The notes beneath the pieces are model-generated. The model saw only the letters and a list, made by a program, of their open reading frames with translations, made no database searches and was not told the DNA's origin. From Longimicrobiales bacterium (GTDB lineage: Bacteria > Gemmatimonadota > Gemmatimonadetes > Longimicrobiales > Gaopeijiaceae), in assembly GCA_041690395.1 (NCBI GenBank), contig JAWLHJ010000003.1, forward strand, positions 64,001 through 128,000: a DNA stretch of 64,000 nucleotides. Reading direction: 5' to 3'. Positions 1 to 64,000 of the stretch are shown piece by piece. How positions within the stretch are numbered: the stretch's first letter is position 1; every line of letters begins with the position of its first letter. The position numbers and the translations under genes were made by a program.

Positions 1-2
1 TG

Positions 3-776
3 ATGACCGGAGGCAAGCGGCTGCGCCCCATCCTGTGCGCGACAGCCTACCGGGCCTGCGGAGGCGACGGGGCCCCCGCGGACATCTACGACCTCGCCGT
101 CACGCTCGAGCTGATCCACGCCTACTCCCTGGTGCACGACGACCTCCCGTGCATGGACGACGCCGAGCTCCGGCGCGGGACCCCCACCACGCATCGCGCG
201 CACGGCGAGACGAACGCGGTCCTCGCCGGTGCGGCGCTGATCCCGGCGGCCGCGCTGCAGGCCCTCCGCGCCGCCCGCGCGCTCGGCCGTGACGAGGGCG
301 CCGCCCGCGCGGTCGTACGCGCCCTGCTCGAGGCGGCGGGACCCGGCGGGATGGTCGGAGGGCAGTGGCTCGATCTCGAGGGAGAAGGGGCCCGGCTGAC
401 CGGACCGGAGCTCGATACCCTCCACGGCCGCAAGACCGGGGCGCTCCTGGCGGCATCGCTCGTCATGGGCGCGTCGGCCGCGGCGGCCGACGAGAAGACC
501 GTCGGCGCGCTGGAGGCGTACGGCAAGGCCATCGGTCTCGCGTTCCAGATCGCGGACGACGTGCTCGACGCGACCGCTTCGGCCGAGGTGCTCGGGAAGA
601 ACCCGAGCGACGCCACGCTCGACAAGTCGACCTACGTGTCCCTGCACGGGCTGGACGCCGCGCGGGCCAAGGCCCGGGACGTGGTGGCGTCGGCGCTGGC
701 CTCGCTCGACGCCGCCGGCCTGGACGCTCTGGCGCTCCGTGCGCTGGCGCATTACGTGATCGAGCGGGACCGGTAG
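3..776 (+). CDS. ispA: Polyprenyl (farnesyl/geranylgeranyl) diphosphate synthase, 5'-truncated by the window edge
   Basis: GGKRLRP, first Asp-rich motif LVHDDLPCMDD-LRRG, GQWLD, KTGALL, second motif FQIADDVLD, KSTY; lies directly upstream of dxs. Confidence 0.93.
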   Translation: MTGGKRLRPILCATAYRACGGDGAPADIYDLAVTLELIHAYSLVHDDLPCMDDAELRRGTPTTHRAHGETNAVLAGAALIPAAALQALRAARALGRDEGAARAVVRALLEAAGPGGMVGGQWLDLEGEGARLTGPELDTLHGRKTGALLAASLVMGASAAAADEKTVGALEAYGKAIGLAFQIADDVLDATASAEVLGKNPSDATLDKSTYVSLHGLDAARAKARDVVASALASLDAAGLDALALRALAHYVIERDR

Positions 777-824
777 TATCTTTCCTGTCCCCGATCGACA
801 ACGACGAGACGAAGGAGTGACGCG

Positions 825-2732
825 GTGTCCCTTCTGGACCGCATCCAGTATCCCCGGGACCTGAGACGACTCGAGCGCGAACAGCTCGATCAGGTCGTTC
901 AGGCGGTAAGAGAGCGACACATCGACGTGGTGTCCCAGAAGGGTGGCCATTTCGGGGCCAGCCTCGGTGTGGTCGAGCTGACCGTGGCCCTCCACTACGT
1001 CTACGACACGCCGCGTGATCAACTCGTGTGGGACACGGGCCACCAGGCCTACATCCACAAGATCCTGACCGGACGGAACGAGCAGCTGCCGACCATTCGC
1101 ACGCGGCACGGGCTCGCCCCGTTCTTGCGGCGCGACGAGTCCGAGTACGACGCATTCGGGGCGGGGCACGCCTCCACGTCGATCTCGGCGGCCTGGGGCA
1201 TGGCCGTGGGACGTGATCTAACCAGTCAGGACTTCGACGTCGTCGCCATCATCGGCGACGGTGCCATGGGATGCGGCTTGGCCTACGAGGCGCTGAACAA
1301 CGCCGGCCATACGGACCGGGACTTCGTGGTCGTCCTCAACGACAACGACATGTCCATCGCGCCCGCGGTCGGGGCCATGAACAAGTACCTGACCGGGATG
1401 ATCACCAACCCGGCCTACAACAAGGCGCGGAAGCTGGTGAAGGAGATCCTCCACCGGACCCCCTCGGCGCTCGGCGAGGTGATGGAGGAGGTCGCGGGCC
1501 GGCTCGAGGAGAGCGTCAAGCACATGCTCACGCCGGGGCTCATCTTCGAGGAGCTCGGGTTCACCTACGTCGGGCCGATCGACGGACACGACGTCCAGCA
1601 GCTCGTCGACACGTTCCGGCGCGTGAAGGACATGAAGGGCCCCATTCTCGTGCACGCGATCACACAGAAGGGGCGGGGCTTCGCACAGGCCGAGGACGAC
1701 CCATGGACCTGGCACGCTTCCGGGCCGTTCGACAAGGTCACGGGGAAGGGGACCAAGTCGTCCAAAGGGCTGCCCCGCTACCAGAACGTGTTCGGTAGAG
1801 GGCTCATCCAACTCGCCGACGCCGACCCGAAGGTCTGCGCCATCACGGCCGCCATGCCGGACGGCACGTCGACGGACATGTTCCAGGAAGCCCATCCCGA
1901 CCGGTACTTCGATGTCGGGATCGCCGAGGGGCACGGCGTGACGTTCGCGGCCGGCCTCGCCACACAGGGCGTGAAGCCGATCGTCGCCATCTACTCGACG
2001 TTCCTGCAGCGCGCGTACGACAACATCGTGCACGACGTCGCCCTTCAGGGGCTGCCGGTCGTGTTCGGCATGGACCGGGCCGGTATCGCCGGCGAGGACG
2101 GGCCTACCCACCACGGGACGCTCGACATCGCCTACATGCTGTCGATTCCGGGGATGACCGTGACCGCGCCCAAGGACGGAGCCGAGATGCTCGCGCTCCT
2201 CCGGCTCGGCACCGAGCAGGACGAGGGCCCGTGGTCCGTGCGCTGGCCCCGTGACGCCGTGCCGGCCGAGGTGCCGCACCTGTCCGAGATCGAGGCGGTC
2301 GAGCCCTTCACCTGGGAGATCCTCAGAAACGGGGGTGACGTGGTGTTCCTCGCCACCGGCACCATGGTCGGGACGTCGCTCGAAGCGGCGGACGTCCTGG
2401 CGGAGCAGGGGATCCGGGCCAGTGTGGTCAACTGCCGCTTCCTCAAGCCGTACGACCGGCAGGTTTTCGAGGAGATGGTGCGGAGCCACCCGGTCGTCAT
2501 GACCGTCGAGGAGGGTCAGGTCACCAACGGGTTCGGAGCGTTCATGAGCCGCGAGATCGATGCTCTGGACCTCGAGACCCGGCCGAAGGTGGTCACGCTC
2601 GGCATTCCCGACCGCTTCATCGAGCACGGGGGGCGGGGCGAGCTCCTGGCCGAGATCGGTCTCGATGCCGCTGGCGTCGCCGCGTCCGCGCAGCGGGCCC
2701 TCGGCCGGACGGCGTCGGTACGCACCGGGTGA
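825..2732 (+). CDS. dxs: 1-deoxy-D-xylulose-5-phosphate synthase
   Basis: GGHFGASLG, WDTGHQAY, TPP-binding GDGA...NDN, FDVGIAE, YSTFLQRAYD, DRAG..GEDGPTHHG; RBS AAGGAG before GTG. Confidence 0.98.
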   Translation: MSLLDRIQYPRDLRRLEREQLDQVVQAVRERHIDVVSQKGGHFGASLGVVELTVALHYVYDTPRDQLVWDTGHQAYIHKILTGRNEQLPTIRTRHGLAPFLRRDESEYDAFGAGHASTSISAAWGMAVGRDLTSQDFDVVAIIGDGAMGCGLAYEALNNAGHTDRDFVVVLNDNDMSIAPAVGAMNKYLTGMITNPAYNKARKLVKEILHRTPSALGEVMEEVAGRLEESVKHMLTPGLIFEELGFTYVGPIDGHDVQQLVDTFRRVKDMKGPILVHAITQKGRGFAQAEDDPWTWHASGPFDKVTGKGTKSSKGLPRYQNVFGRGLIQLADADPKVCAITAAMPDGTSTDMFQEAHPDRYFDVGIAEGHGVTFAAGLATQGVKPIVAIYSTFLQRAYDNIVHDVALQGLPVVFGMDRAGIAGEDGPTHHGTLDIAYMLSIPGMTVTAPKDGAEMLALLRLGTEQDEGPWSVRWPRDAVPAEVPHLSEIEAVEPFTWEILRNGGDVVFLATGTMVGTSLEAADVLAEQGIRASVVNCRFLKPYDRQVFEEMVRSHPVVMTVEEGQVTNGFGAFMSREIDALDLETRPKVVTLGIPDRFIEHGGRGELLAEIGLDAAGVAASAQRALGRTASVRTG

Positions 2733-3640
2733 CGGTGTCGGGTCGGGCCCGGTTCGAGGGTCCGCTGAAGAGCATCGGTGTGGTGCTCCGCAGCGAGAGC
2801 CCCGAGGTGAGCGCGGTCCTCGACCGCCTGGGCGCGTTCTGCGACCGGCACGACATCCGCGTGGTCTTCGAGCGCCGCTCGGAGGTGGTCCCCGAAGGTG
2901 CCGACGTCCAGGAGATGGGCAACGGCGGCCTCGACCTGGTGGTCGCACTCGGCGGTGACGGAACGCTGCTGCGGGCCGCGCGCTCGGTCATCGGCACGGG
3001 CATCCCCGTGCTGGGCGTGAACCTAGGCCGACTCGGCTTCCTCACCTCGCTCCCGGCGGACGAACTGGAGTGGGGCCTCGAGCACGTGTTGAGCGGCAAC
3101 GCCTACCTCGACGTCCGTTTCACGCTGCGGACGACCATCGAAGGCGGCGACGACGACGCGGGGCCGTACTTCGCCCTGAACGACGTCGTGATCCACACCC
3201 GAGGGGCGGCACGCGTCACGCCCATGAACATCGAGGTGGGTCACTCGGGCGTGTTCGAGCAGGCGGGCAGCTTTTCGGCCGATGGGGTCATCCTGGCGAC
3301 ACCGACGGGCTCGACGGCCTATTCGATGTCGGCCGGTGGCCCCATCGTGGCCCCCGAAGTCGAGTGCATTGTGATCACGCCGATCTGCCCGCACTCGCTC
3401 GCCGTGCGCCCCCTGGTCGTACCGGCCTCGCGTGAGATCCGCATCAGCTTGCTCGGCAAGCAGGTCGGACACCAGCTCACGGTGGACGGGCAGGTGGTCC
3501 GCGCACTGGACACGGACGACGCGGTCTTGGTCGGCCGGGAACGCGAGCCCGTGCCCCTGGTCCGGTTCCCCGGACAGTCCTTCCTGGACACCCTGCGGCG
3601 CAAGCTGAACTGGGCCGCCAAGCCACCCGAGCGTGCCTGA
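2729..3640 (+). CDS. nadK: NAD kinase
   Basis: GGDGT motif, GVNLGRLGFL, LND, DGVILATPTGSTAYSMSAGGP; GTGA overlap with dxs stop. Confidence 0.96.
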   Translation: MTVSGRARFEGPLKSIGVVLRSESPEVSAVLDRLGAFCDRHDIRVVFERRSEVVPEGADVQEMGNGGLDLVVALGGDGTLLRAARSVIGTGIPVLGVNLGRLGFLTSLPADELEWGLEHVLSGNAYLDVRFTLRTTIEGGDDDAGPYFALNDVVIHTRGAARVTPMNIEVGHSGVFEQAGSFSADGVILATPTGSTAYSMSAGGPIVAPEVECIVITPICPHSLAVRPLVVPASREIRISLLGKQVGHQLTVDGQVVRALDTDDAVLVGREREPVPLVRFPGQSFLDTLRRKLNWAAKPPERA

Positions 3641-3703
3641 GCGACGACTCCGTCCGATCGAGCCATTGTAGGACCCGCCCGGACCGCTCACCTTTGAGCG
3701 ACC

Positions 3704-5365
3704 ATGCTTTCCGAACTCCGCATCCGCGACTACGCGGTCGTCGACGACCTGACGCTGACGCTCGCCCCGGGGCTGAACGTGCTGACCGGTGAGACGGGCG
3801 CGGGTAAGTCGATCATCGTCGGGGCGCTGTCCCTCCTGCTCGGCGAGCGTGCATCGTCCTCGGTGGTGCGGACCGGCGCGGACCGCGCCACCGTGGAGGC
3901 GGTCTTCGACATCGCCGACCTCCCGGCCGTTCGCGACCGGCTCGACGAGCTCGGCTTCCGTGCGGACGACGACATGCTGATCCTGCGACGCGAAGTCGCC
4001 GCGGAGGGTCGGAACCGTGCCTGGGTCAACGGATCCCCCGCGACCGCGGGCGTGGTCGGCGAGCTCGGGACGGCGTTGGTGGACCTGCACGGGCAGCACG
4101 AGCATCAGACGCTTCTGAGGCAACGTGAGCAACGGGACATCCTCGACGCGTTCGCCGGCTCGACGGGCGACGCCGAGGCGGTCGCCGAGGCCTACCGGCA
4201 GCTCCAGGCGCTGGAGGCCGAGCGCGACGCCAAGGAGGAGCGGCGTCGCGACGTGGAGAGCCGGGCCGACTTCCTGAGGTTCCAGCTCTCGGAGATCGAC
4301 GAGGCGGACCTCGCCCCGGGCGAGGACGAGCAGCTCGAGGAGGAAGCCGGCCGGCACGAGCACGCCGAAGAGCTGGTCCAGGGCACGACCGGTGCGAGCG
4401 ACGTGCTGTACGCCGGGGACGAGTCCGTCTCGGACCGGGTCGCCGACGTCCGGCATACGTTACGGGATCTGGCCCGGTTCGATACGAGCCTGGCCGGACA
4501 CGCCGACGCGTTGGACGAGGCCTACCACCTCATTGCCGAGGTCGGCCGCGCCCTCGGCGACTACGCCACGTCGATCGATCACGACCCCGCGCGCCTCGAG
4601 GAGGTACGCCGACGCCTCGACCGGATCTTCAGGCTCAAGCGCAAGTACGGCCCCGAACTCGCGGACGTGCTCGCCACGGCGCAGCGGGTCCGCACGGAGC
4701 TCGCCGAGCTCGACGCCGCGGAGCACGACATGAGCGAGCTGGAGCGCAGGATCGGCGAGGCGGAAAAGGGGCTCGGAGTGGTCGCCGAACGCCTGAGCGA
4801 GAAGCGGCGTGAGGCCGCGCTCCGACTCCGACGCGAGGTCGAGGCGCAGCTTCCCGACCTCGGGCTGAAAGGCGCGTCGTTCGAGGTGCGCCTGACCCCG
4901 TACGACTCCGTGTCGGCCGGAGGCGCCGAGGGCGTCGAGTTCCTGGTCTCGCCGAACCCGGGCTTCGATCCCATGCCGCTAGCTCGCATCGCCAGTGGCG
5001 GTGAGCTGTCACGCGTAATGCTGGCCCTCAAGGCGATCCTCGCGGAGGTGGACCACGTTCCGGTCCTCATCTTCGACGAGATCGACGCCGGGATCGGAGG
5101 CGCGGTCGGGGCGGCCGTCGGAGAGAAGCTTCGGGACGTCGCGGCGCGCCACCAGGTGTTCGTCGTCACCCATCTCGCACAGGTCGCGTCCAGGGCCAAC
5201 CACCACCTGCTGGTCGAGAAGAAGGTCGACGGCGAGGCGCCGACCGCAACCAGGGTGCGCGCCCTTTCGGACGACGCGCGGGTCGAGGAGATCGCGCGCA
5301 TGCTCGGCGGCGATCCGGGGTCCGCCACCTCGCGTGAGCATGCCAGGGAGCTGCTCACGGGGTAG
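3704..5365 (+). CDS. recN: DNA repair protein RecN
   Basis: LTGETGAGKS Walker A, HGQHEHQ, coiled coil, ASGGELSR signature, FDEIDAG Walker B, VTHLAQVA, EIARMLGG. Confidence 0.97.
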   Translation: MLSELRIRDYAVVDDLTLTLAPGLNVLTGETGAGKSIIVGALSLLLGERASSSVVRTGADRATVEAVFDIADLPAVRDRLDELGFRADDDMLILRREVAAEGRNRAWVNGSPATAGVVGELGTALVDLHGQHEHQTLLRQREQRDILDAFAGSTGDAEAVAEAYRQLQALEAERDAKEERRRDVESRADFLRFQLSEIDEADLAPGEDEQLEEEAGRHEHAEELVQGTTGASDVLYAGDESVSDRVADVRHTLRDLARFDTSLAGHADALDEAYHLIAEVGRALGDYATSIDHDPARLEEVRRRLDRIFRLKRKYGPELADVLATAQRVRTELAELDAAEHDMSELERRIGEAEKGLGVVAERLSEKRREAALRLRREVEAQLPDLGLKGASFEVRLTPYDSVSAGGAEGVEFLVSPNPGFDPMPLARIASGGELSRVMLALKAILAEVDHVPVLIFDEIDAGIGGAVGAAVGEKLRDVAARHQVFVVTHLAQVASRANHHLLVEKKVDGEAPTATRVRALSDDARVEEIARMLGGDPGSATSREHARELLTG

Positions 5366-5388
5366 AGGCCCGCGGCGGGATGGCGTCT

Positions 5389-7002
5389 TCAGCCGCCCCA
5401 GATCCGGGCGAACAGCGCGCCCGAAAGCTCGATCCGTGTGGCCGCTGGCGACCGCGCGCCCCCGATGGCGCGCAGGAGCCGCAGGCGGAACCGGAGCGGG
5501 CGGGTTTCGAGGCGCGGCGTGGTCGTGTCGTAGGTCAGGGCGCCGCCGACACGGTGCAGGGACGATCCCCGTCCGAGCGGCACCGGTGCAGCCCCATCGG
5601 TCGGCGTAAACGCAGGCGCGTCTTGCTGTAAGAAGCGATAGCTCGCGCTCAGGGTAAGCTCGGGAACGAGCTTGAGCCCGGGCTCGACCTCGAGGCCCAG
5701 GTAGCGCCCGGGGGACCACTCGAACACGGCTCGCCGGTCGACCGGGACCAGTGGTTCGTCCGCCACCCCGACTCGCATCGCGAGCAGCCGCGAGCCCTGC
5801 ATGCCGTACAGGGCGCCCGCGCGAAGCGAGAGGGTCCGGCCGGCGGTGCCGTGCGCGCTCGCGCGGACCTCGACGTCGGTCTGGCCGTCTCCCGTGCCGA
5901 GCGACAGCGGAACGTCCGGATCCGGCGCGCGACCCGTGCCGAGGCGCACCAAGACTCCGGCCAGGACGTCGACGCTCCAGGGTGGGATGTCGGCTCCCCG
6001 GTCGCCGAGCTGGAGCACACGAACGAGCGTGGACAGCTCGACATCGCCCAGGCCCCAGAGGCTCGTGCGGGTCCGCAGGGGCTCATCGTAGCCGAGGGGG
6101 GCGTACCGGGCCGGGAGCGTCTCGAGATCACTCTCGGACGGGCGCTCAGTGGCCAGCACGAGCGGCGCGTCGAGGCCGTCCAGACCAGCGGCCCGCAACT
6201 CCGCGTCGAGGGTCGCGACCTCCGAGGCGAGAACCGTGCCGGCCGGCGAGGCGTCGAGGAGGAAGAAAGGCGCCGCCGCGTACGCGGTCGTCAGGCCGCT
6301 GCTCATGCGAGCAGCGTTCTCCGCCAACGCCTGCGCGGAAGCGCAGCTCGGGTCGCCGGCCGCGCAAAGGTCGTCGGCACTGGCACTTGCGGTTGCCCGG
6401 GCGTCGGCGAGGTCGAGAAGGAAGGCGTCCACCGCACCGGGGTCGCTGATCCCCGGCGACACGCCCAGATCGCCGGCGAGGGTGTCGGGGGTGAACACGA
6501 GGTCGATCGCCGTCCGGTTCTTGATCCGAGGGATCATCGCGCCGATGGTCCACCAGTCGGTGATCCCGAGGTGGATGCCGAAGTCGATCCGCGTCACGTC
6601 GTGCGACACGCGCCCGTCCACGGCGCCTATGGCCGGAGTGTACTCCGGATCGCCGAGAAGCCCGCGCATCTCGGCCACGAAGTCGGAGCTCCCCCCAAAG
6701 AGATCCAGAGCCGACGGCGAGGAGAGGCCCGCCCCCAGCGGTACGCGCCCGTCATCAGCGAAGCGCTCCTCCCAGGCCGTGAACGAGGGCCATCCGGAAA
6801 GCCGCAGCGTTCCCGCCGGCACCAGCCGGTCGTCCAGGAGCTGGGCCCCCAAGCCAACCGGCGACACGCTCGTCGAGGCCCACAGGAGGCCGGCCAGGCC
6901 GATCGAGAACAGGAGAGCAGGGGAGCCCCTGCGCGAGCGACCGCTGCCCGGAAAGCGCGTGAGAGGCCGTGGGGTGGGCGCGTATGGCAGGGTATCAGGC
7001 AT
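5389..7002 (-). CDS. Hypothetical exported, probably outer-membrane beta-barrel-like protein
   Basis: Long ORF filling the space between recN and the tRNAs; hydrophobic signal-like segment (LLFSIGLAGLLWAS...LGAQ); alternating beta-strand patterns and aromatic C-terminus (ELSGALFARIWGG); start uncertain (ATG 7002 chosen). Confidence 0.6.
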   Translation of the reverse strand: MPDTLPYAPTPRPLTRFPGSGRSRRGSPALLFSIGLAGLLWASTSVSPVGLGAQLLDDRLVPAGTLRLSGWPSFTAWEERFADDGRVPLGAGLSSPSALDLFGGSSDFVAEMRGLLGDPEYTPAIGAVDGRVSHDVTRIDFGIHLGITDWWTIGAMIPRIKNRTAIDLVFTPDTLAGDLGVSPGISDPGAVDAFLLDLADARATASASADDLCAAGDPSCASAQALAENAARMSSGLTTAYAAAPFFLLDASPAGTVLASEVATLDAELRAAGLDGLDAPLVLATERPSESDLETLPARYAPLGYDEPLRTRTSLWGLGDVELSTLVRVLQLGDRGADIPPWSVDVLAGVLVRLGTGRAPDPDVPLSLGTGDGQTDVEVRASAHGTAGRTLSLRAGALYGMQGSRLLAMRVGVADEPLVPVDRRAVFEWSPGRYLGLEVEPGLKLVPELTLSASYRFLQQDAPAFTPTDGAAPVPLGRGSSLHRVGGALTYDTTTPRLETRPLRFRLRLLRAIGGARSPAATRIELSGALFARIWGG

Positions 7003-7125
7003 CGCAGAACATAAGGCGAGCGCCGCGAGCACGTACAGCCCGAACGCGCTGCCACCGGACCCCTTCGCACCCTCCCGAGATCGACCCGTCCGGGCCGGAA
7101 CGCCAACTCACGCCGAGAAGGGTCG

Positions 7126-7154
7126 TTGACCGGGCCGCACCCTTTTTCTAGGTT
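7126..7154 (+). promoter_or_regulatory. sigma70-type promoter of the tRNA operon
   Basis: TTGACC-17 bp-TAGGTT ending 18 bp upstream of tRNA-Gly. Confidence 0.65.
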
Positions 7155-7172
7155 GATACCGCTGTAAACATT

Positions 7173-7245
7173 GCGGGAATAGCTCAGTTGGTAGAGCACA
7201 ACCTTGCCAAGGTTGGGGTCGCCGGTTCGAGTCCGGTTTCCCGCT
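7173..7245 (+). tRNA. tRNA-Gly (GCC)
   Basis: Acceptor GCGGGAA/TTCCCGC, D arm AGCTCAGTTGGTAGAGC, anticodon arm CAACC-TTGCCAA-GGTTG, T loop GGTTCGAGTCC; CCA not encoded. Confidence 0.97.
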
Positions 7246-7251
7246 CTGTCG

Positions 7252-7290
7252 GCGAAGGGGGCGGCAGCTCAAGCTGTTCGCTCCCTTCGC
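7252..7290 (+). other. Stem-loop in the inter-tRNA spacer
   Basis: GCGAAGGGG GCGGCAGC-TCAA-GCTGTTCGC TCCCTTCGC imperfect inverted repeat. Confidence 0.6.
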
Positions 7291-7294
7291 GTTT

Positions 7295-7365
7295 GGCGCC
7301 GTGGCCAAGTGGTAAGGCAGAGGACTGCAAATCCTTTATCCCCGGTTCGAATCCGGGCGGCGCCT
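7295..7365 (+). tRNA. tRNA-Cys (GCA)
   Basis: Acceptor GGCGCCG/CGGCGCC, D arm GCCAAGTGGTAAGGC, anticodon arm GAGGA-CTGCAAA-TCCTT, T arm CCCGG-TTCGAAT-CCGGG, discriminator T; CCA not encoded. Confidence 0.97.
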
Positions 7366-7830
7366 CTCAAAAGACTCGAAGAACGGTCAGGCTCCCAAGG
7401 GCCTGGCCGTTCTTTGTATCGAGAGGCTGCGAGCGCCGCCCGGATGGCGCGCTGTAGCGCGCCGCGCCGGCTTCACCGGCGCTCGAACCGCAGGTTCGAC
7501 CCTCGCGGCCAAGCGGGTTCTCGGTAGACCCGAGGGGCCTCCCCGCGTGGGGAGCGAGGATCGCCGCAGGCGACCGCAGCTCAATCCGGGCGGCGCCTCT
7601 CAAAAGACTCGAAGAACGGTCAGGCTCCCAAGGGCCTGGCCGTTCTTTGTATCGAGAGGCTGCGAGCGCCGCCCGGATGGCGCGCTGTAGCGCGCCGCGC
7701 CGGCTTCACCGGCGCTCGAACCGCAGGTTCGACCCTCGCGGCCAAGCGGGTTCTCGGTAGACCCGAGGGGCCTCCCCGCGTGGGGAGCGAGGATCGCCGC
7801 AGGCGACCGGAGTTCAATCCGGGCGGCGCC
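7350..7830 (+). repeat. tRNA-linked tandem repeat: two 233-bp units plus a third copy of the tRNA-Cys 3' end
   Basis: AATCCGGGCGGCGCC starts at 7350, 7583 and 7816 (period 233); units 7350-7582 and 7583-7815 appear identical except two bases near their ends (GCAGCTC vs GGAGTTC). Confidence 0.95.
7379..7419 (+). terminator. Intrinsic terminator-like hairpin after tRNA-Cys (repeated at 7612-7652)
   Basis: AAGAACGGTCAGGC...GCCTGGCCGTTCTT stem followed by TGTAT; U-tract is short. Confidence 0.55.
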
Positions 7831-7951
7831 GCGCTCCCAGGGGTGTCCGTTCTCTGGGATAGTCCGCAGGGCAGTGGGTGAGTCGCACAGCGACGAAGGG
7901 GAGGCGTACTACGGTTCCTCCGTCTGGCTCGCTTTCTCGCGTCCTCGCAAC

Positions 7952-7970
7952 TCGTTCGACTTTCGAACGA
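7952..7970. promoter_or_regulatory. Palindromic operator-like site, copy 1
   Basis: TCGTTCGA-CTT-TCGAACGA perfect 8-bp inverted repeat. Confidence 0.45.
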
Positions 7971-8060
7971 TCTCTTCGGTCACGCAGACGAACAGTTAGG
8001 CTTCAGAGGCCCCGTGTGACGAGGAGAATCATGCGAAGAGCACCTCAAGAGGTCGACTAC

Positions 8061-8085
8061 AAGTCGTTCGACTTTCGAACGACTT
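8061..8085. promoter_or_regulatory. Palindromic operator-like site, copy 2
   Basis: AAGTCGTTCGA-CTT-TCGAACGACTT with 11-bp arms; same 19-bp core as copy 1, 112 bp downstream. Confidence 0.45.
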
Positions 8086-8350
8086 TCGAACCTGTGGGAA
8101 AGAGACCGACGCGTAGGATTGGCCCTGTGCCGGACGCGCCAGACGGGCCCGCCCAAAGTCGTTGCTGAATCCGAGTCCTGCGCCTACGTTGGCCAAGTGT
8201 CGCCGAGTCCCGGTCAACGAGGCGCGCGAGCTGTGCAACTCTGGCCTCGGATCTCGTCATACCTGACAGAGCCGAGATTTGCGCCGAAAGCTCCCAGGAC
8301 CGCTCGGATCTTGTCGGCGCCGGAGTCGGAATTCACGGGGAGGTTGCGCC

Positions 8351-8779
8351 GTGCTGAGGAAGCGAGTCGCCGTTGTTCTGGCTGTCGCCGTGGTCGCCGG
8401 GTCCTGCATGGCCAGCTACCCAGCCGCCGACCCCTTCGCCGGTCCTCCGCCGGGGGCCGAGCGACCGGGCACCCCCATGTACCAGGTGTCCTTCGGGGGA
8501 AAGTGTGGCATCTGCAACGTGAGTCTGGATGTTGCGGGCCGGCGCGACGTGTACGTGGACACGACCCTGATCGTTCGTCGACACCGGATACCGGCGATGC
8601 CGGGGGCCGTCGTGGTCATGAATGTCGCACCGGTGGGCGATTGGGGTCCGGTCGAGCGCATCGAGATCCGAGTGAACGGAGAAGTCATCGCCGAGGCCAG
8701 CAACGGAGAGCTCGATGGCCTTCCGGGTACCGAAAACGGCGGGGCTCTGTCTATCCGCGCCGTTCTTCCGCAGAACTAG
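8351..8779 (+). CDS. Hypothetical exported protein / putative lipoprotein
   Basis: RBS GGGGAGG before GTG; basic N-terminus, hydrophobic stretch, then VAGSC; beta-rich body with CGIC. Confidence 0.6.
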   Translation: MLRKRVAVVLAVAVVAGSCMASYPAADPFAGPPPGAERPGTPMYQVSFGGKCGICNVSLDVAGRRDVYVDTTLIVRRHRIPAMPGAVVVMNVAPVGDWGPVERIEIRVNGEVIAEASNGELDGLPGTENGGALSIRAVLPQN

Positions 8780-8791
8780 AGGAGCACCATC

Positions 8792-9025
8792 ATGCAGGTA
8801 GGAGACGTGGTCCGCATGAAATGCGGTGGCGACCCGATGGTGGTCGTCGAGATCACCGGCGAGACGGCCACCTGCCGGTGGCCACATCCGAAGGGGCGTG
8901 AGCCGCTTGCGGACGACTTTCCCGTGGCGGCGCTGGAGCCGGTGCCGCCCAAGACCGATGTGGCTGAGGCCTGGTCGGCGGCCCTGAAGGCGACGGAAGA
9001 CTTCCTCCGCGGCGACCGACGCTAG
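8792..9025 (+). CDS. YodC / DUF2158-like small protein
   Basis: RBS GAGGAG; MQVGDVVRMKCGGDPMVV...ATCRW...FPVAALE resembles the DUF2158 pattern (GDxVxLKSGGPxMxV). Confidence 0.75.
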   Translation: MQVGDVVRMKCGGDPMVVVEITGETATCRWPHPKGREPLADDFPVAALEPVPPKTDVAEAWSAALKATEDFLRGDRR

Positions 9026-9048
9026 CCGGTCGCCGCGGCCCGAAGGCC

Positions 9049-10227
9049 CTAGCGGCCGACCCGTTCCAACACCGCCGCCAGCCGCTCCACCGTCCCGTCG
9101 ACGTCCATCAGCTTGTCCAACCCGAACAGGCCGATCCGGAACGTGCTGAAGTCGTCGGGCTCCCCACAACGCAGGGGCACCCCGCCGGCGATCTGCATTC
9201 CCTCCGCCGCGAACGCCCGCCCGGTCCGGATGTCCGGATCGTCGGTGTAGCTCACGACCACGCCCGGCGCCTCGAACCCTGGGGCCGCCACGCTGGGAAA
9301 GCCGTGCTCGGCCAGAAGCGCGCGCACCTTGCGCCCCAGCTCCCACTGCCGGTCCCGCACCACGTCCAGCCCGTGATCGACGGTCTCCCGCATGACGTCT
9401 CGGAACGACCGGAGCGCCTCGGTGGGCATGGTGGCGTGATAGGCGTGTCCACCGTCCTCGTACGCCTTCATGATCTCGTGCCACCGCCGGAGGTCGCAGG
9501 CGAAGCTCGTGCTCGTGGTTTCGGCCATGCGCTCCACCGCCCGCTCACCGAGCATGACGAGCGCGGCGCACGGAGGCCCGCTCCATCCCTTCTGCGGGGC
9601 GCTGATGAGCACGTCGACGCCGAGGTCGGCCATGTCGACCCAGATCGTCCCGGACGCGATGCAGTCCAGGACGAACAGGCCGCCCACCTCTCGCACCGCG
9701 TCGGCCACCCCGCGGATGTAATCGTCGGGGAGGATCATTCCCGAGGATGTCTCCACGTGCGGGGCGAAGACGACGTCCGGCTTCTCCTCCCGGATGCGGG
9801 CGACGACGCGCTCCAGGTCCGCCGGGGCGAACGGCGCCTGCCGCGCATCCCCGACCGGGGCCGCCTTCAGCACCGTCTCACTCGCCGGGATCCCGCCCAT
9901 CTCGAAGATCTGGCTCCAGCGGAAGCTGAACCAGCCATTCCGGATGACGAGACAGCGCCCTCCCGTCGCGAACTGGCGCGCCACCGCCTCCATCCCGTAG
10001 GTCCCGCTGCCGGGCACGACCACCACGGCATCCGCGTGGTAGACGTCCGCAAGCGTCCCCGAGATGTCCCGCATGACGTCCTGGAACGTGGCGGACATGT
10101 GGTTCAACGCACGGTCCGTGTAGACCACGGAATACTCGAGGAGTCCTTCGGGGTCCGTGCGTCGCGAGGGGTCGGTCATGGCGGTTCCAGTGGGTTCGGG
10201 TCGGGGATCTGCGGGCGGATCCGTCAT
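9049..10227 (-). CDS. Class V PLP aminotransferase (serine-pyruvate / alanine-glyoxylate type)
   Basis: PGSGTYGMEA, PHVETSSG, LDCIASG, PLP lysine in SAPQKGW, FRIGLFG; alternative start ATG 10179. Confidence 0.9.
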   Translation of the reverse strand: MTDPPADPRPEPTGTAMTDPSRRTDPEGLLEYSVVYTDRALNHMSATFQDVMRDISGTLADVYHADAVVVVPGSGTYGMEAVARQFATGGRCLVIRNGWFSFRWSQIFEMGGIPASETVLKAAPVGDARQAPFAPADLERVVARIREEKPDVVFAPHVETSSGMILPDDYIRGVADAVREVGGLFVLDCIASGTIWVDMADLGVDVLISAPQKGWSGPPCAALVMLGERAVERMAETTSTSFACDLRRWHEIMKAYEDGGHAYHATMPTEALRSFRDVMRETVDHGLDVVRDRQWELGRKVRALLAEHGFPSVAAPGFEAPGVVVSYTDDPDIRTGRAFAAEGMQIAGGVPLRCGEPDDFSTFRIGLFGLDKLMDVDGTVERLAAVLERVGR

Positions 10228-10361
10228 CGGAGTCCGCCGCGCACGATGACCCGGCGAGGGATTCGGCGCAACGGTCTGCGGCGTGGCCCGTGACGGGTCG
10301 CTCGCCTCCCCCTAGCTTCCTCCCTTCGGCGGTTCCTTCGGCTCTTTCCACGAGGCGGCAC

Positions 10362-11507
10362 TTGGCAGCGGAGACTACGGACGTCGTCGTCATCGGATCC
10401 GGCATCATCGGAGCGTCCTGCGCGTGGCATCTGGCGTCGCGGGGGGTGCGCGTCGTCGTCCTCGAGTCCGAGGGGAGTCCCGCCATGGGATCCACGGGGA
10501 AGAGCGCGGCTGGCGTCCGCGTCCAGTTCACGACGGAGCCGAACGTCCGTCTGTCGATGTTCTCGGTCCCCTTCTACCGTGGCTTCGAGGAGCGCTTCGG
10601 GACCGACATCGGCTATCGGCCGATCGGGTACCTCCTCCTGGCGACGGAGGACCGGTGGGCGCGGCACATGGCCTCGGTCGAGTTGCAGCGCTCGCTGGGG
10701 GCCCCCGTCGAGGTGCTCTCGCCCGAGGAAGGCCTTCGGTACGTCCCGTACGAGGTCGAGGGGCTCGCGGGCGCCACCTACGGGCCGTGGGACGGCGTCA
10801 TCGATCCGCACATGGCGACCCAGGCGCTCGTCTCGATGGCGCGCGAGAAGGGGGCGCAGTTCCGGTTCCAGTCGCGCGTGACGGCGATCGAGGCGTCGGG
10901 GCTGGGCGGTTGGCGCGTCGAGACCGCCGGAGGCGCGATCGCGTGCGGACACGTGGTGAACGCCGCTGGCGCCTGGTCGGGTCAGATCGCCGGCCTGGCG
11001 GGGCTCCACGTGCCGGTCGGACCGAAGCGGGTCCAGATGTTCGTGAGCGCGCCCATCGAGGATACCCGGACCTATCCGTTGACCGTGGATCTCGCGTCGG
11101 GCGCGCACTTCCGCTCGGAAGGCGACCGCGTTCTCCTCGGACTGGACAAGCTCGACCAGGAGCCCGGGTTCTCCGAGGGGATGGACTGGGACTGGATGGA
11201 GCAGGTCCTCATGACCGGCGTCGAGCGCTTTCCGTGGTGGGAGGACCTCGGGATCGACCGGAAGAAGAGCTGGTGGGGGTACTACGAGGTGTCTCCGGAT
11301 CACAACCCGATCATCGGCGTTCACCCCGACACCTCGACGTGGATCGACGCGTGCGGCTTCTCCGGGCACGGCATCATGCACGCGCCGGCCGCGGGGCTCG
11401 CGGTGTCCGAGCTCGTCGCGGATGGGCGCGCGCACACGCTCGAGATGGAGCCGTACCGGCACGATCGGTTCGGCGCAGGGGTCGCGCGCGAAGCGAACAT
11501 CTTCTGA
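10362..11507 (+). CDS. FAD-dependent oxidoreductase, sarcosine oxidase beta / glycine oxidase (DAO) family
   Basis: VVVIGSGIIG Rossmann motif, GSTGKSAAG, VVNAAGAWS, SPDHNPIIG, GFSGHGIMHAPA; TTG start at 10362 inferred. Confidence 0.9.
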   Translation: MAAETTDVVVIGSGIIGASCAWHLASRGVRVVVLESEGSPAMGSTGKSAAGVRVQFTTEPNVRLSMFSVPFYRGFEERFGTDIGYRPIGYLLLATEDRWARHMASVELQRSLGAPVEVLSPEEGLRYVPYEVEGLAGATYGPWDGVIDPHMATQALVSMAREKGAQFRFQSRVTAIEASGLGGWRVETAGGAIACGHVVNAAGAWSGQIAGLAGLHVPVGPKRVQMFVSAPIEDTRTYPLTVDLASGAHFRSEGDRVLLGLDKLDQEPGFSEGMDWDWMEQVLMTGVERFPWWEDLGIDRKKSWWGYYEVSPDHNPIIGVHPDTSTWIDACGFSGHGIMHAPAAGLAVSELVADGRAHTLEMEPYRHDRFGAGVAREANIF

Positions 11508-11523
11508 TTCTGAGGAGCCGGAC

Positions 11524-11748
11524 GTGGACGATCAGGGATTCGGCGCGATCGCCGGAGTGCTGTGGATCGTCATTCCCGGCTTCTTCGTGGGCCTGTTCGT
11601 CATGGACAGCGTCCGGAAGATCTTCTCCGAGGACGAGACCCTGCTACGGCGCCTGTTCGAGAATCAACCCGTCACGGCAACGGCGACCGCGACCGCGCTC
11701 GGATCGGTGCTGGTCTGGGCCGTACTGAGAGCGCTCGGCCTGATGTAG
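11524..11748 (+). CDS. Small membrane protein (two predicted TM helices)
   Basis: RBS GAGGAG before GTG; hydrophobic segments AIAGVLWIVIPGFFVGLFVM and ALGSVLVWAVLRALGLM. Confidence 0.6.
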   Translation: MDDQGFGAIAGVLWIVIPGFFVGLFVMDSVRKIFSEDETLLRRLFENQPVTATATATALGSVLVWAVLRALGLM

Positions 11749-11767
11749 GGACCGTCAGCTCGTAGCG

Positions 11768-11962
11768 TCAGCTCTCCGACGCCTGCGCCCTCTTCCTGCG
11801 ATCGCCCGAGGAGCGGCGGTCCCCGGTACGCCGATCGGAGAGGACTCTCCGGTCTCCCCGCGTGCCCATCGGCCCACGGCGTCGCTCTCCGCGGCGCCGA
11901 CGCTCGCCGTTCACTCTGCGGTCTCCGTCGCTGCGGCGTTCACCGGCTCTCTTCACGAACAT
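11768..11962 (-). CDS. Small Arg-rich protein with eight [GS][DE]RR repeats
   Basis: ATG at 11962 with GGAG RBS; 64 aa MFVKRAGERRSDGDRRVNGERRRRGERR...GDRRVLSDRRTGDRRSSGDRR. Confidence 0.6.
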   Translation of the reverse strand: MFVKRAGERRSDGDRRVNGERRRRGERRRGPMGTRGDRRVLSDRRTGDRRSSGDRRKRAQASES

Positions 11963-12026
11963 CGGATCGACGTCTCCGGGCTGGCTGGATCGATGGGGTC
12001 GGGCGGACTGACGCCCCAACATGCGA

Positions 12027-12069
12027 CGAGGCCCGACCGCCGTCAAAGGATGACGATGGTCGGGCCTCG
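12027..12069 (-). terminator. Strong hairpin downstream of the 12098-13717 gene (terminator or mRNA stabiliser)
   Basis: CGAGGCCCGACC..CGTCA-AAGGA-TGACG..GGTCGGGCCTCG (12 + 5 bp stem); no clear U-tract. Confidence 0.55.
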
Positions 12070-12097
12070 CGCTCGAAGGATAGGCGGACGATGAGCC

Positions 12098-13717
12098 TCA
12101 GATGGACCCGCCGCCTCCGGGCCTACGACTCGGGCTCCGCGGGGCCGGGGCGCTTCCGCCCGACCCGCGAGACGGGCTCGGACGTGCGCTGGGCGACCGG
12201 CTCGACGAAGGCGCCGGACGTGCGCTGGGCGACCGGCCCGACGAAGGCGCCGGACGTGCGCTGGGCGATCCGCCTCCCGACGGCCGTCCGGACGGAGCCG
12301 GACGCGCCGACGGCGTGCGCGAAGACGGCGCCGGCCTCGAGCGTGCCGCAGGCGGTCGCGTGCTGGACCCGCCCGACGGTCTGGCCTGGGGCTCGGGCGC
12401 GCGGCGCGTGACGCTGGGTCGTGCGCTCCGGTCGGTCCGGACCGGCCCGGTCGACGGGGCCGCCCGCTGCGGACGGCTCGGCGTCGCCCGGGCGCTCGGA
12501 CGCGTCTGGGGCTCGGAGCGCGTCCGTGCCGACGGACGCGGCTCCGTCCGAACGCTCGGCTGCGGGCGAGCCGATCCCGGCTGCCCGGCCGAGGGCGCCG
12601 AGCGCGGAGTCACGCTCGGTCGCCGGTCGTTCCCCGCGCTGGGCGTGGCCCGCGCGGACGGCCGCTCCTGACGAGACGGCGCGACCCTGGCCGACGGGCG
12701 CTCCTGGCTGCTCGGCGTCGCCCGGGCGGACGAACGATCGGTCCGCCCCGGAGCCACGCGAGCCGACCCGGCGTCTCGCTCGGACGGCGTCACGATCCGC
12801 CCCGAGGGGCGGGCCGATCCGCCGGCCCGTGCCGTACCGACGCTGCTCGCGGGTCTCGCCCTGGCCGAGCTCGGCGCGCGGTCGGCGCTACCGACTCTCG
12901 AGGCACCGGCGCGGGTGGTCGGAGCGATCCGACCGGACGTCCGGCCGGCGACGCCCGCCGTACGATCCTGCGCGATGCGCGTGCTGCTGGGCTGGGCTCC
13001 CGAGGTCCCGACGCGACGCACGGCCGTCCTGGTCGACGACGCGTAACCGGGATTCTCCTTGTAGCGAGTGGAGCCCCAGGCGAGTGGGGACGGACGGTAC
13101 GCGGCCACGCCGCGACGGCCGCCGTAGGCGTAGACGCTGCGGACGGGGCGCGGCGAATACCAACGGTCCCAACGGCCGTCGAAGTAGCCGTCACGATACC
13201 CGTCCCAGTAGTTCGCCCACGGATCGTAGGCCCAGTACGGACCCCAGGGGGCCACGTAGGGGTCGCGCACGTAGGCGTAGCGGTACGGCCGGTAAACCGA
13301 GTAGCTCCCCCAGACGCCCCAGCGGTGCCGCCAGCTGCGCGCCCGGTAGGAGTCACGGCGATACGGACCGAAGGCCACGCAGTCCACGTACCAACCCCCG
13401 TACGGATCCCAGTAGCTGTCCCAATACGAGTCCCAGCAGCTGGAGCTGGCGACGTACGTGCGGACGACCGGCGAATAGTGGTAGCCGGAAGAGTAGATCC
13501 CGTACCCCGACGAATAGTGGGTACCGTAATAGGTACCCAGCGACGCGTCGACGAAAACGGATCCGCCATCGTAGTACGATCCGGTGCTGATCCCGACCCC
13601 GGTGAAGAGCGGACCGGTCTCGAACGCCACTGAGACGTGACTCTGGCCCGATGCACCGGCCGGCGTCAGGACGACGCTCATGGCCAGGAACGCGATGGAT
13701 CTTGTCAGGGTGCCCAC
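12098..13717 (-). CDS. Secreted protein with Tyr/Trp/Gly-rich N-terminal half and Arg/Ser/Pro/Ala low-complexity C-terminal half
   Basis: GTG with strong RBS AAGGAGGA; signal peptide ending A-S-G/Q; YWDSYWDPY-type repeats; PSARPAPSS repeats. Confidence 0.8.
   Translation of the reverse strand: MGTLTRSIAFLAMSVVLTPAGASGQSHVSVAFETGPLFTGVGISTGSYYDGGSVFVDASLGTYYGTHYSSGYGIYSSGYHYSPVVRTYVASSSCWDSYWDSYWDPYGGWYVDCVAFGPYRRDSYRARSWRHRWGVWGSYSVYRPYRYAYVRDPYVAPWGPYWAYDPWANYWDGYRDGYFDGRWDRWYSPRPVRSVYAYGGRRGVAAYRPSPLAWGSTRYKENPGYASSTRTAVRRVGTSGAQPSSTRIAQDRTAGVAGRTSGRIAPTTRAGASRVGSADRAPSSARARPASSVGTARAGGSARPSGRIVTPSERDAGSARVAPGRTDRSSARATPSSQERPSARVAPSRQERPSARATPSAGNDRRPSVTPRSAPSAGQPGSARPQPSVRTEPRPSARTRSEPQTRPSARATPSRPQRAAPSTGPVRTDRSARPSVTRRAPEPQARPSGGSSTRPPAARSRPAPSSRTPSARPAPSGRPSGGGSPSARPAPSSGRSPSARPAPSSSRSPSARPSPSRGSGGSAPAPRSPSRRPGGGGSI
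12180..12268. repeat. 36-bp coding tandem repeat (about 2.5 copies) encoding SPSARPAPSS(G/S)R
   Basis: GGACGTGCGCTGGGCGA at 12180, 12216 and 12252. Confidence 0.85.
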
Positions 13718-13751
13718 TTTGTCCTCCTTCGATGAGTCCGCCCCCGATCAA

Positions 13752-13768
13752 TGCAGGGGTCGTGCCAG
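13752..13768 (-). promoter_or_regulatory. sigma54 (RpoN) -24/-12 promoter for the secreted low-complexity protein
   Basis: Minus strand CTGGCACGACCCCTGCA matches YTGGCACG-N4-TTGCW with one mismatch and exact GG-N10-GC spacing, about 35 bp upstream of the start codon. Confidence 0.7.
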
Positions 13769-14167
13769 GCGACCGTGCGTTCGTAAGCGCTTGTCACGCA
13801 AGAATTTGTGTGTATCGTTCCGACGCCTGGGGACGCGTCCTGTCCCACGGGGCGGACACGCGCCGTCCCAGAGAGGACACGCGTCTCCTGCGGGCGCGCG
13901 CGCCGCGCGCCGAGCTCCCTCCGAGCCGCTCCGGAGCGTCCGTCCGGCGGCGGTCGTCGACGCCACGAGAACGCCCGACCTTGCTCCGCGGAGCGTTTCG
14001 TCCAAGATTCCATCCGTCCAGCCGACGTAGCATGTTGGCGCCGACCCGGCCCCCTGGCCGGTCGGATGGGCCCGTACCGCGCCCTCTTGGCGCGCGGAGT
14101 ACCTTCCGACGGATGCCCGTGCGCGACCTTCCGCGCCGGTACCGCATCCGGCAACCCGGTTTCGACA

Positions 14168-15475
14168 GTGTCCGACTCGCCAGACAATCAGCAGGGCGGC
14201 GGCTCGCGCAAGCCCCGACGCGGCAACCGCCGCCGTCGCGGACGGCGCAACAAAGGCCCCCGCAACAACCAGGATCAGGACAACCGCAACGACAACGAGG
14301 GGCAGATCGACCTTCCGGATGATCCGGAAGAGTTGATGGCCATGTCCCGGCCACTCGGTCTCCTCGAGGTGCTCGGGAGCGGATCCGGATTCATCAGACG
14401 GCGGGAAGCTGGATACACGCCGAGCAACGACGACATCTACGTCGCGTCACGCATCATCCAGAAGTTCGGATTGCGGACGGGCGACGAGCTCATGGGCATC
14501 GTCGGAAACGCGCCGAGGCCCAACAAGAGCGCTCCGCTGGCCCACCTCTCGCTGGTCAACGACCATCCGCCGGAGCAAGCCAAGAAGCGCCCCGACTTCC
14601 AGCGTCTGGCCGCGGTCCATCCGGACGAGCAGCTCGTCCTGGAGTGCGGCCGGCAGCTTCTCGGCGAGCCGGACTACACGAACCGCGTGATCGACCTCTT
14701 CTGCCCGTTCGGAAAAGGGCAGCGCGCCATGATCGTCGCTCCGGCCAAGGCCGGTAAGACGATGGTCATGCAGTCGGTCGCCCAGGGGATCGTGACGAAC
14801 AATCCCGAGTGTCACCTGATGTTCCTCCTGGTCGACGAGCGGCCCGAGGAAGTCACCGAGATGGAGCAGTGCGGCTTCGGCGAGGTCATCGCGTCGACGT
14901 TCGACCGACCGGCCGAGCGGCACGTCCAGGTGGCGGAAATGACGCTCGAGCGGGCGCGCCGCAGGGTGGAGCAGGGCGAGGACGTCGTGATCATCCTCGA
15001 CTCCATCACCCGGATGGCCCGCGCCTACAACACGACCGAGAACGGGAGCGGCAAGACGCTGTCCGGCGGGCTCGACGCCAACTCGCTCGAGAAGCCGAAG
15101 CGATTCCTCGGGAGCGCCCGGAAGATCTCCGAGACGCAGACCGGAGGTTCGCTGACGATCATCGCGACCGCGCTGGTCGACACGGGATCACGCATGGACC
15201 AGGTGATCTTCGAGGAGTTCAAGGGGACCGGTAACAGCGAGCTGGTGCTGTCCCGCGAGCTGGCCGACAAGCGGATCTATCCCGCGATCGACCTCTCGGC
15301 CTCCGCCACGCGGAAGGAAGAGTTGCTCCTCGACGACGACGCCCTCCGCATCTCGCACGCCATGCGACGTCAGCTCGCGGGCATGAGCCAGACCGACGCG
15401 ATGCTCGAGCTACTCGGCGCCATGCGGAGGACCAAGAGCAACCGCGAGCTCATCGACTTCGCCCGCGGCCGCTGA
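14168..15475 (+). CDS. rho: Transcription termination factor Rho (short form with R/N/Q-rich N-terminus)
   Basis: RNA-binding domain GFIR...DIYV...FGLRTGD; PFGKGQR; APAKAGKT; LVDERPEEVTE; LDSITR; GSLTIIATALVDTGS; FEEFKGTGN; TRKEELLL; GTG start at 14168 inferred. Confidence 0.95.
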   Translation: MSDSPDNQQGGGSRKPRRGNRRRRGRRNKGPRNNQDQDNRNDNEGQIDLPDDPEELMAMSRPLGLLEVLGSGSGFIRRREAGYTPSNDDIYVASRIIQKFGLRTGDELMGIVGNAPRPNKSAPLAHLSLVNDHPPEQAKKRPDFQRLAAVHPDEQLVLECGRQLLGEPDYTNRVIDLFCPFGKGQRAMIVAPAKAGKTMVMQSVAQGIVTNNPECHLMFLLVDERPEEVTEMEQCGFGEVIASTFDRPAERHVQVAEMTLERARRRVEQGEDVVIILDSITRMARAYNTTENGSGKTLSGGLDANSLEKPKRFLGSARKISETQTGGSLTIIATALVDTGSRMDQVIFEEFKGTGNSELVLSRELADKRIYPAIDLSASATRKEELLLDDDALRISHAMRRQLAGMSQTDAMLELLGAMRRTKSNRELIDFARGR

Positions 15476-15995
15476 CCGCTTCGTCCAGACGGCCGAGGCT
15501 CCGCTCGAGCTCGGCCGTCTGGGCGTCTTCCATGAAGAACCCCCAGTAACCCATGAGTGGGTTCCGGCCGAGGTTGCCCTCCTCGTGCCAGTCGACGCGA
15601 ACGCTGTCCTGGACCGCCGTCAGCGTGAGCGTGCCGGCGGTCCGCATCGCTCCGCCGCTGACCTCGACCTCGTAACGGACGCGCTCGGGCTGCACGGCCT
15701 CGACGATCCTGAACGACCCCTCGCCCAGCTCGGGATCGTTCCAGGTGATGGACGCGCCCGCCCCCCGCTCGGGACCCGAGCGGACGAGCCCCGAATCGGG
15801 CCATGCCGTCCACGCTCGCCAGCCTTCCGGTGAGTCGAGCAGGCCGTAGACCGCATCCGGCTCCGCGGGGACGACCCGGGACGCGCTCGCCTCCCAGTCG
15901 GTGGGCAGCACGACCCCCAGGGCGAGGACGCCCAGGAGAAGCATTGCCGCTCCGCCCAGGATCTTGGTACCCAGGCTGAAGGGGGACACCGTCAC
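15450..15995 (-). CDS. SRPBCC (polyketide cyclase/START-like) family protein with N-terminal membrane anchor
   Basis: TM helix followed by ASRVVPAEPDAVY..LDSPEGWRAWTAW..GAGASITW..GEGSFRI; terminal amphipathic helix LERSLGRL. Confidence 0.75.
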   Translation of the reverse strand: MTVSPFSLGTKILGGAAMLLLGVLALGVVLPTDWEASASRVVPAEPDAVYGLLDSPEGWRAWTAWPDSGLVRSGPERGAGASITWNDPELGEGSFRIVEAVQPERVRYEVEVSGGAMRTAGTLTLTAVQDSVRVDWHEEGNLGRNPLMGYWGFFMEDAQTAELERSLGRLDEAVSGRGRSR

Positions 15996-16741
15996 CGAGC
16001 TCCGCCCGGGGCGGCGGCGGTGTCGGCCCGCTCGCCATGGACGGCTTCGAGGGCGCTCGTGAGCGCGGGCATGATGTTGCGTGCCATGCGGCGGTGTCCT
16101 TCAGGAGTGGGGTGGATGCCGTCGGACTGGTTCAGCTCGGGAACGCCGGCGACGCCCTCGAGCAGGAAGGGAACGAAATGCGTGTCCCGTTCCTCGGCAA
16201 CCCGGGCGAAGACCTCCCTGAACGCGACCGTGTAGCGCTCCCCGAGGTTGGGGGGCGCCTCCATGCCGAGGAGCACGATACGCGCGTCCGGGTAATTCGC
16301 CCGGGTTCGGAGTACGATGTCGTCCAGATTGGCCCGGAGCTCGTCGACGTCGAGGCCACGGAGCCCGTCGTTGGCGCCGAGCTCGAGGACGAGCACGTCG
16401 AGCGGGCTCCGGAGCACCCAATCGATGCGCCGTACGCCGGCCGCGCTGGTTTCACCGGAGACGCCGGCGTTCACGAGTCGGAACGGGAGCCCTGCGGCGG
16501 CGGCGAGTTCCGCGGCGTGCGTGGCGTAGGTATCGTCCTCGCTCGGGAGGCCGAGCCCGGCGGTCAGGCTGGTGCCGAAGAACACGACGGTCGGAAGGTC
16601 ATCCTCCGGCACCTCCGTGTTCAGAACGGGGGTGGGATCGCCGGCGGACGCATCGCCGTCGCCGCCGACCGGAGGTGGAGCGTCGCCGGGGCCGCAGGCC
16701 GCGACGACGAGAACGAAGCATAGAGAACCGAGGATGCGCAT
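15992..16741 (-). CDS. tesA: GDSL/SGNH arylesterase (TesA-like), lipoprotein
   Basis: FGTSLTAG, VNAGVSGETS, LELGANDGLRG, NQSDGIHP; lipobox VAAC. Confidence 0.9.
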   Translation of the reverse strand: MRILGSLCFVLVVAACGPGDAPPPVGGDGDASAGDPTPVLNTEVPEDDLPTVVFFGTSLTAGLGLPSEDDTYATHAAELAAAAGLPFRLVNAGVSGETSAAGVRRIDWVLRSPLDVLVLELGANDGLRGLDVDELRANLDDIVLRTRANYPDARIVLLGMEAPPNLGERYTVAFREVFARVAEERDTHFVPFLLEGVAGVPELNQSDGIHPTPEGHRRMARNIMPALTSALEAVHGERADTAAAPGGAR

Positions 16742-17501
16742 GCTGATCGTGGCGGAAGGGCTGGGGAAGACGTACACGAGCGGCGGGCGCCCCCTCAGAG
16801 TGCTCGACTCGGTCGACCTCGAGATCGCCCGCGAGTCCGTGGTGGCGATCGTCGGGCCGTCCGGGAGCGGGAAGACGACGCTCCTCGGGCTGCTCGCCGG
16901 GCTAGACGCGCCCTCATCGGGACGCGTGGTGATCGACGGACAGGACCTCGCCGGTCTTACCGAAGATGGCCGGGCCGAGTTTCGTGCGCGACGGATCGGC
17001 TTCGTCTTCCAGACGTTCCATCTGCTCCCCACCATGACCGCGCTGGAGAACGTCATGGTACCGCTCGAGCTCCAGGGCTCGTTCCACGGCGCCAGGGAAC
17101 GGGCCGCCGAGCTGCTCGACCGTGTGGGCCTGTCGGACCGCACCGATCACTATCCGGCCCAGCTGTCCGGCGGGGAGCAGCAGCGGGTGGCGCTCGCGCG
17201 GGCGTTCTCGAACCGCCCGGCCATCCTGTTCGCCGACGAGCCGACCGGCAACCTCGACCAGGCCACAGGCGCCGGTATCGTCGAGATGCTCGAGACGCTG
17301 AACCGTGAGGAAAGCACCACGCTCGTGCTCGTGACGCACGACCTGTCCCTCGCCGAGCGGGCGGACCGGGTCGTGGCGCTGGCCGGCGGTCGCCTCTCGT
17401 CGGATCGGCCGGGCCGGGGCAGCGACGCGCGCGGCGCGGGGTCGCAGGCGCCCGCCGGTCGAGAGCCGGCGGCGCAGGCATCGCCCGAGGCCGGAGGGTG
17501 A
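16740..17501 (+). CDS. ABC transporter ATP-binding protein (YbbA/LolD-like)
   Basis: GPSGSGKT, LSGGEQQRVALARA, FADEPTGNLD, VTHD; start ATG 16734 or 16740. Confidence 0.93.
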   Translation: MLIVAEGLGKTYTSGGRPLRVLDSVDLEIARESVVAIVGPSGSGKTTLLGLLAGLDAPSSGRVVIDGQDLAGLTEDGRAEFRARRIGFVFQTFHLLPTMTALENVMVPLELQGSFHGARERAAELLDRVGLSDRTDHYPAQLSGGEQQRVALARAFSNRPAILFADEPTGNLDQATGAGIVEMLETLNREESTTLVLVTHDLSLAERADRVVALAGGRLSSDRPGRGSDARGAGSQAPAGREPAAQASPEAGG

Positions 17502-20080
17502 TACCCGCCTGGGTGCGGGGCGCGTTCCGGCTGGCGCTCCGGGAGGGCCGTCACTCGGTGAGGCGCGTCGGGCCGTACATGGTCTCGATCACGCTCGGCG
17601 TGACCGCCTTGGTGGCGATCCAGTCGTTCCGGGCGGACGTGGCCCGCTCCATCGAGCGTGAGGCGGAGGTGCTCATGGGCGCGAACGTCCGTTTGAGTGC
17701 CGACACCCCCTGGTCCGACACCGTCCTGGCCCTGCGGGATTCTCTGGAGCGGGAGGGGGCGCGTGGCGCCAGGGTCACGAGCGTGGCGTCGATGGTTCTG
17801 GCGCCGTCGTCGGACGTGGTGCGTTTGGTTCAGGTTCGGGCGCTCGACGACGGGTACCCGTTCTACGGGACCGTTCGCACCACGCCGGAAGGCGTCTGGG
17901 GGGCTCACCTCGAGCCGGGGCGGGCCCTCGTGGACCCCGCGATCCTGCCGCAGCTCGAAGTCGGCATCGGGGACTCGATCGTGGTCGGTGCCGCGACGTT
18001 GGTGATCGCCGGGACGGTCGACGGCTTGCCCACGGATCTCGGCTTCCAGACCGCCGTCGGACCCCGCATCCACGTCTCGCACCAAGCGCTCGAACAGGCC
18101 CGACTCCTCGGATTCGGGAGCCTGGCCCGGTACGAGCTCTTCTTCGAGGTGCCGAGCTCGGCCGACCGCATCACGTTGGACGAGCGCTACGACGATGCCC
18201 TCTCCGAGGTGGGGGTGGGGTTCACCCTCGCCGAGCAACAGGCTCGGCGCCTGTCGCGCGGGGTCGACTTCCTGGGTCGATTCCTGGCCCTCGTGGGGCT
18301 CGGCGCGCTGCTGCTCGGGGGTGTGGGCGTCGCGAGCGCGATCCATGTGTACGTCCAGGAGAAGCGCTCCGCGGTCGCCGTGCTCCGGTGCCTGGGCGCG
18401 CCTCAGCGCACCACGTTCCTGATCTACCTGCTCCAGGCCGTCGGGCTCGGCGTGCTGGGGTCGGCGGCCGGAGTGGTCGCGGGGATGTCGCTGCAGCGAT
18501 TGCTTCCGGTCGTGCTGGCCGGGATTCTCCCGGTGCCCGTGACCCCCGAGCTCTCGCTCACATCGGCGGCAACGGGGCTCGGAATCGGCGTCTGGGTCGC
18601 GTTCGTCTTCGCGCTGCTACCGCTCCTCCGGATTCGCGACGTCACCCCGCTCCAGGCACTCCGCGCGGACGTGGAGCCGGCCACGACGCAGCCATGGCTG
18701 GGCGGCTTCGTCGTGCTGGTGCTCGCCGGCAGTGTGACCGCCCTCTGCGTGCTGGAAGCCCCGGAACCCGACATCGGCCTCGGTTTCGCCGGGGGCCTCG
18801 CGGTCGTGATCGGAGCCCTCTGGCTCGTCGCGCGCGGCCTGGTCGGGCTCACGCGGCGCCTGATTCCGCGCCGCGGTCCATACCCCGTGCGCCAGGGGAT
18901 CTCGAACCTCTTCCGGCCACGGAACCAGACCGTCGCGGTCACGCTGGCGCTCGGGCTCGGGACCTTCGTGATCGCCCTGTTGCTCGAGGTGGAGGGATCC
19001 GTGCGCCGCGACCTCACGCTGTCCTTCGGCGACGGGCAGCCGAACCTCCTCCTGTTCGACATCCAGCCGGACCAGGTAGAGGGCGTGCGGGCGCTCCTGC
19101 CGGAGGCGGCGAGAGCGGGTGCTCAGGTCTCTCCCCTGGTGTCGGCGCGTATCGCAGGCATCAACGGCGAGACCCCCGACGAGCTGAGGAACCGCGAGCG
19201 GGGGCCCGAGCGCCCGGAGGGATGGGCGCTGAGGCGCGAGTACCGCAACAGCTACAGGACGGACCTCGGCGGTGGAGAGGAGCTCGTCGCCGGGCGGTGG
19301 TGGGACGACACGCCCGGCACCGAGGACGACACCCGGGTGGATCCGGGCGCCCTGCCCGGGCTGTCCCTCGAGGAGGGCGTCGCGGAGAGCCTTGGCGTGG
19401 GGCTGGGTGACACGCTCACCTGGAACGTGTCCGGCGTGGAGATCCCTTCGGTGGTCACCAGCCTCCGGCGGGTCGATTGGGAGCGGCTGGAGCCGAACTT
19501 CTTCGCGATCCTGGAGCCCGGGAGCCTCGACGACGCACCGCAGACGGTGATCATGCTTGCCCGCGTGCCCGACGAATCCGCACGGTCGGCGGTGCAGCGG
19601 GATCTGGTGAGGGCCTTCCCGAACGTGTCCGCCCTGGACGTTTCCAGGGTCCAGGCGGCGATCGAGTCGGTCCTCGACCTGGTGCGGCAGGCTCTCGCCT
19701 TCCTCGGCGGCTTCGCCGCCCTGGCTGGTGTGGTCGTGCTCGTGGGCACCATGGCGACGTCGCGGCACCAGCGCGCGAACGAAGGCGCCCTCCTTCGCAC
19801 GCTGGGCGCGAGGAGGGGCCAGGTGCGGGCCGTCTTCCTCTCGGAGTACGTGGCGCTCGGCACCATCGCCACGCTGGCCGGCGTGCTACTCGCGGGCGCC
19901 GCGGCGGGGGTTCTGCTGCCGTCGGTGTTCGACGTGCGCTACGTGCCGTCCATCGGGTTGCTCGGGCTGGTCTGGCTCGGAGTGACCGGCCTCACGGTCC
20001 TGGTCGGGCTCGCGGGAACGAGGAAGCTGCTCGACCGTCCGCCGCTTCCGGTGCTCAGGGAGGCCGGCGGGGAGGCGTAG
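17498..20080 (+). CDS. ABC transporter permease (YbbP-like, duplicated FtsX/MacB)
   Basis: Two FtsX-like halves (AVLRCLGA, LLRTLGA); YPFYG; PNLLLFDIQPDQ; LRRVDW..LEPNFF. Confidence 0.9.
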   Translation: MIPAWVRGAFRLALREGRHSVRRVGPYMVSITLGVTALVAIQSFRADVARSIEREAEVLMGANVRLSADTPWSDTVLALRDSLEREGARGARVTSVASMVLAPSSDVVRLVQVRALDDGYPFYGTVRTTPEGVWGAHLEPGRALVDPAILPQLEVGIGDSIVVGAATLVIAGTVDGLPTDLGFQTAVGPRIHVSHQALEQARLLGFGSLARYELFFEVPSSADRITLDERYDDALSEVGVGFTLAEQQARRLSRGVDFLGRFLALVGLGALLLGGVGVASAIHVYVQEKRSAVAVLRCLGAPQRTTFLIYLLQAVGLGVLGSAAGVVAGMSLQRLLPVVLAGILPVPVTPELSLTSAATGLGIGVWVAFVFALLPLLRIRDVTPLQALRADVEPATTQPWLGGFVVLVLAGSVTALCVLEAPEPDIGLGFAGGLAVVIGALWLVARGLVGLTRRLIPRRGPYPVRQGISNLFRPRNQTVAVTLALGLGTFVIALLLEVEGSVRRDLTLSFGDGQPNLLLFDIQPDQVEGVRALLPEAARAGAQVSPLVSARIAGINGETPDELRNRERGPERPEGWALRREYRNSYRTDLGGGEELVAGRWWDDTPGTEDDTRVDPGALPGLSLEEGVAESLGVGLGDTLTWNVSGVEIPSVVTSLRRVDWERLEPNFFAILEPGSLDDAPQTVIMLARVPDESARSAVQRDLVRAFPNVSALDVSRVQAAIESVLDLVRQALAFLGGFAALAGVVVLVGTMATSRHQRANEGALLRTLGARRGQVRAVFLSEYVALGTIATLAGVLLAGAAAGVLLPSVFDVRYVPSIGLLGLVWLGVTGLTVLVGLAGTRKLLDRPPLPVLREAGGEA

Positions 20081-20129
20081 GGAAGGGGCGGTCCGAGGCC
20101 TTCGACGGCCCGCGAGCGCCCGCGCCGCC

Positions 20130-20516
20130 TCAGGAGGCGGCCGGCAACGCTCCCTCGGGGATTCGCAGCTCGCTCACGTGATGGCACTGCTCGCACTCGA
20201 GCGGGTGGGGACGCCGCAGCCGGCTCGGCTTGACCTCGAACGTACCGCCGCATTTCGGGCACACACCCTCGACGGCCGCCAGGGTGTGCGTCTCCGTCCA
20301 GCGACGGCGCGCGAAGTACGCGCCCGCGGCCAGCGCCCCGATCGCCCATGGGGCGTGCGGAGGCACCACCGCGACCACCGGCGCGACCACCAGCGAGAGG
20401 GCGAGGGCCCGGGCGGCTCCCACGAGGCGCCATTGGCGCGTCCGTGGGAGTACCTCGAGCGCGACGGGGCTGGGATCGAAGCCGAACAGCACCGCCCGGG
20501 CCTCCACGCTCGTCAC
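20130..20516 (-). CDS. Hypothetical membrane protein with C-terminal zinc ribbon
   Basis: Two hydrophobic segments around PPHAPW, then CPKC...CEQC. Confidence 0.65.
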   Translation of the reverse strand: MTSVEARAVLFGFDPSPVALEVLPRTRQWRLVGAARALALSLVVAPVVAVVPPHAPWAIGALAAGAYFARRRWTETHTLAAVEGVCPKCGGTFEVKPSRLRRPHPLECEQCHHVSELRIPEGALPAAS

Positions 20517-20526
20517 CCGCCGCCCC

Positions 20527-21705
20527 TCAGCGCCCGCGCGCGGCGAAGTCGCGGAGCCGCTCGCCGGCCTCTCGGAGGGTGTCCTCCCGCTTGCAGAACA
20601 CGAAGCGCACCAGAGAACGGCCCGCGCCCTCCGAATGGTAGAAGCTCGAGCCCGGCACGGTGCCCACGCCGGCCTCGCGGATCAGGCGGCGCGCGAAGGT
20701 GAAGTCGTCTTCGTCGCTGATGGCGCTGAAGTCGGCCATGACGTAGTACGCGCCCTGTGGCATCGCGCACTGGAACCCGGCCTCGCGGAGGCCGGCGATG
20801 GTCACGTCGCGGCGGGCCCGGTACTCCTCGATCATGTCCGTGTAGTAGTCGCGCCCGAGCTGCTCGATGCCGACGGCGCACGCCTCCTGGAGCGGCGCGG
20901 CGGTCCCGACCGTGACGAAGTCGTGGATCTTCTGGATCCCCTCGGTGAGCGGGGCGGGGGCCACGATCGTGCCGATCCGCCACCCCGTCACGCTGTACGT
21001 CTTCGACATCCCGCTGATGGTGACGGTCCGCTCCGCCATCCCCGGAAGCGTCGCCAGCGGCACGTGCTCGCCCTCGTAGAGGATGTGCTCGTAGATCTCG
21101 TCGGTGATCGCGATGAGGTCGTGTTCGAGGCAGACGTCCGCAACGATCTGCAGGTCCTCGCGCCCGAACACCCGCCCGGTGGGGTTGTTGGGCGTGTTCA
21201 CGACGATGGCGCGCGTCTTCGGCGTGACCAGCGCGCGCAGGGCGTCGGCGTCGAGGTCGTAGGTGGGCGGGTCGAGCCGCAGGAAGACCGGCTTCGCCTG
21301 GGCGAGGAGCGTGTCCGGCCCGTAGTTCTCGTAGAACGGCTCGAAGACGATGACCTCGTCGCCCGGGTCGAAGAGCCCGAGCGCGACGCACGCCATGGCC
21401 TCGGTCGCGCCGCAGGTCACGGTGATCTCGCTCTCCGGATCGAAGTCGAGACCGTACCAGTCGCGGTACTTCTTCGCGAGCACCTCGCGCAGCTTGGGCG
21501 CGCCGCTGGTGATCGCGTACTGGTTCACGTCCCCGCGGATGGCGGCGCAGGCGGCTTCCTTCAGGACGTCGGGGGCGGGGAAGTCGGGCATCCCCTGGGC
21601 GAGGTTGAGCGCTCCGTGGCGTTCCGCCTCGTCGTTCAGCTCGCGGATGACGGACTCGCCGAGCGTACGGGTACGGAGCGCGATCTTCTGGAAGGACTTG
21701 GTCAT
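20527..21705 (-). CDS. Class I/II PLP aminotransferase (YbdL / methionine-kynurenine type)
   Basis: NLAQGMPDF, NQYA, GATEA, EPFYENY, NTPNNPTG, DEIYEH, SKTYSVTGWRIG, RFVFCK. Confidence 0.93.
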   Translation of the reverse strand: MTKSFQKIALRTRTLGESVIRELNDEAERHGALNLAQGMPDFPAPDVLKEAACAAIRGDVNQYAITSGAPKLREVLAKKYRDWYGLDFDPESEITVTCGATEAMACVALGLFDPGDEVIVFEPFYENYGPDTLLAQAKPVFLRLDPPTYDLDADALRALVTPKTRAIVVNTPNNPTGRVFGREDLQIVADVCLEHDLIAITDEIYEHILYEGEHVPLATLPGMAERTVTISGMSKTYSVTGWRIGTIVAPAPLTEGIQKIHDFVTVGTAAPLQEACAVGIEQLGRDYYTDMIEEYRARRDVTIAGLREAGFQCAMPQGAYYVMADFSAISDEDDFTFARRLIREAGVGTVPGSSFYHSEGAGRSLVRFVFCKREDTLREAGERLRDFAARGR

Positions 21706-21874
21706 GGCGTGCGCGGTCGGTCGGTGGAACGGCGCGTCGGGGGACGTGCCGCGGCGGGGAGGCAACGATGACTCAGGATGGGCGCGGAGGCAACCGCCGG
21801 ACCGGTGGGCCGTGGCCGGAGCGCGCGACCTGCGATACCATGCTCCGCACCCAACCCTTCCAAGGCAGGAATCC

Positions 21875-22783
21875 ATGCACGCAGCGCTGCGCACCCTCGT
21901 CACCATGGCCGCGGTCGGCACGGCCGCGCTGAGCGCGTCTCCTCTCGTGGCCCAGACCGAGGCGCCCCGGATCTTCATCTCGGTCGACATGGAGGGGCTC
22001 GGCGGCGTCGGGACGCCCGCCATGACGTCCTCGAGCGGCAAGGACTACGCGACCGGGCGGCGGCTCGCGACGGACGAGGTCACCGCCGTGACGGCGGCGA
22101 TCTACGAGCGCCATCCGGACGCGATCATCCTCGTGAACGACTCGCACGGAGACCACCAGAACGTGCTCCACACCGAGCTCGATCCGCGCGCGACCTACAT
22201 CCAGGGCTCCATCAAGCCACTCGGCATGGTCCAGGGGCTCGAGGCGGGCTTCGACGGCGCCATCTTCCTCGGATACCACGCCATGGCCGGCGACCCGGAG
22301 GGCTTCCTGGCCCACACCGGATCGGGCGCCGTGAAGGGCCTCTGGCTCAACGACGTGGAAGTCGGGGAAGGGGGGATGAACGCGGCGTTCGCGGGGAGTG
22401 TCGGCGTTCCGGTCGTGCTCGTGGCGGGCGACGAGGCGGCGACGCGCGAGCTCGGCGCTCTGGTGGACGGGGAGATGGTCACGACCAAGACGGCCGAGAC
22501 ACCTTCGTCCGCGCGACTCATCCACCCGGACCGGGTACACGAGGCGCTGCGGGAGGCGGCCGGCCGGGCCCTGGATGGCATCGAGCGCGGCGCCTACTCG
22601 CCGTGGGACGTCGGAACGCCCGTCCGCATTCGCATGAGATTCGCGAGCACGACGCACGTCGAGGTGCTGCAGTCGATCCCGGGCATGTCCAAGGTCGACG
22701 GGTTCACGGTCGCCTACACGGCGGTCGACGCCGACGAGGCGTATCGCCTGATCCGACTGATGTACCGTTTCGTCACCCCGTGA
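21875..22783 (+). CDS. M55 family D-aminopeptidase (DppA-like) with signal peptide
   Basis: IFISVDMEG, VNDSHG, MVQG, GYHA, LAHT, GEGGMNA, VAGD; N-terminal signal ending PLVA-Q. Confidence 0.9.
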   Translation: MHAALRTLVTMAAVGTAALSASPLVAQTEAPRIFISVDMEGLGGVGTPAMTSSSGKDYATGRRLATDEVTAVTAAIYERHPDAIILVNDSHGDHQNVLHTELDPRATYIQGSIKPLGMVQGLEAGFDGAIFLGYHAMAGDPEGFLAHTGSGAVKGLWLNDVEVGEGGMNAAFAGSVGVPVVLVAGDEAATRELGALVDGEMVTTKTAETPSSARLIHPDRVHEALREAAGRALDGIERGAYSPWDVGTPVRIRMRFASTTHVEVLQSIPGMSKVDGFTVAYTAVDADEAYRLIRLMYRFVTP

Positions 22784-24057
22784 CCGACCGGGCGGTCCGG
22801 GGACCGACCGGGTCTGACGGACCGGTCGACCCGCCGGGGCGGTGGCTCCAGCTCGGGTTGATCTCGGCGGCGGTGCTGCTGTCGCTGTCGGCGTGGCTCA
22901 CGGCGACGGCCCTCGCACCGGAGCTCAGGGAGCGCTGGACGCTGTCGGCGAGCCAGGTCGGGTGGCTCACGACGGTCGTGCAGGTCGGCTTCGTGGTGGG
23001 GACGGCCGCCTCGGCACTGCTCAATCTCGCCGACGTTCTGCCGTCGCGCGTATACTTCTCGGCGTCGGCCGTCCTGGCGGCGGTCGCCAACGCGCTCCTG
23101 CTCCTGGTGCCGAGCTACGAAGCCGCGTTGGTCACCCGCTTCCTGACGGGGTTCTTCCTCGCGGGCGTCTACCCGCCGAGCATGAAGATGGTGGCGACGT
23201 GGTTCCGCGCGTCGCGAGGTCTCGCCATCGGAACGGTCGTGGGGGCCCTCACCGTCGGAAAGGCCATGCCCTACCTGATGAAGGCGTTCGGTGGCCCGGA
23301 GGCGACCACGGTCATCCTCGGCGCGTCGCTCGCGGGCGGCGTCGCCGGCCTGGTCGTGGGTGTGGGGTACAGGGACGGGCCGTTCCGCTTCGTGCGGCGT
23401 CCGTTCGCGTGGAGCCGCGTCGGCCGGATCGTGCGCCACCGACCGACGATGCTCGCCACCGGCGGGTATCTCGGGCACATGTGGGAGCTGTACGCGATGT
23501 GGTCGCTCATCGGCCTCTACTTCCTCGATCACTTCACGGCCCGCGGTCTCTGGAACGCGCAGCTGATCGCGTCGCTGGCGACCTTCGCGGTCATCGCCGC
23601 CGGGGGACTGGGCGCCGTGGTCGCCGGCCGCTGGGCCGACAGGTTCGGGCGGCCGCGGGTCACGATCGCGTCGATGGCGCTGAGCGGGCTGTGCGCCCTG
23701 ACCGTGGGTTGGATGGGGGCGAGCCCGAGTTGGCTCGTCTTCGCGGTCGCCGTGGTGTGGGGGGCGAGCATCGTGGCCGATTCGGCGCAGTTCAGCGCCA
23801 TCGTGACGGAGCGAGCGCCCGAGGACTCCGTAGGTACGGCGCTCACGCTCCAGACCATGGCGGGCTTTGCGCTCACGGCCGTGTCGATCCAGCTTACCAG
23901 CGCAATGGCGGATCGCCTGGGTTGGGGTCCCGCCTTTTCCCTGCTCGCCCTCGGGCCCGTGTGCGGCATCGTGGCGATGCGGCGACTGCAACCCGAGCGG
24001 GGGCACGGTGGTATGACGAGGTCGGATCCACCGGGAGCCGTCGGATTGAACCCGTAG
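22780..24057 (+). CDS. MFS transporter
   Basis: About 12 hydrophobic helices; GRWADRFGR motif A; GYLGHMWELY; ADSAQFS; GTGA overlap with the peptidase stop. Confidence 0.88.
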   Translation: MTDRAVRGPTGSDGPVDPPGRWLQLGLISAAVLLSLSAWLTATALAPELRERWTLSASQVGWLTTVVQVGFVVGTAASALLNLADVLPSRVYFSASAVLAAVANALLLLVPSYEAALVTRFLTGFFLAGVYPPSMKMVATWFRASRGLAIGTVVGALTVGKAMPYLMKAFGGPEATTVILGASLAGGVAGLVVGVGYRDGPFRFVRRPFAWSRVGRIVRHRPTMLATGGYLGHMWELYAMWSLIGLYFLDHFTARGLWNAQLIASLATFAVIAAGGLGAVVAGRWADRFGRPRVTIASMALSGLCALTVGWMGASPSWLVFAVAVVWGASIVADSAQFSAIVTERAPEDSVGTALTLQTMAGFALTAVSIQLTSAMADRLGWGPAFSLLALGPVCGIVAMRRLQPERGHGGMTRSDPPGAVGLNP

Positions 24058-24072
24058 TCGAGGACCCAGCAG

Positions 24073-24450
24073 ATGACCATGAAGGTGAAGGTGTTGTTGA
24101 CCATGGCAGCGGTCGCGCTCCTCGGCGCCGCCGCCCCCGCCGCGACCCTGCACTTCGGGCTGGACCGCTCCGTTCCGGCCGCCGGGCAGTCCGTCGAGTC
24201 GCCCGCCGGCGTGACGCTGTGGTTCACCGAGGTGCCTCAGGACAACTCGATATCCATTCGCCTCGTCGACGCGCGCGGCGGCCTCGTGCCCTCGTCCGAG
24301 CCGCGCCAGGACGCGGAGGACGGCAGGCAGTTCCAGATCCGGCCCAGCGGCTCGCTCGAGCCCGGAGGCTATACGGTAGCCTGGCGGGGCATCGGCCAGG
24401 ACGGCCACACCGTGCGGGGTGACTTCGGCTTCACGGTGGTCGGGCGATAA
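24073..24450 (+). CDS. copC: Periplasmic copper-binding protein CopC
   Basis: Signal peptide then H-F-G-L-D-R-S-V-P; LWFTE; YTVAWR..DGH..G (Cu(II) site His/Asp/His). Confidence 0.88.
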   Translation: MTMKVKVLLTMAAVALLGAAAPAATLHFGLDRSVPAAGQSVESPAGVTLWFTEVPQDNSISIRLVDARGGLVPSSEPRQDAEDGRQFQIRPSGSLEPGGYTVAWRGIGQDGHTVRGDFGFTVVGR

Positions 24451-25358
24451 CGGGCTCCGCCACCGGCCCCGCTCTCGACGCGATCACGGGCTGGCTCCTC
24501 TTCGCAGCCATCCTGGGGGTCACCGGCGCGGTGATGCTGCGCTGGGTGATCATCCCCACGGTCGTGGCCAACGCGGCGCTTCCAGGACCGCGGCTTCGAC
24601 GCGCCGCTGCCCGCTTCGGCAGCTGGTGCGCGCTGCTCCTCCCGTCGGCCATGGCGCTGGTCTTCCTTCGGCAGCTGCTCGAGTTCCGCGATCCGTTCGT
24701 CCCCTGGCAAGACGACGCCCTCCTGCTGCTGACCGGGACGACGTGGGGACGCACGTTCATGGTCGGGGCGGCGCTCTCGTTGCTGCTTCCCATCGTGCTC
24801 TGGCTCGCGCGGACCGGGCGAGAGGCCGCGTGGCCGGTCGCGACCGCAGGGGTGCTCGCGCTGGGCGCGTTCCCCGCACTGACGGGGCACGCGGCCGCGG
24901 GTGAAGGCTTGATGCGCTTCTCCACGCTCGCCGCGGATACCCTGCACGTCTGGGCCGCGGGCGCATGGATGGGGGGATTGGCCGCGGTGCTCTTCGTGGA
25001 CCGGGCCGTCGCACGGAGCGGGGCCGACCCGCTCGAGGCGCTGGTGCGTGCGTTCTCTCCCGTGGCCATCGTGTCGGTCACCGTGTTGGTGGGCACCGGG
25101 CTTTTCGCCTCGTGGGTGCACCTTCCCACCATCTCGGCGCTCTGGACCGAACCCTACGGGAGGAGGTTGGCCTTGAAGCTCGGTCTGGTCGCCCTCGTCC
25201 TGGCGCTCGGATGGCTCAACTGGCGGCGCCGGACGCCGAAGCTCGCGGAGCCCGGAGGCTCTGCGGACCTGAGACGCTCGGCATGGTTCGAGCTGGCGGT
25301 CGCGCAGCTCGTTCTGTTGATTACCGCGCTCCTCGTGAGGACCCCTCCTCCGGGCTGA
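24447..25358 (+). CDS. copD: Copper uptake membrane protein CopD
   Basis: TGHAAA, DTLHVWAAGAWMGGL, FSPVA, YGRRLALK, ELAV; first canonical start is GTG 24531 but the frame and first TM helix extend to ATA 24447. Confidence 0.85.
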   Translation: MTGSATGPALDAITGWLLFAAILGVTGAVMLRWVIIPTVVANAALPGPRLRRAAARFGSWCALLLPSAMALVFLRQLLEFRDPFVPWQDDALLLLTGTTWGRTFMVGAALSLLLPIVLWLARTGREAAWPVATAGVLALGAFPALTGHAAAGEGLMRFSTLAADTLHVWAAGAWMGGLAAVLFVDRAVARSGADPLEALVRAFSPVAIVSVTVLVGTGLFASWVHLPTISALWTEPYGRRLALKLGLVALVLALGWLNWRRRTPKLAEPGGSADLRRSAWFELAVAQLVLLITALLVRTPPPG

Positions 25359-26997
25359 GCCCCGCGGGAGAGACGCGACGCTCCAGCGACCCGAGGATCG
25401 CGTCCACCAGAAGGGCCATGATGGCCGCCGGTATGGCGCCGGACAGGATCATCCAGGTGTCGGACAGGGCCAGCCCGGCGACGATGGGATCCCCGAGACC
25501 CCCGGCGCCGATGAACGCTGCGAGGGTCGCCGTGCCGACGTTGATGACGGCGGCCGTGCGCACGCCGGCCATGATGACCGGGGCGGCCAGTGGCAGGCGG
25601 ACGTGGCGCAGAAGCTGCCCTTCCGTCATCCCGAGCGCACGCGCCGAGCCCACCGCGGCCGGGTCGGCGTCGCGCACGCCGGTGTAGGTGTTTCGCACCA
25701 TGGGGAAGAGGGAGTACAGGAACAGCGCCGTGACGGCCGGCAGGACCCCGATGCCGAGCCAGGGGATCATGAACGCCAGCAGCGCGATGCTGGGGATCGT
25801 CTGCAGCGTGCCCACCCCGCGGATGACGCCCTCCGCCACGTCCCGGTGGCGCTCCAGGAACAGGCCGGTGGGTACCGCCACCACGAGGCCGGCGAACAGC
25901 GAGAGCCCGACGAGCAGGAAGTGCCGACGGGTCTCGGCGAGGGTGCTCCCCCTCCGGGCCCACAGGTAGCCCACGAACGATCGGTCGCGCCCGACCGAGG
26001 GCCCAGACGTGGCGCCCGACGCAACCCCGTCCACCAGCCCGATGTCTCGCAGCAGGTCGGCGGCGACGGTCGCGACCGGGACTCCGTCGAGCTCGACGCG
26101 GCGGTTGGCCGCACGCATGTCGGTGACCTCGATCCGACCGGAGAGCTCCGTGAGGGCGGCGATGGCCTCGGGGCGCTCACGCGCGAGCTCGGGACCGACC
26201 AGCGGGGCGGCGTCGTAGGGCGGGAAGAAGTCCCGGTCGTCCTCGAGCACCGTGAGACCGTACCGCGCGATGCCCCCATCGGTGGAGTACCCGTCGATCA
26301 CGTCCACCTCGCCCCCGACGAGGGCCTGGTACTTCACGGCCTGGAGGAGCGGACGGACCGAGCCGAACGACAGTCCGTAGGCCTCGCCGAGACCTTCCAG
26401 TCCGTCCGGCCGGCCGATGAAGTCGGGGCTGAGCCCGGCCACCATCGTCGAAGACACCTCCGCGAGGTCGGAGAGCGTCCGCAGCCCGAGCGAGTCGGCC
26501 GTCTCGGGTCGCACGGCGATGGCGTACGTGTTCTCGAAGCCGAGCGGGGGAAGCCATCGCACGCCCCAGCGCTCCGCGAAGGCTCTCGCCACGGTGCGGT
26601 AGGCCTCGCCTCCGTCGGTGGGCGGCTCCGCGCCGAGGATCGCAGTGAGCCCCGTGCCGGTGTACTCGGGGTAGACGTCGATCTCCCCGCTCCGGAGGGC
26701 GCCGAACGCGATCTCGGTGGCGCCCAGACCCGGCCTGCGCGTGACCGGCACGCCGCGGGCCTCCAGGAGCTGCGCGAAGATCTCTCCGAGGAGGTACGAC
26801 TCCGCGAACGGCTTGGTCGCGACCACGACGGCGCGCCCGACGTCCTCGCTCGCGACTTGTCCCCCCGGGGCGTCGGCACCCTGGGCCGCGAGGCCGCTCC
26901 CCCATCCGGACAGGGCCACGAGCGCGACACTCAGCCCTCCGAGTCGGAGCCCCGCCGAGGGGAGGGATGCGGGCCGTCCCGCCCATGTGCGCCTCAT
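25321..26997 (-). CDS. Fused substrate-binding + permease subunit of an OpuB/EgtU-type quaternary-amine ABC importer
   Basis: KPFAES, DVYPEYTGT, GFENTYAIAV, F..RPDG, DGYSTDG, DDRDFFPPY; C-terminal permease QTIPSIALL, EAA-like SARALGMT, IGAGGLG. Confidence 0.9.
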   Translation of the reverse strand: MRRTWAGRPASLPSAGLRLGGLSVALVALSGWGSGLAAQGADAPGGQVASEDVGRAVVVATKPFAESYLLGEIFAQLLEARGVPVTRRPGLGATEIAFGALRSGEIDVYPEYTGTGLTAILGAEPPTDGGEAYRTVARAFAERWGVRWLPPLGFENTYAIAVRPETADSLGLRTLSDLAEVSSTMVAGLSPDFIGRPDGLEGLGEAYGLSFGSVRPLLQAVKYQALVGGEVDVIDGYSTDGGIARYGLTVLEDDRDFFPPYDAAPLVGPELARERPEAIAALTELSGRIEVTDMRAANRRVELDGVPVATVAADLLRDIGLVDGVASGATSGPSVGRDRSFVGYLWARRGSTLAETRRHFLLVGLSLFAGLVVAVPTGLFLERHRDVAEGVIRGVGTLQTIPSIALLAFMIPWLGIGVLPAVTALFLYSLFPMVRNTYTGVRDADPAAVGSARALGMTEGQLLRHVRLPLAAPVIMAGVRTAAVINVGTATLAAFIGAGGLGDPIVAGLALSDTWMILSGAIPAAIMALLVDAILGSLERRVSPAGLSPEEGSSRGAR

Positions 26998-27758
26998 CGG
27001 ACCCGGGCCCGCGTGAGGAGCTCGTCGACGTAGGGCGTCTCCGGGCTGGCGAGGAGCGCCTCAGGAGGGCCGACCTGCTCCACGCGCCCCGCGCGCATCA
27101 CGGCCACCCGGTCGGCGAGCCGGAACGCCTCGTGCAGATCGTGCGTGACGAGCAGCGCGGTCAGGTCGAGCTCGGTCCGAAGCGCCGCGAACGTGTCCTG
27201 CACATCGGCCCGGGTGAGTGCGTCCAGGGCGCCGAACGGCTCGTCGAGGAGGAGGACGTCCGGGTCCGCGGCGAGCGCCCTGGCCAGAGCGGCGCGCTGA
27301 CGCTGTCCGCCGGAGAGCTGGCGCGGGTACCGCCCCGCGAAATCGTCCGGCGGGAGCCCGACGAGCTCGAGGCGGGCCCGCGCCCGTTCCATTGCGTCGG
27401 ACTGGTCGCGCAGCCAGGGAACCAGCGTGACGTTCCTGAGGATCGTCCAGTGCGGGAGGAGCCCGCCGTCCTGTTGGACGTATCCGAGCGACCGCCGGAG
27501 CGCCACGGCGTCCAGGGTCGCCACGTCACGTCCTCCGACCGAGACGGTGCCGGAGTCGGGCTCCACCATGCGGTTGAAGCAGCGGAGCAGGGTGGTCTTG
27601 CCCGAACCACTCTCACCGACCAACGCCACGATGGCACCCGCGGGAACCTCGAGGGACGCCTCGTCCAGCGCGCGGACCGCGGTCCCGTACGTCTTGACGA
27701 CGCCCGCCGCCCGGAGTGCCGGAGCGCGGTCGTCGTGCGGTCGGGGGCTACGGTCCAA
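26994..27758 (-). CDS. ABC ATP-binding subunit (OpuBA/ProV/EgtV-like)
   Basis: GESGSGKT, RYPRQLSGGQRQR, LLDEPFGALD, VTHDLHEA; TTG start at 27758 with GGAG inferred. Confidence 0.9.
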   Translation of the reverse strand: MDRSPRPHDDRAPALRAAGVVKTYGTAVRALDEASLEVPAGAIVALVGESGSGKTTLLRCFNRMVEPDSGTVSVGGRDVATLDAVALRRSLGYVQQDGGLLPHWTILRNVTLVPWLRDQSDAMERARARLELVGLPPDDFAGRYPRQLSGGQRQRAALARALAADPDVLLLDEPFGALDALTRADVQDTFAALRTELDLTALLVTHDLHEAFRLADRVAVMRAGRVEQVGPPEALLASPETPYVDELLTRARVR

Positions 27759-27887
27759 GCGGAGACTCCGGGAACCGGGGAGACGGCGGGCGGATTCGCC
27801 CTGTCGCCGAGCGCCCGCTCGACGCTCGAGCGAGCGGCCTCTTAGGTTATCCTGTCGCCCCACGCACTTCCATCCCGCGGACCCGCC

Positions 27888-28844
27888 TTGATCGACCCCG
27901 TCATGCTCCAGGACGTCCTCGAAGGCCTGGAACAGCCGCAGAAGGAGCTTTCTCCGAAGTACTTCTACGACGCCACCGGATCGGCGCTCTTCGAGCGGAT
28001 CACGGAGCTCGAGGAGTACTATCCCACCCGCGCGGAACGCGCGCTCCTCGAGGGACGCGCCACGGAGTGGGTGCGGGAGCTTCGCCCCGGCTCCCTGGTG
28101 GAGCTGGGTGCCGGAAGCGCGGAGAAGTCGCGCGTGGTCCTTTCCGCGATGGAGGACGCCGCCACCGGGAATGTGTACGTGCCCGTGGACGTCAGCGGCG
28201 AGTTCCTGCACGAGACCGCGCGGAAGCTGCGCGCCGAGTACGAGGACTTCCGTGTCGAGCCGGCGGTGGTCGACATCTCCGAGCCGTTCGATCTGCCGAG
28301 CGACCTGCCGGGACCCACCTGGATCGCGCTGCTGGGGAGCACCATCGGGAACTTCCAGCCGACCGACGCCGTGAGGCTCCTGAAGCGGGTGCGGGGCCAC
28401 CTCGGCCCGGACGACCGTTTCCTCCTGGGCGTCGACCGGCGGCCGGGGCCCGGGAAGAGCGTGGAGCGCCTCGAACGGGCGTACAACGACGAGTCCGGGG
28501 TGACCGCCGCGTTCAACCTGAACGTTCTGCGGGTGCTGAACCGCGAGCTCGGCGCCGACTTCGACCTCGACGCCTTCGAGCATCGCGCGGTCTACGAGCC
28601 CACCCATCACCGGATCGAGATGCACCTCGTCGCACAGCGTCCCCAGGAGGTCGCGATCGGGGAGGCGCGCGTAACCTTCGAGGCGGGCGAATCCCTCCGC
28701 ACGGAGCTGAGCTGCAAGCACGACCGGGAGTCGGTGGACTCCATGCTCGAGGCCGCGGATATGGAGGTCGAGCGATGGGCTGAAGACGCCGACGGCACGT
28801 TCGCGTTGCTGTTGGCCGCTCCGGTGGAGCCTTCGTCGCGCTGA
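27888..28844 (+). CDS. egtD: L-histidine N-alpha-methyltransferase (hercynine synthesis)
   Basis: PKYFYD..GS.LFE.IT.LEEYYPTR, ELGAGSAEK, GSTIGN, AYNDESGVTAAFNLN, RIEMHL, TELSCK. Confidence 0.93.
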   Translation: MIDPVMLQDVLEGLEQPQKELSPKYFYDATGSALFERITELEEYYPTRAERALLEGRATEWVRELRPGSLVELGAGSAEKSRVVLSAMEDAATGNVYVPVDVSGEFLHETARKLRAEYEDFRVEPAVVDISEPFDLPSDLPGPTWIALLGSTIGNFQPTDAVRLLKRVRGHLGPDDRFLLGVDRRPGPGKSVERLERAYNDESGVTAAFNLNVLRVLNRELGADFDLDAFEHRAVYEPTHHRIEMHLVAQRPQEVAIGEARVTFEAGESLRTELSCKHDRESVDSMLEAADMEVERWAEDADGTFALLLAAPVEPSSR

Positions 28845-28901
28845 CCCGGCGCTCGAGGGCAAGTCCTGCCCGAGGGCCCGACCGCGGCTCTTCAGCCGCC
28901 C

Positions 28902-29456
28902 CTACATCTTGGGGAGCGTCACTCCGACCTGCTTCATGTACTTGCCCTTGCGGTCCACGTACGCGATCTCCGGCTCCTCGTCGCCCTCGAAGAAGAGCAG
29001 CTGTGCGATGCCCTCACCCCCGTACACCTTGGCGGGCAGGGGCGTCGTGTTCGAGATCTCCAGCGTCAGGTATCCCTCCCACGTCGGCTCCAGCGGCGTG
29101 ACGTTCACGATCAGGCCGCAACGGGCGTAGGTCGACTTGCCGACGCACACCACCAGGACGTCGCGCGGAATCCGGAAGTACTCCTCGGTGCGGGCCAGCG
29201 CGAATGAGTTCGGCGGAATGATGCACTCCGGGCCGTGCACGTCCACGAACGACCGGTCGTCGAAGTTCTTCGGGTCGACGATGGCGTTGTGCACGTTCGT
29301 GAAGACCTTGAACTCCGGCGCCACGCGAATGTCGTAGCCGTAGGACGAGAGGCCGTAGGAGATCACCCCGTCGCGAACCTGGCCGGACTCGAAGGGCTCG
29401 ATCATCCCCGCCGTCTCGCACATGCGGCGAATCCACTTGTCACTCTTGATGGGCAT
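28902..29456 (-). CDS. dcd: dCTP deaminase
   Basis: [46 protein letters not shown]. Confidence 0.97.
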
Positions 29457-29603
29457 GGGACGGGGCGCTCCGGTGTCTCGTATGGGTGCGTCGGAGGCTC
29501 TTCAGCGAGCGCTCCGGCGTCAGGTCGGGCCGCCCAAGATATCCTCGATCGCGAACCAGGGGCAAACCCGGCCAAAAACGGGAAAAATCCGCCTCTCGTG
29601 CGG

Positions 29604-29633
29604 TTGACACCCCATCGCGGCGACGGGTACCTT
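29604..29633 (+). promoter_or_regulatory. sigma70-type promoter of the nuo operon
   Basis: TTGACA-18 bp-TACCTT. Confidence 0.7.
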
Positions 29634-29650
29634 CCTCCCGTCACACGGCT

Positions 29651-29668
29651 TCGTGAACGATTTCACAA
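29651..29668. promoter_or_regulatory. Rex-type operator
   Basis: TCGTGAA-CGAT-TTCACAA versus Rex consensus TTGTGAA-N4-TTCACAA (one mismatch), between the promoter and nuoA. Confidence 0.7.
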
Positions 29669-29682
29669 ACCCACGCGACCCC

Positions 29683-30039
29683 ATGTCGGGAGCATATCTC
29701 CCTCTCTTGCTTCTGTTCGGCGTCTCGGTGCTGAACGCCATCGGGATGGTCGTCACTTCGCACCTCCTGAATCCGCGCCGCGATACGCCCCAGAAGCTCA
29801 TGCCGTACGAGTCCGGCATGATCCCGCTCGGGACCACGCGGGCCCGCTTCTCCGTCAAGTTCTACATGGTGGCGATCAGCTTCATCGTTTTCGACCTGGA
29901 GACGATCTTCCTGATCCCCTGGGCGGTGCAGATGAGGGAGCTCGGTTGGGGTCCGTTCGTCGCGATGAGCCTCTTCGTGACGGTACTCGCCGTGGGACTT
30001 CTCTATGAATGGAAGAAGGGAGGTCTCGAATGGGACTGA
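29683..30039 (+). CDS. nuoA: NADH-quinone oxidoreductase subunit A
   Basis: [35 protein letters not shown]; alternative start GTG 29653. Confidence 0.96.
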
Positions 30040-30731
30040 AAGACAAGCTGCCCGGGGTCGGGCCGGCTCCGACCTCCGGCGGAATATTCGGTGATGGCAG
30101 CCCGACGTTCCTGACCAGCAAGATCGACGCGATCGTGAACTGGGGGCGTCTCAACTCTCTGTGGCCCATGCCGTTCGGGACCGCGTGCTGCGCCATCGAG
30201 ATGATGGCGTCCGCGGCGTCCAACTACGACATCGCTCGCTTCGGCATGGAGCGCATGTCGTTCAGCCCGCGCCAGGCCGACGTGCTGATCTGCGCAGGCC
30301 GGGTGCCGTACAAGCTGGCTCCGGTGCTTCGCCGGATCTGGGACCAGATGCCCCAGCCCAAGTGGTGCATCTCGATGGGCGCCTGCGCGAGCTCCGGCGG
30401 CGTCTTCGACGTCTACTCGATGGTGCAGGGCATCGACACCATCGTCCCGGTGGACGTCTACATCCCGGGATGTCCCCCGCGTCCCGAGGGACTCATCTAC
30501 GGACTCATGATGGTCCAGGAGAAGATCCGGCAGGAGTCGCTCTCGAAGCACTTCGAGCATCGTGCCGAGGACGCGCTCCGGGTCGCTCAGCCCAGGGCGA
30601 ACCAGGAAGAGATCGTCGGGCTCACCGGACCGTTCGGGAACTCGACGCGTCAGGAGCGCCTGTCCAGCGGGCAGGTGCCGCGCGGAGAGACGCCCGAGGG
30701 CAAGCCTCGCCGGAACCCCATCTATGACTGA
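30030..30731 (+). CDS. nuoB: NADH-quinone oxidoreductase subunit B
   Basis: [32 protein letters not shown]. Confidence 0.97.
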
Positions 30732-31422
30732 GCAGAAGATCAGCGCGTTCGACGCGATCGAAGACGGCCCCGCGCCGTCCGATCCGGTCCGCGCGCCAGC
30801 TCCGCGCTTCCCGGCGGCCGAGAGCGACCATCCGTCGATCGTGGCGCTCGGACGCGAGTTCGGTGACGCCATCCTCGGACAGCGTGAGACCGCGGGTGAC
30901 CAGCACGTGGTCTGGATCGATCCGGCCCGGAACCTCGACGTGCTGGGCTGGCTCAAGGACGACCCGGACCAGGCGTACGACATGATGTCCGACGTGACCG
31001 GGGTGGATTACGGGAACGGTCGCCCCGTCGAGGTCGTCTACCAGATGTACTCGACCCGGCACAAGCGGGCGCTTCGCGTACGCGCCCCGCTGCCGGTCGA
31101 CGCGCTCCGGATCCACTCGGTGGCGCCGCTCTGGCAGGCCGCGGATTGGCTCGAGCGAGAGGTGTACGACATGTTCGGCGTCACGTTCGAGGGACACCCG
31201 AACCTCATTCGGATCCTCATGCCGCTCGACTACGACGAGGGGCATCCGCTGCGCAAGGACTTCCCGCTGCGTGGACGGTACTCGCGCGCGGAGCAGACCC
31301 GGCGCGCGCTCAACCAGGACGTGGACCGCTTCTACTCGGAAGAGGTGCTCGCCCAGGGCCGAGAGCCGCAGGAGGCCGAGGCCGAGATCGGAACCCGGGG
31401 CGCGCCCGAGGGAGACGTCTGA
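30724..31422 (+). CDS. nuoC: NADH-quinone oxidoreductase subunit C
   Basis: [36 protein letters not shown]. Confidence 0.96.
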
Positions 31423-32702
31423 TGGCCCAGAAGACCGTGGAGATCCCCGTCGGCCGGAGCCCCGAGATGGGCGTCGACGGCCGTCCCGTGCGGAGCCCGC
31501 TCCAGCCGTTCGACATCCCGGAGCCGCAGCTCGGCACGGAGCGCATGCTCATCAACATCGGGCCTCAGCATCCGGCCACGCACGGCGTGCTCCGGTTGGT
31601 CTGCGAGCTCGACGGTGAGACCGTGACGCGCGTGGTGCCCGACATCGGGTACCTGCACTCGTCGTTCGAGAAGCTCGGCGAGTACCGGACCTGGAACCAG
31701 ATCGTCCCGCTGACCGACCGCATGGACTACCTCGCGCCGCTGATCTACAACTGCGCGTACGTCATGTCGGTCGAGAAGCTGATGGGCATCGAGGTGACCG
31801 AGCGGTGCAAGGTCGTGCGGGTCATCCTCATGGAGATGGACCGGATCTTCGGCCACCTCCTCTGGCTCGGCACGACGGCCATCGACGTGGGCGCGTTCAC
31901 GCCGTTCCTCTACGCGTTCCAGGAGCGGGAGAAGATCTACCAGCTCCACGAGACGCTGACGGGCGCGCGCATCACGACGTCCGCGACCCGGGTGGGCGGC
32001 ATGATGGCCGACCTCCCCGAGGGATGGACCGACCAGCTGCGCGCCTTCCTGCGCAACTTCCCGAACACGCTCGGCGAGATCGACCGGCTCCTGACCCGGA
32101 ACCAGATCCATATCGGCCGTACCCAGGGCGTGGGCGCCATCAGCGCCGCCGACGCCATCAACTACGGCTTCACCGGACCGAATCTGCGTGCCACGGGCGT
32201 CGACTACGACGTACGCAAGGACCGGCCGTACTACGACTACGAGACGTACGACTTCGAGGTCCCGGTGGGGCAGCACGGCGACTGTTACGACCGGTACCTG
32301 TGCCGCATGGAGGAGATGCGCCAGAGCGTACGCATCCTGCATCAGGCGATGGATCGCCTGCCCGGCGGCCCGATCAACGTGGAAGACCCGAACATATCGT
32401 TGCCCTCCAAGACGGACTGCATGTCCGACATGGAGAGCATGATCCACCACTTCAAGCTGATCACCGAGGGGATTCCGGCGCCCGAGGGCGACTGCTACAT
32501 GGCCGTCGAGGGCTCGAAGGGCGAGCTCGGCATGTACGTCGTTGCCGAGGAAGGCGGCACCAAGCCCGTCCGCTGGCGCGTGCGTCCGCCCTCGTTCGTG
32601 AACCTCTCCGTGATTCCCAAGCTGGCCGAAGGACATCTCGTGGCCGACCTGATCATGATCAACGCGAGCCTCGACATCGTCCTGGGGGAGATCGACCGAT
32701 GA
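31422..32702 (+). CDS. nuoD: NADH-quinone oxidoreductase subunit D
   Basis: NIGPQHPATHGVLR, GYLH, DRMDY, GDCYDR, KGELG, DIVLGEIDR. Confidence 0.97.
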   Translation: MAQKTVEIPVGRSPEMGVDGRPVRSPLQPFDIPEPQLGTERMLINIGPQHPATHGVLRLVCELDGETVTRVVPDIGYLHSSFEKLGEYRTWNQIVPLTDRMDYLAPLIYNCAYVMSVEKLMGIEVTERCKVVRVILMEMDRIFGHLLWLGTTAIDVGAFTPFLYAFQEREKIYQLHETLTGARITTSATRVGGMMADLPEGWTDQLRAFLRNFPNTLGEIDRLLTRNQIHIGRTQGVGAISAADAINYGFTGPNLRATGVDYDVRKDRPYYDYETYDFEVPVGQHGDCYDRYLCRMEEMRQSVRILHQAMDRLPGGPINVEDPNISLPSKTDCMSDMESMIHHFKLITEGIPAPEGDCYMAVEGSKGELGMYVVAEEGGTKPVRWRVRPPSFVNLSVIPKLAEGHLVADLIMINASLDIVLGEIDR

Positions 32703-33355
32703 GCGACGTTCCCTTCAAGAACCCGGGCTGGGCCGGCAACACCGGCGAGTTCGAGCTCAGCGAGGACCAGGTTCGCGGCAAGGACTTCGTGGGCGAGCGG
32801 CCGAAGCACGCGGGACACGCGTCCGGCTCCGCCACCATGCCCTACATGCTTCCGGAGAAGAATCCGGACGCGCCGCTCTTCGAGGGTGAGTATCAGGAGC
32901 GCTTCGAGAAGATCCTGACCCGCTATCCGGACAAGCGCGCTGCGCTGCTTCCGGCGCTCGGGCTCGCCCAGGAGCTCAGGGGTTACGTGAGTCCGGAGTC
33001 GATGGATCGCGTGGCGGAGCTGCTCGACCTCTCGCCCGCATACGTCCGTGGTGTGGCCACCTTCTACACCATGTACAACAAGCGGCCCGTCGGCCGCTAT
33101 CTCGTGCAGGTCTGCACCAACATCTCCTGCAACCTGTGCGGCGCCGACGAGGTCTTCGACGCGTTCCTGTCCCAGACGGACACGGAGGCGGGAGAGACGT
33201 CGTCGGACGGGAACTTCACCGTCATCGAGGCCGAGTGCCTCGCCGGGTGCGGCTTCCCCACCTGCGTGCAGATCAACTCCGAGTACTTCGAGAACGTCAC
33301 GCCCGACGAGGTTCCGAAGATCCTGGAGCACCTCAAGAGCCGGAAAACCGGTTGA
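32699..33355 (+). CDS. nuoE: NADH-quinone oxidoreductase subunit E
   Basis: VATFYTMY, VCTNISC, ECLAGC (2Fe-2S N1a). Confidence 0.95.
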   Translation: MSDVPFKNPGWAGNTGEFELSEDQVRGKDFVGERPKHAGHASGSATMPYMLPEKNPDAPLFEGEYQERFEKILTRYPDKRAALLPALGLAQELRGYVSPESMDRVAELLDLSPAYVRGVATFYTMYNKRPVGRYLVQVCTNISCNLCGADEVFDAFLSQTDTEAGETSSDGNFTVIEAECLAGCGFPTCVQINSEYFENVTPDEVPKILEHLKSRKTG

Positions 33356-33356
33356 C

Positions 33357-34649
33357 ATGGCCTATCCCTACGTGTCGGACCGCGAGGTCCGCGTTCTCAG
33401 CAAGCACTTCGGCGATCCCATGCAGCGCCGTATCGACACCTATGTCGAGCGGGGCGGCTACGGCGCGCTGAAGAAGGCGCTCGGCATGGCGCCGGGCGAA
33501 GTGGTCGACGTCGTGAAGGCGTCGGGACTCCGTGGCCGGGGTGGCGCGGGCTTCCCCACGGGCGTGAAGTGGTCTTTCATGCCGAAGGACACAGGCAAGC
33601 CCCACTATCTCATCTGCAACGCGGACGAGTCCGAGCCCGGAACCTTCAAGGACCGCGAGCTCATCCGCTGGGACCCGCACCAGCTCATCGAGGGGTGCCT
33701 GATCGGGGCCCACGCCATCGGCGCGCAGCACGTCTACATCTACTGCCGGGGCGAGTTCTTCGAGACCACGCAGGTTCTGGCGAAGGCGCTCGAGGACGCT
33801 TACGCGAAGGGTTATGTCGGGAAGGACGTCCTCGGCTCCGGCAAGGACATAGACGTCACCGTCCACCTGGGCGCGGGTGCCTACATCTGCGGCGAGGAGA
33901 CGGGGCTCATGAACTCGCTGGAGGGTCGTCGTGGCCAGCCGCGCGTGAAGCCTCCGTTCCCGGCCGCTGTGGGGGCGTTCGGCATGCCGTCGACCATCAA
34001 CAACGTCGAGACACTCTCCGCCATTCCGCACATCGTGACGAACGGCGGGGACTGGTACCGGCAGTGGGGCAGCGAGAAGAGCCCGGGCACCAAGCTCTTC
34101 TGCGTGAGCGGCCACGTGAACAAGCCGGGCAACTACGAGCTGCCCCTCGGCTTTCCGCTCATCGAGCTGATCGAGGACGTCTGCGGCGGCATGCGTGACG
34201 GGAACGCCCTGAAAGCGGTGATCCCCGGCGGATCCTCCGTGCCGATCATCAATGCCGAGGAGACACGTGCCTGCATGCTCGACTACGAAGGGTGCGTGGC
34301 CGTGGGCACGATGCTGGGGTGCGCCTCCGTCATCGTCATGGACGAGACCACGGACATCGTGAAGCAGGTCCGGCGCATGGTCGACTTCTACGCCCACGAG
34401 TCGTGCGGGCAGTGCACGCCGTGCCGCGAAGGCTCCGCCTGGACCGGAAAGATGATGAAGCGCATCGAGGACGGACGGGGGACCGAGGAGGATCTCGACA
34501 CCCTGATGGAGGTCACGCAGCAGATGGTCGGAACGACGATCTGCGTGCTCTCCGACTCGGTCGCGGCGCCGGTGCAGTCTTCCATCAAGAAATTCAGAGA
34601 CGAGTACCTCGCCCTGATTCGTCGGGGTGAGCGCGTGGGAGCGGCCTGA
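33357..34649 (+). CDS. nuoF: NADH-quinone oxidoreductase subunit F
   Basis: GLRGRGGAGFP, NADESEPGTFKD, GAYICGEET, ESCGQCTPCREG, TIC. Confidence 0.98.
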   Translation: MAYPYVSDREVRVLSKHFGDPMQRRIDTYVERGGYGALKKALGMAPGEVVDVVKASGLRGRGGAGFPTGVKWSFMPKDTGKPHYLICNADESEPGTFKDRELIRWDPHQLIEGCLIGAHAIGAQHVYIYCRGEFFETTQVLAKALEDAYAKGYVGKDVLGSGKDIDVTVHLGAGAYICGEETGLMNSLEGRRGQPRVKPPFPAAVGAFGMPSTINNVETLSAIPHIVTNGGDWYRQWGSEKSPGTKLFCVSGHVNKPGNYELPLGFPLIELIEDVCGGMRDGNALKAVIPGGSSVPIINAEETRACMLDYEGCVAVGTMLGCASVIVMDETTDIVKQVRRMVDFYAHESCGQCTPCREGSAWTGKMMKRIEDGRGTEEDLDTLMEVTQQMVGTTICVLSDSVAAPVQSSIKKFRDEYLALIRRGERVGAA

Positions 34650-36253
34650 TGTCCGACATGGTGAAGCTCACGATCGATGGCCACGAGGTCGAAGTCCCCA
34701 AGGGGACGACGATCCTGGAGGCCGCCAAGCGGGTCGGGACCGAGGTTCCGCACTACTGCTACCACCCGGGGATGTCGTCGCCGGCCATGTGTCGGCTGTG
34801 CCTGGTGGAAGTCGAAGGCGCGCCCAAGCCGATGCCGTCCTGCGTGACGACGGTGGCCGAGGGGCAGGTCGTCAACACGCAGTCCGACAACGCGTTGGGC
34901 CATCGCCGGGGGGTTCTCGAGTTCTACCTCGTGAACCATCCGCTCGACTGCCCCATCTGCGACATGTCGGGCGAATGCCACCTCCAGGACTACGTCCACG
35001 AGGAAGGGCGCGACCACGGTCGCGGCAGGGAGCCCAAGCGGATCTTCGGGCGCGACGACTTCGGGGGCGACGTCCTCTTCTACGGCGATCGCTGCGTGAT
35101 GTGCACGCGGTGCGTGCGCTTCATGAACGAAGTCGAGCAGGACGCGCGCCTCACGGTCGTCGAGCGTGGCAGCAAGTCCGTGATCGACACGTTCTTCGAG
35201 GAGGGTCTCGAGGGCACGTACTGGCACGGCAACATCGTCGACGTCTGCCCGGTGGGCGCGCTCGTTTCGAAGGACTTCCTGCACAAGGCGCGCGCCTGGG
35301 ACCTCGAGCACACGCCGAGCATCTGCCCGGGCTGCTCGCAGGGGTGCAACATCGAGCTCCACACCCGTGACAACCTCGTGCAGCGCCTCAAGCCCCGCGA
35401 GAATCTCGACGTCAACGGCTGGTGGATGTGCGACTACGGCCGCATGGACTACGAGTGGATGAACACCGGGGGCCGCATCGAGGCGCCGCTCGTACGCCGG
35501 AACGACGCGACCACCGCGGTCGCGTGGAAGGACGCGCTCTCCGAGCTGCTCGACCGGGCCCGGAGCGCCAGCACCGGCAATGTGAAGGCCGTGGCGTCGC
35601 CGCTCGCCTCGAACGAGGATCTCGCGGCGCTGAAGGCGCTGGTCGACGCGCTCGGTGGTGGGGAGATCGTGTTCCGCGGACGGCGCGCCGAGGACGAGGT
35701 CGTGCTGAAGGGGTTCCCGTCGCTCGCTCGGCGCCGTGACCTGACGCCGAACTCGAAGGGCGCCCGGCTGATCGGCGCGGAGCGCGTCGGGTCGGACGAC
35801 GGGGCGGGGGGGCTGGACGCCGTCGCGTCGCACGACGGCGTCGTGATCGTGCTCGGCGACGCGCTGCTCGATCAGGACGAGGGCTTCGCGGCGAACGCCT
35901 CGCTGTTCATCTACGCGGGGCAGACGGCCGCCCCGGCCTCCTCGGGAGCCCATTTCGTGCTCCCGACGACCACCTTCGCCGAGCAGGAGGGCACGTTCAC
36001 GAACATCGACGGGCGGGTCCAGCGCTTCTGGGCGGGGCTGCAGCCGCCGGGCATGGCGCGGCCGGCCTGGCTCGTGCTCGGAGCCCTGGCGGCGGAGCTC
36101 GGCGACGCGTCCGGAGCGGTACGAACCGCCGCGGACGCCTTCCAGGCCTACGTGGCCCGTGTATCGGCCTTCGAAGGCCTCACCTACGAAGACATCGGCA
36201 CCCGCGGCGCGGTCGTCAACGAGACCGTGTCGCTCACCGGAGACCGCGCTTAG
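34649..36253 (+). CDS. nuoG: NADH-quinone oxidoreductase subunit G (short form)
   Basis: YCYHP..CRLC..SC, HPLDCPICD..GEC, CVMCTRC, VDVCPVGAL, CPGCSQGC..WMCD. Confidence 0.95.
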   Translation: MSDMVKLTIDGHEVEVPKGTTILEAAKRVGTEVPHYCYHPGMSSPAMCRLCLVEVEGAPKPMPSCVTTVAEGQVVNTQSDNALGHRRGVLEFYLVNHPLDCPICDMSGECHLQDYVHEEGRDHGRGREPKRIFGRDDFGGDVLFYGDRCVMCTRCVRFMNEVEQDARLTVVERGSKSVIDTFFEEGLEGTYWHGNIVDVCPVGALVSKDFLHKARAWDLEHTPSICPGCSQGCNIELHTRDNLVQRLKPRENLDVNGWWMCDYGRMDYEWMNTGGRIEAPLVRRNDATTAVAWKDALSELLDRARSASTGNVKAVASPLASNEDLAALKALVDALGGGEIVFRGRRAEDEVVLKGFPSLARRRDLTPNSKGARLIGAERVGSDDGAGGLDAVASHDGVVIVLGDALLDQDEGFAANASLFIYAGQTAAPASSGAHFVLPTTTFAEQEGTFTNIDGRVQRFWAGLQPPGMARPAWLVLGALAAELGDASGAVRTAADAFQAYVARVSAFEGLTYEDIGTRGAVVNETVSLTGDRA

Positions 36254-37546
36254 ATGGAGTCCTTGCAACCCATTTCCGGCATCTGGGCGCTCGTCGCCAT
36301 GTCGCTGAAGGTCACGCTGATCTTCACGATGGTGATGATCGTGGTCGCGTACGCGACCCTGGCCGAGCGTCGCGTGTCGGCGTTCATCCAGGACCGGCGC
36401 GGGCCCAACCGGGTCGGCCCGTTCGGCCTTCTACAGCCCATCGCCGACGGCATCAAGAACATCCTGAAGGAGGAGACCCTCCCGGCCACGGCGTCGCGGC
36501 TCTTCTTCATCCTGGCACCCATCATGGTGCTGGTGCCGTCGCTGGTGACGTTCGCGGTGATTCCGATCGCCGCCCCGCTGCCCACCCCGGCCGGTGTGGT
36601 CGACATGATCATCGCCGACCTGCCCATCGGGATCCTGTACGTACTCGCGTTCAGCTCGCTCGCGGTGTACGGCGTGGTGCTCGGCGGGTGGGCCTCGAAC
36701 AACAAGTACGCCTTCCTCGGCGGGCTGCGGGCCTCCGCGCAGATGGTGAGCTACGAGGTCGCGCTGGGGCTGTCGCTCATCACGGTGCTCATGGTGGTGG
36801 GCAACGTGACGCTCCCCGAGGTCATCGCGCAGCAGCAACAGCTCGGGATCTGGTTCGCGTTCCCGCTTTCGCTCGCGTTCATCCTGTTCGTGATCTCGGC
36901 GTTCGCGGAGACGAACCGGCTCCCGTTCGACATGCCGGAGGCCGAGTCCGAGCTGGTGACCGGGTACCACACCGAGTACTCCGCCATGAAGTTCAGCGCC
37001 TTCATGATCTCGGAGTTCGGGCACATGGTGACCGCATCCGCGCTCATGGCCACGCTCTTCCTCGGCGGATGGGATATCCCGATCTGGCAGGGCGACAACG
37101 CCTTCTGGCACCAGGGCCAGCTGATCTCGGGCTTCGCCGCCGACGGCAGCGTCATCCTGGCGAACCCGACCTGGTGGAAGACGCTGCTCACCTTCGCGGC
37201 GTTCGCGGCCAAGACCGGCTTCTTCCTGCTGCTCTACATCTGGATCCGCTGGACGCTGCCGCGGTTCCGCTACGACCAGGTCATGGCGCTCGGCTGGAAG
37301 GTCATGCTTCCGACCGCCCTCGCGTACGTGATGCTCATCGGGGGCACGATCCTGTTCCTCGACGAGATCGGCATGGCGTGGGGCTTCGGCTACGGTCTGG
37401 CCCTCACGGCGGTGAGCGGAGCGGCGACCTTCGGGTTCGTCTTCTTCCTGGACCGCGGCCGGACCATCACCGGGGCGGCGGCCCACAGCAGCCAGCGTGT
37501 CGAAGTGAAGACCAGCCTTCCTCAGCCTACCCCGGTGGGAGAGTAG
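36254..37546 (+). CDS. nuoH: NADH-quinone oxidoreductase subunit H
   Basis: RRGPNRVG, QPIADGIK, SYE, AETNRLPFD..EAESELV.GY.TEYS, PRFRYDQ. Confidence 0.97.
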   Translation: MESLQPISGIWALVAMSLKVTLIFTMVMIVVAYATLAERRVSAFIQDRRGPNRVGPFGLLQPIADGIKNILKEETLPATASRLFFILAPIMVLVPSLVTFAVIPIAAPLPTPAGVVDMIIADLPIGILYVLAFSSLAVYGVVLGGWASNNKYAFLGGLRASAQMVSYEVALGLSLITVLMVVGNVTLPEVIAQQQQLGIWFAFPLSLAFILFVISAFAETNRLPFDMPEAESELVTGYHTEYSAMKFSAFMISEFGHMVTASALMATLFLGGWDIPIWQGDNAFWHQGQLISGFAADGSVILANPTWWKTLLTFAAFAAKTGFFLLLYIWIRWTLPRFRYDQVMALGWKVMLPTALAYVMLIGGTILFLDEIGMAWGFGYGLALTAVSGAATFGFVFFLDRGRTITGAAAHSSQRVEVKTSLPQPTPVGE

Positions 37547-37550
37547 TTCG

Positions 37551-38051
37551 ATGCCGATCTCTGTAAGAGTCATGGAGCGCCCGGAGCCGGAGACCACCTC
37601 CTATCTCCGTGCTGCGCTCAGCGGTATGGCGCTCACGTTCAAGCACATGGTGAACCCGAACAAGGTCACGCAGCAGTATCCCGAGGAGCAGACCGATCTC
37701 AGCCCTCGGTGGCGCGGGACGCACCGCATGGAGGTGCATGCCGACGGCCGGCCGAAGTGCGTCGCCTGCGGCCTGTGCCCGACGGTCTGCCCGGCGAACT
37801 GCATCCGCCTGGTGGGCGGCGAGGACGACCAGGGGAACCGCTATCCGATCGTGTACGAGATCGACGAGTTCCGGTGCATCTTCTGCGGCATGTGCCAGGA
37901 AGTCTGCCCGGTCGAGGCGATCCACGTCGGGCAGCACTTCGAGAACGCGGAGTACACCCGCGACCGCTTCGTCTACGACCTGGACCGGCTCATGGAGCAG
38001 GAGCACCCGGTGACGCTCCTCTGGGACCCCGCCGATCCGAGATCCGAGTGA
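37551..38051 (+). CDS. nuoI: NADH-quinone oxidoreductase subunit I
   Basis: QYPEE; CVACGLCPTVCP; CIFCGMCQEVCP. Confidence 0.97.
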   Translation: MPISVRVMERPEPETTSYLRAALSGMALTFKHMVNPNKVTQQYPEEQTDLSPRWRGTHRMEVHADGRPKCVACGLCPTVCPANCIRLVGGEDDQGNRYPIVYEIDEFRCIFCGMCQEVCPVEAIHVGQHFENAEYTRDRFVYDLDRLMEQEHPVTLLWDPADPRSE

Positions 38052-38052
38052 C

Positions 38053-38571
38053 ATGATCGACATCCTGTTCTACGTGTTCTCCGCCGTGGCGATCGGTGGA
38101 GCGCTCGGCGTGGTGCTCGCCAAGAGCCCCGTGGGGAGCCTGCTCTTCATGGTGACGACGCTGGGCAGCCTGGCCGGCACGTTCGTTTTGCTCGAGGCGC
38201 ATTTCCTGGCGGCGATCCAGATCATCGTGTACGCCGGCGCCATCATGGTGCTCTTCCTGTTCGTCATCATGCTCCTGAACCTCGGGCACGATTACCAGAA
38301 GGACATCAAGGGCGGCGTGTTCGCCATCCTCTCCTTCGTGATGATCGGCCTCATGGCGGGCTTGCTCGCCAGGCAGGTCGGCGGCGGGGGCGGATTCGCC
38401 GAAGGTCCCGGAGGCGTGGCCATCGACGCGGCGATCCGGGAGCACGGAGTGGTCGGGGCCATCGCGCAGCCGCTCTACACGACCTACGTCGTCCCGTTCG
38501 AGATCACGGGCATCCTGCTTCTGGTGGCGATCGTGGGCGCGATCGTCCTGGCGAAGAGAAGGGTCAACTAG
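38053..38571 (+). CDS. nuoJ: NADH-quinone oxidoreductase subunit J
   Basis: QIIVYAGAIMVLFLFVIMLL; PFEITGILLLVA.VGA. Confidence 0.96.
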   Translation: MIDILFYVFSAVAIGGALGVVLAKSPVGSLLFMVTTLGSLAGTFVLLEAHFLAAIQIIVYAGAIMVLFLFVIMLLNLGHDYQKDIKGGVFAILSFVMIGLMAGLLARQVGGGGGFAEGPGGVAIDAAIREHGVVGAIAQPLYTTYVVPFEITGILLLVAIVGAIVLAKRRVN

Positions 38572-38865
38572 ATGATCACCGAGGCACTCGTCCTGAGCGC
38601 GATCCTCTTCGTGCTCGGCACCTTCGGCGTCCTGGTCCGCCGTAACGCCATCATCATGTTCCTCTGCATCGAGCTTCAGCTCAACGCGGTGAACCTGGCT
38701 TTCGTGGCGTTTTCGCGGATGGTCGGGATCGAGGGGCAGATCTTCGTCTTCTTCGTGATGACCGTGGCGGCCGCCGAGGCGGCGGTCGGGCTCGCGATCA
38801 TCATCTCGATCTTCCGGCACTACGAGACCGTGAACGTCAACAACTTCAACCTGCTCAAGTGGTAG
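38572..38865 (+). CDS. nuoK: NADH-quinone oxidoreductase subunit K
   Basis: [23 protein letters not shown]. Confidence 0.97.
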
Positions 38866-38869
38866 CGGC

Positions 38870-41032
38870 ATGCACGCTTCCCTAGCAGCACTCATGTTCC
38901 AGGGCGGGGGCGCGCAAGCGGCCGCCGGCAACTTCGAGCCCTTCCTCCCGGGTCTCGTCGTCCTCCTGCCGTTGATCGGATTCCTGATCAACGGGTTCCT
39001 CGCGCTGAAGCACGCCAGGGCCTCCGCGGACGCGGTACGCGCCGGTGGCGAGCTCGACCTCGACGGACCCGGCGGGCGGCCTGCCACGCACACGCTACCG
39101 ACGTGGGTCGGGCCCGGCGTCATGCTCGGGGCGTTCCTGATCACGCTCGTCAACTTCACGAGCATGCTCGGCGCGGAGCTCCACGAGCCCGTGATCGTCG
39201 AGTACTGGACCTGGATCGCGACCGGCACCTTCACGGTGAGCGCGGCGCTCCAGCTCGACCAGCTCTCGATGATCATGATGATGGTCGTCACGGGCGTGGG
39301 CTTCCTGATCCACGTGTTCAGCGTGGGCTACATGAAGGACGACCCCGGGTACCCGCGTTACTTCGCGTACCTGAACCTGTTCGTCTTCTTCATGCTCGTT
39401 CTCGTCATGGGCTCGAGCTACCCGCTGATGTTCGTCGGGTGGGAAGGCGTCGGGCTCTGCTCGTATCTGCTGATCGGATTCTGGTTCCAGGACCGCGAGA
39501 AGGCCGACGCCGGCAAGAAGGCGTTCATCGTCAACCGGATCGGTGACTTCGGCTTTCTGATCGCGCTCTTCCTGCTGTACACGACGTTCGGCACCCTCGA
39601 CTTCGTGGGCGTCTTCGGCGAAGCCGAGGCCGGGCTGGTCTACGGCGGTGGCCTGGTCACCGCGATCACGCTCTTCTTCCTGCTGGGCGCGGCGGGGAAG
39701 AGCGCCCAGATTCCGCTCTACGTGTGGCTTCCGGACGCGATGGCCGGCCCGACGCCGGTCTCCGCGCTGATCCACGCGGCCACGATGGTGACGGCCGGTG
39801 TGTACCTCGTCGCCCGCTCCTCCGTCCTGTTCGCGCTGTCGCCCGTCGGCAGCGCCACTGTGGCCGGTGTCGGCGTGCTGACGGCGCTCTTCGCAGCGAC
39901 CATCGCGCTGAAGCAGAACGACATCAAGAAGGTGCTCGCGTACTCGACGGTCTCCCAGCTCGGCTACATGTTCGTCGGCGTGGGCGTCGGCGCCTACGCC
40001 GCGGGCGTCTTCCACCTCATGACGCACGCCTTCTTCAAGGCGCTGCTCTTCCTGGGGTCCGGCGCGGTCATCCACGCGATGCACCACGCCTACCACGCGA
40101 CGCACAACCACGAAGACGCGCAGGACATGCGCAACATGGGCGGACTGAAGGCCCACATGCCCATCACGTGGATCACCATGTGGATCGCGACCCTCGCCAT
40201 CGCGGGCATCTGGCCGTTCGCCGGATTCTTCTCGAAGGACGAGATCATCTGGTACACCGCGGCGTTCGGCGGGGCGGAGAACGCTCCGTTCCCCGCGCTC
40301 TACACGGTCTACTGGATCATCGCGCTGGCCGCGGCCATGCTCACGGCCTTCTACATGACCCGGATGATGGTGCTCACCTTCCACGGGAAGAACCGGACCG
40401 GCGCCGAGGAGGAGAAGCACCTCCACGAAGTGTCACCGGTCATGTGGGTGCCGCTCGCGGTCCTCGCCGTGCTCTCGATCTTCGGTGGCTGGATCAACGT
40501 CCCGGAGCCGATCCGGATGTCGTTCCTGGGTGGCTTCGGGGCGCTCCCCATGAGCGAGTGGCTGCACCATTGGCTCGAGCCCATCACCGCGCAGGCGCAC
40601 CACGTCCAGGAGCTGCACCTGGGTGAGGTCGCCCATTCGTCCCCCTTCGGCGGCGGCGAGCTGGCCTGGGCGCTGATCTCGACCGTCGCGGCCGCGATCG
40701 TGGTCGTCGTCTCCATGCGGGTGGTCGGCGGCAAGACCGTCGTGCCCGCGAAGGACGACGTCGAGCCCACGGGCTTCGCCAAGGTCCTCTACAACAAGTG
40801 GTACGTGGACGAGTTCTACGACCGCTTCATCGTGCAGCCCATCATCCGGGCCTCCCGGTTCTGCTGGAAGGTCATCGACGCGACGATCATCGACGGCGTG
40901 GTGAACGCCGTGGGTTGGGGCTCCCGCGGCTTCGGGTGGGGAATCAGCATGTTCCAGACGGGCTCCGTGAATACCTACGCGTTCATCTTAACCGTCGGCG
41001 TCCTGGTGATCCTCGGCGTCTCGATGCTCTAG
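38870..41032 (+). CDS. nuoL: NADH-quinone oxidoreductase subunit L
   Basis: GWEGVGLCSY, NRIGD, GKSAQ.PL..WLPDAMAGPTPVSALIHAATMV, THAFFKALLF. Confidence 0.98.
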   Translation: MHASLAALMFQGGGAQAAAGNFEPFLPGLVVLLPLIGFLINGFLALKHARASADAVRAGGELDLDGPGGRPATHTLPTWVGPGVMLGAFLITLVNFTSMLGAELHEPVIVEYWTWIATGTFTVSAALQLDQLSMIMMMVVTGVGFLIHVFSVGYMKDDPGYPRYFAYLNLFVFFMLVLVMGSSYPLMFVGWEGVGLCSYLLIGFWFQDREKADAGKKAFIVNRIGDFGFLIALFLLYTTFGTLDFVGVFGEAEAGLVYGGGLVTAITLFFLLGAAGKSAQIPLYVWLPDAMAGPTPVSALIHAATMVTAGVYLVARSSVLFALSPVGSATVAGVGVLTALFAATIALKQNDIKKVLAYSTVSQLGYMFVGVGVGAYAAGVFHLMTHAFFKALLFLGSGAVIHAMHHAYHATHNHEDAQDMRNMGGLKAHMPITWITMWIATLAIAGIWPFAGFFSKDEIIWYTAAFGGAENAPFPALYTVYWIIALAAAMLTAFYMTRMMVLTFHGKNRTGAEEEKHLHEVSPVMWVPLAVLAVLSIFGGWINVPEPIRMSFLGGFGALPMSEWLHHWLEPITAQAHHVQELHLGEVAHSSPFGGGELAWALISTVAAAIVVVVSMRVVGGKTVVPAKDDVEPTGFAKVLYNKWYVDEFYDRFIVQPIIRASRFCWKVIDATIIDGVVNAVGWGSRGFGWGISMFQTGSVNTYAFILTVGVLVILGVSML

Positions 41033-41042
41033 GAGTCCGACG

Positions 41043-42680
41043 ATGACTGCTTTGCTCGAATCGATCGGTTACGCGAACTGGGCGCTCCACGCCCTCATCT
41101 GGCTCCCCGTGCTCGGTATGGGCCTCGTCCTCTGGGCCGAGGAGGAGCAGGCCAAGACCGTGGCCTTCTGGTGGTCCATGGGCGTGTTCGTGCTCAGCCT
41201 GGGCCTGTGGTGGGCGTTCGACGCCGGCTACGGCGGCATGCAGATGGAGAGCGTGACGCCGTGGATCGAGTCCTGGGGCGTGAGCTACTCGCTCGGCGTC
41301 GACGGCATCAGCCTGTTCATGGTGATGCTGACGACGTTCAGCACCTCGATCGCCATCCTCGGCTCGTTCAACTACATCAAGACCCGGCAGCGTGCCTTCT
41401 ACGCGCTCATGCTGCTGCTCGAGGCGGGGGTGATCGGCGTGTTCGTCGCGACCGACCTGCTCCTCTTCTACGTCTTCTTCGAGCTCACCCTGGTGCCGAT
41501 GTACTTCATCGTGGGCATCTGGGGCGGCGAGCGCCGCATCTACGCGGCCATCAAGTTCTTCCTGTACACGGCGTTCGGCTCGCTGCTCATGCTGGTCGGC
41601 ATCATGTACCTGTACTTCAAGGCGAAGACCTTCCTGGGCGTGCCGACGTTCGCCTGGGCCGACCTGCTGCAGATCCCGCTCACGGGGACGGAGCAGCTCT
41701 GGCTGTTCAGCGCCTTCGCGCTCGCCTTCAGCGTGAAGGTCCCTGTCTTTCCGCTGCACACGTGGCTTCCGGACGCGCACGTCGAGGCGCCCACGCCGGG
41801 CTCGGTCATCCTGGCCGCGGTGCTCCTCAAGATGGGTACCTACGGATTTCTCCGGTTCCTCCTGCCGCTCTTCCCGGTCGCCGCCCAGCACCCCACGGTC
41901 GTGACCACGATGCTCGTACTCGCGGTGATCGGAATCCTCTACACGGCCTGGGTGGCGGCCGTGCAGCCCGACGCGAAGAAGTTGGTCGCATATACGTCGG
42001 TGGCCCACATGGGCTTCGTGGTGCTCGGCATCTTCGCGCTCACTGTGAACGGCATCCAGGGCGGCCTGGTCGTCATGATCTCGCACGGCATCAGCACGGG
42101 GGCGCTGTTCCTCCTGCTCGGGATGCTGTACGAGCGGCGGCACACGCGGGTCATCGAGGACTTCGGCGGGCTGGGACGCGTGGCTCCGCTGCTGGCCACG
42201 GCCTTCGTGATCACCGCGCTGGCCTCGATCGGGCTTCCGGGCACGAGCGGCTTCGTGGGTGAGTTCCTCGCGCTCATGGGCGCGTTCGAGACCCATCCGA
42301 CCATCGCCGTCATCGCCACGCTCGGCGTGATCTTCGCGGCGTACTACATGCTGCCGATGGTCCAGAAGATCTTCTTCAACAAGCTCGACAAGCCCGAGAA
42401 CCGCGAGGTGAAGGACCTCTCGGGCCGCGAGGTCGCGGTGCTCGCGCCGCTCGTCGCCCTGATGATCGTCATCGGGTGGCATCCCACGCCGATCCTCGAC
42501 CGGATGGAGCCCAGCGTTCGTGCCGTGCTCGAGCGGGTCGAGGACGCGTCCACGGGGATGGCCGACGGGACCTCGACCCCGGTGCCCGTACTCTCCGAGG
42601 AGTCGGCGGAAGGTGCGCAGCCCGCCGCCGCACGCTCACAAGAATCCGACGCCGCCCAGGCGCTCGTCTCCGGCGAATAG
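41043..42680 (+). CDS. nuoM: NADH-quinone oxidoreductase subunit M
   Basis: FYVFFE, KFFLYT, FPLHTWLPDAHVEAP, LKMGTYG, GLPGTSGFVGE. Confidence 0.98.
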   Translation: MTALLESIGYANWALHALIWLPVLGMGLVLWAEEEQAKTVAFWWSMGVFVLSLGLWWAFDAGYGGMQMESVTPWIESWGVSYSLGVDGISLFMVMLTTFSTSIAILGSFNYIKTRQRAFYALMLLLEAGVIGVFVATDLLLFYVFFELTLVPMYFIVGIWGGERRIYAAIKFFLYTAFGSLLMLVGIMYLYFKAKTFLGVPTFAWADLLQIPLTGTEQLWLFSAFALAFSVKVPVFPLHTWLPDAHVEAPTPGSVILAAVLLKMGTYGFLRFLLPLFPVAAQHPTVVTTMLVLAVIGILYTAWVAAVQPDAKKLVAYTSVAHMGFVVLGIFALTVNGIQGGLVVMISHGISTGALFLLLGMLYERRHTRVIEDFGGLGRVAPLLATAFVITALASIGLPGTSGFVGEFLALMGAFETHPTIAVIATLGVIFAAYYMLPMVQKIFFNKLDKPENREVKDLSGREVAVLAPLVALMIVIGWHPTPILDRMEPSVRAVLERVEDASTGMADGTSTPVPVLSEESAEGAQPAAARSQESDAAQALVSGE

Positions 42681-42692
42681 CGAAGACCAACG

Positions 42693-44231
42693 ATGACGCT
42701 TGATTTCAGCAGATCGCTCCACTACTGGTGGGCCCTCCTCCCGGAGATCGTGCTCTGCATCGCCGGCATGGTGGTGCTCATCGCGGGCGTGTCCGGCAAG
42801 CATGCCGCGGCCGCACGCGGCGACGGCGGCGCGACCTCGTCGGGGCAGGGGAACGACCTCGGATGGATCGCCCTCATGGGCCTGCTGGCCACCGCGGCGG
42901 TGAACGGATGGCTGTACGGTGTCACCGAGGTCGGCAGCGCCTCCATGATCGCCGTCGACGGATTCCGACTGTTCGCCAACTGGGTGTTCCTGCTCGGCGC
43001 CGCCCTCTCGATCCTCATCTCGTTCGGCTACGTCCACCGCCAGAAGCTCCAGGTGGGCGAATTCTACGCACTGATCCTGTTCGCGACGGCCGGCATGATG
43101 TTCATGGCCGCCGCGCGCGACCTGATCGTCGTCTTCCTCGGGCTCGAGCTCATGTCGATCGCGGTGTACGCACTGACCGCGTTCAACCGGCGTGACCGGA
43201 AGTCGGCCGAGGCGGGACTCAAGTACTTCCTGCTCGGCGCGTTCGCCACGGGCTTCCTCCTCTACGGGATCGCGCTCGTCTACGGCGCCGCGGGCAGCAC
43301 CAACATCGCGGCCGTGGCCGCGGCCATCGAAGCCGGCGCCGCGTCGGAACGCCTGCTCGTCGCTGGCGTGGCGATGCTCATCATCGGCTTCGCGTTCAAG
43401 GTGTCGGCCGTCCCGTTCCACATGTGGACCCCCGACGTCTACGAGGGTGCTCCCGCGCCGGTCACGGCCTTCATGGCCGCCGCGGTGAAGGCCGCTGCGT
43501 TCGTGGCGTTCCTGAGGATCTTCGTTGTGGCCTTCGAGGGCGTCCACGACTCGTGGTCGGGCATCGTCTGGTGGCTCGCCGCCATCACGATGGTCGTCGC
43601 GAACCTGATCGCGCTCGTCCAGTCCAACGTGAAGCGGATGCTCGCCTACTCGAGCATCGCCCATGCGGGATACCTCCTGGTCGCCATCACGGCCGCCAAC
43701 CAGACGGCGGCGGCCGGGCTGCTGTTCTACCTCCTGGTCTACACCCTGATGAACATCGGCGCCTTCGCCATCGTCATCGGTGTGTCACACCATTCGGAGC
43801 AGCGTCAGCACGTCGAGGATTACGCCGGATTCGGCTGGGCGCAGCCGGTGCTGGGGGTGTTCCTGACGATCTTCCTCCTGTCGCTCGCGGGCTTCCCGGG
43901 CACGGGCGGCTTCATGGGGAAGATCTATCTGCTCCAGGGCGCGGCCGACGCCGAGCTCTGGACGCTCGCGGTGATTCTGGTGCTGACGACCATCGCGTCG
44001 TACTGGTACTACCTGCGGGTGGCGTGGTTCATGTGGATGCGCCCCGCGACCTCCGAGGCGGACCATACGGACGTGGTGACCCCGCTTCCCATGCAGCTCG
44101 CGCTGCTCACATGCGTCGCGCTCATCATGTACACCGGCCTCTTCCCGGGCGCCGCGCTCGACTTCGCTCGGGAGAGCGTGGCCGGGTTGGGTAACCTCGG
44201 TGACACGATGCTCGGCATGACGGGACGCTGA
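42693..44231 (+). CDS. nuoN: NADH-quinone oxidoreductase subunit N
   Basis: EAGLKYF, FKVSAVPFHMWTPDVYEGAP, KRMLAYSSIAHAGY, SLAGFP. Confidence 0.98.
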   Translation: MTLDFSRSLHYWWALLPEIVLCIAGMVVLIAGVSGKHAAAARGDGGATSSGQGNDLGWIALMGLLATAAVNGWLYGVTEVGSASMIAVDGFRLFANWVFLLGAALSILISFGYVHRQKLQVGEFYALILFATAGMMFMAAARDLIVVFLGLELMSIAVYALTAFNRRDRKSAEAGLKYFLLGAFATGFLLYGIALVYGAAGSTNIAAVAAAIEAGAASERLLVAGVAMLIIGFAFKVSAVPFHMWTPDVYEGAPAPVTAFMAAAVKAAAFVAFLRIFVVAFEGVHDSWSGIVWWLAAITMVVANLIALVQSNVKRMLAYSSIAHAGYLLVAITAANQTAAAGLLFYLLVYTLMNIGAFAIVIGVSHHSEQRQHVEDYAGFGWAQPVLGVFLTIFLLSLAGFPGTGGFMGKIYLLQGAADAELWTLAVILVLTTIASYWYYLRVAWFMWMRPATSEADHTDVVTPLPMQLALLTCVALIMYTGLFPGAALDFARESVAGLGNLGDTMLGMTGR

Positions 44232-44232
44232 C

Positions 44233-45603
44233 ATGAACGGACACATCTTCAGGCAGTACGACATCCGGGGCATCGTCGGTGAAGACCTCGACACCGATGT
44301 GACCGAGGCGGTGGGACGCGCCTTCGCGTCGAGCCTGCGCGAGGACACCGGGCTGCCGTCGCCGAAGGTGGCGGTGGGGTACGACAACCGGGACTCCTCG
44401 CCCGAGCTGGCCGCGGCGCTCATCGCGGGACTCCGCGCTTCCGGAGCCGACGTGGTCGAGATCGGCACCGTGCCGACGCCCGTCCTCTACTGGGCCGAGC
44501 AGACGCTGGGCACGGACGCGGGCATCCAGATCACGGGCTCGCACAACCCGCCCGAGTGGAACGGGATCAAGATGACCGTTCAGGCGGCGGCGCTCTTCGG
44601 AGATCAGATCACGGGGCTGCACGACCGCATTGAGCAGGGTCGCCTCCTCGACGGCTCCGGCGCGCACGAGAAGGTCGAGGTCCTGGACCGCTACGTCGAC
44701 GACGTGGTCGGACGCTTCGACCTCGCCCGCCCGATCCGCGTGGCGGTCGACTGCGGCAACGGCACGGGCTCGATCGTCGCCGAGCGGCTCCTCACCACGC
44801 TGGGCGCCGAGGTCACGCCGCTCTTCTGCGACTCCGACCCGACCTTCCCGAACCACCACCCGGACCCCACGGTCGACGAGAACCTCCAGGACCTGATCCG
44901 CGTGGTGCGCGAGAAGAAGCTCGACCTGGGCGTCGCTTTCGACGGCGACGCGGACCGGATCGGGGTGGTCGACGGCGATGGACGGATCATCCGCGGCGAC
45001 ATGCTCCTGCTCGTCTATGGGCTCGACCTCCTCGCCAAGAGGGGCCCCGGCCAGAAGCTCGTCTTCGACGTGAAGTGCTCCCAGGCGCTGCCTGAGGTGT
45101 TCGAGGCGGCGGGAGGCGAGCCGATCATGTGGAAGACCGGCCACTCCCTCATCAAGCGGAAGATGAAGGAGACCGGAGCACTCATCGCAGGCGAGCTTTC
45201 GGGTCACATCATGATCTCCGACGACTACCTCGGCTTCGACGACGCGCTCTACGACGCCTGTCGGCTGATCGACATCCTCGCGCGCTCCGATCGGACCATC
45301 GCGGAGATGGTGTCCGACTTCCCCGCCTACGTCTCTACCGCGGAGATCCGGATCGACGTGACCGAGGAGGAGAAGTGGAGCATCGTCGAGGCGGCGGTCG
45401 AGCACTTCCGTGCACTGTACGACGTCATCGACGTGGACGGCGTGCGCGTGCTCTTCGGCGACGGCTGGGCCCTGCTGAGGACCTCCAACACCCAGCCGGT
45501 GATCGTCGCGCGCTTCGAGGCGCGCACGGCCGAGCGCCTGTCGGAGATCCGTGACGAGATCGGAAGCTGGCTCGAGACGAAGGGGGTCTCGCTACCGGAG
45601 TGA
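44233..45603 (+). CDS. Phosphomannomutase/phosphoglucomutase (AlgC-like)
   Basis: FRQYDIRG, TGSHNP, FDGDADR, GELSGH, R.SNTQP. Confidence 0.95.
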   Translation: MNGHIFRQYDIRGIVGEDLDTDVTEAVGRAFASSLREDTGLPSPKVAVGYDNRDSSPELAAALIAGLRASGADVVEIGTVPTPVLYWAEQTLGTDAGIQITGSHNPPEWNGIKMTVQAAALFGDQITGLHDRIEQGRLLDGSGAHEKVEVLDRYVDDVVGRFDLARPIRVAVDCGNGTGSIVAERLLTTLGAEVTPLFCDSDPTFPNHHPDPTVDENLQDLIRVVREKKLDLGVAFDGDADRIGVVDGDGRIIRGDMLLLVYGLDLLAKRGPGQKLVFDVKCSQALPEVFEAAGGEPIMWKTGHSLIKRKMKETGALIAGELSGHIMISDDYLGFDDALYDACRLIDILARSDRTIAEMVSDFPAYVSTAEIRIDVTEEEKWSIVEAAVEHFRALYDVIDVDGVRVLFGDGWALLRTSNTQPVIVARFEARTAERLSEIRDEIGSWLETKGVSLPE

Positions 45604-45615
45604 TGGGCATGAAGC

Positions 45616-48459
45616 GTGACGCGGCCGGCCCCTCGCAGCGGACGATCTGCTGACGTGGGCGCGTTGCGGACGCTTCTCGGCACGCTGAAGGGTGGGCGAT
45701 TGGTCGTCGCGCTCCTCGTGGCGTTCGGCGTAACGCTTCTTCTCGCGCGCGTCGCGACCGCCGCGTACGTGGAGATCCTCTGGCACCAGTCGGCCGGATA
45801 CGAGGGTGTCTTCTGGCGCCGGGTCGCGTGGAGCTGGGGCACGAGGCTCGTGGCCGGCCTCGTCGTCGTCGCCGTCGTCTACGGGAACCTCCGGCTGGCC
45901 GCCGTGAGCCTCGGCGGCATCAGCATCCGGCGCCGCTTCGGCAATATCGAGATCTCCGAGCAGCTCCCGGGGAGCTACGTGTCGGGGGCCATCCTCCTGG
46001 CGGCTTCCCTCCTCGGCCTCTGGTTCGGCGCGGCCATCCCGGCCAACCTCGGCGTCCAGATCGCGGCCATGTTCGGGGCCGGCCCGTGGGGGCTCACCGA
46101 GCCGATCCTGGGCCGGGACGTGGGCTTCTACGTCTTCCAGCTTCCGGTGCTCGCGAGCGCGGTGACGTTCGCGCTGGTGGTCACCTTCCTCCTGTTCACG
46201 CTCGTCACCGCCGCGTACGCGACGACCGGCGCCATCCGGTGGATCCGGGGTCGCGTGGACGCCCAGGATCTCGCCCGCATCCACCTCGGCGCGCTCCTGG
46301 CCGTCTTCCTGGTGCTCCTCGCCTTCCGGGTGTGGCTCGGCCGCTCGCTCCTGCTCCTCGACGGAAACTCGGGGGTGCAGGGCATCTTCGGCTTCGCCGA
46401 TGCCGAGGCGCGCTTGCCGGCGCTCCAGACGCTGGTCGTCATCCTCGTCGCGGCGGCGGGAACGGTCATGTGGGGCGCATGGAAGAACCGAGGTGTCCCG
46501 ATCGTCGTCGCGCTCGTTTCGGTGATGGTCGGCGGAACCATCATCTCGCGCATCTATCCGGCCGTCGTCCAGCGCTTCCAGGTCGTGCCCAACGAGCTCG
46601 CGAGAGAGACTCCCTTCATCGAGCACAATCTCCGCTTCACGCGTATCGCCTTCGGCCTGGACGACCTGGGCCGGACCCGGTTCGCCTACCGCCCGGGCGC
46701 GAGGGTCGCGGCGTCGAGCGTGTTGGAGGGCTTCACGGGACTGCCGGTCTGGAGCCGCAGCACGCTGATGCAGAGCTTCCGCGCCATCGAGGCACGCTTC
46801 CCGTACTACGACTTCGAGGACGTGACGATCGACCGGTACGGCGACCCCGACGAGCCTACGGTGGTCGCGGTCTCCGTGCGCGAGATCGACCCGTCCGGCA
46901 TCCAGGATCCCAACTGGCAGAACCTCCACCTGCGAGATCTGTACATCCGAGGCCTGGGGACCGTGGTGAGTCGGGCCGCCTCGCGGTCCCCGGAGGCGCG
47001 CCCCGAGATGCTCCTGACCGGTATACCGGCGGAGCGCACGGAAGCGGCGGCCGGGCTGCCGCAAATCCGGATGGAGAGGCCCGAGACGTATTTCGGGTCG
47101 CAACCACAGCGCTATGCCCTCGTCGATCCCGCCGTGCACCAGCCGGAGACTCCGGAGGGCACGCTCGAGCCTCTCCCCGCCCGCGACGCGCCGATCGGGA
47201 TCGAGCTGAGCTCCCGGGCGCGTACCGCGCTGCTCGCCTGGCGCTTCCAGGACGCGAACCTGTTCTTCGCTTCCGATCTGGCCCCCGCGACGCGCTTCGT
47301 CTACAGGAGGAGTGTCGCGGAGCGGGCTCAAGCGGTCGCGCCGTTCCTCCGGTTTCCGGAACGGCCGCGAGCGGTCCTCGCGGGCGGCCGCGTGGTCTGG
47401 CTGCTCGAGGGATTCACGGGCACCCGGGCGTTCCCCTTGTCGGCCGTGCAGGAGCTCGGAACGTTCCGCTCGCAGGTGAGCTGGGTTCGCAGCTCCGTGA
47501 AGGTCACGGTCGACGCGGTCACTGGTGCCATGTCGTTCTACCGCGTTCCGGTCGAAGACCCGCTGGCGGACGCGTACGAGGCGGCCTTCCCGGGCCTCCT
47601 GAGGCCCATCGACGACATGCCCGCCGACATACGTGACCACGTGCACTACCCCTCGGCCCTGCTCGATGTGCAGGCCCGTGTCCTCCTCCAGTACCACCAG
47701 GAAACCGCCGCGGACTTCCACGGCCAGCAGGACGTCTGGGCGACCGCGCAGCAGCAGGCCGAGAGCACGAATCCGATCATCTACGCGCCGGAGTACGGAC
47801 TCTACGCTTTCCCGGGTGACGAAGCCCCTCGCTTCAACCTGACGACGGTCTTCGTCCCGGCGGGGCGTCAGAACCTCACGGGGGTGCTGGCGGGCCGCAC
47901 CGACGAGCGCGGCGTCCCGGAGCTCGATCTCCTGGACGTGGCCGTGGCCGACCAGGTGCCCGGGCCCCGCCAGATCGAGGCGCTCGCGGAGCAGGACCCC
48001 ATGATCTCGCAGCAGTTCGCGCTCTGGCGGAGCGGAGGGAGCGAGGTCTGGACCGGGCACCTTCACCTGATCCCGATCGATGGGCGGATGTTCTACCTCG
48101 AGCCGGTCTTCCTCGCCGCCGAGTCCAACGCCATTCCCGAGCTCAGGCGCTTCCTGGTCAGCGATGGCCGACGGATCGTCATGACCGAGCAGCTCGCCGA
48201 GGGCGTGCAGTTCCTGACGGGGGAGGTCACGGAGATTCCCGGAGGCGATCCGCGCGGCGCCGTCGACCCTGGGCCGGCGGGGCGGGAAACGTGGCCGGAA
48301 GAGGCGCTCCGCCTCCTGGAGCAGGCAGACGCCCGGGCGCGTGCCGGTGATTGGGAAGGCTACGGCGCCGCGCTTTCGGCGCTCCGTGACTTCCTCGAAG
48401 GGATCCGGGTGTCGCCGGGATCGGCGCCCGCCGTTGATCGACCTCCGGGGCTCTGGTAG
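45616..48459 (+). CDS. UPF0182 family membrane protein
   Basis: N-terminal TM bundle, DVGFYVFQLP, VVPNEL.RE.PFI..N...TR.AFGL, DVTIDRY, SVKVTVDA..G, HVHYP, YLEPVFL. Confidence 0.88.
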   Translation: MTRPAPRSGRSADVGALRTLLGTLKGGRLVVALLVAFGVTLLLARVATAAYVEILWHQSAGYEGVFWRRVAWSWGTRLVAGLVVVAVVYGNLRLAAVSLGGISIRRRFGNIEISEQLPGSYVSGAILLAASLLGLWFGAAIPANLGVQIAAMFGAGPWGLTEPILGRDVGFYVFQLPVLASAVTFALVVTFLLFTLVTAAYATTGAIRWIRGRVDAQDLARIHLGALLAVFLVLLAFRVWLGRSLLLLDGNSGVQGIFGFADAEARLPALQTLVVILVAAAGTVMWGAWKNRGVPIVVALVSVMVGGTIISRIYPAVVQRFQVVPNELARETPFIEHNLRFTRIAFGLDDLGRTRFAYRPGARVAASSVLEGFTGLPVWSRSTLMQSFRAIEARFPYYDFEDVTIDRYGDPDEPTVVAVSVREIDPSGIQDPNWQNLHLRDLYIRGLGTVVSRAASRSPEARPEMLLTGIPAERTEAAAGLPQIRMERPETYFGSQPQRYALVDPAVHQPETPEGTLEPLPARDAPIGIELSSRARTALLAWRFQDANLFFASDLAPATRFVYRRSVAERAQAVAPFLRFPERPRAVLAGGRVVWLLEGFTGTRAFPLSAVQELGTFRSQVSWVRSSVKVTVDAVTGAMSFYRVPVEDPLADAYEAAFPGLLRPIDDMPADIRDHVHYPSALLDVQARVLLQYHQETAADFHGQQDVWATAQQQAESTNPIIYAPEYGLYAFPGDEAPRFNLTTVFVPAGRQNLTGVLAGRTDERGVPELDLLDVAVADQVPGPRQIEALAEQDPMISQQFALWRSGGSEVWTGHLHLIPIDGRMFYLEPVFLAAESNAIPELRRFLVSDGRRIVMTEQLAEGVQFLTGEVTEIPGGDPRGAVDPGPAGRETWPEEALRLLEQADARARAGDWEGYGAALSALRDFLEGIRVSPGSAPAVDRPPGLW

Positions 48460-48462
48460 GTT
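48434..48462 (+). promoter_or_regulatory. Possible sigma70 promoter for sucCD
   Basis: TTGATC-17 bp-TAGGTT with extended -10 TG; same -10 hexamer as the tRNA promoter. Confidence 0.5.
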
Positions 48463-48540
48463 CTACCGTCTTTTTCCGCGTCTCGTGGGCCGGTCCGGCG
48501 CATGAGGGCGCACCTCCTCGATCCACCGATCCAAGCGCGC

Positions 48541-49677
48541 ATGAACATCCACGAGTATCAGGCGAAAGAGCTCTTCCGGGCGGCCGGGATCCCGGTCCCC
48601 CCGGGCGAGATCGCCACGTCACCGGCGGACGCCGAGGCCATCGCCAAGAAGTACGGTGGCATGGTCGTCGTGAAGGCACAGGTCCACTCCGGCGGCCGCG
48701 GGAAGGCCGGAGGCGTGAAGCTGGCCAAGACTGCCGCCGAGGCGCGGGAGCACGCGGAGAACATCCTGGGGATGGAGATCAGCGGTCTCACCGTCGAGAA
48801 GGTGCTCGTGACGCCGGCCGAGGACATCGAGACCGAGGCCTACGTCGGCGTGCTCGTGGACCGGAAGAAGCAGGCCGCGACCTTCATGGTCTCGGCCGAG
48901 GGCGGGGTGGACATCGAGGAAGTCGCGCATTCGAACCCGGACGCCATCCGGACGTTCACGGTGGATCCGCGCTACGGACTCCTCCCGCACCAGGCGCTCT
49001 GGCTGGCCAACACGCTCTACGACGATCCGAAGCTGATGAAGCAGGCCAGCAAGATCATCGGCCAGCTCTACACGGCGTTCGTCGACGGGGGCTGCTCCAT
49101 GGCCGAGATCAACCCGCTCATCACCACGCCCACGGGTGAGGTGAAGGCGATCGACGCCAAGGTCACCATCGACGGCAACGAGCTCTTCCGCCGTCCGAAG
49201 GTCGCCGAGATGCGCGACAGCTCCGCCGAGCCGCCCTCGGAGACGAAGGCGCGCGAGGCCGGGCTCTCGTACGTGAAGCTCGACGGCAACGTCGGCTGCT
49301 GCGTGAACGGTGCCGGGCTCGCCATGGCGACCATGGATCTCGTGAAGTATTACGGCGGAGAGCCGGCCAACTTCCTGGACATCGGTGGCTCGTCCAATCC
49401 GGACAAGGTGGTCTCGGCACTCGAGATCATCACGTCCGATCCGAACGTGAAGGTCATCCTCTTCAACATCTTCGGCGGCATCACCCGCTGCGACGACGTC
49501 GCGAACGGGATCGTCGAGGCCACGAAGCGTATCGACATCCAGATCCCGATCGTGATCCGTCTGACGGGCACGAACGAAGAGAAAGCACTCGAGATCCTCG
49601 CCGACGCCGGCTTCTCCGCGTACACGTCCATGGACGAGGTCGTCGAGAAGGCCGTCGAGCTGGCGGGGGAGGCGTAA
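48541..49677 (+). CDS. sucC: Succinyl-CoA synthetase beta subunit
   Basis: [52 protein letters not shown]. Confidence 0.98.
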
Positions 49678-49680
49678 CCG

Positions 49681-50565
49681 ATGGCCATCTTCATCGATAA
49701 AGACACAAAGCTCGTCGTCCAGGGCATCACCGGCCGCGACGGATCCTTCCACACCACCCAGATGATCGAGTACGGGACACAGGTCGTCGCGGGCGTGACG
49801 CCCGGCAAGGGCGGTCAGACGTTCGACGGGCCGGGTGGCAAGGACGTTCCGATCTTCGACTGCATGGACGAAGCCGTCGAGGCGACCGGAGCCAACACCT
49901 CCGTCATCTACGTGCCGCCGGCCTTCGCGGCCAGCGCGATCATGGAGGCCGTGGACAGCGGCGTGGACCTGGTGGTCGCGATCACCGAGGGCGTGCCCGT
50001 GCTCGACATGGCTCGGGCGCACGCCTTCGCGCACGACCGCGGAGTCCGGATCCTCGGGCCGAACTGCCCGGGGCTCCTCTCGCCCGGGAAGTCCAAGGTG
50101 GGCATTCTACCCGCTCAGATCGTGACCGAGGGTCCGATCGGGGTCGTGTCGCGGTCGGGTACGCTGACGTACGAGGCGGTTTTCCAGCTCACCAGCGTGG
50201 GCCTCGGACAGACCACGTGCGTGGGCATCGGCGGCGACCCGCTCATCGGCACGAACTTCATCGACTGCCTCGAGGCGTTCGAGGCCGATCCGGACACGAA
50301 GGCCGTCGTCATGATCGGCGAGATCGGCGGGACGGACGAGCAGGAGGCCGCCGAGTACGTGAAGGCGAACATGTCGAAGCCGGTAGTCGGCTTCATCGCC
50401 GGCCAGACGGCGCCTCCCGGCCGCCAGATGGGACACGCGGGGGCGATCATCAGTGGCGCCGCGGGCACGGCCGAGGAGAAGATGAAGGCGTTCGAGGACA
50501 ACGGGATCGCGGTCGCCAAGCGTCCCAAGGACATCGTGGGTCTCATTCAGGACGCCCTGGCCTGA
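49681..50565 (+). CDS. sucD: Succinyl-CoA synthetase alpha subunit
   Basis: [31 protein letters not shown]. Confidence 0.98.
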
Positions 50566-50583
50566 CCGGGCAATTTAGGGAGC

Positions 50584-50615
50584 GCCGCCCCCGGGCCTCA
50601 CGGTCCGGGGGCGGT
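50584..50615 (+). terminator. GC-rich hairpin after sucD
   Basis: GCCGCCCCCGGGCC-TCAC-GGTCCGGGGGCGGT; no U-tract. Confidence 0.45.
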
Positions 50616-50626
50616 GGCCTGCCAAC

Positions 50627-51085
50627 ATGAACGAAGACGTTCGCGTAGAGCACGCGCTGACCAGCATCAGCTACCGGGTGTATCCGGACACTCCGTTCGC
50701 GGAGATCCTGGACCTCATGGTGCGGCGGCAGCTGCATGCGGTGCCCGTGGTGGGGGAGGACTACGAGGTCCTCGGCATCATCACGACCGGGGACGCTCTC
50801 CAGACGGTGCTCCGCCGGTCGCGGGGCGCCGCTCCGGGGCAGGGGAAGCCCGGCGAAGGTTTGGTGGCGCGGGACGTCATGACGCGGACCGTCCTGTGCG
50901 TCTCCGAGGATCAGCTCCTCACCGAGGCGGCCCAGATGATGGCCAACCGCGACGTCGAGCAGCTTCCGGTCGTCCGGGACGGCTCGCTCGTCGGCTTCCT
51001 TACCAGAGATTCCGTGCTTCAGGCCCTCCACGGGGGGGACCGCACGTCAACCGAATCCGATTCAACAGAAGAAGGGGAACCATGA
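50627..51085 (+). CDS. Stand-alone CBS-pair protein
   Basis: AVPVV...LGIITTGD; ARDVMT; LPVV...LVGFLTRD. Confidence 0.88.
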   Translation: MNEDVRVEHALTSISYRVYPDTPFAEILDLMVRRQLHAVPVVGEDYEVLGIITTGDALQTVLRRSRGAAPGQGKPGEGLVARDVMTRTVLCVSEDQLLTEAAQMMANRDVEQLPVVRDGSLVGFLTRDSVLQALHGGDRTSTESDSTEEGEP

Positions 51086-51507
51086 GCCACACCCTGGCCA
51101 TCATCAAGCCGGACGCGGTCGAGGCCGGCAAGGCCGGCAAGATCCTGGCCCACCTCGAGGGCGCGGGCTTCGCCGTGCGTGCGATGCGGCTCGCCCGTCT
51201 CGACATCGAGCAGGCGCGGGCGTTCTACGCTGTTCACGAGGGACGGCCGTTCTACGACGAGCTCGTCGAGTTCATGACATCCGGCCCCGTGATTCCCATG
51301 GTCCTGGAGGCGAGCGACGCCGTGCCGCGTCTAAGGGAGACCATCGGCGCCACCGATCCGGCCGAGGCCGCCGAGGGCACCGTACGCAAGCTCTACGCCG
51401 AGTCCAAGGGGCGGAACGCCATTCACGCCTCCGACTCGGACGAAAACGCCAGGAACGAGATCGCGTTTTTCTTCAGCGAGGCCGAGCGTATTCGCCTTGC
51501 GCGCTGA
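51082..51507 (+). CDS. ndk: Nucleoside diphosphate kinase
   Basis: TLAIIKPDA, FYAVH, FMTSGP, GATDP, NAIHASDS. Confidence 0.97.
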   Translation: MSHTLAIIKPDAVEAGKAGKILAHLEGAGFAVRAMRLARLDIEQARAFYAVHEGRPFYDELVEFMTSGPVIPMVLEASDAVPRLRETIGATDPAEAAEGTVRKLYAESKGRNAIHASDSDENARNEIAFFFSEAERIRLAR

Positions 51508-51511
51508 GCGG

Positions 51512-51539
51512 TAGACATTTGCGCTCGTATCGCTAGCTT
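51512..51539 (+). promoter_or_regulatory. Possible sigma70 promoter for the yceD-rpmF-fab operon
   Basis: TAGACA-16 bp-TAGCTT just upstream of the yceD ATG. Confidence 0.35.
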
Positions 51540-51547
51540 TCAGGACT

Positions 51548-52063
51548 ATGCTCGAGGTCTCACTGGGTCAGCTGCACCGCGAAGGCAGCGTCGAAGTCGA
51601 TGCGCGGGTGCCGCCTGACGATCCCATGTGGGACGGGATGCAGCCGGCGTGGGCCGATACCGTGGAGGCCTACTTCAAGGTCTCGTCCGCGGGGTCGGGA
51701 GAGGTCATCGCCCGGGGGCGTGTGCACGGAACGCTGGCGCAGGCGTGCCGGCGCTGTCTCGAGCCGTTGGAGCGAGAGTTCGACGAAGAGCTGACGCTCG
51801 TGTTCGTCGATGAAGAGGATATCGAGGATGGGGACGACGTCGGGGAGACCCACATCATCCGTCCCACGGACTCGAAGCTGGATCTGAGTGGCGCGGTGCG
51901 CGAGGAGGTGTTCCTCGCGATCGAGCCTTACGTTGTGTGTGACCCGGAGTGCAAGGGACTTTGCCCGGAGTGCGGTACGAACCTGAACGAGGGTTCTTGC
52001 TCGTGCGTGCGGGAGGAAGTCGACCCGCGCTGGGATGCGCTCAGGAAGCTCAAGGAGAAGTGA
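51548..52063 (+). CDS. yceD: DUF177 / YceD family protein
   Basis: CRRCL, LC-type C..C KGLCPECG.NLN, DPRW..L; located upstream of rpmF. Confidence 0.93.
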   Translation: MLEVSLGQLHREGSVEVDARVPPDDPMWDGMQPAWADTVEAYFKVSSAGSGEVIARGRVHGTLAQACRRCLEPLEREFDEELTLVFVDEEDIEDGDDVGETHIIRPTDSKLDLSGAVREEVFLAIEPYVVCDPECKGLCPECGTNLNEGSCSCVREEVDPRWDALRKLKEK

Positions 52064-52072
52064 CAAGAAGCC

Positions 52073-52255
52073 ATGGCCGTTCCAAAGAAGCGTACGTCGA
52101 AGCAGCGCAAGCGTAAGCGTCGGACCCACTACAAGGCCGAGGGCGTCACCGTCCATTCGTGCCCGAAGTGCTCCGACCCGAAGCTACCCCATCGGGTCTG
52201 CCCGAGCTGCGGGCACTACAGGGACACCCAGGTCCTCGACGTCGAGATCGACTGA
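52073..52255 (+). CDS. rpmF: 50S ribosomal protein L32 (zinc-ribbon form)
   Basis: MAVPKKRTSK; CPKC...HRVCPSCGHY. Confidence 0.98.
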   Translation: MAVPKKRTSKQRKRKRRTHYKAEGVTVHSCPKCSDPKLPHRVCPSCGHYRDTQVLDVEID

Positions 52256-52408
52256 TAACGGCACCGCGCGCTCGGCTCCGCCGCGGGCCGGGAAGGCGAG
52301 GCGTCGAGGCCGTTCGGCCCGTCGCCGACGCATGCGCGGAAACCCTCCTGGCCCAGGCCGGTGAGGGTGTCTTCATGATCGCCTCCACTCGATAACCGGG
52401 ACGGATCC

Positions 52409-53401
52409 GTGCGAATCGTACTCGACGCGATGGGCACCGACGACGCTCCGAAGGCCGAGGTCGCCGGTGCGCTCGAAGCCCTGCGTACCTTCGAGGAAGA
52501 CGTCGAAGTGGTCCTCGTCGGCGACCAGGCCGTGATCGAGGCCGAGATCGCCCGGCATGGCGAGCGGCCCGAGCGACTGCTCGTCCATCACGCGCCAGAG
52601 CGTGTTACAGCCGAGGACCCACCGGCATCGGTGCTCCGCCGCAAGCCCGACTCGTCCATCGCGGTCGGCTTGCGCCTGCACCAATCCGGGGAGGGTGACG
52701 CCTTCGTCAGCGCCGGGTCGACCGGCGCCGTGATGGCGTCCTCCCTCTTCATCCTGCGCCCCCTTCCCGGGGTGGCGAGACCGGCGATCGGCACGATCCT
52801 CCCGACGTCCGACCAGCCCTGCCTGCTCGTCGACGCCGGAGCGAACGTCGACTGCAAGCCCCAGCACCTGGTGCAGTTCGCCCGCCTCGGGCACACCTAT
52901 TCGCAGGATCTCATGGGCCGGGAGAACCCGCGCATCGGGCTGCTCAACATCGGTGAAGAGCCGGGGAAAGGCGACGAGCTGACCGTCGAGACGCACCGTC
53001 TCCTGAGCGAGCAGAAGGGCATGAACTTCATCGGCAACATCGAGGGGCGGGACATCATCCGTGGCGCGTGCGACGTCGTGGTCTGCGACGGCTTCGTCGG
53101 GAACGTGCTGCTCAAGTTCTACGAGTCGGTCGCCGCCTTCATCGTGGGGCTCCTCAAGAAGGAGCTGAAGGAGCTCGGCGACCGGGGACAGGACCTCGAG
53201 CACGTCTTCCGCGTCCTCGACTACGCCGAGTACGGGGGTGCCCCGTTGCTCGGTGTGGGTGGAGTCTCGATCATCTGTCACGGCGGATCGCCTCCGAAGG
53301 CGATCCGGAATGCCCTGGCGGTCGCCGCGCGCGCGGTGCGGTCGGGAATGGTGCGACACAGCGCCCGCAACCTCTCAGAGGCCGTCGACGCGAAGGAGTG
53401 A
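52409..53401 (+). CDS. plsX: Phosphate acyltransferase PlsX
   Basis: LDAMGTD, SAGSTGA, DAGAN, LLNIGEE..KG, GNIEG, DGFVGN, GAPLLG. Confidence 0.97.
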   Translation: MRIVLDAMGTDDAPKAEVAGALEALRTFEEDVEVVLVGDQAVIEAEIARHGERPERLLVHHAPERVTAEDPPASVLRRKPDSSIAVGLRLHQSGEGDAFVSAGSTGAVMASSLFILRPLPGVARPAIGTILPTSDQPCLLVDAGANVDCKPQHLVQFARLGHTYSQDLMGRENPRIGLLNIGEEPGKGDELTVETHRLLSEQKGMNFIGNIEGRDIIRGACDVVVCDGFVGNVLLKFYESVAAFIVGLLKKELKELGDRGQDLEHVFRVLDYAEYGGAPLLGVGGVSIICHGGSPPKAIRNALAVAARAVRSGMVRHSARNLSEAVDAKE

Positions 53402-53405
53402 CGAC

Positions 53406-54398
53406 ATGAAGAAGCCAACCCCGATGGTCGAGATCGCCGCGACCGGCCGCTTCCTGCCGGAGCAGAGGGTCACCAACGACGATCTGACCAAGCTCTTCGA
53501 CACCTCGGACGAGTGGATCCGGACCCGTACGGGCATCAGCGAGCGGCGCATCGCTCCGAAGGAGATGGCCGCTGCGCACATGGGCTCGGAGGCCGCGAGG
53601 AAAGCGATGGCGAAGGCCGGGGTCGAGCCGGGCGAGATCGACATTCTCATTCTCTCGACCGCCACGCCGGACCGGCTCCTGCCGTCCACGGCCTGCGACG
53701 TCCAGGCGATCCTGGGCTGCAACAACGCCGTGGCCTTCGACATCAGCGCCGCGTGCACCGGCTTCATCTACGGTGTCAGCATGGCCGAGGGGTATCTCGC
53801 CGCGAACCGCGGCGACGTGGCCCTCGTCGTGTCGACCGAGAAGATGAGCGCCATCCTCGACTGGGAAGACCGCTCGACCGCGGTCCTCTTCGGGGACGGG
53901 GCCGCGGCGGCGGTGCTGCGTCGGAGTAACGGCGAGCGCGGGATCCTTGCGAGCCACCTCCGCTCGGACGGGAATCTGGCCGAACTCCTCTACCGTCCGG
54001 CGGGCGGCGCGATGGAGCCCATGAGCGAGGACGTGCTCGCCGGTCGGCGGCACCTGATGCGCATGGAGGGCCGTGAGATCTTCAAGAACGCCGTCCGGTC
54101 CATGGCCGAGGGGTGCGACATCGCCCTCCAGAAGGCGGGACTGACGGCGGACGACGTGAAGCTCCTCGTGCCGCACCAGGCGAACATCCGCATCATCCAG
54201 TCGACGGCCAAGTACGCCGGCATTCCCATGGAGCGCGTCTACGTCAACGTCGACCGCTACGGGAACATGAGCTCGGCGTCGCTGCCCGTCGCACTGGACG
54301 AAGCGCAGGAGGAAGGACGCATCCAGAGCGGCGACAACATCCTTGCGGTCGCGTTCGGCGCGGGCCTGACCTGGGGCGCGCTGGCCATGCGCTGGTAA
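53406..54398 (+). CDS. fabH: Beta-ketoacyl-ACP synthase III
   Basis: DTSDEWIRTRTGI, AACTGF, LFGDGA, PHQANIRI, YGNMSSAS, FGAGLTWG. Confidence 0.97.
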   Translation: MKKPTPMVEIAATGRFLPEQRVTNDDLTKLFDTSDEWIRTRTGISERRIAPKEMAAAHMGSEAARKAMAKAGVEPGEIDILILSTATPDRLLPSTACDVQAILGCNNAVAFDISAACTGFIYGVSMAEGYLAANRGDVALVVSTEKMSAILDWEDRSTAVLFGDGAAAAVLRRSNGERGILASHLRSDGNLAELLYRPAGGAMEPMSEDVLAGRRHLMRMEGREIFKNAVRSMAEGCDIALQKAGLTADDVKLLVPHQANIRIIQSTAKYAGIPMERVYVNVDRYGNMSSASLPVALDEAQEEGRIQSGDNILAVAFGAGLTWGALAMRW

Positions 54399-54444
54399 CA
54401 CTACCGACGCGCGGCCCGCCCCACTTCCTCAACACCCTTCCAGC

Positions 54445-55371
54445 ATGTCTCTAGCTCTTCTGTTCCCCGGACAGGGGTCCCAGGCGGTCGGCATGGCCCG
54501 GGCTCTAGCGAACGCCGAGCCCGTCGCGGCCGACCTCCTCCGTAGCGCGGACGAGATCCTCGGCGCTCCGCTTTCGACCCTCATGTTCGAGGGTCCCGAA
54601 GACGAGTTGACCGCGACCAGGAACGCCCAGCCGGCGATTCTCGCGCACTCCGTGGCGGTGCTGCGTCTGGTCCGCGACCGCGTCGGCCCCGTCGCGTACG
54701 CGGCCGGACACTCGCTCGGCGAGTTCAGCGCCCACGTCGCAGCCGGAACCATGTCGTTCGAGGACGCGCTCCGGGCGGTGCGGCTGAGGGGCGAGCTGAT
54801 GTACGAGGCCGGCCTCCAGCGCCCGGGCACCATGGCCGCCGTGCTCGGCCTGGACGACGACACGATCACCGAGGTCTGCGCCCGCGTCGACCGTGGCATC
54901 TGCGTGCCGGCCAACTTCAACGCGGACGGACAGATCGTCGTGAGTGGCGACGTTGCGGGGGTCGAGCAGCTGGCGGAGATCGCTCCCGAGGCCGGGGCGA
55001 AGAAGGTCGTGATGCTCAACGTGTCCGGGGCGTTCCACTCCCCGCTCATGGAGCCCGCGGCGAAGGGGTTGAGCGAGCACCTGAAGGGCATCGAATTCCG
55101 GGATCCCGAGATTCCGGTCGTCTCCAACGTAACGGCCGAGCCGGTCACCTCGGGTGCCGAGGCTCGCGAGCTCCTGGTCCGTCAGCTGACCGCTCCGGTC
55201 CGCTGGTCCGCATCGGTCCGCACCATGCTCGAAGGCGGCGTCGACCGATTCATCGAGCTGGGCCCGGGCAAGGTCTTGAACGGCCTCAATCGTAGAAACG
55301 CCAAGGGAGTGTCGTCGACGAGCGTCGGCGAGCCGGAAGACATCCAGCAGTTTCAGGAGGCATCGGCATGA
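54445..55371 (+). CDS. fabD: Malonyl-CoA:ACP transacylase
   Basis: FPGQGSQ, GHSLGE, VSGAFHS, PVRW, ELGPG. Confidence 0.97.
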   Translation: MSLALLFPGQGSQAVGMARALANAEPVAADLLRSADEILGAPLSTLMFEGPEDELTATRNAQPAILAHSVAVLRLVRDRVGPVAYAAGHSLGEFSAHVAAGTMSFEDALRAVRLRGELMYEAGLQRPGTMAAVLGLDDDTITEVCARVDRGICVPANFNADGQIVVSGDVAGVEQLAEIAPEAGAKKVVMLNVSGAFHSPLMEPAAKGLSEHLKGIEFRDPEIPVVSNVTAEPVTSGAEARELLVRQLTAPVRWSASVRTMLEGGVDRFIELGPGKVLNGLNRRNAKGVSSTSVGEPEDIQQFQEASA

Positions 55372-56111
55372 GCCGGAAAGAGCTCGACGGGAAGATCTCC
55401 ATCGTGACGGGAGGATCGCGCGGTATCGGTCTCGCCATCGCCCGGGCGCTGGCGGAGGCAGGCTCCCGGGTCGCGGTGATCGGGCGGGGTGGGGAACGCG
55501 CCCGCGAGGCGGCGTCGGAGCTGCCGGGCGACGGTCACGCGGGGTACGCCTGCGACGTGGCGGTCGCCGAGCAGGTCGCCGAAACGGTGAAGGCGATCGA
55601 GTCCGACCTCGGCCCGGTCGACATCCTGGTCAACAACGCGGGGATCACCCGGGACAACATCCTCCTCCGGATGAAGGATGAGGAATTCGATGAAGTGATC
55701 GCGGCCAACCTCAAGGGCCCCTTCCTCTTCACGCGAGCGGTCGCCCGTGGCATGATGAAGCGGCGGGACGGTGCGATCCTGAACATCGGGTCGGTCGTCG
55801 GGATCATGGGGAACGCGGGCCAGGCGAATTACGCCGCGTCCAAGGCCGGGTTGGCCGGCCTCACGAAGAGCGTGGCCAAGGAGCTGGGCTCGAGGGGGGT
55901 GCGATGCAACCTGCTCGCGCCCGGCTTCATCCGCACCGACATGACCGACGCGTTGACGGAGGCCCAGGTCGAGAAGCTGAGCTCCGCGATCCCCCTGGGA
56001 GGCCTCGGAGAGACCGAAGACGTGTCGGAAGTGGCGCGGTTTCTCGTAGGACCGGGAGCGCGCTACATTACCGGCCAGGTCATCGCCGTCGACGGCGGCA
56101 TGGCCATGTAG
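55368..56111 (+). CDS. fabG: 3-oxoacyl-ACP reductase
   Basis: [34 protein letters not shown]. Confidence 0.97.
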
Positions 56112-56161
56112 CAGGGCCGTACCTTACACGAACCCTAGCAGCATCATACCAAGGAGGAGAC

Positions 56162-56404
56162 ATGAGTGAGCCCACCGAGGCGCGGGTCCGGGAGATCATC
56201 ATCAACGAGCTGGGCGTCGAGCCCGAGAAGGTGACCAACGACGCCTCATTCGTGGAGGATCTCGGAGCGGACTCGCTGGACACGGTCGAGCTCGTCATGG
56301 CGTTCGAGGAGGAGTTCGGTGTCGACATCCCGGACGAGGATGCCGAGCAGATGCGGACCGTCGGAGACGCCATCGACTACCTCAAGAAGCACTCCGAGGG
56401 CTGA
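56162..56404 (+). CDS. acpP: Acyl carrier protein
   Basis: [32 protein letters not shown]. Confidence 0.98.
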
Positions 56405-56434
56405 TCGCGACGTCAACGCCGAACGCGAAGGAAG

Positions 56435-57700
56435 ATGGGCAACGATACGAGTGTGAAACCCCGCAGAGTGGTCGTCACCGGCATGGGCGTGATTTCGCCC
56501 GTCGGGAACGACGTTCCTACGATGTGGGAGAATCTCGTCGCGGGAGTCAGCGGCGGAGGGCCTGTGACCCACTGGGAGGCGACGGAGGATTTCGCCTGCC
56601 GGATCGCCTGTGAGGTGAAGGGTTTCGATCCTCTCGACTACCTGGACAAGCGCGAGGCGCGACGGCACGATCGCGTGTCGCAGTTCGCGATCGCCGCCTC
56701 CCAGGAGGCGTTGCGGGGCGCGGGTCTGGAGACGTTGCCGGATTCCGTGAACGGAGACCGTGTCGGTGTGGTCTTCGGCAGCGGCATCGGAGGAATCTCC
56801 ACCTTCGAGGAGCAGCATCGGAAGCTTCTCGAGCAGGGCCCCAACCGCGTCAGCCCGTTCTTCATTCCGATGTTCATCCCGGACATCTCCGCGGGCCTCA
56901 TTTCCATGAAGTGGGGCCTGCGGGGTCCGAACTACGCCACAGTCTCCGCCTGTGCGTCGTCGGCGCACGCGATCGGAGACGCCTCCCGGCACATCCGCTA
57001 CGGTGACGCCGACGTCATGGTGGCGGGCGGTGCCGAAGCGACCATCACGCCGATGACGTTCGCGGGCTTCTCGGCGATGAAGGCGATGTCCACGCGTAAC
57101 GACGACCCCGCCACCGCGAGTCGTCCGTTTTCGTCCGACCGGGACGGCTTCGTGATGGGTGAGGGAGCCGGTGCGGTGGTGCTCGAGGCGCTCGAGCACG
57201 CCGAGGCCAGGGGCGCCGCGATACTGGCCGAGGTGGTCGGATACGGCCTTTCGGGAGACGCGTATCACATCACCGCTCCACCTCCCGAGGGCGAAGGGGC
57301 GCAGGCCGCCATGCGCATGGCGCTGAAGCACTCGGGCGCGAGCGCCGGCGACGTCGACTACGTCAACGCGCACGGCACGTCGACCATGGCGGACGCCATC
57401 GAGACGCATGCCATCAAGCAGGTCCTGGGCGACCGCGCCCGCGAGATCGTGGTGGGGTCGACGAAGTCGGCCACGGGGCATCTGCTCGGTGCCGCCGGCG
57501 CGCTCGAGACGATCGTCTCGATCATGGTCACGCGCACGGGCGTGATCCCGCCCACCATCAACTTCCAGGGTCCGGACCCGGCGTGCGATCTCGAGTACGC
57601 CCACGGAGGCCCCATCGAGCGGTCGGTCGAGCTCGCGCTGTCGAACTCGTTCGGCTTCGGCGGACACAACGTCTGCCTGGCGGTTCGGAAGTGGGTCTGA
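56435..57700 (+). CDS. fabF: Beta-ketoacyl-ACP synthase II
   Basis: RRVVVTG, SACASS, NAHGTST, KSATGHLLGAAG, SNSFGFGG. Confidence 0.97.
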   Translation: MGNDTSVKPRRVVVTGMGVISPVGNDVPTMWENLVAGVSGGGPVTHWEATEDFACRIACEVKGFDPLDYLDKREARRHDRVSQFAIAASQEALRGAGLETLPDSVNGDRVGVVFGSGIGGISTFEEQHRKLLEQGPNRVSPFFIPMFIPDISAGLISMKWGLRGPNYATVSACASSAHAIGDASRHIRYGDADVMVAGGAEATITPMTFAGFSAMKAMSTRNDDPATASRPFSSDRDGFVMGEGAGAVVLEALEHAEARGAAILAEVVGYGLSGDAYHITAPPPEGEGAQAAMRMALKHSGASAGDVDYVNAHGTSTMADAIETHAIKQVLGDRAREIVVGSTKSATGHLLGAAGALETIVSIMVTRTGVIPPTINFQGPDPACDLEYAHGGPIERSVELALSNSFGFGGHNVCLAVRKWV

Positions 57701-57710
57701 GCCCCTCTTC

Positions 57711-58199
57711 ATGAGGGTCGGCACCGGGTACGACTCGCACCGCTTCGATCCCGATCGGCCCCTCGTCATCGGGGGTGTTTCCATTCCCGACCACCCCGGG
57801 CTGACCGGACATTCCGACGGCGACGCCGTGGCCCACGCCGTCATCGACGCGGTGCTCGGCGCCGCGGGGGCCGGCGACGTCGGTCGGCATTTCCCACCTA
57901 CCGACGACCGGTGGAAGGGCGCGGACTCGATCGACCTGCTCCGGCGCGCGTCGGACGTCCTGGGGGAGCGGGGGTTCCGGGTCGTCAACGTCGACGTGAC
58001 GGTCGTTTGCGAGACGCCCAAGATCGGTCCTCACGCCGTGGCCATGTGCGGACGTTTGTCCGATGCCCTCGGAGTTCCCTCCGACGCCGTGTCGGTGAAG
58101 GGCAAGACCAACGAAGGCATGGGGTGGATCGGTCGGGGCGAAGGCGTCGCCGTCCACGCGGTGGCACTCGTCGAGCCGGTCGCGACGGCTCGCGGCTGA
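57711..58199 (+). CDS. ispF: 2-C-methyl-D-erythritol 2,4-cyclodiphosphate synthase
   Basis: G.GYDSH, GHSDGD..AHA..DA, GDVG.HFP, KGKT.EG. Confidence 0.97.
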   Translation: MRVGTGYDSHRFDPDRPLVIGGVSIPDHPGLTGHSDGDAVAHAVIDAVLGAAGAGDVGRHFPPTDDRWKGADSIDLLRRASDVLGERGFRVVNVDVTVVCETPKIGPHAVAMCGRLSDALGVPSDAVSVKGKTNEGMGWIGRGEGVAVHAVALVEPVATARG

Positions 58200-58262
58200 G
58201 CCGGGAGGGGCCGTGCATCACCGGGCCCGCCCGTCTTCGCCCGATGGGCCGGAGGATGGCGC

Positions 58263-58874
58263 GTGAGCGCACTCCTCGACTGGATGCTCGGTATCCCGCC
58301 CGGCCTGGCGTACCTCCTGCTCGGCATCGGCGCCGCGCTGGAGAACATCGTTCCCGCGGTGCCGGCCGACACCTTCGTAGCCCTCGGCGGACTCCTCTCG
58401 TCGCTCGGTGACCTGGACGCCCGCGTCATCTTCCTGGTGACCTGGGCGGCGAACGTGGCGTCGGCGCTCGTGACCTATCGCCTGGGATACGTGTACGGCC
58501 GGAGCTTCTTCGAGCACGGGTTCGGGCGGCGCCTGCTCGCCATGCACCAGGTGGAGCGCATGGATGCGTTCTACGCACGCTGGGGGCTCTTCGCGATCTT
58601 CTTCACCCGATTCCTCCCCGGACTGCGGGCCATCGTGCCGGTGTTCGCCGGGGTGACGCACCACGGCTTCGTGCCGGTCGCCATTCCCCTGGCGACGGCT
58701 TCGGCCATCTGGTACGGCGGGCTCGTCTGGCTGGGCGCCTTCGCGGGTCGAAACCTCCACCTCCTCACGAGCCTCCTGGAGCGCCTCAACAGCACCCTGG
58801 GCATGGTGGCGCTCGTCCTCGCCCTCCTCATCGGCGTCTGGTGGTGGCGGACGAGGCATCCCCCCGATGGCTGA
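58263..58874 (+). CDS. DedA family membrane protein
   Basis: LEN..P..PAD, Y.LG..YG, RFLPGLR. Confidence 0.88.
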   Translation: MSALLDWMLGIPPGLAYLLLGIGAALENIVPAVPADTFVALGGLLSSLGDLDARVIFLVTWAANVASALVTYRLGYVYGRSFFEHGFGRRLLAMHQVERMDAFYARWGLFAIFFTRFLPGLRAIVPVFAGVTHHGFVPVAIPLATASAIWYGGLVWLGAFAGRNLHLLTSLLERLNSTLGMVALVLALLIGVWWWRTRHPPDG

Positions 58875-59769
58875 CGCGGACAGGGCCTTCCGGACCGACA
58901 TGTTCCGGGAGTACATGGTCTTCGAGCGGGGGCTCTCCGAGCGAACGGTCGACGCCTACCTCGGCGACCTGCGGAAGCTTTTCACGCACCTCATGGCAGA
59001 GGGCGTGGAGCGCCCCGAAGCGGTTCGACCCGAGCACGTCCGCGGGTGGGTGGGCGGGCTGAGGAGCGGGGGCTTGGCGCCGGCCTCGGTACGACGCGCG
59101 CGGTCGTCGGCGCGGACTTACTTCGGGTTCCTGTTGGCCGAGGGGGTCATCGACACCGACCCGACGGAGCACCTGCAGGCGCCGAAGGTCGACCGGAAGC
59201 TTCCCGACTACCTCACGGTGGACGAAACGATGCGCTTGCTGGAGGCGCCGGATCCCGATCGTGAGCTCTACTGGCGCGACCGGGCGATGCTCGAGGTCCT
59301 CTATGCGACCGGTATGCGCGTGTCGGAGCTCACCGGGCTCACGCTCGGCCTCCTGGACCTGGACGAGGGCTTCGCCACGGTCTTCGGGAAGGGCTCCAAG
59401 GAGCGGCTCGTGCCCATTGGTGCCCCCGCCTTGAGGGCGCTACGGCGCTACCTGGGCGAGGTGCGTCCTCGTCTGGACCGCGGGTCGGGGAAGAGGATCG
59501 TGTTCCTGACCGCCAGAGGGCGTCCGATCCGGAGGGAGTCGGTGTGGCGTGTCGTCCGCGACGCCGCCCGTCGGGCGGGCCTCGAGCGGGATGTCTCCCC
59601 CCATACGCTCCGCCATACGTTCGCGACCCACCTCGTGGAGGGCGGCGCCGATCTGGCGGCCGTCCAGGAGCTCCTCGGACACGTGGACATCAGCACGACG
59701 GAGATCTACACGCATGTGGACCGCGCCTACCTGCGCGAGGTCCACAGGCGCTTCCACCCCCGGCGCTAA
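58867..59769 (+). CDS. xerD: Tyrosine recombinase XerD
   Basis: RDRAMLEVLYATGMRVSEL, GKGSKERLVP, SPHTLRHTFATHL, VQELLGH..ISTTEIYTH, FHPR. Confidence 0.93.
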   Translation: MADADRAFRTDMFREYMVFERGLSERTVDAYLGDLRKLFTHLMAEGVERPEAVRPEHVRGWVGGLRSGGLAPASVRRARSSARTYFGFLLAEGVIDTDPTEHLQAPKVDRKLPDYLTVDETMRLLEAPDPDRELYWRDRAMLEVLYATGMRVSELTGLTLGLLDLDEGFATVFGKGSKERLVPIGAPALRALRRYLGEVRPRLDRGSGKRIVFLTARGRPIRRESVWRVVRDAARRAGLERDVSPHTLRHTFATHLVEGGADLAAVQELLGHVDISTTEIYTHVDRAYLREVHRRFHPRR

Positions 59770-59845
59770 TGGATGCCGGGGCGGGAGCGCCGGCCCCCGT
59801 TGGGCGGGCGGGGACGCGACCCGAGATGTGGGGTGGAGCGGCGCG

Positions 59846-61480
59846 CTAGCTCGGGCTCTCGCCTCGCGTCGTGGTCGAATCCGCTCGGGCCCGGTCCGCT
59901 TCCAGGAACAACTCCGCCTGGGTGCTCGACGTCGTGAGCAGGCGGATCGCTTCCGAGAGCACGGGGTCCCGCTCCTGGCGGACGCTGGCCTCGGCCCCGA
60001 TGTCGTCCATGCGCTGCGCGATGGCCACACGCACCCGCCATCTCAGATAGTCCAGGATCTCCTGGTCCTCGATGAGCGCGGGATCGAGGCCTTCCGTGAC
60101 GAGCCCGTCGGTGAACGCCTCGAACTCGCCGGGGGCCAGCTCCGGTCCGCCTTCGGACGCGAGCCGTTCGGCCGCGATCTGGAAGCCGTGCTCCACGATG
60201 CGCTGCGCGAGGGGGAAGTCCGCTTCGATGGTGGCTCGGAGGAATTCCTGCTCGTTGGTCGTGAGGGTGTCGTCCTGCAGGGCCATGTCGGGGAAGATGC
60301 CGCCACCGTCCACGAGCGTCCGGCCACCCGGCGTCGTCACCCGACGCAGCGTGTCCGGGTCCTCGTCGAGCGGCCGCATCTCGTTGTCACGATCGCGCTG
60401 CAGCGAGCGACCGAGGGGCGTCATCCAGGACCCGGTCGTGAAGCGGAGACGGCGACCGTGCGGAAGCGGCATGACCGTCTGTACCACGCCCTTGCCGAAG
60501 GTGCGCTCGCCGAGCACCAGGGCCCGGTCGTAGTCCTGCAGCGCTCCGGCGAGGATTTCGGCGCCGGAGGCCGTGTACTGGTCCACGAGGATCACGATGG
60601 GAAGATCCGGCACCATCTGCGGCCAGCGATCGGTGAAGGAGTCGGTGTCGGGCTCCTCCGCCGAGCCGCCCGGTGCGCGCTGCACGGTGCTGGCGAGCGT
60701 CGATCCGGGCTCGAGGAAGAGGTCCGCGAGCATCAACGACTCGTCCAGGAATCCGCCGGGGTTCCTACGGAGGTCGATGATCAGGCCCCGATGTCCCTGC
60801 AACTCCTGGAGGGCCTCGTTCATCTCCCGGGCCGCGTTGCGGGCCACACGGTCCATGGCGACGTAGCCGATGCCTTCTTCGAGAACGCCGTAGCTCACCG
60901 CCGGCACGTGCACTTCCGCCCGGGTGATGTCGAAGGAGAACGGCTCGTCGTAGCCGGCCCGGCGAACGTCGACGTTCACGGAGCTCCCGGCGGGCCCGCG
61001 GATGGAATCGGCCGTCATGCCGGTGCTCCAGTCCGAGGCGTCGTGCCCGTCCACGCCGACGATCACGTCACCCACCAGGATTCCCATCTCGCTCGCGGGG
61101 AAGCCACGGAAGACGCCCGTGACCGTCACTTCCTCGTTGAGCAGCGTGATCTGGAGCCCGATGCCCGAGTAGTTTCCGGTCGTCGCCTCCTCCCACTCGT
61201 CCGCTTCCGCCGGCGTGAACAGCTCGGCGTACGGATCGTCGAGGGACGCGATGAGCCCGTCGATGGCAGCCTCCCAGAGGAGCGAGTCGTTGAACTCGTC
61301 CATGTGCATCCGGGAGATGGCATCCACGGCGCCCGCGAGGACGTCGACGGCCGGAGCCTGATTTCCGTTCTCCCCTCGGTTGGGGCGGTCGGCCTGCTGG
61401 GCCGACAGCCCCGTCGCGCTGAAGGCCATGATGCCGAAGGCCATGGACAGGAAGACGGCGGGGGTGGTTCGGTTCTTCAT
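59846..61480 (-). CDS. S41A C-terminal processing peptidase (CtpA/Prc) with PDZ domain
   Basis: Signal peptide; LDDPY, YSGIG, PDZ region, IIDLRRNPGG, TASGAEI, GERTFGKGVVQ. Confidence 0.93.
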   Translation of the reverse strand: MKNRTTPAVFLSMAFGIMAFSATGLSAQQADRPNRGENGNQAPAVDVLAGAVDAISRMHMDEFNDSLLWEAAIDGLIASLDDPYAELFTPAEADEWEEATTGNYSGIGLQITLLNEEVTVTGVFRGFPASEMGILVGDVIVGVDGHDASDWSTGMTADSIRGPAGSSVNVDVRRAGYDEPFSFDITRAEVHVPAVSYGVLEEGIGYVAMDRVARNAAREMNEALQELQGHRGLIIDLRRNPGGFLDESLMLADLFLEPGSTLASTVQRAPGGSAEEPDTDSFTDRWPQMVPDLPIVILVDQYTASGAEILAGALQDYDRALVLGERTFGKGVVQTVMPLPHGRRLRFTTGSWMTPLGRSLQRDRDNEMRPLDEDPDTLRRVTTPGGRTLVDGGGIFPDMALQDDTLTTNEQEFLRATIEADFPLAQRIVEHGFQIAAERLASEGGPELAPGEFEAFTDGLVTEGLDPALIEDQEILDYLRWRVRVAIAQRMDDIGAEASVRQERDPVLSEAIRLLTTSSTQAELFLEADRARADSTTTRGESPS

Positions 61481-61574
61481 GGGGCGCCCTTTGGGTCGTG
61501 CGATTCACACCGGAGTCGTTAGACACCCGGAAAACCGGCTCGTTCCTCGAACGAAAGCGATCGCACGTGTACGC

Positions 61575-61591
61575 TGCAACCCTCGCGCCAA
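61575..61591 (-). promoter_or_regulatory. sigma54 -24/-12 promoter for the S41 peptidase
   Basis: Minus strand TTGGCGCGAGGGTTGCA with GG-N10-GC spacing and TTGCA -12 box, about 95 bp upstream of the ATG. Confidence 0.65.
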
Positions 61592-61670
61592 ACAGATACC
61601 TTTCCGTCTTCGCTCGCGACGGACGGCCATCCCGCTCCGACCGACCAACACCAGACTGCTCGACGAACCC

Positions 61671-63467
61671 ATGCGCTCAGGCAATCCCGCGACGCCGCTT
61701 CGTGTCGGACTCGCCCAGATCAAACCGACCAAGGCCGATGTCGCGGCCAATCTCGCCAGGGTGGGGGCACTGATCGACGCCCACGCCGCGGACGTCGACG
61801 TGCTGCTCTTCCCGGAGACCTGTCTCTCGGGATACTTCCTGGAGGGAGGCGTGTCCGAGGCGGCGCTGTCGGTCACCGAGCTCGTGGAGGGACTCGGCGC
61901 GCCGGGCCCCGACGCTCCCGACGTGGCGCTCGGCTTCTACGAGACATGGAACCGGCGCGTCTACAACAGCGCCGCCTACGTGGAGCCGGCCGGGGACGGA
62001 TGGAAGGTCCGGCACGTCCACCGGAAGCTGTTCCTGCCCACGTACGGCGTCTTCGACGAAGGGCGCTTCGTGGAGGCGGGGGCGTCGGTGGAGGCGTTCG
62101 ACACGCGCTTCGGGCGCTTCGGCATGCTCGTATGCGAAGATGCCTGGCACTCGCTCGCAGGGACGGTCCTGGCGGTGGGCGGTGCAGAGCTCATCCTGGT
62201 CCCGAGCGCGTCGCCGTCCCGCGACTTCCGACCCGCAAGTGGTGGGAGGCCGTCCAACCTCGCCCGGTGGGACCAACTCGCGCCGGGCATGGCGACGGAA
62301 CACGGCGTCTTCGTGGCGGTCGCGCAGCTCGCCGGTTCCGAGGGCGGAAAGGTTTTTCCGGGTGGATCCGTCGCCGTGGATCCCCATGGGGAGGTCCTGG
62401 GGCGTGGTCCCATGTACGAAGAGGGCGTCACCGTGGTGCCCATGGACGCGGGTGCGCTCCAGCGGGCCCGTTCTGCCGCCCCGCTCCTGTCGGATCTCGA
62501 GCGGATGCTTCCCAGGCTGGAGCGCTCGCTCCAGCGGGCGCACGCCCAGGCCGAGACCAAGCACCGGGGCGACGTGGCGGAAGTGGCCACGATGCCCTTC
62601 GTCGGAAGGATATCCGACGCCGCACGGTCGGTCGCGGAACGGACGCCCGAGCTGTCGATGGAGTTGGATCTCGAGCTCGTGGAGCGCACGCTGGTCGAGT
62701 TCATCCGGGAGGAAGTACGCCGCCGGCGTGGCTTCGAGCGCGTCGTGGTGGGCGTCTCGGGCGGGGTCGATTCGGCCGTCTCGCTCTTTCTCGCCTGCCG
62801 CGCCCTGGGACCGGAGAACGTCCAGGGCTTTCGCTTGCCGTACAGGACGTCGAGCCAGGAGAGCCTCGATCACGCCGCCCTGGCGCTCGAGGCCGTGGGC
62901 GCGCCTTCGAGCACCATCGACATCTCGGAGCCCATCGACCGGTACGTGGAGCGCTACGAGCCCGACCTGTCCCCGACTCGCAAGGGCAACCTGATGGCCC
63001 GACTGCGCGCCGTGGTGCTCTTCGACCAGTCCGCGAAGCTCCACGCGCTTCCCCTCGGCACGGGAAACAAGAGCGAGCGACTGCTCGGCTACTTCACCTG
63101 GCACGCCGACGACTCCCCGCCCATCAACCCGATCGGGGACCTCTTCAAGACCCAGGTATGGGCCCTCGCCCGCCACCTCGGGGTTCCCGACGCCATCGTC
63201 GACAAGCCGGCGACGGCCGACCTGGTGCAGGGGGTGAACGACGAGGACGAGCTCGGGGTCGCCTACCATACGGCGGACCCGATCCTGATGGCGCTCCTGA
63301 GCGGGCACCGGAAGGACGACCTTCCCGCGCTCGGCTTCGACCCGGCGGATGTCGAGGTGGTGTGGCGTCGTCTCAGCTCGACCCACTGGAAGCGGGAGCT
63401 GCCGACGGTCGCGGTCCTCTCGTCGAGCGCCATCGGCGCGTTCTACCTGCGGCCCGTCGACTACTGA
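61671..63467 (+). CDS. nadE: Glutamine-dependent NAD+ synthetase (nitrilase-like glutaminase fused to synthetase domain)
   Basis: Glutaminase triad FPE / HRKLFLP / VCEDAW; SGGVDS, GNLMARLR, GTGNKSE, DLFKTQV, TADL. Confidence 0.95.
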   Translation: MRSGNPATPLRVGLAQIKPTKADVAANLARVGALIDAHAADVDVLLFPETCLSGYFLEGGVSEAALSVTELVEGLGAPGPDAPDVALGFYETWNRRVYNSAAYVEPAGDGWKVRHVHRKLFLPTYGVFDEGRFVEAGASVEAFDTRFGRFGMLVCEDAWHSLAGTVLAVGGAELILVPSASPSRDFRPASGGRPSNLARWDQLAPGMATEHGVFVAVAQLAGSEGGKVFPGGSVAVDPHGEVLGRGPMYEEGVTVVPMDAGALQRARSAAPLLSDLERMLPRLERSLQRAHAQAETKHRGDVAEVATMPFVGRISDAARSVAERTPELSMELDLELVERTLVEFIREEVRRRRGFERVVVGVSGGVDSAVSLFLACRALGPENVQGFRLPYRTSSQESLDHAALALEAVGAPSSTIDISEPIDRYVERYEPDLSPTRKGNLMARLRAVVLFDQSAKLHALPLGTGNKSERLLGYFTWHADDSPPINPIGDLFKTQVWALARHLGVPDAIVDKPATADLVQGVNDEDELGVAYHTADPILMALLSGHRKDDLPALGFDPADVEVVWRRLSSTHWKRELPTVAVLSSSAIGAFYLRPVDY

Positions 63468-63515
63468 CGTCGACCGACTACATTCCAGCGGCACATCCCC
63501 CCGTTATCGACGCAC

Positions 63516-64000
63516 ATGCTCCTCGTCATCGACAACTACGACTCGTTCACGTTCAACCTCGTCCAGCTGCTCGGCGATCTCGGCGAGGACCCCGTGGTCT
63601 TCCGAAACGACGAGCGGACGGTGGCCGAGCTGACGGCAATGGAGCCCGAGCGCGTCGTGGTGTCGCCGGGCCCATGCACTCCGGCGGAGGCCGGCGTGAG
63701 CGTGGAGCTCATCCGGACGTTGGGCGAGCAGGGGGTCCCCGTGCTGGGCGTATGCCTCGGGCACCAGAGCATCGGGGAGGCCTTCGGCGGCCGGACCATA
63801 CGAGCACGCCGCACCATGCACGGGAAGACCGGTCCGATCCGACACGACGGCCGGGGCATCTTCGAGGGCCTTCCCGAGCGTTTCGACGTCGCCCGGTACC
63901 ACTCCCTGGTCACCGACACGGCCGCCCTCCCCGCCGTTCTCGTCCCGGTCGCGTGGAGCACCGCCGCGGAGGACGAGGGAGAGATCCAGGCGATGCGTCA
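63516..64000 (+). CDS. Anthranilate / aminodeoxychorismate synthase component II (TrpG/PabA), 3'-truncated by the window edge
   Basis: Read directly from the sequence: MLLVIDNYDSFTFNLVQ, VSPGPCTP, LGVCLGHQ, MHGKT, ARYHSL. Confidence 0.93.
   Translation, partial: MLLVIDNYDSFTFNLVQLLGDLGEDPVVFRNDERTVAELTAMEPERVVVSPGPCTPAEAGVSVELIRTLGEQGVPVLGVCLGHQSIGEAFGGRTIRARRTMHGKTGPIRHDGRGIFEGLPERFDVARYHSLVTDTAALPAVLVPVAWSTAAEDEGEIQAMR

Follow-up and report, generated by a model that had tools for sequence, protein, structure and literature searches.

A tRNA-linked tandem repeat of the RtT type in Gemmatimonadota and its proposed origin in single-stranded DNA insertion

RtT repeats and other small hairpin elements

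The 178-bp repeats of the tyrT/tyrV region of E. coli K-12 (RtT RNA, rttR, RF00391) have been known for decades, and the same layout is now found in a distant phylum. RtT is treated as an RNA in the relevant parts of PMC4986893, PMC8250186, and bioRxiv 10.1101/2024.07.17.603846; in its passages on tyrT the last of these classes the repeats as a small RNA with a mode of action that it still describes as unknown, and reads a raised signal from the tyrT region in the E. coli mobilome as RNA/DNA hybrid and not as circles. Read as DNA, the left part of a K-12 repeat consists of the tRNA end from the T-loop point, a spacer or terminator, and a mirror arm that copies the repeat's own tRNA and contains a GA step, and the right part consists of a loop, GGTTCGA, and a core that starts with a tandem-GA helix and C(GNA)G hairpins, after which ATCC follows. 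The K-12 copies at the tyr, pro, lys, and ser loci share this layout with swapped ends, the arg copy is without the left part, one of the six loci remained unparsed, and the K-12 repeats form tandem arrays; RF00391 has 17 matches in K-12, 13 of them over the cut-off.

Mobile elements that use tRNA genes have also been described, and the sublocations at which tyrosine-integrase elements integrate in tRNA genes were reportedly treated by Williams in 2002. For the IS200/IS605 derivatives and the REP/REPIN sequences (TnpA, RAYT), end hairpins and a likely single-stranded substrate are given in the section of PMC6006769 that concerns them. The IS91 family, as portrayed in the corresponding part of PMC13181058, makes no target duplication, uses a tetranucleotide target such as GTTC, has imperfect subterminal palindromes, forms ssDNA circles, and shows variable one-ended run-off. 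Finally, the NTS/SRM repeats are small hairpin repeats that the Ssn GIY-YIG ssDNA nucleases act on as ssDNA, according to the portion of PMC11893778 devoted to them.

The tRNA-Cys locus and the core family

The locus considered here lies in a window of 64,000 nucleotides from a Longimicrobiales genome (G000; 69% GC, 7 long contigs), and its features are collected in Table 1. As the first-pass annotation of this DNA had claimed, the 15-mer AATCCGGGCGGCGCC from the tRNA-Cys end is repeated at 7350, 7583, and 7816 with a spacing of 233 nt, and the two 233-nt copies so delimited (7350-7582 and 7583-7815) differ at two positions (7577/7810 and 7580/7813), the differences lying 4 and 7 nt from the right junction of the core. 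The natural boundary of the unit is the T-loop point, which gives the units of the table. To the earlier description we add that each unit contains the tRNA end once more as a mirror copy, 13 nt long and without mismatch, and since the core stands between GGTTCGA and ATCC, the arrangement is exactly as if it had been pasted into a T-loop. The hairpins that had been listed as a chain are present, though the pairing CTCCCC/GGGGAG is not the conserved fold, which covariation assigns to helices A and B; in the window core, helix B has internal GA mismatches and a C-GCA-G triloop.

Table 1. Features of the tRNA-Cys locus, in window coordinates
Feature	Position	Strand	Remarks
tRNA-Gly(GCC)	7173..7246	+	upstream neighbour of tRNA-Cys, without element
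tRNA-Cys(GCA), intact	7295..7366	+	T-loop GGTTCGA^ATCC at 7344-7354; point 7350^7351 is a target-type site
Unit 1, 233 nt	7351..7583	+	tRNA end, terminator-like stem, mirror arm, two hairpins, fold-back T-arm half, core
Terminator-like stem with T-rich tail	7378..7415	+	copy at 7611-7648
Mirror copy of tRNA-Cys 3' end	7433..7445	-	copy at 7666-7678; pairs with the direct copy that follows or precedes it
Two hairpins (7446-7463 and 7464-7482)	7446..7482	+	split the mirror arm opposite the core insertion point; copy at 7679-7715
T-arm mirror half, GCA loop, direct half GGTTCGA	7483..7499	+	left junction of core; copy at 7716-7732
Core cassette, 84 nt	7500..7583	+	helix A 7500-7551, helix B 7552-7582
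Unit 2	7584..7816	+	anatomy as unit 1; core 7733-7816
Last direct copy of tRNA-Cys 3' end	7817..7830	+	begins at T-loop point

The nearest tyrosine-recombinase match is at window 59209-59721, in keeping with the earlier statement that no integrase is adjacent. Rfam searches of the window region and of 15 related loci returned tRNAs only, the coding potential of the units is limited to short overlapping frames, and a strict promoter and terminator scan of the locus made no call, the terminator-like stem included. The long frames that flank the tRNA pair (window 5389-7032, minus strand, and 8279-8779, plus strand) have no Pfam match. Window 7930-8095 is occupied by a different dispersed repeat, unrelated to the units and about 160 bp long, which is bounded on either side by TCGTTCGACTTTCGAACG-type motifs and includes a TTCGAA. 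G000 holds 13 other copies of it of at least 150 bp at 68-72% identity and 30 matches of its 18-mer, and the relative G002 has it at the corresponding place.

The unit folds far better than its shuffles, with z -8.6 as RNA and, for 7428-7598, z -5.6 as DNA, and when it is closed to a circle six arms are predicted to meet with one unpaired base (z -8.1 as DNA, -8.4 as RNA). Among 32 related units the median z is -3.5 and the energy minimum has at least five arms in just five, so the perfect star is a prediction for the window unit and not a rule of the family.

The E. coli tyrT repeats prove to be nearer relations in form than had been proposed, because the entire layout is common to both, with the K-12 parts in the same order as in the window unit. 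The window units stand behind a tRNA gene, end in the 3' end of that tRNA, and occur in tandem; they also have the mirror T-arm copy and the structured core between GGTTCGA and ATCC, a feature that was read from the E. coli DNA. When the core model was run on 78 kb of E. coli, the four best non-self hits were the tyr repeats, though these are weak (17-20 bits, E 0.016-0.067). The window family differs from RtT in helix B and in the extra double hairpin of the mirror arm, and clean insertions, antisense copies, and a non-tRNA target are seen in it but not in the descriptions of RtT, as far as the passages cited above extend. RF00391 has no hit in the window at E<=1 and none in G000, and with the layout of RtT but no match to its model the feature is an RtT-type tRNA-linked repeat and not a member of the Rfam family. 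It is a real feature, a Gemmatimonadota-specific variant of the RtT-type kind.

The first-pass annotation had also asked whether the hairpin core follows other tRNAs with swapped ends, and in G000 it does. Recurrent tRNA ends together with the core motif are present at nine loci (tRNA-Cys, Pro(CGG), Pro(GGG), Ser(GCT), Ser(GGA), Ser(TGA), Arg(CCG), Ile, and tmRNA), the ends matching the locus's own gene each time, and a covariance model finds 16 matches in this genome at E<=0.1, of which 15 are tRNA- or tmRNA-linked. The element accompanies 7 of the 12 tRNAs of G000 that have the TTCGAATC loop versus 2 of the 38 others (p 2e-4). Two further cores of G000 sit within partial tRNA-Pro copies, where they interrupt the anticodon arm at CCTGA^ATGG, a site that is occupied again in a second genome (L375), and one lies within a dead tRNA-Ser copy that is followed by the intact gene. 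A cluster of 17 tRNAs (G000 C1:919395-922679) contains Ser and Pro cassette arrays and is conserved in relatives. At the tmRNA locus (C3:462016-462206), and again at L017 in genome G006, two cores are fused directly head to tail, and these look as if the right junction of one core had recreated the target for the next.

The core model matches 83 of the 141 genomes of the family, leaving 58 without a match, complete ones among them; it also matches 13 of 70 genomes of a sister family, f4 (19 matches), and none of 59 genomes from ten other families of the phylum. Exact pattern matches fall nearly all in Gemmatimonadota, and mainly in Longimicrobiales. Some matches fall in bins labelled Actinomycetota or Planctomycetota, but they are clustered on one contig each and we do not count them as an occurrence in either phylum. 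On one contig labelled Solirubrobacterales, five cores and Longimicrobiales-like tRNA genes share 4 kb (L137/L369-L375; G436 C2, 8900-12400) near one end of 945 kb, and this is likely a chimeric join or mis-binning. Viral contigs gave no match to the strict pattern and four chance matches to a looser one, and plasmid and phage records gave short chance matches only, with no true copy in either. Rows L040, L085, and L138 were dropped as coding false positives, and L126 as ambiguous.

Arrays of two to four units, with 0-52 differences between units, are found in many genomes, and with arrays so common the tandem state is natural for the family; the G002 orthologue of the tRNA-Cys locus has a single unit. 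The arrays, together with the family and its swapped tRNA-derived ends, uphold the earlier proposal of a non-autonomous mini-element that amplifies in tandem at tRNA genes. Core structure persists at orthologous loci among relatives. The copied stretch begins precisely at ATCC and has a variable end point, with a local terminator often duplicated, and the mirror arm agrees with the tRNA of its own locus in 18 of 36 units versus 23 of 311 comparisons with other isotypes. Double hairpins related to 7446-7482 are present in the Cys and Pro units of relatives.

The suggestion that the fold should be checked for covariation was rewarded, in that 89.5% of cells pair across 51 cores, with 105 two-sided and 12 one-sided changes, few of them G-U, compared with at most 45.5% pairing in slid-alignment controls; six invariant pairs carry no information, as they were fixed by the search pattern. 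Triloops of the C(GNA)G type are stable in DNA, and this type accounts for 43 of 62 distinct terminal hairpins, with GNRA in one and UNCG in none. Judged from their sequence, the core loops are of the DNA type.

Insertion contexts and a proposed mechanism

An automatic sort of 157 distinct core contexts, which is rough and biased toward the pattern used, yielded 61 full downstream units, 31 contexts without a detected mirror arm, 20 of fragment type, 8 whole-gene, 25 other, and 12 that were cut off; target counts lean toward the expected site because the search pattern and the model include flanks. On inspection of the eight whole-gene calls, L116 and L227 were wrong and L234 and L239 were partial. 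Some cores are bare and have neither a flanking duplication nor a mirror arm. In the foreign tRNA array L197, three genes (one Asn and two Pro) each hold such a core at 58^59, and reading by eye showed bare cores in eight att-type tRNA fragments (L071, L090, L097, L104, L109, L119, L127, and L134). The L197 array (G358 C1, about 1036000-1037800) is dense and foreign-looking, with three different cores, and lies beside an IS481-like fragment. The core in the Pro anticodon arm of L375 is bare as well, and so is one that interrupts an IS91-like gene near its 3' end, at the T-loop look-alike TGATCGA^ATCC (L129; homologue L099). In f4, shorter relatives occupy the antisense strand of the T-arm, at GATTCGA^ACCC, in all 15 loci examined, and these cassettes have helix B in common with the core (E 3e-7 to 6e-4). 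The insertion site shared by both orientations is TTCGA^A within the TTCGAA palindrome.

In interrupted native tRNA copies the acceptor end is cut short and an intact gene follows (L130, L186, L239, and G000 C7), which argues against splicing and led us to reject a tRNA intron for them, although the three array genes of L197 look complete and might be spliced. No empty and filled pair from one strain population was seen. A separate hairpin of about 25 nt interrupts IS91-like transposase genes (L098:2226, 2512, and about 2620; L129:1633; L099:1632; L412:1357), with three insertions in the one gene of L098; it is absent from G000 and seems to be a second hairpin family that hits IS91-like DNA.

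On balance, we think it probable that the 84-nt double hairpin is a non-autonomous mobile ssDNA cassette that inserts at TTCGA^A, and that the 233-bp unit is the scar of a gene-rebuilding copying process, the core being, we infer, the mobile part of the unit. The site, the lack of target duplication, the use of both strands, the DNA-type loops, and the dead interrupted copies are the features behind this reading that are observed directly. The folded single-stranded cassette would be pasted into TTCGA^A of a tRNA T-loop, with no duplication of the target, by a nuclease supplied in trans, which would most likely be an HUH-type single-strand nuclease. Such an insertion would inactivate the tRNA gene, and the survivors would then be insertions into spare copies or cases in which the gene end was copied again. 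That re-copying may have run forward, backward, and forward, so that an intact tRNA gene was rebuilt ahead of the broken one; the mirror arm would let the unit fold to a branched junction, perhaps keeping the unit a substrate, and the direct repeats would then permit tandem growth through slippage or unequal exchange. Full-text searches of the literature gave no account of T-loop insertion by such cassettes, though older work on tRNA-linked repeats in E. coli may discuss mobility.

As for the enzyme, Pfam gave no Y1, Y2, IS110, or rve transposase in G000, yet this genome carries near-identical tandem units at two tRNA genes. The family shares a short target and the lack of target duplication with the IS200/IS605 derivatives and REP/REPIN, and differs from the Y1 HUH systems in that the Y1 gene is missing from G000 and from 134 of the 141 family genomes (of the seven that have it, five are among the 83 core-positive genomes and two among the 58 core-negative ones), in that the hairpins abut the junctions and leave no room for a guide tetranucleotide, and in that the core is nearly confined to tRNA loops. 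No GTAG, GTGG, or CGTC tag was found at the foot of either helix in the window unit. Unlike the NTS/SRM-Ssn pairing, the window unit has no NTS core motif, and no single-domain GIY-YIG was found in G000 or among the listed family matches (150 of 238), all of which are in frames of at least 375 aa. Neither IS110 nor rve co-occurs with the core (p 0.39 and p 0.85, respectively), and the idea of guide loops of the IS110 bridge type was rejected, as 43 loops fit their own tRNA no more closely than they fit other tRNAs (7.4 versus 7.3 of 10). No protein recurs among the neighbours of core loci.

The only one of four transposase families tested that does co-occur with the core is the IS91-like, with Y2 genes in 49 of 83 core-positive versus 13 of 58 core-negative genomes (odds ratio 5, p 1.6e-5, not corrected for kinship). 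IS91-like remnants also lie within 9 of 188 core loci versus 0 of 59 control loci, numbers too few to count. However, the core junction GTTCGA^ is 2 nt beyond GTTC, so that direct insertion at a tetranucleotide of the GTTC/CTTG type is not what is seen, and the local IS91-like elements are without the core and do not share its ends. No core was found at the ends of 30 IS91-like loci, Pfam found no IS91-like gene in G000, and the ends of the seven-copy IS91-like element of genome G015 are unrelated to the core, a comparison made where ends are definable, the fragmentary subgroups being unbounded. That element (L425-L431) is present as seven near-identical copies of 2.5 kb with sharp ends in one complete genome. 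An IS91-like Y2 protein as the inserting enzyme is a candidate that we regard as doubtful.

A broader version of the proposal is more tentative. RtT-type repeats from E. coli to Gemmatimonadota could have originated not as RNAs but as footprints of an undescribed ssDNA insertion system. Its enzyme, outside Y1, Ssn, and IS110, would paste two-hairpin cassettes into the TTCGAA of tRNA T-loops on either strand, the genes would be rebuilt by fold-back copying, and the resulting units would be closed six-way DNA junctions mobile as small circles.

Alternative readings of the units

The intermediate states found in relatives favour, as the probable reading, a DNA-level mobile origin of RtT-type repeats over an RNA role, which we consider unlikely, and over both integrase circles and a host DNA device, which we place lower still. 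The RNA reading regards the unit as chiefly an RtT-type structured small RNA that is cut from the tRNA precursor at the repeated end and retained for an RNA function, for example in stress-response modulation. The E. coli RtT has the same layout, the unit folds as well as RNA as it does as DNA, and the literature on RtT, in the parts concerned, records its release from tRNA-operon transcripts, Northern signals in Actinobacillus (both PMC4986893), and covariation around the tandem GA (PMC8250186). The DNA-type triloops and scarce G-U changes, however, point the other way, as do the antisense f4 cassettes and the finding of cores within defunct att fragments and a disrupted transposase gene; the terminator-like stem comes ahead of the mirror arm, and under part-way read-through the mirror arm is predicted to unfold the tRNA. 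RNA contigs of two RNA runs show tRNAs only and not the unit, which is weak evidence, as these runs are without this organism; among the sequencing runs screened, the best contained 0.28 of the locus words and four gave one 242-nt DNA piece of a relative. The first-pass suggestion that the locus is a source of processed small RNAs is not supported at this locus, where loops of the DNA type, relatives in both orientations, and a terminator-like stem placed first all weigh against it, but the RtT RNAs reported from E. coli and Actinobacillus leave it some probability.

Mobilisation by an integrase, which the same annotation had put forward, would have the unit as a mini-circle inserted through its shared tRNA 3' end by a tRNA-targeting tyrosine integrase supplied in trans, giving tandem arrays. 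The units do resemble integrative elements of tRNA genes in their duplicated tRNA 3' end and in the tandem occupation of one tRNA, with direct repeats of the tRNA end flanking each unit; moreover, G000 has six tyrosine-recombinase matches, neighbouring units can diverge strongly, as with successive integrations, and both window differences adjoin the junction. They differ from such elements in having no integrase or cargo and in having a mirror arm, and the core occurs also without an att duplication, on either strand, within an anticodon arm, and in one gene that does not encode a tRNA, none of which this reading explains. Identity begins in the middle of the T-loop, the unit carries a local terminator that is often duplicated to a variable end point, and integrases are not a recurrent neighbour of the element (2 of 105 neighbour frames scanned). 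We consider integrase circles improbable, and the claim of integrase mobilisation is not supported.

An equally improbable reading is that the cassettes are now host DNA devices, for example structures that load primosomes or restart replication where tRNA genes are heavily transcribed, or integration decoys. Conservation of the structure in 83 of 141 genomes and its persistence at orthologous loci would fit such a role, and in ColE1 the motifs CCGAGCG and GAGCGAGGA lie close together at about 1330-1360, a stretch that we take to be the primosome assembly site. A site of this kind downstream of the origin is described in the pertinent part of PMC3167613. Nevertheless, neither ColE1 nor phiX174 is matched by the core profile (best E 2.9 and 7.2), and the model has no hit there at E<=5; the fold of the ColE1 stretch is no stronger than that of its shuffles (z 0.7), and 58 of the 141 genomes, some of them complete, have no match. 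Finally, that the second unit is an assembly artefact of a single-unit locus is very improbable: the copies are 99% identical with no spanning reads and G002 carries one unit, but both differences are variants known in natural family members, diverged-unit arrays occur in near-complete genomes, and G000 is in 7 long contigs with other diverged tandem pairs.

Returning to the ssDNA cassette as the probable origin, the family displays the separate steps side by side, from bare insertions through disrupted copies of genes to genes that were rebuilt and to arrays, with either orientation represented. It points to an activity that inserts ssDNA in a sequence-specific manner and has the best-conserved loop of tRNA genes as its target, and with it the old puzzle of the tyrT repeats becomes directly testable in E. 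coli K-12.
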